Below are positions 1-64,000 of a stretch of 64,000 nucleotides of DNA, one piece after another. A model generated the notes under the pieces. The model was not told where the DNA came from. It did no database searches and was given only the letters and a program-made list of their open reading frames with translations. The number at the start of each line of letters is the position of its first letter. The first letter of the stretch is position 1. This DNA is from Octopus bimaculoides (taxonomy: Eukaryota): positions 33,239,855 through 33,303,854 of the forward strand of contig NC_068985.1 of assembly GCF_001194135.2 (NCBI RefSeq). Direction: 5' to 3'. The position numbers and the translations under genes are program-made.

Positions 1-86
1 ATAGATAGAAAGATGGAGGAAGACAGATAGATAAATAGATAGAAAGATAGATAGATAGATAGACAGATAGATAGATAGATAGATAG
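1..86. repeat. (GATA)n-type microsatellite
   Basis: Imperfect tandem atag/gata units at the start of the window. Confidence 0.9.
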
Positions 87-810
87 AAAGATAGTCACGT
101 CAGAATAATAGTAGACTTACTTGCAAAAAAGGACGTGTGCGTTCAATAATGTAATAATACAAAGAATATATATACATGTATACACACATATATGTACATA
201 CTTACATCTACATGTGTATATACATGCATATCAGGGTACAGGACGTTAGAACAATAAACTACAGACAACGGAACGAACACATGGGAAAACGGAAAGCCAC
301 TTGATATATATAAACTACAACTGAATCATCCAAAATACAATTCATCCAAACTGATACAAATAGACACAGTATGGATGCAAAATAGACACAAAATGAATTA
401 CAATCACTATAATACATCTCCTATCTATTCCCTTCCTTCACACCAAACAGAACACTGATATTTTTTTTCTTCTCAGCTACCAATTAGTACTTTAATCTTT
501 GGATGTAGCTAGAGCTTCCTGCTTTGGAATTTTTTGACAAGATTTTGCAGTAAGAAACACGTCATCAGCCCATAAAAGTTCTCAGGGACATCTTGTCTTG
601 AACTGTAAATGTATGCAAGGCTGAGGACAGAGCCCTCATGAACATCTGTGGACTAAATTACTCGCTGAACTTGCTACCTATTCTTACCTTGCCTTCACAA
701 TATATTTGTATGCCCCGAGCTTACGTAGAACTTGCCAAAGTGATGAATGCGAAGTACTGTTGAAGGCATATTTTTAGTTGCCTCCCTTTTACTGGTCTCC
801 TGACAAGATG

Positions 811-1692
811 TATGAGGGGTACCCAAAAGTAACTGGAAACGTTCTGTGTGGGACAAACCTGTTGTAGTTCAGGCTTCTGCTACTAGAAGCCACTTGATAT
901 GGCCCTCAGGCATCAATTTGCTGACCAGTGGTGGTGGCTAAGGCCATACTGCCATGTGGTGTGTCCTTGTTTTGCAGTACTTCTCCCTTGTTCATCAATT
1001 TGTGATGGCTGAAATGGAGGAACAGCGTGCTTCGGTAAAATTCTGTTTTCTACTGGGGAAAACAGCAGCCAAAACAATTGTCATGCTTCAAACAGCTTAC
1101 AAGGATGCTGCCATGTGCAAAACACAAATTTACAAGTGATTTTCACACTTTAGGAATGGTCACTTGTCACTTAAAGACCAATCTTGTTCAGGACAACCAT
1201 CAACCTCCCAAACGAATGAAAATTCATGAACTGATCTTGGAGGACTGTCACCAAACAGTTGACAAACTTGTTGATATGACTAGTGTGTCCTAGAGCTCCT
1301 GCCAATGAATTTCGAGCAAGGAATTATGACTGAAAAGAGTTGCAGCAAAATTTGTGCCTCACTTGCTCACGGAAGATCAAAAGCAGTCATAACTAAATGC
1401 ATGTCATGAACTGAAAGAAAAGTTGGAAGTTGATCCGGACCTTTTTTTCAAAGGTTATCACTGGTGACAAAAGCTGGTGCTATGGAATTTGCAGATGTGG
1501 AAGAGGTGAAGAAAAAATCGATGGAGGCATTAAAAGGCATCACTTTGCAAAAGTTCCAGCATGGCTTCAAATAGTGGAAAATGCACCTAGACTGATGCAT
1601 TGCTTCAAATGGAGAATACTTTGAAGATGATTGAATTTAAATAAATAAAATAATATTGTAAAATTCCAGTTTCCTTTGGGTAGCCCCTCATA
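811..1692 (+). mobile_element. Internally deleted mariner (Tc1/mariner) transposon
   Basis: ~30-bp TIRs TATGAGGGGTACCCAAAAGTAACTGG / CCAGTTTCCTTTGGGTAGCCCCTCATA with terminal TA. Broken transposase reads MEEQRASVKFCFLLGK...KRVAAKFVP...KVITGDKSWCYG, then jumps to FADVEEVKKK, so the catalytic middle is missing. Confidence 0.9.
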
Positions 1693-1954
1693 CTTCTGAA
1701 AACAAGATTACTCAGCTTTGAGAATATCTGACACAGAACCTTTATTTTTTGATGATGGTATAAGATATTTTAAAATTGTTTGGATAGTTATTCGAATTTT
1801 TAAAAAATATCTGTAAATATTTATGGAACCTATTGCTTTTCTCATGCCACTGTACTGTTAATTTAATGTTTCACTTTTGACTATTTTAAAAATTTAGCTA
1901 AGTATTTTTGTATTTTAATTTATAATACTGTATTTTTTTCTTGTTAAATATCAG

Positions 1955-2046
1955 GTTTTTGATAAGCTCATTGATAGCCATGGATACCATATCACCATTC
2001 ATTAAAATTTATGTAAATGAATTTCATAAAATACCAAACAAATTAG
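1955..2046 (+). CDS. Candidate upstream exon of the plus-strand helicase-like gene
   Basis: Acceptor ...aaatatcag|G and donor TTAG|gtaatt inside the 161-codon ORF 1941-2426. Reads FLISSLIAMDTISPFIKIYVNEFHKIPNKL. No recognisable homology. Confidence 0.3.
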
Positions 2047-2109
2047 GTAATTATGATATAATTTTATTTTTAATTATTATTTCTTGTTTCTCCTGTTGTC
2101 CATTGTTAG

Positions 2110-2349
2110 CAACCATGATTACCTTCAGAGTTATTCAAACCCCATCTTCCAGGTTTCTCTTTCAAGATGTGGATGTGCATAATTGTGAAGGTTGCTTGCT
2201 AAAAGTATTTCTTTCTAAGTTGGGCTGTCTTTTGCAAATTTCTAGCAACATTCTTGGAGATCTGCTATTTTTTTACTTCCATGAACAAGTTAAAATTGAT
2301 GTGAGCTTTGGTCCTTCTTTAGCTAGCCAAAAGATGCTGAGAATTTCCT
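2110..2349 (+). CDS. Candidate upstream exon of the plus-strand helicase-like gene
   Basis: Pyrimidine-rich acceptor ttgttag|CA in phase 1, after a 63-nt putative intron. Frame is open. Donor CCT|gtaaat at 2350 gives phase 1, matching exon 9768. The 3' boundary is uncertain; an alternative donor GAT|gtgagc lies at 2301. Confidence 0.3.
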
Positions 2350-2633
2350 GTAAATACATGTCCTCAATGTTGCCACATGATATAGTTTCCTCTAAGATTG
2401 TTCTTTCTCATAGTCTTTGGCTCTAAAAGACAATGGAATACCAATGCAGAACAAAGATGTGTATGTCCACAAGGCATTGCATACACTTGCAGTTAATGTA
2501 ACAGTAGTAATATGAAAAAGGAATTTTCCTTATTATGAAAAGTATGAAATTTGCTGTCAAAACCAGAAAGTCAAGTGCTAAATTAAATTACTTAAATTAG
2601 TGTGCTCTAATTCTAGATACATATCAATGATCC

Positions 2634-4050
2634 TCATCATCATCATTTAACATTTGCTTTCCATGCTGGCATGGGTTAGACAGTTTGACTGGAACTGGTA
2701 AGCCAGAGAGCTGCACCAGATTCCAGTCTGATTTTGACTTGATTTCTACAGCTGGATGCCCTTCCTAATGCCAATTACTCCAAGAGAGTAGTGGGTGCCT
2801 TTTATGTGTCACCAACACTGGTGCTTTTACGTGTCACAGGCATAGGTGCTGTTACATCATCTTCACTGTCCACAACTACAATTTCACTTGGCTTGATGAG
2901 ACTTCTGAAGCACAACAAATTACCAAAGGTCACAATCACTTGTCATCACCTCCGTGAGACTCCATATTCAAAGATCAGACTTCACCACCTCTTCCCATAT
3001 CTTCTTGGGTCTACATTTTCAATAGGTTCCTTCCACAATTAGAGATCAGCACTTCTTTACACAGTTATCCTCATCCATATGCATCACATGACCAGCACAG
3101 TTGCCTCTCTTGAACACCACATCTGATGCCTCTTGTACCCAATTTTTCTCTCAAGATGCTTACACACTGTCAGACATGGCCTTTGTTGCCAACAAAAGTA
3201 GAAGCTCTCTGAACTTTGCCCAGCCTCTTTTTATTCTAGCAGCTACACTCTAGGAGCAATCGCCTCCACTACTGACTTTTGTTGTTCCTGTACATCTGCC
3301 ATGCACAAAGACTATTTTCCCTGTTAACCTTCCTCTGATATTGATGCACCTCTCATATGTCCATAGCTTTCACCAGGTACCCCATATGGAGTTTCTACCT
3401 ATGTCTTTTCTACATATTGAGCAGGGTCATCTACCTGAATAGATTTTTGATTTGTCTGCTTTCCTACTTACTAAGACTTTGGTTTTTACTAAATTAACTC
3501 TAAGGCTCTTTGATTCCAGACCTTGCTTCCATACCTGAATTTTTTTTCTACATTTCTAGTTGTGATTCAGCAATAACAACAAGGTCATCAGCATAGAGGA
3601 GCTCCCATGGGCAGCCCGACTCAAATTCCTCTGTTATTGCCTGGAGGACTATGATGATCAGGAGGGGGCTGAGGGCTGATCCTTGGTGAACTCCTATTTC
3701 TACACTGAATTCATCGCTATACTTGTTGCCAACCCTCACCTTACTGACAGAGTCCCTGTACATGGCTTGTACAGCTCTCACCAACCACTCATCTATCTCT
3801 AGATTCTGCAATGACCATCAGATAAGGGATTGAGGGACCCTGTCAACAGCTTTCTCTATGTCAGCAAAAGCCAAGTACAGAGGTGTATTTTTGGCTAGGT
3901 ACTTCTCCTGCAGCTGCTTTACCAGGAATGTAGCATCAGTGGTGCTTCTCCCTGACACAAAACTAAGCAGCATCTCATCTTACCTAACTCTCTTCCTAAT
4001 TAGTTGGGCTATGACCCTCTCCATAACTTTCATCACCTGATTTGACCCTC
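2634..4050 (-). mobile_element. RTE-clade LINE, 5'-truncated and degenerate
   Basis: Minus-strand RT motifs (GVHQGSALSPLL...CPWELLYADDLV in ORF 3548-3811), family 3'UTR and (GAT)n tail at ~2634. Confidence 0.85.
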
Positions 4051-4881
4051 TCCACGTAAATATATTATTCATTTCAGCAAAACTAGAGGATTTTAAAAAT
4101 ATGACCTGCTATAATAGTAAAATAAAAAAAAAATTTGTTGATGCCTTTTATGAAGTTTGGATGCAATACCACCATCTGTCCCTGTTCTATCTCTGCAATT
4201 GAAAACCAGCTGCTGTGACAACTAAAATGAGTAGAAATTTTAAATGTAAAATGAAAAGCATTATTTTATTAGACTACACTATTTGCAGTAAGAAATCTTA
4301 ATGGAATTCTATTCAGTGTTCAAAATGACGTCTTGTGAATACAACTAAAGCATTTCTCAACAGATATTTACAAAATCATGAATGCCTTGTATTGGAACAA
4401 AACCATGAGTGTCACTCATAACAGTTCAAGAATTTCTTAAAAGTGTACCTGTATAAAAATAAACAGAGTGTATTAAATTTCTCTCTGCCAAGACTTTTTT
4501 GTAAGAATATGGATATTAGATGCATCAAAGTTAAATGATCATGTATTAGAAAGGCTACACACATGAAATCCATTCAAGAATGACAGCACAAACAAGCTGA
4601 GAGAGAAACTGAACATAAGATGTATTAGATGTAGTGTGAAGAGGGAAGATTGTGTTTGTATGAGCATGTGGCATGTATGAAGGAGGGCGGCTTTATAAAA
4701 AAGGGCTGTATGTCCAAAGTGAATGGGAGCTGCATAAGAGAGAAACTAAAGAAGACTTGGAAATAAGTGATGAAGACAGATCTAAGGTAGTTGATGGAAT
4801 TGCATTGATTGGTGAAATACTGTGCAGAAAACTCTTTATTCAGGCATGATGAAACAGATGTTAAAATTTCTGTATATAAGT

Positions 4882-5161
4882 GCAGGCATGGCTGTGTGGT
4901 AAGAAGTTTGCTTCCAAACTACATGATCTTGGGTTCAGTTTCATTGCGTGTCTTCTTACGCAGGTGTCTTTTACTCTAACTTCAGGCTGATCAAAGCCTT
5001 GTGAGTAGATCTGGTTAGCAGAAACTAAAAGAAGCCCATTATTTATATGTATGTGTGTATGTATGCATGCATGCATGCGTGAATGTATACACATTCACAC
5101 ACACATGCACATGTGTATGTGTTTGTGTCCTCCACCCACCACTGCTACTGCTTGACAACTG
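4882..5161 (+). mobile_element. tRNA-derived SINE (family A), 5' part only
   Basis: Head GGCTGTGTGGTAAG...GGTTCAGT and body matching the copies at 17755, 47033 and 49296. Ends abruptly at the RTE fragment. Confidence 0.8.
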
Positions 5162-6396
5162 GCGACCAAGTCAGTAGCGAGGGAGGGTGCGCTGAAAGTG
5201 TAGCTGCTAGAATAAGAATAGCCTGGGCAAAGTTTAGAGAGCTCTTACCTCTGCTAATGACAAAGGGCTTCTCGCTCAGAGTAAAAGGCAGACTGTATGA
5301 CGCATGTGTGCAAACAGCTATGCTACATGGCAGTGAAACATGGGCCGTGACTGCTGAGGACATGCATAAGCTCGCAAGGAATGAAGCCAGTATGCTCCGA
5401 ATGATGTGTAATGTCGGTGTGCATACTTGACAGAGTGTAAGTACCTTGAGAGAAAAGTTGAACCTAAGAAGCATCGGTTGTGGTGTGCAAGAGAGAGACG
5501 ATTGCATTGGTATGGTCATTTGGCGAGAATGGATAAGGATAGGTGTGTGAAAAAGTGTCACAGCCTAGCGGTTGAGGGTACCTGTGGAAGAGGTAGACCC
5601 AGGAAGACCTGGAATGAGGTGGTGAAGCACGACTTTCGAACATTAGGCCTCACCGAGGCAATGACTAGTGACCGAGACCTTTGGAAATATGCTGTGCATG
5701 AGAAGACCCGGCAAGAAAAGTGAGACCTGAATCCAAGGCCTCTGCCAGGGGTGTAGCCAGCCCACTTATGCATACCTTTCCTTCTTTGGACACAAAACTC
5801 TGCTTGCGAAGACCTGTTGAGGCAGGTGAAATCGAAATCGAAATTGAACCAAATTCGACGACTGGCACCCATGCCAACCTTCCTTCATTGGACACTAAAC
5901 TCAGCTTGCGAAGACCTGTTGGGGCAAGTGAGATCGAAACTGAACCAAACTTGATGACTGGCACCTGTGCCAGTGGAGCGCTAACAGCACCATCCAAGCG
6001 GGATCACTGCCAAAACAGTGGTCTGACTCCCATGCCAGTGGCACATAAAAAGCACCATTTGAGCGCAATCATTTCCAGCTTCGCCTCACTGGCACTTGTG
6101 CCGGTGACATGTGAACAAAACATTAGACTGACTCCTGTGCAGGTGGCACATAAAAGACACCATTTGAGCGTGGCTGTTGCCAGTACTGCCAGACCGGCCC
6201 TTGTTCCGATGGCACGTAAAAGCACCCACTACACTCTCGGAGTGGTTGACGTTAGGAAGGGCATCCAGCTGTAGAAACTCTGCCGGATCAGATTGGAGCC
6301 TGGTGCAACCATCTGGTTCGCCAGTCCTCAGTCAAATCGTCCAACCCATGCTTGCATGGAGAGCGGACGTTAAACAATGATGATGATGATGATGAT
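5162..6396 (+). mobile_element. RTE-clade LINE 3' fragment (RT C-terminus, 3'UTR, (GAT)n tail)
   Basis: GDQVSSEGGCAESVAARIRIAWAKFRELLPLL...GRGRPRKTW..., followed by the 3'UTR and gatgatgat tail. Confidence 0.9.
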
Positions 6397-6399
6397 ATA

Positions 6400-6860
6400 T
6401 ATTGCTTCCCTGCGCAAAGAGAAATTGAAGCTCTGACGTCTGGTAACTGACTTGGTAAATGCCCACAAAATTATTAACCATCATGCCAACAACCACCTTG
6501 ATCTTCTTTTTGAGCTCCACGTGTCTAACACACATAGGTCTAGCACACAAAGTCAGAAAACAGCACCCCTGTATGACTTTTGGAAACATTTTTTTACACT
6601 CAGAGTTGCTGATGCATGAAACAAACTACCTGCATCAGTTGTTAGTTGCCAAGACATTGTATCCTTTAAAACCACCATGCTTCCTGAAAGTCAGCAACAC
6701 TACACCTGATATCCACCCCTCCATACGCATGCTTATATGTTTATCACGACTCATACACTGTTCATTTTCTTGAGTTTTGTACATAATTGTATATGCTATA
6801 CATGCACTTTTGATGTGTTGCTGTGCACCTGAGCACTATAAACAACAATTTCATTATTAT
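6400..6860 (+). mobile_element. CR1/L2-type LINE 3' fragment
   Basis: Degenerate translation resembles the CR1 RT C-terminus (LVTDLVNAHKIINHH...FFTLRVADA*NKLPASVVSC), followed by a 3'UTR-like tail. Confidence 0.6.
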
Positions 6861-7482
6861 ATAGATATATACGTATATAAAAAATTGATAACCAAGCAGA
6901 GAGTAGGGATTTATTCACATCCAAAACTTTTTTATTAAATATTAAGAAGTTTTCTGCGGCATATATAACATTGACCAACATGTTTCTACTGCGATTGCAC
7001 ATTGCTCTGTATGCAGTTATGTATATGTATATAGGTAGGGTATTTCACCATATTCAATTAGACCCATCTATCACAGTAAAAGTGAGGTGCTAAAAGCATT
7101 AGGTTTGTGAATACACTCACTGGGTCCTGTTTCTGTCAAGCTTTTCCCGCCTCTCAACTTCCCAATACCTTCCACCTTCACATTTATAATAATGGCACCG
7201 TTCATCTGCTATAAATCATATGACATCAAAATCTACACATATTTCTTCCTCTTTACATTACTAGTTACCTTCCCCTCTCCCTGCTTTATTTTCACTAGTC
7301 ACACCTTTCTATACCTGCAAGTATGTATTCCTCTCCCCTGAGCTACATCTTAGAAATGCCTAGCCCCATTTTTAATACCCTTTCATATCTGCCTCACCAT
7401 TGTCCTTCACTTACTACAGCCATCATTACATATTTCTAATATTCATCACTGTCCTTGTATATCTTTTTCTCCCCCATTCTCA

Positions 7483-9224
7483 TATAGGAAAGTGGGTTAT
7501 ACATCTTTAGATTGTATACCTGACTTCCTACTATAAAATTAACGAATATAACGGAACGCTGAACTCCAGACTATCAACTTAAACAACACTTTATTTAGGT
7601 AGTAAATATATAACCACATCTTTAGTTCTTGTTGTTACATCTTCTGTGTGTATGAGCATAGTGCTGGGATGTTGTTCTATAGATGTGAGCGAGCGTAGGT
7701 CCGAAAGATGTAGAGAGACAGCTTAAACACACGTCCATGCTCAATCGCTGGCCAGCGAGAAAGAGAATGAATTGAGCGGGAAACACTTGCTTGTTTAATT
7801 CCACGCATGCGCACGGCGTTACTACAGAGCTCCCTTGCCAGTGCGGAAACGCACGATAAATGAAATCTGTTAGAACGCCTGAGGCAGGATGGCCACTGAA
7901 AACCACCCACAAGATGTGGTACAAACACACACACAAAGAAAATTCAAAGAAATGAAATGTACACTTGTGAAATACATGCATGCAACGTATAAATGAAATG
8001 ACAATGACAAAACAACTGTGATGACAACTGTCCANNNNNNNNNNNNNNNNNNNNNNNNNNNNNNNNNNNNNNNNNNNNNNNNNNNNNNNNNNNNNNNNNN
8101 NNNNNNNNNNNNNNNNNNNNNNNNNNNNNNNNNNNNNNNNNNNNNNNNNNNNNNNNNNNNNNNNNNNNNNNNNNNNNNNNNNNNNNNNNNNNNNNNNNNN
8201 NNNNNNNNNNNNNNNNNNNNNNNNNNNNNNNNNNNNNNNNNNNNNNNNNNNNNNNNNNNNNNNNNNNNNNNNNNNNNNNNNNNNNNNNNNNNNNNNNNNN
8301 NNNNNNNNNNNNNNNNNNNNNNNNNNNNNNNNNNNNNNNNNNNNNNNNNNNNNNNNNNNNNNNNNNNNNNNNNNNNNNNNNNNNNNNNNNNNNNNNNNNN
8401 NNNNNNNNNNNNNNNNNNNNNNNNNNNNNNNNNNNNNNNNNNNNNNNNNNNNNNNNNNNNNNNNNNNNNNNNNNNNNNNNNNNNNNNNNNNNNNNNNNNN
8501 NNNNNNNNNNNNNNNNNNNNNNNNNNNNNNNNNNNNNNNNNNNNNNNNNNNNNNNNNNNNNNNNNNNNNNNNNNNNNNNNNNNNNNNNNNNNNNNNNNNN
8601 NNNNNNNNNNNNNNNNNNNNNNNNNNNNNNNNNNNNNNNNNNNNNNNNNNNNNNNNNNNNNNNNNNNNNNNNNNNNNNNNNNNNNNNNNNNNNNNNNNNN
8701 NNNNNNNNNNNNNNNNNNNNNNNNNNNNNAGTCGTGTTGACGATGGTTGGAGATGTTGGTAATGTGTAGTTCAGTCTCCATGGCCGTATTTGTTCTTTAG
8801 TCGGGGTTCACCAGTTATAGGTTGGTAGTCCAGAGTCCATGCTGCGTTTTTCTTCGTCGGGGGTCACCACTTTAGTAGAAAATGGGTTATACATCTTTAG
8901 ATTGTATACCTGACTTCCTACTGTAAAATTAAAGAATATAACGGAATGCTGAACTCCAGACTATCAACTTAAACAACACTTTATTTAGGTAGTAAATATA
9001 TAACCACATCTTTAGTTCTTGTTGTTACAGCTTCTGTGTGTATGAGCATAGTGCTGGGACGTTGTTCTATAGATGTGAGCGAGCTGTCGAGCGTAGGTCC
9101 GAAAGATGTAGAGAGACAGCTTAAACACACATCCATGCTCAATTGCTGGCCAGCGAGAAAGAGAATCAATTGAGCGGGAAACGCTTGCTTGTTTAATTCC
9201 ACGCATGCGCACGGCGTTACTACA
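7483..9224 (-). mobile_element. LTR retrotransposon (Gypsy-like); two LTRs with most of the internal region in an N gap
   Basis: Direct repeats 7483-7826 and 8873-9224 start TGTAGTA on the minus strand. TSD CTCA at 7479-7482 and 9225-9228. PBS TGGTGACCCCCGACG at 8869-8855. Purine-rich GGCAAGGGAG precedes the 3' LTR. Confidence 0.85.
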
Positions 9225-9767
9225 CTCACATCATCTCCCTATTTTCCTGTCTATCTGCAGATTTTCCCTATTTTCTTTTTTATTGCAGGTTTATTATATT
9301 GTTGTTCTCCACTCTTTCTATGCTGCTACTTATCACCTACTTCTGCGTGAACTACTTTTTTTCTTTTCTTTTCTTTTTTTGTACCTTTATCATTGGCCAC
9401 ACTTCCATCCTTGTATATTATTAAATTGCATCTCTAATCATCTTTCTCTTCTCACATTAATGAACTTACCATCCACATTTCCCTCTTCAGTTCAATTTCC
9501 CCTCTTATACCCACCTTCTTGTACCTTGAAAGTGTGCTCTGACACCTCATCACCCTCATTATCTTCATTCCAGCTACTCTCACCTGTACCAGTATAATGT
9601 GAAGTAGCTATTTATCATTTCTGCCCTTCTATCTCTCAACTTCCCTCTTATCTCTCAACACTTGGCATAACGCCACCTTCCTTTCTACTATAACCCCACC
9701 CAGTTGAGTGGGGGTTTCCTTAATATTTATTACTCGTTTATTAATGTATTTTCAAAATACTTTTCAG

Positions 9768-9941
9768 TTGAGCAAATCTTTCCTGAGCAAATTGAAAAAT
9801 ATGAATATCCAACAAATGGTGTTCGCATTAGCGAATTGGTAAAATGGTTATCTTTAGCCAGTAATGATGACAGAATGAAAACTGAAAAATATCAAATTAT
9901 TGTTTGTTCTAAGGAAGACTCTACACTAGATGCAATAGCAA
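9768..9941 (+). CDS. Exon of an unnamed SF1 (senataxin/UPF1-like) pseudo-helicase gene
   Basis: tttcag|TTGAG...GCAA|gtaagt, 174 nt, phase 1->1. Reads EQIFPEQIEKYEYPTNGVRISELVKWLSL...YQIIVCSKEDSTLDAIA; IIVCS..STLD resembles motif Ia LVCAPSNAAVD. Confidence 0.75.
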
Positions 9942-10136
9942 GTAAGTACTCTGCTTGACAGTTTTGTAATCACAATCACAGTCTACATTACAAATAATAG
10001 TTGATTGCAATGGACATGGTGATTATTAACTATAATTAATTTTTTTTTTTTTTGTGAAGACAAGGAGAAACACTTCTCTGAAGGCAGTTCTACTTTATAT
10101 ACCATATATAATCTCATCTTTATGAATATGTTACAG

Positions 10137-10515
10137 TGGAGGTGCAATGGCCCAGTGGTTAGAGCAGTAGACTCGTGGTCATAGGATTGCGGTTTTGATT
10201 CCCAGACTGGGCATTGTGAGTGTTTATTGAGTGAAAACACCTAAAGCTCCATGTGACTCCAGCAGGGTGTGGTGGCGAACCCTGCTGTATTCTCCCACTA
10301 CAACTTTCTCTCATTCTTTCTTCCTGTTTCTGTTGTACCTGTATTTCAAAGGGCCAGCCTTGTCGCACTCTGTGTCACATTAAATCTCCCCGAGAACTAA
10401 GTTAAGAGTACATGTGTCTGTGGAGTGCTCAACCACTTGCACATTAATTTCACGAGCAGGCTATTCAGTTGATCGGATCAACTGGAACCCTCATCATAAC
10501 TGACAGAGTGCCACG
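10137..10515 (+). mobile_element. tRNA-derived SINE (family C)
   Basis: tRNA-like head with A/B-box-like TGGCCCAGTGG and GGTTTTGATTCCC, then a GC-richer body and short tail. Confidence 0.75.
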
Positions 10516-10914
10516 ATTACTACTAGGTGTCAAAGGAAAATTACATATCCATTCAAACTACTGTTAACTTTTCTTAATAAATTAACATTTTTCATATTCA
10601 ACCCATTCCTTTAAAATCATTACAATTCTCTATTTATTGCTTATGTTACATTAATATATAGCATCACATTCTTCTGCTAATTGAATGTGGTCTCTTCAGA
10701 GTTTGCCTTAAATGTATTATACATTTTGGTATTTGAGACAATATTGTACATGTGATTGTTTTATTTATTTTTTAGTTCAAAAATGATAAACTGACAGTGA
10801 AAGCTGTGGTTTTTAACTTACAATAAAGTGATTCTTTCACCTTATAACAATGCTATTGTTTCAATTTCTACCTGTGCAACTGCACCTCATCATATATTTA
10901 AGGGTTTATGAACA

Positions 10915-11285
10915 TTATCATTTAACATCTGTTGTCCATGCTGGCATGGGTTGGACAGTTTGACCAGAGCTGGCAAGTGGCGGTGCTGCACCAGACTCCA
11001 GTCTGATTATGCACGGTTTCTACAGCTGGATGCACTTCCTAATACCAACCACTTTACAGAGTGTGCTCGATGCTTTTATGTAGAAATGCACAGGCACTTT
11101 TACATGGTACCACCATAAGTGCTTCTGTTGCAGAGTATGGGTCTTCTTGAGTACAGCAAGGTGCCAGGCATCTTGGTCCTTTGTCATCTCACCTGAAAGG
11201 TTCAGTGTCCTGAAGTCATTCTTCAGTACTTCATACCATGTCTTTCTGGGTGTTCCACTTCTATGTATTCTATCCACTTTGAGAA
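10915..11285 (-). mobile_element. RTE-clade LINE 3' end
   Basis: Minus ORF ...GTPRKTWYEVLKNDFRTLNL... plus the shared 3'UTR and tail. Confidence 0.75.
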
Positions 11286-11505
11286 AATTTAAATATTTTG
11301 TTGATAACACATATAAGACAAAGATAGATGGTTTTTAATTTTTGATTATACTTATTTTCTTGAGGATACTAGTATTTGTTTTTTTTTTAGAAAGTCATGA
11401 GTATCACAAGTCTCAGTTTTTCACATTCTCTAAAAGAAAAACATTTGTATATAATGGAAACATGTTTTACACAGTTAAACTTTAACATTTCCTTTACATT
11501 TCCAG

Positions 11506-11837
11506 ATCAATTGAAAATTCAGCAGATATTAAAAAACTGTATCATGAGAGTAGCAGATGAAAAAACAGAAGACAACTATTTTGAAAAATACTGGCAATTA
11601 AATGTTACAATCAATTCACAAGATGATCTCACATATCTTCATGAACATCTATTGTGGAAGAATAGTTTGTTTCAAAATTACATGGCGACTGTGAAAGAGC
11701 TAAAAGCTACTGGAATTGATGTATCATTGGAAACAAATAAGTTCAAAGAAAATATATTGGCAAATTCCCATATAATTTTTTGCAACATTGTGACAACAAT
11801 CCGAATGTTATTCAAGAAATTAAACAAAAAGAAAATG
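11506..11837 (+). CDS. Exon of the unnamed SF1 pseudo-helicase gene
   Basis: tttccag|AT...AAAATG|gtaggt, 332 nt, phase 1->0, open throughout. Contains IMRVADEK and ILANSHIIFCNI (senataxin has LVRLGPEK and ILESHIICCTL). Confidence 0.75.
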
Positions 11838-12468
11838 GTAGGTTTATATACTCAATAAGGAAAAATGCAATGCAATAATTCTTATATTATTTTGATCTGA
11901 AAGAATTAAGTATCCAATTTTTCTTTTATTATATTTGCATTTTGTCATACACACACAATGACATTGAACATCCAATGGAGCGTTCTATCTAGTTCATTCC
12001 TTTTTAATCTTCATAGGTCCTCTGCATTCAGGACCTACATCTCACTAGCATTGCTGTTCATACACAAGCATCATATAATTTGCTTTTTCACTCTGAGACA
12101 TTTCATTACTAATAGGCATAATAGCTCTGAACTTTTTCCATCCCCTTCTCATTCCAGTAACTCTTTCAGAAATCCTTCTTCCACTGCTAATTTTGTCATT
12201 TAGTAACTCTCTGTTGCCTCAAGGGAACTTACTAAGCATTCCAAAAGAATCTTATTTCCTTTGTATTTTAAGTGTTTATTGCTCCTGCACATCTGCTACA
12301 TGTAATGTCTACTTTCTCCATTTAACCTCCCTGTGATTCCAATGCATCTCTTGTGTGTCCATAACTTGCACTGGGTAGACCATATAGAATTTCTACCTAC
12401 ACCTTTTCTACATATCAAGGAAAGTCCTGTCTATTTCCCTGCTTACTAAGAACTTGGTCTTCATTAAT

Positions 12469-14340
12469 CATCATCATCATCATCATTTAACGTCCGTTTT
12501 CCATGCTGGCATGGGTTGGATGGTTCGACTGAGGCCTGAAAAGCCAGCGGCTGCACCAGGCTCCAGTCTAATCTGGCAATGTTTCTACAGCTGGATGCCC
12601 TTCCTAATGCCAACTACTCCGAAAGTGTAGTGGGTACTTTTTATATACCACTAGCACAGGAGCCAGTCAGGCAACCATGGTATTGATCACGTTCAGATAG
12701 TGATATTTACGTGCCACCAGCATGGGAGCCAGTCAGCCGACCCTGGCATCGATCATATTCAGACAGTGCTTTTTATGTGCCACTGGCATGAGAGCTAATC
12801 AGGGGGCACTGGCTTCAACCACATTCGGATGGTACTTTTTACATGTCACCAGCACAGGAGCCAGTCAGGGGGCACTGGCCACAGCTACAATTTTGGTTTT
12901 ACTTGACTCAACAGGTCTTCTCAAGCATATCATATTGCCCAATGCATCAAGGGTACATTTAAATGAGCCAGACATGCAACATTGACATTGGCCATGGCTA
13001 TGATCTCACTTTAGTTGCCAGGTCTTCTCAATCACAGCATATCTCCAAAGGTCTAGGACTCCTATCACTGCCTCTGTGAGGCCCAATGTTCAAAAGTCAT
13101 GCTTCACCACCTCATCTCATGTCTTCCTGGGTCAACCTCTTTCACAGTTAGAGTGTGGCACTTCCTCACACAGCTGTCCTCTTCCATATGTAACACATGA
13201 CCATACCAAGGCAGTTGGCTCTCTCTTGTACACCACATTTGATGCTCCTTATGTCCAACTTTTCTCTCAGGGCACTCACGCTCTGTCGCGTATGCACACT
13301 GACATTACAGATCCAGCGGATCATACTAGCTTCATTTCTTTCAAGCCAACGCATGTCCTCAGCAGTCATGACCCATGTTTCACTGCTATATAGTATGGAA
13401 GTTCGCGCACATGCATCATACAGCTTACCTTTCATTCTGAGCGAGAGGCCCTTAGTTTCCAGCAGTGGTAGGAGCTCCCTGAATTTTGCCCAAGCTATTC
13501 TTATTCTAGCTGCTACACTCTCAGAGTATCCACCCCCACTACAGACTTGGTCGCCTAAGTAGCGGAAGCTATCAACTACTTCTAGTTTTTTCCTCTGGCA
13601 TGTGATGAAGTCTGTTTTCTGTACATCTTCAGCATTTATTACTGTGTGAATCTGCCACACAAAAGAACTATCTTCCTGGTTAACCTTCCTTTGATATTGC
13701 TGCATCTTTTATGTGTCCATAGCTTACACCGGGTACATCGTATGGAGTTTCTACCCATGCTTTTTCTATAGATCGAGCAGGGCCATCTACCTGAAGGAGT
13801 CTAGTTCTGGTAGTGACTCAGCTATTAGAGCAAGGTCATCAGCATAGAGGAGCTCCCAGGGGCACCCTGTCTTGAACTCCTCTGTTATTGGTTGGAGGAC
13901 TATGATGAATAAGAGGGGTCTGAGGACTGATTCTTGGTGAACCCTCTACTTCTACCTGGAATTCTTCACTATACTCGTTGCTAACCCTTACCTTACTGAC
14001 AGCATCTCTATACAGGGCTTGTACAGCTCTTACCAACCACTCATCCATCACCAGTTTCTGCATTGACCACAAGATAAGGGATTGAGGGACCCTGTCAAAG
14101 GCTTTCTCCGAGTCAACAAAAGCCAAGTACAGAGGTTTATCTTTGGTTTAGTATTTCTCCTGCAGTTGCCTTACCAGAAATATAGCATCAGTGGTGCTTC
14201 GGCCTTGCACAAAGCCAAACTGCATCTCATCTGGGTTAACTCTCTCCCTAATTAGTACTCTATGACCCTATTTGTAACTTTCATCACCTGATCCAATAAT
14301 TTGATATCCCTGTAGTTATTTCTATCTAAAGCATCACTTT
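12469..14340 (-). mobile_element. RTE-clade LINE (RT, 3'UTR and tail), degenerate
   Basis: Minus ORFs 13839-14126 (AFVDSEKAFDRVP) and 13166-13705 (FRYLGDQ...RIRIAWAKFRELL). (CAT)n tail at ~12469. Older RTE fragments flank it at ~12000-12460 and ~14400-15110. Confidence 0.9.
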
Positions 14341-15303
14341 TAGCTTTGTAGCAGTTGACTATGATGCTGCTACATCAGTCATTGGATATGACTCCTTCAT
14401 GAACTACCTGATTTACAATGCAGGTGACAAGACCATAACCCATTAATTTTAAGAACTTTTGATTCCAGCTTTTGCTTCCACCCCTGGAGTTTCTTTCATT
14501 ATTATAATACAGATTCTGTTATAAGAACAAGGTCATCAGCATTTAGTAGTTCCCACTAGCAACTAGTCTGATATAGCCTGAAGGACTAAGACACATAGGA
14601 GGCTGAGAACCAGGCCTTAGTGAACTCCTGCATGTACACTAAATTTGTTGCTAACTCTCACCTTTCTAACAGTATCCTTGTACATGACTTGTATGGCTCT
14701 TACAAAGCATCCCTCTATCCTAAACTTCCTCAGTGACCACCATATCACAGAGCAAGGGACTCTGTTGAAGATTTTCTCTTAATCAACAAATGCCAAGCTT
14801 ATTTTTGGCCAAATACTTCTGCAGTTGTCTAAGAAGATGGCATTAGTAATACTTCTCAACACAAAACCAAACTGCATCTCATTTACTCCAAATCTGCTCT
14901 TAATTAATTTGGCTATAACTCTTCCTGTAACTTTCATGAGCTGGTCCAAGAATTTGATAACATTGTAATTACTTCTAAGGCATCTCCTTGTAAAATTTGG
15001 CTAAAATGCTAGTATACCAATCTGGGTATGACACCTCTCTGTAAAACCTGATTAACTATACCAGTGACAATGCAATGATTCTTATGGAGAAGGAGCTTTT
15101 CCTGCCTTCATATCTTTAGTTTCTTTATCTACCATAATAGATGAGGACAGTAACTTTTTAATCATTTTTACAATTTTTTTATTAAATTTATACTGTAATT
15201 TTAATCCTGAAAGTCAATGAAAGTTTGTGAAACTTAAAAGCATAAAAAGAAATTAGTCTTTTTGTTTTCCTAAATTATTTTCTTTTTTTTTTCCATCTTT
15301 CAG

Positions 15304-15402
15304 ATTGTTATAGCTGATGCTGCCAATCATACTGAAATGCCAGTTGTACTACCACTATTACTGAATAACATCCAGGGTGTTTTTCTGTTTACTACACCAT
15401 GA
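15304..15402 (+). CDS. Terminal coding exon of the unnamed SF1 pseudo-helicase gene
   Basis: Long polypyrimidine tract and cag|ATT in phase 0. Reads IVIADAANHTEMPVVLPLLLNNIQGVFLFTTP, then TGA TGA. AATAAA at 15812-15817. Confidence 0.7.
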   Translation: MVIADAANHTEMPVVLPLLLNNIQGVFLFTTP

Positions 15403-15939
15403 TGAATTCATTTTATTCAAAATGATATATAATTTTGCTTCTTAATTCAATTTTCTATAAGTTTTCTTGAATATATTTTCCTTTCTAAAAAACAACATGA
15501 ACTGATTAAATAATTATCTCTAAAAAGACCAAACTGATGTATCTATTATAAAAGATGTTAGTCTTCTGGAATTAGTATTCAAATATTAATATTATTTTTA
15601 TGTTTTGAAAAACTCTTCAATTTTATTATACATTTGTAGAATGAGTAATATCATTAGTGGTAAAGGAAATATTCTAAATGTAAAATATTTTTAAAAACTG
15701 AATTTTACCCCTATTTTAAAACAAAACGTTTGTAACAAAATTTCAATCTATTCTCAAAATATTCACTGGTGTTTGAAAATTTTTCAAAATTTTAAAATAT
15801 TAATCAATGGAAATAAAATTTTTAAATATTCATTTCTTTCCATATCTACCCATACTCGGTGCAAAAGTTCAAGCATCTCTATGAATTTTTGAGATAAGTT
15901 TTATACTCTCAGTCAAATAAGTACTTATTTTCTGAATAG

Positions 15940-16290
15940 TGAAGTAATGTGGAAGAGAGAGACCCAAGAGGATATGGGATGAAGTACTGAAAGCTGATCT
16001 CAAAATACTGAACCTTGTGAAGGAGATGGCAAAAGACCAAGATATGTGGCACATTGCTGTACTCAAGAAAACCTGCCCACCACAACAGAATTGAGATCTT
16101 AAGACCAAGGTGCGATGTAAAAAGCACCCAGTACTCTCTGTAAAGTGGTTAGCATTAGGAAGGGCAGGCATCCAGCCACAGAAACCAAGTCAAAACAGAC
16201 TTATATAATCTGGTGCAGCCCTTGGCCTTGCCAGTTCCTGTTAAGCTGTCCAACCCATGCCAGCATGGAAAATGGATGTTAGATGATGAT
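15940..16290 (+). mobile_element. RTE-clade LINE 3' end between the two convergent genes
   Basis: Same RT C-terminus, 3'UTR and gatgatgatga tail as the other copies. Confidence 0.75.
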
Positions 16291-16529
16291 GAATGTATTG
16301 CATTCAATGACTATAAAATAGATTAAACTCATAATTTTATACTGTCAAATTTTAAACATATTTACCTCTTACCTACTTTGCGACTATACTACATTTTAAA
16401 AACAACAATGAATATTTTCTTTAAAAAGAATACAATAAACTTTATCGAAAAATTTATTTACACATATATTTACAATATCCTCAAATAAATTTTGTCCATC
16501 ATATAGAAAAGACGTGAGCAAAAGCAACG

Positions 16530-53646
<37,117 letters not shown>

Positions 53647-53769
53647 TGTATCAGCTGGGAAAATCAGGAACTCTAAAGAAAAATAGATATAAAATTTATA
53701 TACAATATATTAAAAATATATATATATATATGTTAATGTTATAATTATTTGCCAGATTCAATAGAATCA

Positions 53770-54250
53770 AGGTATTTTAATAACAAAGGCACCAAGGTAG
53801 AGTCAAGGACAGCATACTCATATATCAACAGTGTGTACAGACTCATGTACTTACTAGAGCATATAGGAATTTGTCCTTCCAGTCACACATACATCCACAA
53901 GTATTGACCAAGTACACTCAATGTATACGTAAAATCACATGAGTATATTCCAGCATGCAGTCCGTGGTCCACTGTAGGCTCAAGATCCAATGCAGGGAAG
54001 GTTCCAAGTGTGGTGTAATATAAATGAAAATGCAAATGGGCTGAGGTTCTCTACAGCTGTTTCAGATGCATTTTTTATTGATGAGCAAATCAATTACAAC
54101 CTGTAAAAAAACGTTTTCTTTGGTGACTTATAATTAAAATCAAATTTAATATTTAGGATTTTTCACACAAAGAGTATAGAATGCACATTAACCTTCACAT
54201 CTCAGTGCTGGCCGAAAGAGAAATGTTAAAATTAATTTTAATTCACCTGA
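53770..54250. mobile_element. Dispersed ~480-bp repeat, possibly Penelope-like; second copy at 61050-61530
   Basis: Both copies share AAGGCACCAAGGTAGAGTCA.GGA, GGAAGGTTCC.AGT and CTACAGCTGTTTCAGA...TTTATTGA.GA. The class assignment is inference. Confidence 0.5.
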
Positions 54251-54560
54251 AAAAAATGTTTTTTACATGATGTATATATTATATCTATATATATTTTAGA
54301 CATCAGTGTAAAAGAAACAGTCATATCCACATGCAATTCTCTTTACACACAGAAGTTTTATCGACTAAATAGCCAAGCAGTTACCTTAAACTTAGACAGA
54401 TGAATCATTTGTAAGCACAGAATACATACAAAATATTAGCTTAAGAATAGTATCTAATCCCCAGAAAACAAATTGGTTTCATTCCTTTCTTTATTGATGA
54501 ACTAATCTAACACCATTTACTGTGCTTGTTCCAGAATCCTTTATTGAATCACACTCCATA

Positions 54561-54788
54561 TTAATCCTTTAGCATTCAGATTACTCTGTCAAATGTAATA
54601 CTTATTTATTCACACTGTTTTGAATTAATCATACATCATCTTTGAGCTTTGAGATCTCAACGATGTGATTGTTTAATTTTAGAGTGACCTTATTGGTTAG
54701 GTGTGAGAGGTTGGATCTGACCAGTTTGAACATAAAACAGGCAGAATATTTGAGCTAGATATGGCCAGTATAAATGCAAAAGAGTTAA
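54561..54788 (-). mobile_element. piggyBac-type MITE P1
   Basis: TTAA at both ends; same family as 45188-45416. Confidence 0.75.
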
Positions 54789-56649
54789 TAGAGTATGAAA
54801 TATCATTTAAAAGCCTACAGAATTGATTATGTATTTTGCTTGCTATGAATATTGTGTTATTTAATTTTGCCAGGTGGTATTCTCAGTTTACCCTTAAGTG
54901 TTATTGTTTGCTTGAGATATAAATCTATCTTGCTTTGGTTTATTGTTTCTTCTACACTAATACCAAACTGTGCAGCAGTTACAGGAGACATTATTGTGTT
55001 TGCCTCACAAAGCAGATGGCCTAAGAAGTTTTCCTGAGTTAAAGATTGTTCAATGACTCAAAAGCATGTTGCTTAAAAATGCTATAATAGAACCCTTATT
55101 CAATAAATCATGACCATATTTTAATGTTTGTTTTTCCATGCTCGCATAGTTCAAATGGAATTTGCTAAGGCAGGCTTTTCTTGCCTGGATGCCCTTCCTG
55201 TTGATAACCTTCAACTGCTTTCAAGCAAGGTATTATTTCTCCATGGACAGATATGTTTTACATGGAAACTGGAAACAAAAACGCTTGTATAATAGTGATA
55301 CTCATTCACAATTGATCACCATATTTGATAATTACAACCTTTTTTATGACCTTATCTATATAGGTTTTCAAGAGTTTTAGCCTCAATACATCAACCAATT
55401 TGATAAACAGTCACATTATCTCATTCCTAACATGTTCAATTGCTCTCCAAAAGATAGCACAAGTTGTCATAATTCCATATAGAAAACATGCCCATCTGAT
55501 AAGACCCAGGAACTTCTTAAAGACTTTTGTTAATTAGTTACCTTAGCTTCACTTCACTAATAGTTTAATGTATATTGCTAATGGTCTTGTCTCAAAATAG
55601 CTTGAATTGATACTTCCTTTGAGAAGAATGTACACCTTAAAATTTTTCAATATCTCAAATTGACCTGTAGCTTCAATCATAAATTACTGTTAAATTATTG
55701 ACATTCAAGTCCATACTAGCATGATATTGTGGGTTTTTTTAATGAACAGCAACCAAAATATTCACACCCTCAATTCTCTTATCAATTTCCATTAATGTGT
55801 CTAATTTTCCAAAAATTTTAAAGACTGATCCACCAATTTGTTTTGAATCACACTTTCTTAATTTTGGTTTATTTAAATTTACCGAAAATTTCTGAGGTAT
55901 GTTAAAGTTGACTACAAATTCACAATAGCCACCCCTGCATATCTCTCACAGCCATCTCTGACAATGCACATTCCCTTACTCCCTCTCACCCCACATATCA
56001 TCTACTTAATTTCTTATCAACCTACAGGTTTATCATACTGCTGCTCTCCACCCCCACCACCATATACTGACATTTATCATCCACTATATTCACCCCATCT
56101 CTCGTGATCTGTCAATTTCCTCTCACACTTAGGAATTTACCCACCCATCCTTCCCATTCCTTCTCTGTATTCTCTCTTATACTCACCTTTTTATACCTTG
56201 TAAGTACTCTGACACCTTTTTACCACCATATTTATCTTCCTTCTACTTACTCCCACTTTTATGTAATGCTGGGAAGTGATGTTTCTCCTCCATAGCAAGA
56301 CACCTGAACCTGCTCCTTATAGCCTTACAACATCTGGCATAAAGCCATCTCCCTCTCTACTATCTCCTCCTTCCTAAGCCACACTTATTCTTTCACCTTA
56401 CCCCCACCACTCCTATTTGCTACAGACCACACCTTAACCCTTGTTCCACTTATTACATTTAGCTCTACACCCCTCTCTAAGAATCTACTACCATCCTCTC
56501 TCATTCTGATGAACTAACTTATCCATCCACTCTTCCTTATTCTTTGTCCACATTCCCTATATTTACATTCTTGTATCTTGAAAGTACGCTCCGCTCCGAT
56601 ACCTCATCACCTACCATCATTACCCTCATTCCATCTAACCTGCACCCAC

Positions 56650-58200
56650 CCTTATGTAATGCAGGCTAGCCATGTATCTCTTCTATAGCAAAACACTGGT
56701 GTTATCCAGAAAAGACATTCCCTTGCTGTTGCCACACTCTGAACAGTCTCCTTTGTGCTTGTAGATTGTGACAATATTGAAGAGTTTTCACTTGTCAGGT
56801 ATAGTCTTCCCCTGCCAACAGAAGAAACAAAGAGTGAAGATGGTATGTGAGGCCCACCATACTTGTAAATCTCACCTGGGATCCCATCATCACTGGGAGA
56901 CTTCTTGCTTTTGAGACTGCAGATGGCCAATTAGACTTCATCAAGTGTTGATGGGGTTGTCAAATTCTATTAAGACAGGAAAATTTGGAATCTCTTCAAC
57001 TGCCATGGAGTCTGTGGGGCTGATCCAATTCAGAAGTTCTTGAAAATGTTTGGTCCACCTATGAAGTATTGCACCTTTCTCTTTCAATAAGGTGCCTTTA
57101 GATGATCTCACTGGATCAGTCACCTCTCTGCACGGGCTGAAGATTCTCTTAATCAAGTCAGGGAATTCATGTTTTGTTCTCGTTTGCAAAACATTGAATT
57201 TCTTCCACCTTTCAAAGCCACCAATTGTTTTGAACATTCCTGATGACACAAACATCCTTCCATTTTTGATGCAGGGCTACAGAGCCTGGGTTGGTTAGAA
57301 CAGCATCATAGAGCTTGTTTTTCTCAGATAGGAAAGGTTGTATGATCTTGGCTGATTCATCAAACCAGTTGGGGTTTTGATGTATAGTTGTCCCAAGGGT
57401 TGTCTTGGCAGTGTCTTGTAGAACATTGCATCCCAGAGGCTGTTGATGTCCTCTTTGGTGAGTTCAGCAACTGGAAAACCCGGGTAAGGTAGGAGCTAAT
57501 CTTGAATTCTGCATTGAAGCTGAGTACGTTTCTCAGAATTTGAGAGGGCAGCAATGTCAAGATAAGGAAAGGGCTGTGATTTTGGGATTGGAGGCCTCAG
57601 AGTCAGATGAAGGAGAGATCTGATTGTTCAGTGGTCTGTTCAAAATTTAGCATCCCTCAGACATCTTTATAATCCCTTTGTTGAACAATCACACAGTCAA
57701 GAAGGTACCAGGATTTGGATTGAGGATGCATCCAGAAAACCGAGGACTGTTGGGAGCTGGAAAACTGCGCTGGTAATGACTAGTCCATGTTGGGAGCAGA
57801 GAGAAGATGATGGCCACTGGCATTCATTTTCCCAACACCACTATGACCAATAACATCAGGCCAAATGAGATGACTTTGACCCTGGTATTGAAATCTTAGA
57901 GCAGAATGTTATCATTCTAGGGTATCCTTCAGGTGACGCTGTCCAGAGATATGCAGAACCTGCCCTTGGCTTTTTCAGGAAATGGATCAAAGTTTGTGCA
58001 AAGATTTGTTTCTAGTGATGAGAAAGGCAGGCAATCTTTTACCATTAGTCATCACTTATCCGGGACTGGTCCAGTGGCAAGGTGACTCAGGGTAACTGGG
58101 TTGGAGACAAGCTGCTGCGAGCTGTCACATCCACAGTATGTAGTGCGACCCCTTTACAGCTAGCCCATTTGGCTTTGTCCTTTGTGTAGCTAATAGCAGC
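56650..58200 (-). mobile_element. RTE/BovB-like LINE 5' portion (endonuclease to RT start), degenerate; a different family from the other RTE copies
   Basis: AICSLKSKKSPSDDGIPGEIYKYGG matches K.PG.DGIP.E.YK.GG. LILIKRIFSP...DPVRSSKGTLLKEKGAILHRWTKHFQELLN is typical of the RTE EN-RT linker. Confidence 0.75.
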
Positions 58201-58449
58201 ACAAAACACACAACTTGCCGTCAAATGTCAAACAGACGAAGAGGGTGCATGACCTGGGCAGCAGCCAAATACTGGAGCAGACACTGTTCTGGGTCTGATG
58301 AAAGAAGATAAACCACAGCTTAGTCGACATGCTGGGACCCTAATAGGTGCTACTACTCCAGATCAGAGTAAACTTGGGAACAATAGTGGTTAAGAGGTGA
58401 TTCCACACTCCTCAAAACACTGGAACTCTTATACCAGGGCCCCACAGCT

Positions 58450-58940
58450 GAGTGTAGAATTTGTAGTGAAAAAGTCTTCGTGACTGGGGAGAGGAGTTTT
58501 GGAAAATTCACACGAGTTGATTTTGTTTCCTAGTAACTTTCAGAAAAATAGGTATATTTTAATGAAATTTTCTATAATATACTTTTAAAAGTGTGTAGAT
58601 TACGATTATGCAGGAATTTAATATATAAACAAAAATGGTGGAATCGTACACCTACATACCGATACACGTCACATATCTACAAAATGAAACTTGAAATTTC
58701 GAAAAAAATCGTGTCAGTATGTATGTGTACGTGTTCACCATTTTACTTTTGCTTATTAAATAACGATTTAATCATAATTTACACACTTTGAAAGGTATTT
58801 GTAGAAAATATCAGTAAAATTACCCATTTTACCAAAAGTTATGAGGAAACAAAACCAATGCCTGTGAATTTTCCGAAACTCCTCACTCTACCGTCGGATT
58901 TTTTTCCCACACAAAATTCCGGTATAATCTGAATCTACAG
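58450..58940. mobile_element. Foldback-type MITE with long imperfect TIRs
   Basis: 58488-58620 pairs with 58760-58890 (GAGGAGTTTTGGAAAATTCACA / TGTGAATTTTCCGAAACTCCTC). Confidence 0.7.
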
Positions 58941-59382
58941 CATCTGAAGCGTATTTGTAGGAAACTGCATTGAAAAATATCCGTGTTTCTGGAAGTTACG
59001 AGATAACAAAGCCGGTGGTGGGCACACATGTGAAAGTATGCTAAAAGGAAAATGTTATGTTATGCGCACAAAGTATATGAAAAGAAAAAAATAAATATTA
59101 AATTGTAAATGCAATTACAGAAAGATAGGGGGATACAAAATAAAACGTGGAGTCTGTCTCTCCGCAAAAATGATTCATAAAACACAAAAAAGCTGTCCAA
59201 GGAAAAGGTTTAAAATCTGATACACTAATAGAAAAAAAAAATTTCTCTGTTAAAATACGATAGTTTGATCTCGTTTGGAATTACAGCACAATGTTTGTTT
59301 TGATTCTGAAGTGGATTTAATGAGTGTGGATAAGACAGTGATAAAGCTCTAGCAATAAGTATTGGCGTGAAATTATCGAATT

Positions 59383-60358
59383 TGGCGATCTTTCGATTAA
59401 AGTAGGAAGTCTATCAAAATTTCCAGTTGATTTGTTCGGCAATTTTCGTAAATAATTTTTATTTATTTACTCTTGTTTTCATGTCCAGTTTAAAGCCGAC
59501 AATTGCTCTGAAGTCTGTAAGGGAGGTGAAAAGTGAAACACACGCCCCCCCCCCCACACACACACCAATTATCTTTCATATACACCTACATAAATATGGC
59601 GGAGGTCAAGATCACTTTGCGATTTTTTTTTTTTTTNNNNNNNNNNNNNNNNNNNNNNNNNNNNNNNNNNNNNNNNNNNNNNNNNNNNNNNNNNNNNNNN
59701 NNNNNNNNNNNNNNNNNNNNNNNNNNNNNNNNNNNNNNNNNNNNNNNNNNNNNNNNNNNNNNNNNNNNNNNNNNNNNNNNNNNNNNNNNNNNNNNNNNNN
59801 NNNNNNNNNNNNNNNNNNNNNNNNNNNNNNNNNNNNNNNNNNNNNNNNNNNNNNNNNNNNNNNNNNNNNNNNNNNNNNNNNNNNNNNNNNNNNNNNNNNN
59901 NNNNNNNNNNNNNNNNNNNNNNNNNNNNNNNNNNNNNNNNNNNNNNNNNNNNNNNNNNNNNNNNNNNNNNNNNNNNNNNNNNNNNNNNNNNNNNNNNNNN
60001 NNNNNNNNNNNNNNNNNNNNNNNNNNNNNNNNNNNNNNNNNNNNNNNNNNNNNNNNNNNNNNNNNNNNNNNNNNNNNNNNNNNNNNNNNNNNNNNNNNNN
60101 NNNNNNNNNACATACAAAAAAGATGTATATATATTTATGTAAGTGCATACGAGTGTTTCACTATTCAACTCATGGACATGAAAATCAATGTGTGTGTGGG
60201 CCTGTGTTTCACTTTTCACTTCCCTCACCAACTTCAAGGGCAAATGTCGGCTTCAACCGGACATGAAAATAAAAATAAATAAAAATTCTTTACGGAAATT
60301 GCCTAACAAATCAACTGGGAATTTTGATAAACTTCCTACTTTAATCGAAAGATCGCCA
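59383..60358. mobile_element. Foldback/MITE with ~180-bp TIRs around an N gap
   Basis: TGGCGATCTTTCGATTAAAGTAGGAAG... at 59383 and ...CTTCCTACTTTAATCGAAAGATCGCCA ending at 60358. No convincing TSD. Confidence 0.75.
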
Positions 60359-60601
60359 CGAGCTTAACTGTGTGATAACGTTTTTAAAACTCAGAGCTTC
60401 AATTGCATTAACAGTTATTGCTATTTTCGTTAAGCATCGGGTCGACTCTTAACGAGAAAGATGCATGACAAATGTTTCATCCGTGACCATCACTTTTTTT
60501 TTTACTATAGTATATATAGTTTAAGGAAGATTTAGCTGCTATTTCGAGCAGGTCGAAGGACCACGTAAAGGCTGGCGTTAATCCTTCTATTTGATCCTTA
60601 C

Positions 60602-60720
60602 TTTGGAACTTTGCTCTCTTGAACCTGGAATTACTGAACTTCTTGGTGTTGGCCTGTTAATTTACAAATTCAGGTATTTAATAACAGCAACGTCCATTCT
60701 TCAATTATTCAATGTCAACA
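60602..60720 (-). other. Possible non-coding first exon of SEL1L
   Basis: Minus-strand donor CCAAA|gtaagg at 60601 in a comparatively CpG-rich, apparently non-repeat stretch. Coding exon 1 has an acceptor and so needs an upstream exon. The 5' end is unknown; this is speculative. Confidence 0.2.
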
Positions 60721-61526
60721 CACGATAAAGCTTATCTGTGGTACAATATTCGTTGTATTTCTCTCTCGCCATACATAAGGCCAAAACGAAAATTGGTGGC
60801 CCTTCACACTTGCACTCGAAGTGGTGACCGTCTGTTCCACTTATACATATAGGCATGTGAGTATGGTTAAGAAGCTTGCTTCATGACTATGTAATTTCTG
60901 GATCAGTCCCACAGCATTATATCTTGAGCAAGTGCTACAGTCATGGACTAACCAATGTTTTGTAAGTGGATTTGACAGAAACTGTATAAAGTCAATCACA
61001 CACACACACACATTATATATATAAATTTTCTGGATTCGAAAGAATCGGGTATTTAAATAGTAAAAGCACCAAGGTAGAGTCAGGGATAGTGCACCTGTGT
61101 ACCAACAATGTATACTAACATACGTACTTCTTTAAGTAGATACAAATTTACCCTTGCAGTTATGCATACTTCACAAGTAACTGAATACACGTGTCATCAA
61201 AGTCATACAGGGATACACTCACTGCACGTATTCCACTTCGACTATAGACATCAGATCCAAACGTATGGAAGGTTCCGAGTTAGGTGGAGAATAAATAACA
61301 CAAATGGGTGCAGTTCACTACAGCTGTTTCAGACGTGTTCTTTATTGACGAACCAAAATTATTCAACCTGGCACTATATCCTGTTTTGTAAGAAGTTTTT
61401 ATTGTTAATTCATATATGTATTCACCTGATGAAAACAGGGGGGGGGGGTGCATGATGTAACACTTGTTTATCATTAAAGAATACGTCTCAAACAGCTGTA
61501 GTGAACTTGCAACCCATCTGTGTTAT

Positions 61527-61558
<32 letters not shown>

Positions 61559-61560
61559 AT

Positions 61561-61727
61561 CATCATCATCATCATCATCGTTTAACGTCCGCTTTCCATG
61601 CTAGCATGGGTTGGACGATTTGACTGAGGACTGGTGAAACCGGATGGCAACACCAGGCTCCAGTCTGATTTGGCAGAGTTTCTACAGCTGGATGCCCTTC
61701 CTAACGCCAACCACTCAGAGAGTGTAC
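61561..61727 (-). mobile_element. RTE-family 3' tail, young copy
   Basis: (CAT)n followed by CGTTTAACGTCCGCTTTCCATGC...GGATGCCCTTCCTAACGCCAACCACTC. Confidence 0.85.
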
Positions 61728-62084
61728 CAACCATATAATTTGTAGAAATACATAAATCTAGGGGAGAAGCACACTCTAAGATGTAGAGCAGCTGAATCCG
61801 CAAGGTGACACTACAGCCGGAGGCCAATAGCCAAGGCTGAATGGAGACAATCGGTTACCTTAGTGGTTCTTTCGTGGCAGCATAGCCGAAGCTTGATGAC
61901 TGATAGCGAAGGGAGATAATCACCTAGTGTTTACTTTTATAGAGGCATTTCCCTCTCCACATTTTGAAGGGGTCTTAGGCCAGTAGTGTTTGGGGTCTGA
62001 AGATACGCTGTAAGGCTAAACCCCTTATGAGTGAGAAGCCCAGGGCAACCCCATAAACCGGCCCCCATTACAATATATATATCC

Positions 62085-64000
62085 TAATTGACAGTACCTT
62101 GGTAGATAAAGCAATCAAGAGCATGAAGACAGGGAAAGCCCCCGGCCCTTCAGAAATCACTGCAGAGATGCTCAAAATATCTGGCAGTCGGCTAAAGCCT
62201 AGTCACATGTATAGTTAAGCAGGTGATACACGAATGAGTCATACCCAATAACTGGTGTAGCAGCACCATAGTCAACTGCTACAAAGGTAAAGGTGACGCT
62301 CTAGGCACAAACAATTACAGAAGTATCAAGTTGTTGGATCAGGTAATGAAGGTCACAGAGAGGGTCATAGCCCAACTAATCAGGGAGAGAGTCAGTTTAG
62401 ATGAGATGCAGTTTGGGTTCATGCCAGGGAAAAGTATCCCTGATGCTATATTTCTGGTAAGACAGCTGCAGGAGAAATACCTAGCCAAAGATAAACCTCT
62501 GTACCTGGCTTTCGTTGACATGGAGAAAGCCTTTGACAAGGTCCCCCAATCCCTTATCTGGTGGTCCATGAGGAAACTAGGGATNNNNNNNNNNNNNNNN
62601 NNNNNNNNNNNNNNNNNNNNNNNNNNNNNNNNNNNNNNNNNNNNNNNNNNNNNNNNNNNNNNNNNNNNNNNNNNNNNNNNNNNNNNNNNNNNNNNNNNNN
62701 NNNNNNNNNNNNNNNNNNNNNNNNNNNNNNNNNNNNNNNNNNNNNNNNNNNNNNNNNNNNNNNNNNNNNNNNNNNNNNNNNNNNNNNNNNNNNNNNNNNN
62801 NNNNNNNNNNNNNNNNNNNNNNNNNNNNNNNNNNNNNNNNNNNNNNNNNNNNNNNNNNNNNNNNNNNNNNNNNNNNNNNNNNNNNNNNNNNNNNNNNNNN
62901 NNNNNNNNNNNNNNNNNNNNNNNNNNNNNNNNNNNNNNNNNNNNNNNNNNNNNNNNNNNNNNNNNNNNNNNNNNNNNNNNNNNNNNNNNNNNNNNNNNNN
63001 NNNNNNNNNNNNNNNNNNNNNNNNNNNNNNNNNNNNNNNNNNNNNNNNNNNNNNNNNNNNNNNNNNNNNNNNNNNNNNNNNNNNNNNNNNNNNNNNNNNN
63101 NNNNNNNNNNNNNNNNNNNNNNNNNNNNNNNNNNNNNNNNNNNNNNNNNNNNNNNNNNNNNNNNNNNNNNNNNNNNNNNNNNNNNNNNNNNNNNNNNNNN
63201 NNNNNNNNNNNNNNNNNNNNAGTAGCTCAGGAGCAATAAACACTGAAAATGTGCAGAGAACAACTTCTGCCACATTCCAAGGAGAAAAACTAGAAGTAGT
63301 TGATAGCTTCCGCTATCTAGGTGACCAAGTCAGTAGCGGAGAAGGGTGCACTGAAAGTGTAGCTGCTAGAATAAGAATAGCCTGGGCAAAGTTCAGAGAG
63401 CTCTTACCTCTGCTGGTGACAAAGGGCCTCTCGCTCAGAGTAAAAGACAGACTGTATAACGCATGTGTACGAACAGCCATGCTACATAGCAGTGAAACAT
63501 GGGCTGTGACTGTTGAGGACATGCGTAAGCTCACAAGGAATGAAGCCAGTATGCTCTGATGGATGTGTAATGTCAGTGTGAGAGAAAAGTATTGGACACT
63601 AAACTCAGCTTGCGAAGACCTGTTGGAGCAAGTGAGATCGAAACTGAACCAAATTTGATGACTGGCACCTGTGCCAGTGGAGCACTAACAGCACCATCCA
63701 AGCGGGATCACTGCCAGAGCAGTGGTCTCACTCTCATGCTGGTGGCACGTAAAAAGTACCATTTGAGCGTGATCGTTTCCAGCTTCACCTTACTGGCATT
63801 TGTGTACCGTTGGCATGTGAACAAAAGATGGGACTGACCCCTGTGCAGGTGGCACGTGAAATACACCATTTGAGTGTGGCCGCTGCCAGTACTGCCAGAC
63901 TGGCTCTCGTGCTGGTGGCACGTAAAAAGCATCCACTACACTCTTGGAGTGGTTGGCGTTAGGAAGGGCATCCAGCTGTAGAAACTCTGTCAAATAAGAT
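62085..64000 (+). mobile_element. RTE-clade LINE (RT to 3'UTR), gapped, internally deleted, continuing past the window end
   Basis: MQFGFMPGKS..DAIFLVRQLQEKYL...AFVDMEKAFDKVP and FRYLGDQ...RIRIAWAKFRELL. At ~63590 it jumps into the 3'UTR, missing ~0.4 kb relative to 5162-6396. Confidence 0.9.

Follow-up and report, generated by a model that had tools for sequence, protein, structure and literature searches.

Four coding exons, designated E to H, lie on the forward strand of a 64,000-nucleotide stretch of the Octopus bimaculoides genome (contig NC_068985.1), the whole of which is here referred to as the window (Table 1). An initial annotation had recognized three of them (F, G, and H) as joining in phase into about 200 amino acids before a double TGA, and their coordinates, splice sites, and phases proved exact: polypyrimidine tracts with AG acceptors and GT donors (gtaagt, gtaggt) join F, G, and H into a 200-residue open reading frame with phases 1 to 1, 1 to 0, and 0 to stop. 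Exon E, bounded by an AG acceptor and a gtaatt donor, encodes FLISSLIAMDTISPFIKIYVNEFHKIPNKL, within which VNEFHKIPN stands at the site of the helicase LNxxQxxAV element. Because stops would make up about 7% of random codons in this AT-rich window (a rough estimate from composition), a run of 200 open codons is not due to chance. No start codon occurs in the 200-residue peptide before residue 36 (M in DDRMK), nor does any ATG in the open stretch upstream of exon F (9671 to 9767). The frame enters exon E from beyond the window start, and the remaining gene lies upstream of the window.

Table 1. Octopus tail exons and motif remnants, with the corresponding exons at the argonaut locus (L001)
Feature	Position	Strand	Description
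Exon E	1955-2046	+	92 nt; phase 2 in, phase 1 out; missed by the initial annotation
Exon F (exon 1 of the initial annotation)	9768-9941	+	174 nt; phase 1 in and out; P-loop and motif Ia remnants
Dead Walker A position	9806-9832	+	YPTNGVRIS; argonaut GSLMNNLND; read directly and aligned to the argonaut tail
Motif Ia remnant	9893-9931	+	QIIVCSKEDSTLD; argonaut counterpart QIVICSKEEDFLN
Exon G (exon 2 of the initial annotation)	11506-11837	+	332 nt; phase 1 in, phase 0 out; IMRVADEKTE strand, helical insert, IIFCNIVTT strand
Exon H (last coding exon)	15304-15402	+	Walker B remnant IVIADAANHTE (15304-15336), helix MPVVLPLLL, strand VFLFTTP (15379-15399), stop TGA (15400-15402) with a second TGA directly after
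ATTAAA, possible polyadenylation signal	15505-15510	+	~105 nt 3' of the stop; pattern match only
Argonaut counterpart of exon E	L001 20419-20510		same length and phase
Argonaut counterpart of exon F	L001 23526-23693		168 nt; same phases
Argonaut counterpart of exon G	L001 25814-26145		332 nt
Argonaut counterpart of exon H	L001 26719-26814		ends in LILFTK then TAA, at the same alignment position

Searched exhaustively with HMMER, a set of 1.84 billion representative proteins yielded one true homologue, P0002, recorded as 'hypothetical protein Ahia01_000569900, partial [Argonauta hians]' (phmmer, E=6.9e-9, 35% identity). In P0002, an intact-looking UPF1/MOV10-like helicase core is followed by a linker of ~230 residues and then by the region homologous to the octopus exons, hereafter the tail, which stops at the same end point; the join between tail and core rests on a computational gene model. 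The core matches AAA_11 (E=1.9e-14) and AAA_12 (E=9.5e-28) and carries the motifs FIDEAAQALE, LSGDSYQIRP, ENYRC, and SRAKYSVIVVG, and an upstream open reading frame at the argonaut locus reads LNENQRKAV...IIGSFGTGKTETL. With P0002 as the query, tblastn found exon E at E=0.04, and blastn aligned the region around this exon (1901 to 2115) colinearly with L001 20367 to 20579 at 65% identity.

The nearest database relatives of the host core have MOV-10 beta-barrel or Ig-like domains, as in P0007 and P0014, or are named MOV10L1, and the nearest solved structures by sequence are UPF1/NAM7, then '5'-3' RNA helicase-like protein' and IGHMBP2. A profile search of the argonaut upstream open reading frames detected no MOV-10 N-terminal domains. 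By sequence, the host gene appears closest to the MOV10/Armitage-like group. These comparisons lend no particular support to the senataxin-like label of the initial annotation and point, indirectly, to the MOV10/UPF1 side; senataxin/Sen1 shares the motif order of the host gene because both belong to the UPF1-like SF1B superfamily.

The octopus and argonaut loci are syntenic, with the helicase tail exons lying tail-to-tail with a SEL1L-like gene in both. In the window, this convergent neighbor ends at ~16530, ~1.1 kb downstream of the tail. Outside repeats, DNA of the two orthologous intervals matches colinearly at the four tail exons and nowhere else; the exon lengths are 92, 168, 332, and 96 nt in argonaut versus 92, 174, 332, and 99 nt in octopus, with identical phases and with every length difference in-frame.

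In neither species does the Walker A position contain GxxxxGK[ST]. The remnant has neither a glycine-rich loop nor a lysine when compared by eye with argonaut's own IIGSFGTGKTETL; in contrast, the true RecA1 of argonaut has GSFGTGKT. The motif Ia remnant is conserved between octopus and argonaut, and hhalign matched it to the ILVCTPSNSAAD columns of MOV10-like relatives. The same method aligned exon H with HIIIDEAAQVMEPEALIPLSLA and set DEAAQ against ADAAN in octopus and ADADY in argonaut, one residue off the register first proposed for Walker B. In both species the tail is without the lysine of the P-loop, the acidic residues of Walker B, and the whole of RecA2, which bears out the earlier view that both ATPase motifs are lost (YPTNGVRIS for Walker A, ADAA for Walker B). 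Because the P-loop and Walker B acids are lost and there is no RecA2, the module would be unable to bind or hydrolyze ATP in the manner of a helicase. Both tails end 1 to 2 residues past the strand preceding motif III (VFLFTTP in octopus and LILFTK in argonaut, each followed by a stop). That the octopus protein ends at motif III without a RecA2 was also correctly foreseen: patterns for motifs III to VI are absent in every frame of the window, AAA_12 is absent from plus-strand open stretches of at least 30 residues over 15.4 to 23.2 kb, and the convergent SEL1L-like gene follows closely.

For the octopus 200-residue peptide, the top Pfam family is AAA_11 (E=9.5e-5, 22.7 bits; with exon E added, E=1.5e-4, 22.1 bits), and the argonaut tail independently has the same top family (E=1.4e-5, 25.4 bits). 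Neither tail reaches the AAA_11 gathering score of 27 bits. None of 10 shuffled tails matched any P-loop family. With hhalign, a two-sequence tail profile matched 12 MOV10-like relatives at E=4.3e-4 and a probability of 34%, over 132 colinear columns that begin at the helix following Walker A, pass through Ia, and reach motif II. These profile similarities make homology of the tail to AAA_11 likely, at scores below those that Pfam takes for membership.

An alternative is that the tail is not helicase-derived and is instead a lineage-specific alpha/beta or helical domain, whose likeness to AAA_11 arose by convergence or chance from a pattern of hydrophobic strand, acidic residue, and helix around IVIADA..E..PLL. 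In its favor, all matches are subthreshold, a local HMM of the 12 relatives scores the tails no higher than shuffles, a PDB profile search with the tail gave no significant match, and the tail aligns with argonaut's own RecA1 only at E=0.065 over 44 columns. AlphaFold2 is likewise not confident: in the model of P0002, block-mean pLDDT is 37 to 64 across the tail, where the first half is the expected helix-strand-helix-strand and the second half consists of helices, not alpha/beta. We nevertheless consider this alternative unlikely, given that orthologues only 34% identical each choose AAA_11 as best of 24,736 families and overlap over motif II, that shuffles give no AAA_11 match, and that the hhalign alignment keeps the order Ia, Ib-like strand, pre-II strand, and II. 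Moreover, an LNEF..AV element lies upstream at the expected distance, and the host protein is itself a UPF1-like SF1 helicase. Judged from sequence comparisons, the tail quite probably descends from a RecA1 lobe. The helicase RecA1 origin suggested initially thus stands as the most likely one, with a UPF1-like SF1 source; the HMMER check proposed for it returned the anticipated family first, at E of ~1e-4, short of the curated cutoff.

Between octopus and argonaut, the tail is 34.2% identical, with dN of 0.54, dS of 0.89, and omega of ~0.6 (0.60 by NG86), compared with ~96% protein identity, dN of 0.039, and dS of 0.80 for the SEL1L-like neighbor. Constraint on the tail is weak, as dN/dS is ~0.6; the NG86 value is marginally under the ~0.8 of stop-purged neutral simulations (p of ~0.03 to 0.07). 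In neutral simulations, 2.6% of runs retained the open reading frame at a divergence of 0.1 substitutions per site, and none of 5,000 did so at 0.4. In 200 further neutral runs, at a divergence matched to the observed third-position identity (d of ~0.8), mean identity was 25.6%, mean positives were 43.7% (59.5% observed), and mean BLOSUM per site was 0.73 (1.69 observed), and all three observed values exceeded all 200 runs. With degenerate catalytic motifs in a sequence that is under selection, though weakly constrained, the tail has the sequence features of a pseudohelicase domain. The initial proposal that it is maintained, not decaying, agrees with both sets of simulations; the proposed search for orthologues and dN/dS yielded an argonaut orthologue with conserved motif loss and an omega that indicates no more than weak constraint.

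Selection on the reading frame might also be explained by a trapped relic. A dead duplication fragment, still spliced into the helicase mRNA, would encode a functionless peptide, and its frame would be kept only since a premature stop in exons E to G sends a needed mRNA to nonsense-mediated decay. Consistent with this, omega lies near that of the stop-purged simulations, the tail is far less conserved than the neighboring gene, and the last exon, which nonsense-mediated decay does not police, shows no significant retention of its open reading frame when taken alone. Against it stand identity, conservative replacements, and BLOSUM scores above every neutral run at matched third-position divergence, conserved positions that fall on the hydrophobic strands to be expected in a RecA lobe (QIIVCSK, IMRV.D, IIFC..TT, IVIADA, LPLL, and LFT), and a stop at the identical position in both lineages. 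We judge the relic improbable, to about the same degree as an origin outside the helicases.

Far less probable is an untranscribed pseudogene, in which the exons would be left from a second tandem helicase gene and glued on by the argonaut gene model. Every catalytic motif is gone, divergence is very high, and the exons are found in only one automatic, partial protein model; against this, ~230 open codons in both lineages at dS of ~0.8 to 0.9 are essentially impossible without selection (0 of 5,000 runs), eight of eight splice sites are conserved along with exon phases and lengths, and the exons align where the flanking introns no longer do. Least credible of all is the stand-alone protein of ~200 residues first envisaged, a half-helicase regulating Sen1/Upf1-type enzymes in trans, for although the three-exon open reading frame is clean, its stop is conserved, a poly(A) signal is possible, and a short isoform could come from an internal promoter, it has no suitable start codon, exon E, entered in phase 2, hands over to exon F in phase 1, and the argonaut exons form the 3' terminus of a larger gene, continuous with the helicase core in the computational gene model.

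On balance, we favor, with somewhat better than even confidence, the reading that a UPF1-like SF1 helicase gene ends in these four exons and that they encode a dead, RecA1-derived C-terminal module under loose selection. As we read it, the tail is appended to the C terminus of a helicase that evolves rapidly, and is neither a stand-alone pseudo-helicase nor specifically senataxin-like. Exons E to H would encode a module of ~230 residues from an additional, incomplete copy of the RecA1 lobe, spanning the LNxxQ element and motifs I, Ia, and II up to the strand that precedes motif III. The module would be translated as the helicase tail, and loose selection would hold the fold-forming hydrophobic pattern while most surface residues turn over. 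By analogy with argonaut, the tail is presumably joined by splicing to an intact helicase core in Octopus bimaculoides too. We infer that it would act in cis as a noncatalytic binding or regulatory appendage, perhaps by offering RNA or a partner a docking surface, or perhaps as a lobe packed against the active core. The R-loop scaffold or Sen1/Upf1 regulator of the initial proposal is a conjectural role.

HELZ2 is a tandem helicase with two complete UPF1-like cores and intact motifs in one protein. HELZ2-type proteins are generally known to have more than one UPF1-like helicase module per polypeptide, as in the argonaut gene model; the second module of the present gene, by comparison, amounts to half a core that is devoid of all ATPase residues and breaks off at motif III. 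The argonaut host core resembles MOV10, MOV10L1, Armitage, and SDE3, likewise comprising AAA_11 and AAA_12 with DEAAQ, GDxxQ, and NYR motifs. Described MOV10-type members end soon after RecA2, and we know of none with a truncated, motif-less second RecA1-like lobe at the C terminus. Reuse of a dead helicase has a precedent in Caenorhabditis elegans MUT-15, a DEAD-box-like pseudohelicase (DEAD replaced by NNAE) without ATPase activity that serves as scaffold for a small-RNA pathway complex and binds RNA (bioRxiv 10.64898/2026.09.04.749402). MUT-15, yeast Utp25, and D. radiodurans PriA are all reported to keep a helicase-derived fold after loss of the motifs for ATP binding and hydrolysis and to reuse it for binding or scaffolding. 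MUT-15 is stand-alone, of SF2 type, and retains both RecA-like domains, whereas the tail would be a single SF1-type lobe, joined in cis to a helicase that is apparently active.

More speculatively, and with only a slim chance of being right, an octopod MOV10/Armitage-type helicase may keep a dead half-copy of its motor's first lobe as a working part, possibly a decoy lobe that would act in cis, gating the motor and docking on the active core or on RNA or protein partners of that core. A role in genome defence would be in keeping with the fast evolution of the helicase. If the decoy reading is true, the fast turnover of the tail would stem from an arms race against transposons or viruses, and the decoy lobe would be a previously undescribed way to regulate an SF1 helicase.

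Exons F, G, and H join into an open reading frame of 200 residues ending in TGA TGA, and their coordinates, phases, and terminus are exactly those proposed in the initial annotation, which had read them as a catalytically dead senataxin/UPF1-like half-helicase stopping at motif III. The surrounding DNA is AT-rich and eukaryotic; it is interrupted by four assembly gaps and carries numerous interspersed repeats. Motif III is indeed where the protein stops, and the predicted absence of the RecA2 half was borne out: no sequence resembling AAA_12 (the RecA2 half of UPF1-like SF1 helicases) was found on the plus strand downstream of exon H, and only ~1.1 kb separates the stop from that of a convergent SEL1L-like neighbor (~16530). 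Pfam detected no further helicase domains in plus-strand ORF stretches of 1-9955 and 15.3-23.2 kb, where its sole match was a Mos1-type transposase remnant, and a regular-expression search of all six frames for helicase motifs I to VI returned nothing credible. The reading frame arrives from further upstream, given that the fourth exon, E, has an entry phase of 2. The 796-nt exon that precedes E in the Argonauta hians (argonaut) ortholog, exon D, has no counterpart within positions 1-1954; thus, the window start falls inside the intron preceding exon E. One assembly gap (8035-8729) sits in the 7.7-kb E-F intron, where a hidden exon is unlikely because the argonaut gene has none between its own E and F.

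Coordinates of features in the window and, in the last line, in the argonaut locus L001
Feature	Position	Strand	Remarks
Exon E	1955-2046	+	AG acceptor, gtaatt donor; 92 nt; phase equal to argonaut counterpart
Exon F	9768-9941	+	pyrimidine tract and AG before, gtaagt after; phase 1->1
Exon G	11506-11837	+	pyrimidine tract and AG before, gtaggt after; phase 1->0
Exon H	15304-15402	+	pyrimidine tract and AG before; phase 0->stop
SEL1L-like gene	16530-33450	minus	Sel1-repeat, ERAD adaptor type; converges on helicase gene
SEL1L-like exons	16530-16679, 19641-19775, 19936-20109, 21197-21289, 25822-26007, 29120-29287, 31476-31574, 32810-32908, 33373-33450	minus	
Assembly gaps (N runs)	8035-8729, 34140-34149, 59637-60109, 62585-63220		
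Mos1/mariner-type transposase remnant	18504-19400	+	HTH_48 E=1.7e-10, Transposase_1 E=3.6e-16
HTH_48-like fragment	942-1136		far weaker, E=0.028
LINE-like reverse-transcriptase fragments	3551-3817 (-), 13169-14147 (-), 62238-62579 (+)		one family
Related LINE-like pieces	5083-5720, 63316-63684		
CWHGLDSLT repeat	2630-2797, 6229-6400, 10895-11064, 12459-12630, 16132-16295, 43212-43599, 50307-50567, 51548-51718, 61581-61721, 63789-63999	both	
tRNA-like head	10120-10230		F-G intron
152-aa open frame	50801-51256	minus	rich in Q, D, E, N; no Pfam match
Argonaut upstream helicase pieces	L001 6450-6662 and 9851-10300 (BAAFZT010000027.1)		IIGSFGTGKTETL...ILISTHTN Walker A exon in upstream model

An exhaustive search with exon G alone against 1.84 billion representative proteins recovered a sole real homolog, P0002 (E=6.9e-9; 99 residues aligned at 35% identity), which is an A. 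hians protein named "hypothetical protein Ahia01_000569900, partial" (the argonaut is an octopod); the other three matches (P0001, P0003, and P0004) were discarded as repetitive proteins. The spliced 192-aa peptide had no phmmer match among PDB sequences and none in a word-indexed protein search. When the SEL1L-like neighbor was used in the same kind of search, the best 120 matches were all of <410 aa and did not include its argonaut counterpart; the silence of this search on other cephalopods therefore says little. Residues 1 to 305 of P0002 comprise the end of AAA_11 (the RecA1 half) and a full AAA_12, with intact-looking motifs (FIDEAAQALE, LSGDSYQIRP, ENYRC, NTQGKEF, and SRAKYSVIVVG), followed by a linker of ~230 residues and then by a C-terminal peptide, here called the tail, that aligns with all window exons (E to H) and stops at the same position (after ...HKLILFTK in the argonaut and ...GVFLFTTP in the window). 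The frame is open before the first residue of P0002 (...SAADLFIVKYL...), continuing motif Ia, and an ORF further upstream in the argonaut locus encodes LNENQRKAV...IIGSFGTGKTETL...ILISTHTN, in which the Q-like element, Walker A, and motif Ia are all genuine. The argonaut gene thus has a complete and apparently active core, although two annotated models seem to divide this single helicase gene between them. The tail is absent from relatives P0005 and P0006 (transcripts; an intronless gene, metagenome contig).

The argonaut coding sequence was rebuilt exactly from its locus, and its last four exons (92, 168, 332, and 96 nt; phases 2, 1, 1, and 0) parallel the window series of 92, 174, 332, and 99 nt, with all length differences being multiples of three. 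In both genomes the helicase gene lies tail-to-tail with the SEL1L-like gene, the argonaut Sel1-repeat exons of which match the window minus strand at 86 to 97% amino acid identity, and colinear non-repeat DNA matches across the orthologous intervals are confined to the four exons and their immediate flanks. The two loci are orthologous. The initial annotation had proposed a search for cephalopod and other mollusc orthologs, and the argonaut gene is one, with the same exon structure, synteny, and motif loss.

The SEL1L-like product carries a C-terminal transmembrane stretch and is 58 to 67% identical to SEL1L of other animals; the gene probably has more 5' exons past 33.4 kb, and a minus-strand 152-aa open frame could be one encoding the N terminus, part of another gene, or chance. 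The mariner-type remnant lies in an intron of this gene. One LINE-like fragment (RVT_1 scores in the family, E=2.8e-7 and 2.4e-11) occupies much of the G-H intron, and same-family copies are present in the argonaut locus. A short interspersed repeat translating as ...CWHGLDSLT... is present in ~10 copies, two of them in introns of tail exons, and is frequent in the argonaut locus too. The tRNA-like head (ggcccagtggttagagc...gattcccagac) suggests a tRNA-derived SINE; ARAGORN called no tRNA in the window, and bacterial promoter and terminator scans of it gave nothing informative.

The two tails (231 and 228 aa) align with few gaps and share 34% identity and 59% similarity. Their divergence is fast (dN 0.54 and dS 0.89 by NG86; dN 0.57 and dS 0.96 by YN00; omega ~0.6 by either) next to that of the SEL1L-like neighbor (186 codons; dN 0.039, dS 0.80, omega ~0.05). 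The expectation that dN/dS would fall below 1 is borne out in value, but the NG86 omega of 0.60 is only marginally lower than the ~0.8 of stop-purged neutral simulations (p ~0.03-0.07). The main rival reading, less likely but still plausible, is of a trapped relic, the frame of which is policed only by nonsense-mediated decay. Against it, tail identity (34.2% observed versus 25.6%), positives (59.5% versus 43.7%), and BLOSUM score per site (1.69 versus 0.73) all exceeded 200/200 neutral runs matched on third-position identity. Conservation falls on the hydrophobic strands QIIVCSK, IMRV.D, IIFC..TT, IVIADA, LPLL, and LFT. From these comparisons, we conclude that the tail is likely translated and under weak but real protein-level constraint. 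A silent pseudogene is unlikely; simulated without selection, the tail ORF survived in 2.6% of cases at 0.1 substitutions per site, ~0.2% at 0.2, and 0 of 5,000 at 0.4 (roughly one lineage's share of the divergence), with frame retention in exon H on its own not significant. A stand-alone small protein, the ~200-aa gene originally envisaged, is likewise unlikely, given that exons E to H match the 3' end of the argonaut helicase gene and that the frame is open upstream of exon E.

We consider it probable that the tail derives from a RecA1 domain. AAA_11 is the best Pfam family for the F-H peptide (E=9.5e-5; peptide residues 80-189 on profile positions 146-237 of 257), but its 22.7 bits fall short of the gathering score of 27; the claimed helicase likeness is statistically visible but weak. 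AAA_11 is also the top family for each tail independently (E=1.5e-4 for the window with exon E and 1.4e-5 for the argonaut), and ten shuffled tails matched no P-loop family, the best reaching E=0.004 with an unrelated DUF. Aligned by hhalign to 12 MOV10-like relatives, a two-sequence tail profile gave 132 colinear columns (E=4.3e-4, probability 34%), pairing QIIVCSKEDSTLD with ILVCTPSNSAAD, IMRV with LLRL, IIFCNIVTT with VIVSTCTT, and IVIADAANHTEMPVVLPLLL with HIIIDEAAQVMEPEALIPLSL. By eye, a counterpart of the argonaut's true LNENQRKAV can be seen in exon E (LNEFDNMAV in the argonaut, VNEFHKIPN in the window), as far ahead of the P-loop position as expected. Every RecA1-homology profile score of the tails is sub-threshold; a family HMM of the 12 relatives gave no signal for them compared with 2,000 shuffles, a PDB profile search with the tail was not significant, and an AlphaFold2 model of the argonaut protein is unconfident across it. 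That the tail arose by duplication of the RecA1 within the same gene is not established (E=0.065, motif II region only), and the differing intron positions of the tail and the true RecA1 argue against recent exon-block duplication. A larger duplication, in which the linker would be a degenerate MOV-10 beta-barrel, was suggested by eye but gained no support from Pfam or hhalign (E=0.3).

The proposed loss of both ATPase motifs is confirmed and extends to the argonaut: the glycine-rich loop and the lysine are missing from both P-loop sites, and the Walker B positions hold ADAA in one species and ADAD in the other. Since the two tails disagree even at the P-loop, nucleotide binding is not what selection keeps. 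The tail lacks all enzymatic membership features of the helicase family and is therefore properly called helicase-derived rather than a helicase.

The host core is that of a UPF1-like SF1B helicase. The relatives closest to it in the databases either contain MOV-10 beta-barrel or Ig-like domains or bear the name MOV10L1, and its closest solved structure by sequence is UPF1; nothing singles out senataxin, and the affinity first proposed is not upheld. We know of no described UPF1-like SF1B member ending in a truncated, motif-less second RecA1; HELZ2 has two complete cores, unlike this half-core tail. Helicase folds are reused non-catalytically in MUT-15-type pseudohelicase scaffolds (bioRxiv 10.64898/2026.09.04.749402). 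Those scaffolds are whole, stand-alone SF2-type proteins, unlike the tail. The tail architecture is unusual and conserved, if under weak constraint, and has been seen to date in two octopod lineages; the searches reached no further annotated protein that has it. Because the tail exons are missing from every annotated protein that our searches reached, one partial argonaut model excepted, cephalopod gene sets probably contain this gene in a truncated or mis-annotated form.

Most likely, the tail is a RecA1-derived module without catalytic activity, located at the C terminus of a UPF1/MOV10-like helicase that evolves fast. Such a dead lobe joined to a live motor would most plausibly act in cis, and it could pack onto the core or present a face that binds RNA or another protein. 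Genes of the host class are usually linked to RNA silencing and retroelement control. If only a trapped relic, the tail would be a neat case of a reading frame kept without much protein-level function; if functional, it would be a cephalopod lineage-specific innovation in which one half of a motor protein's engine is reused by that protein as a module with no catalytic role.
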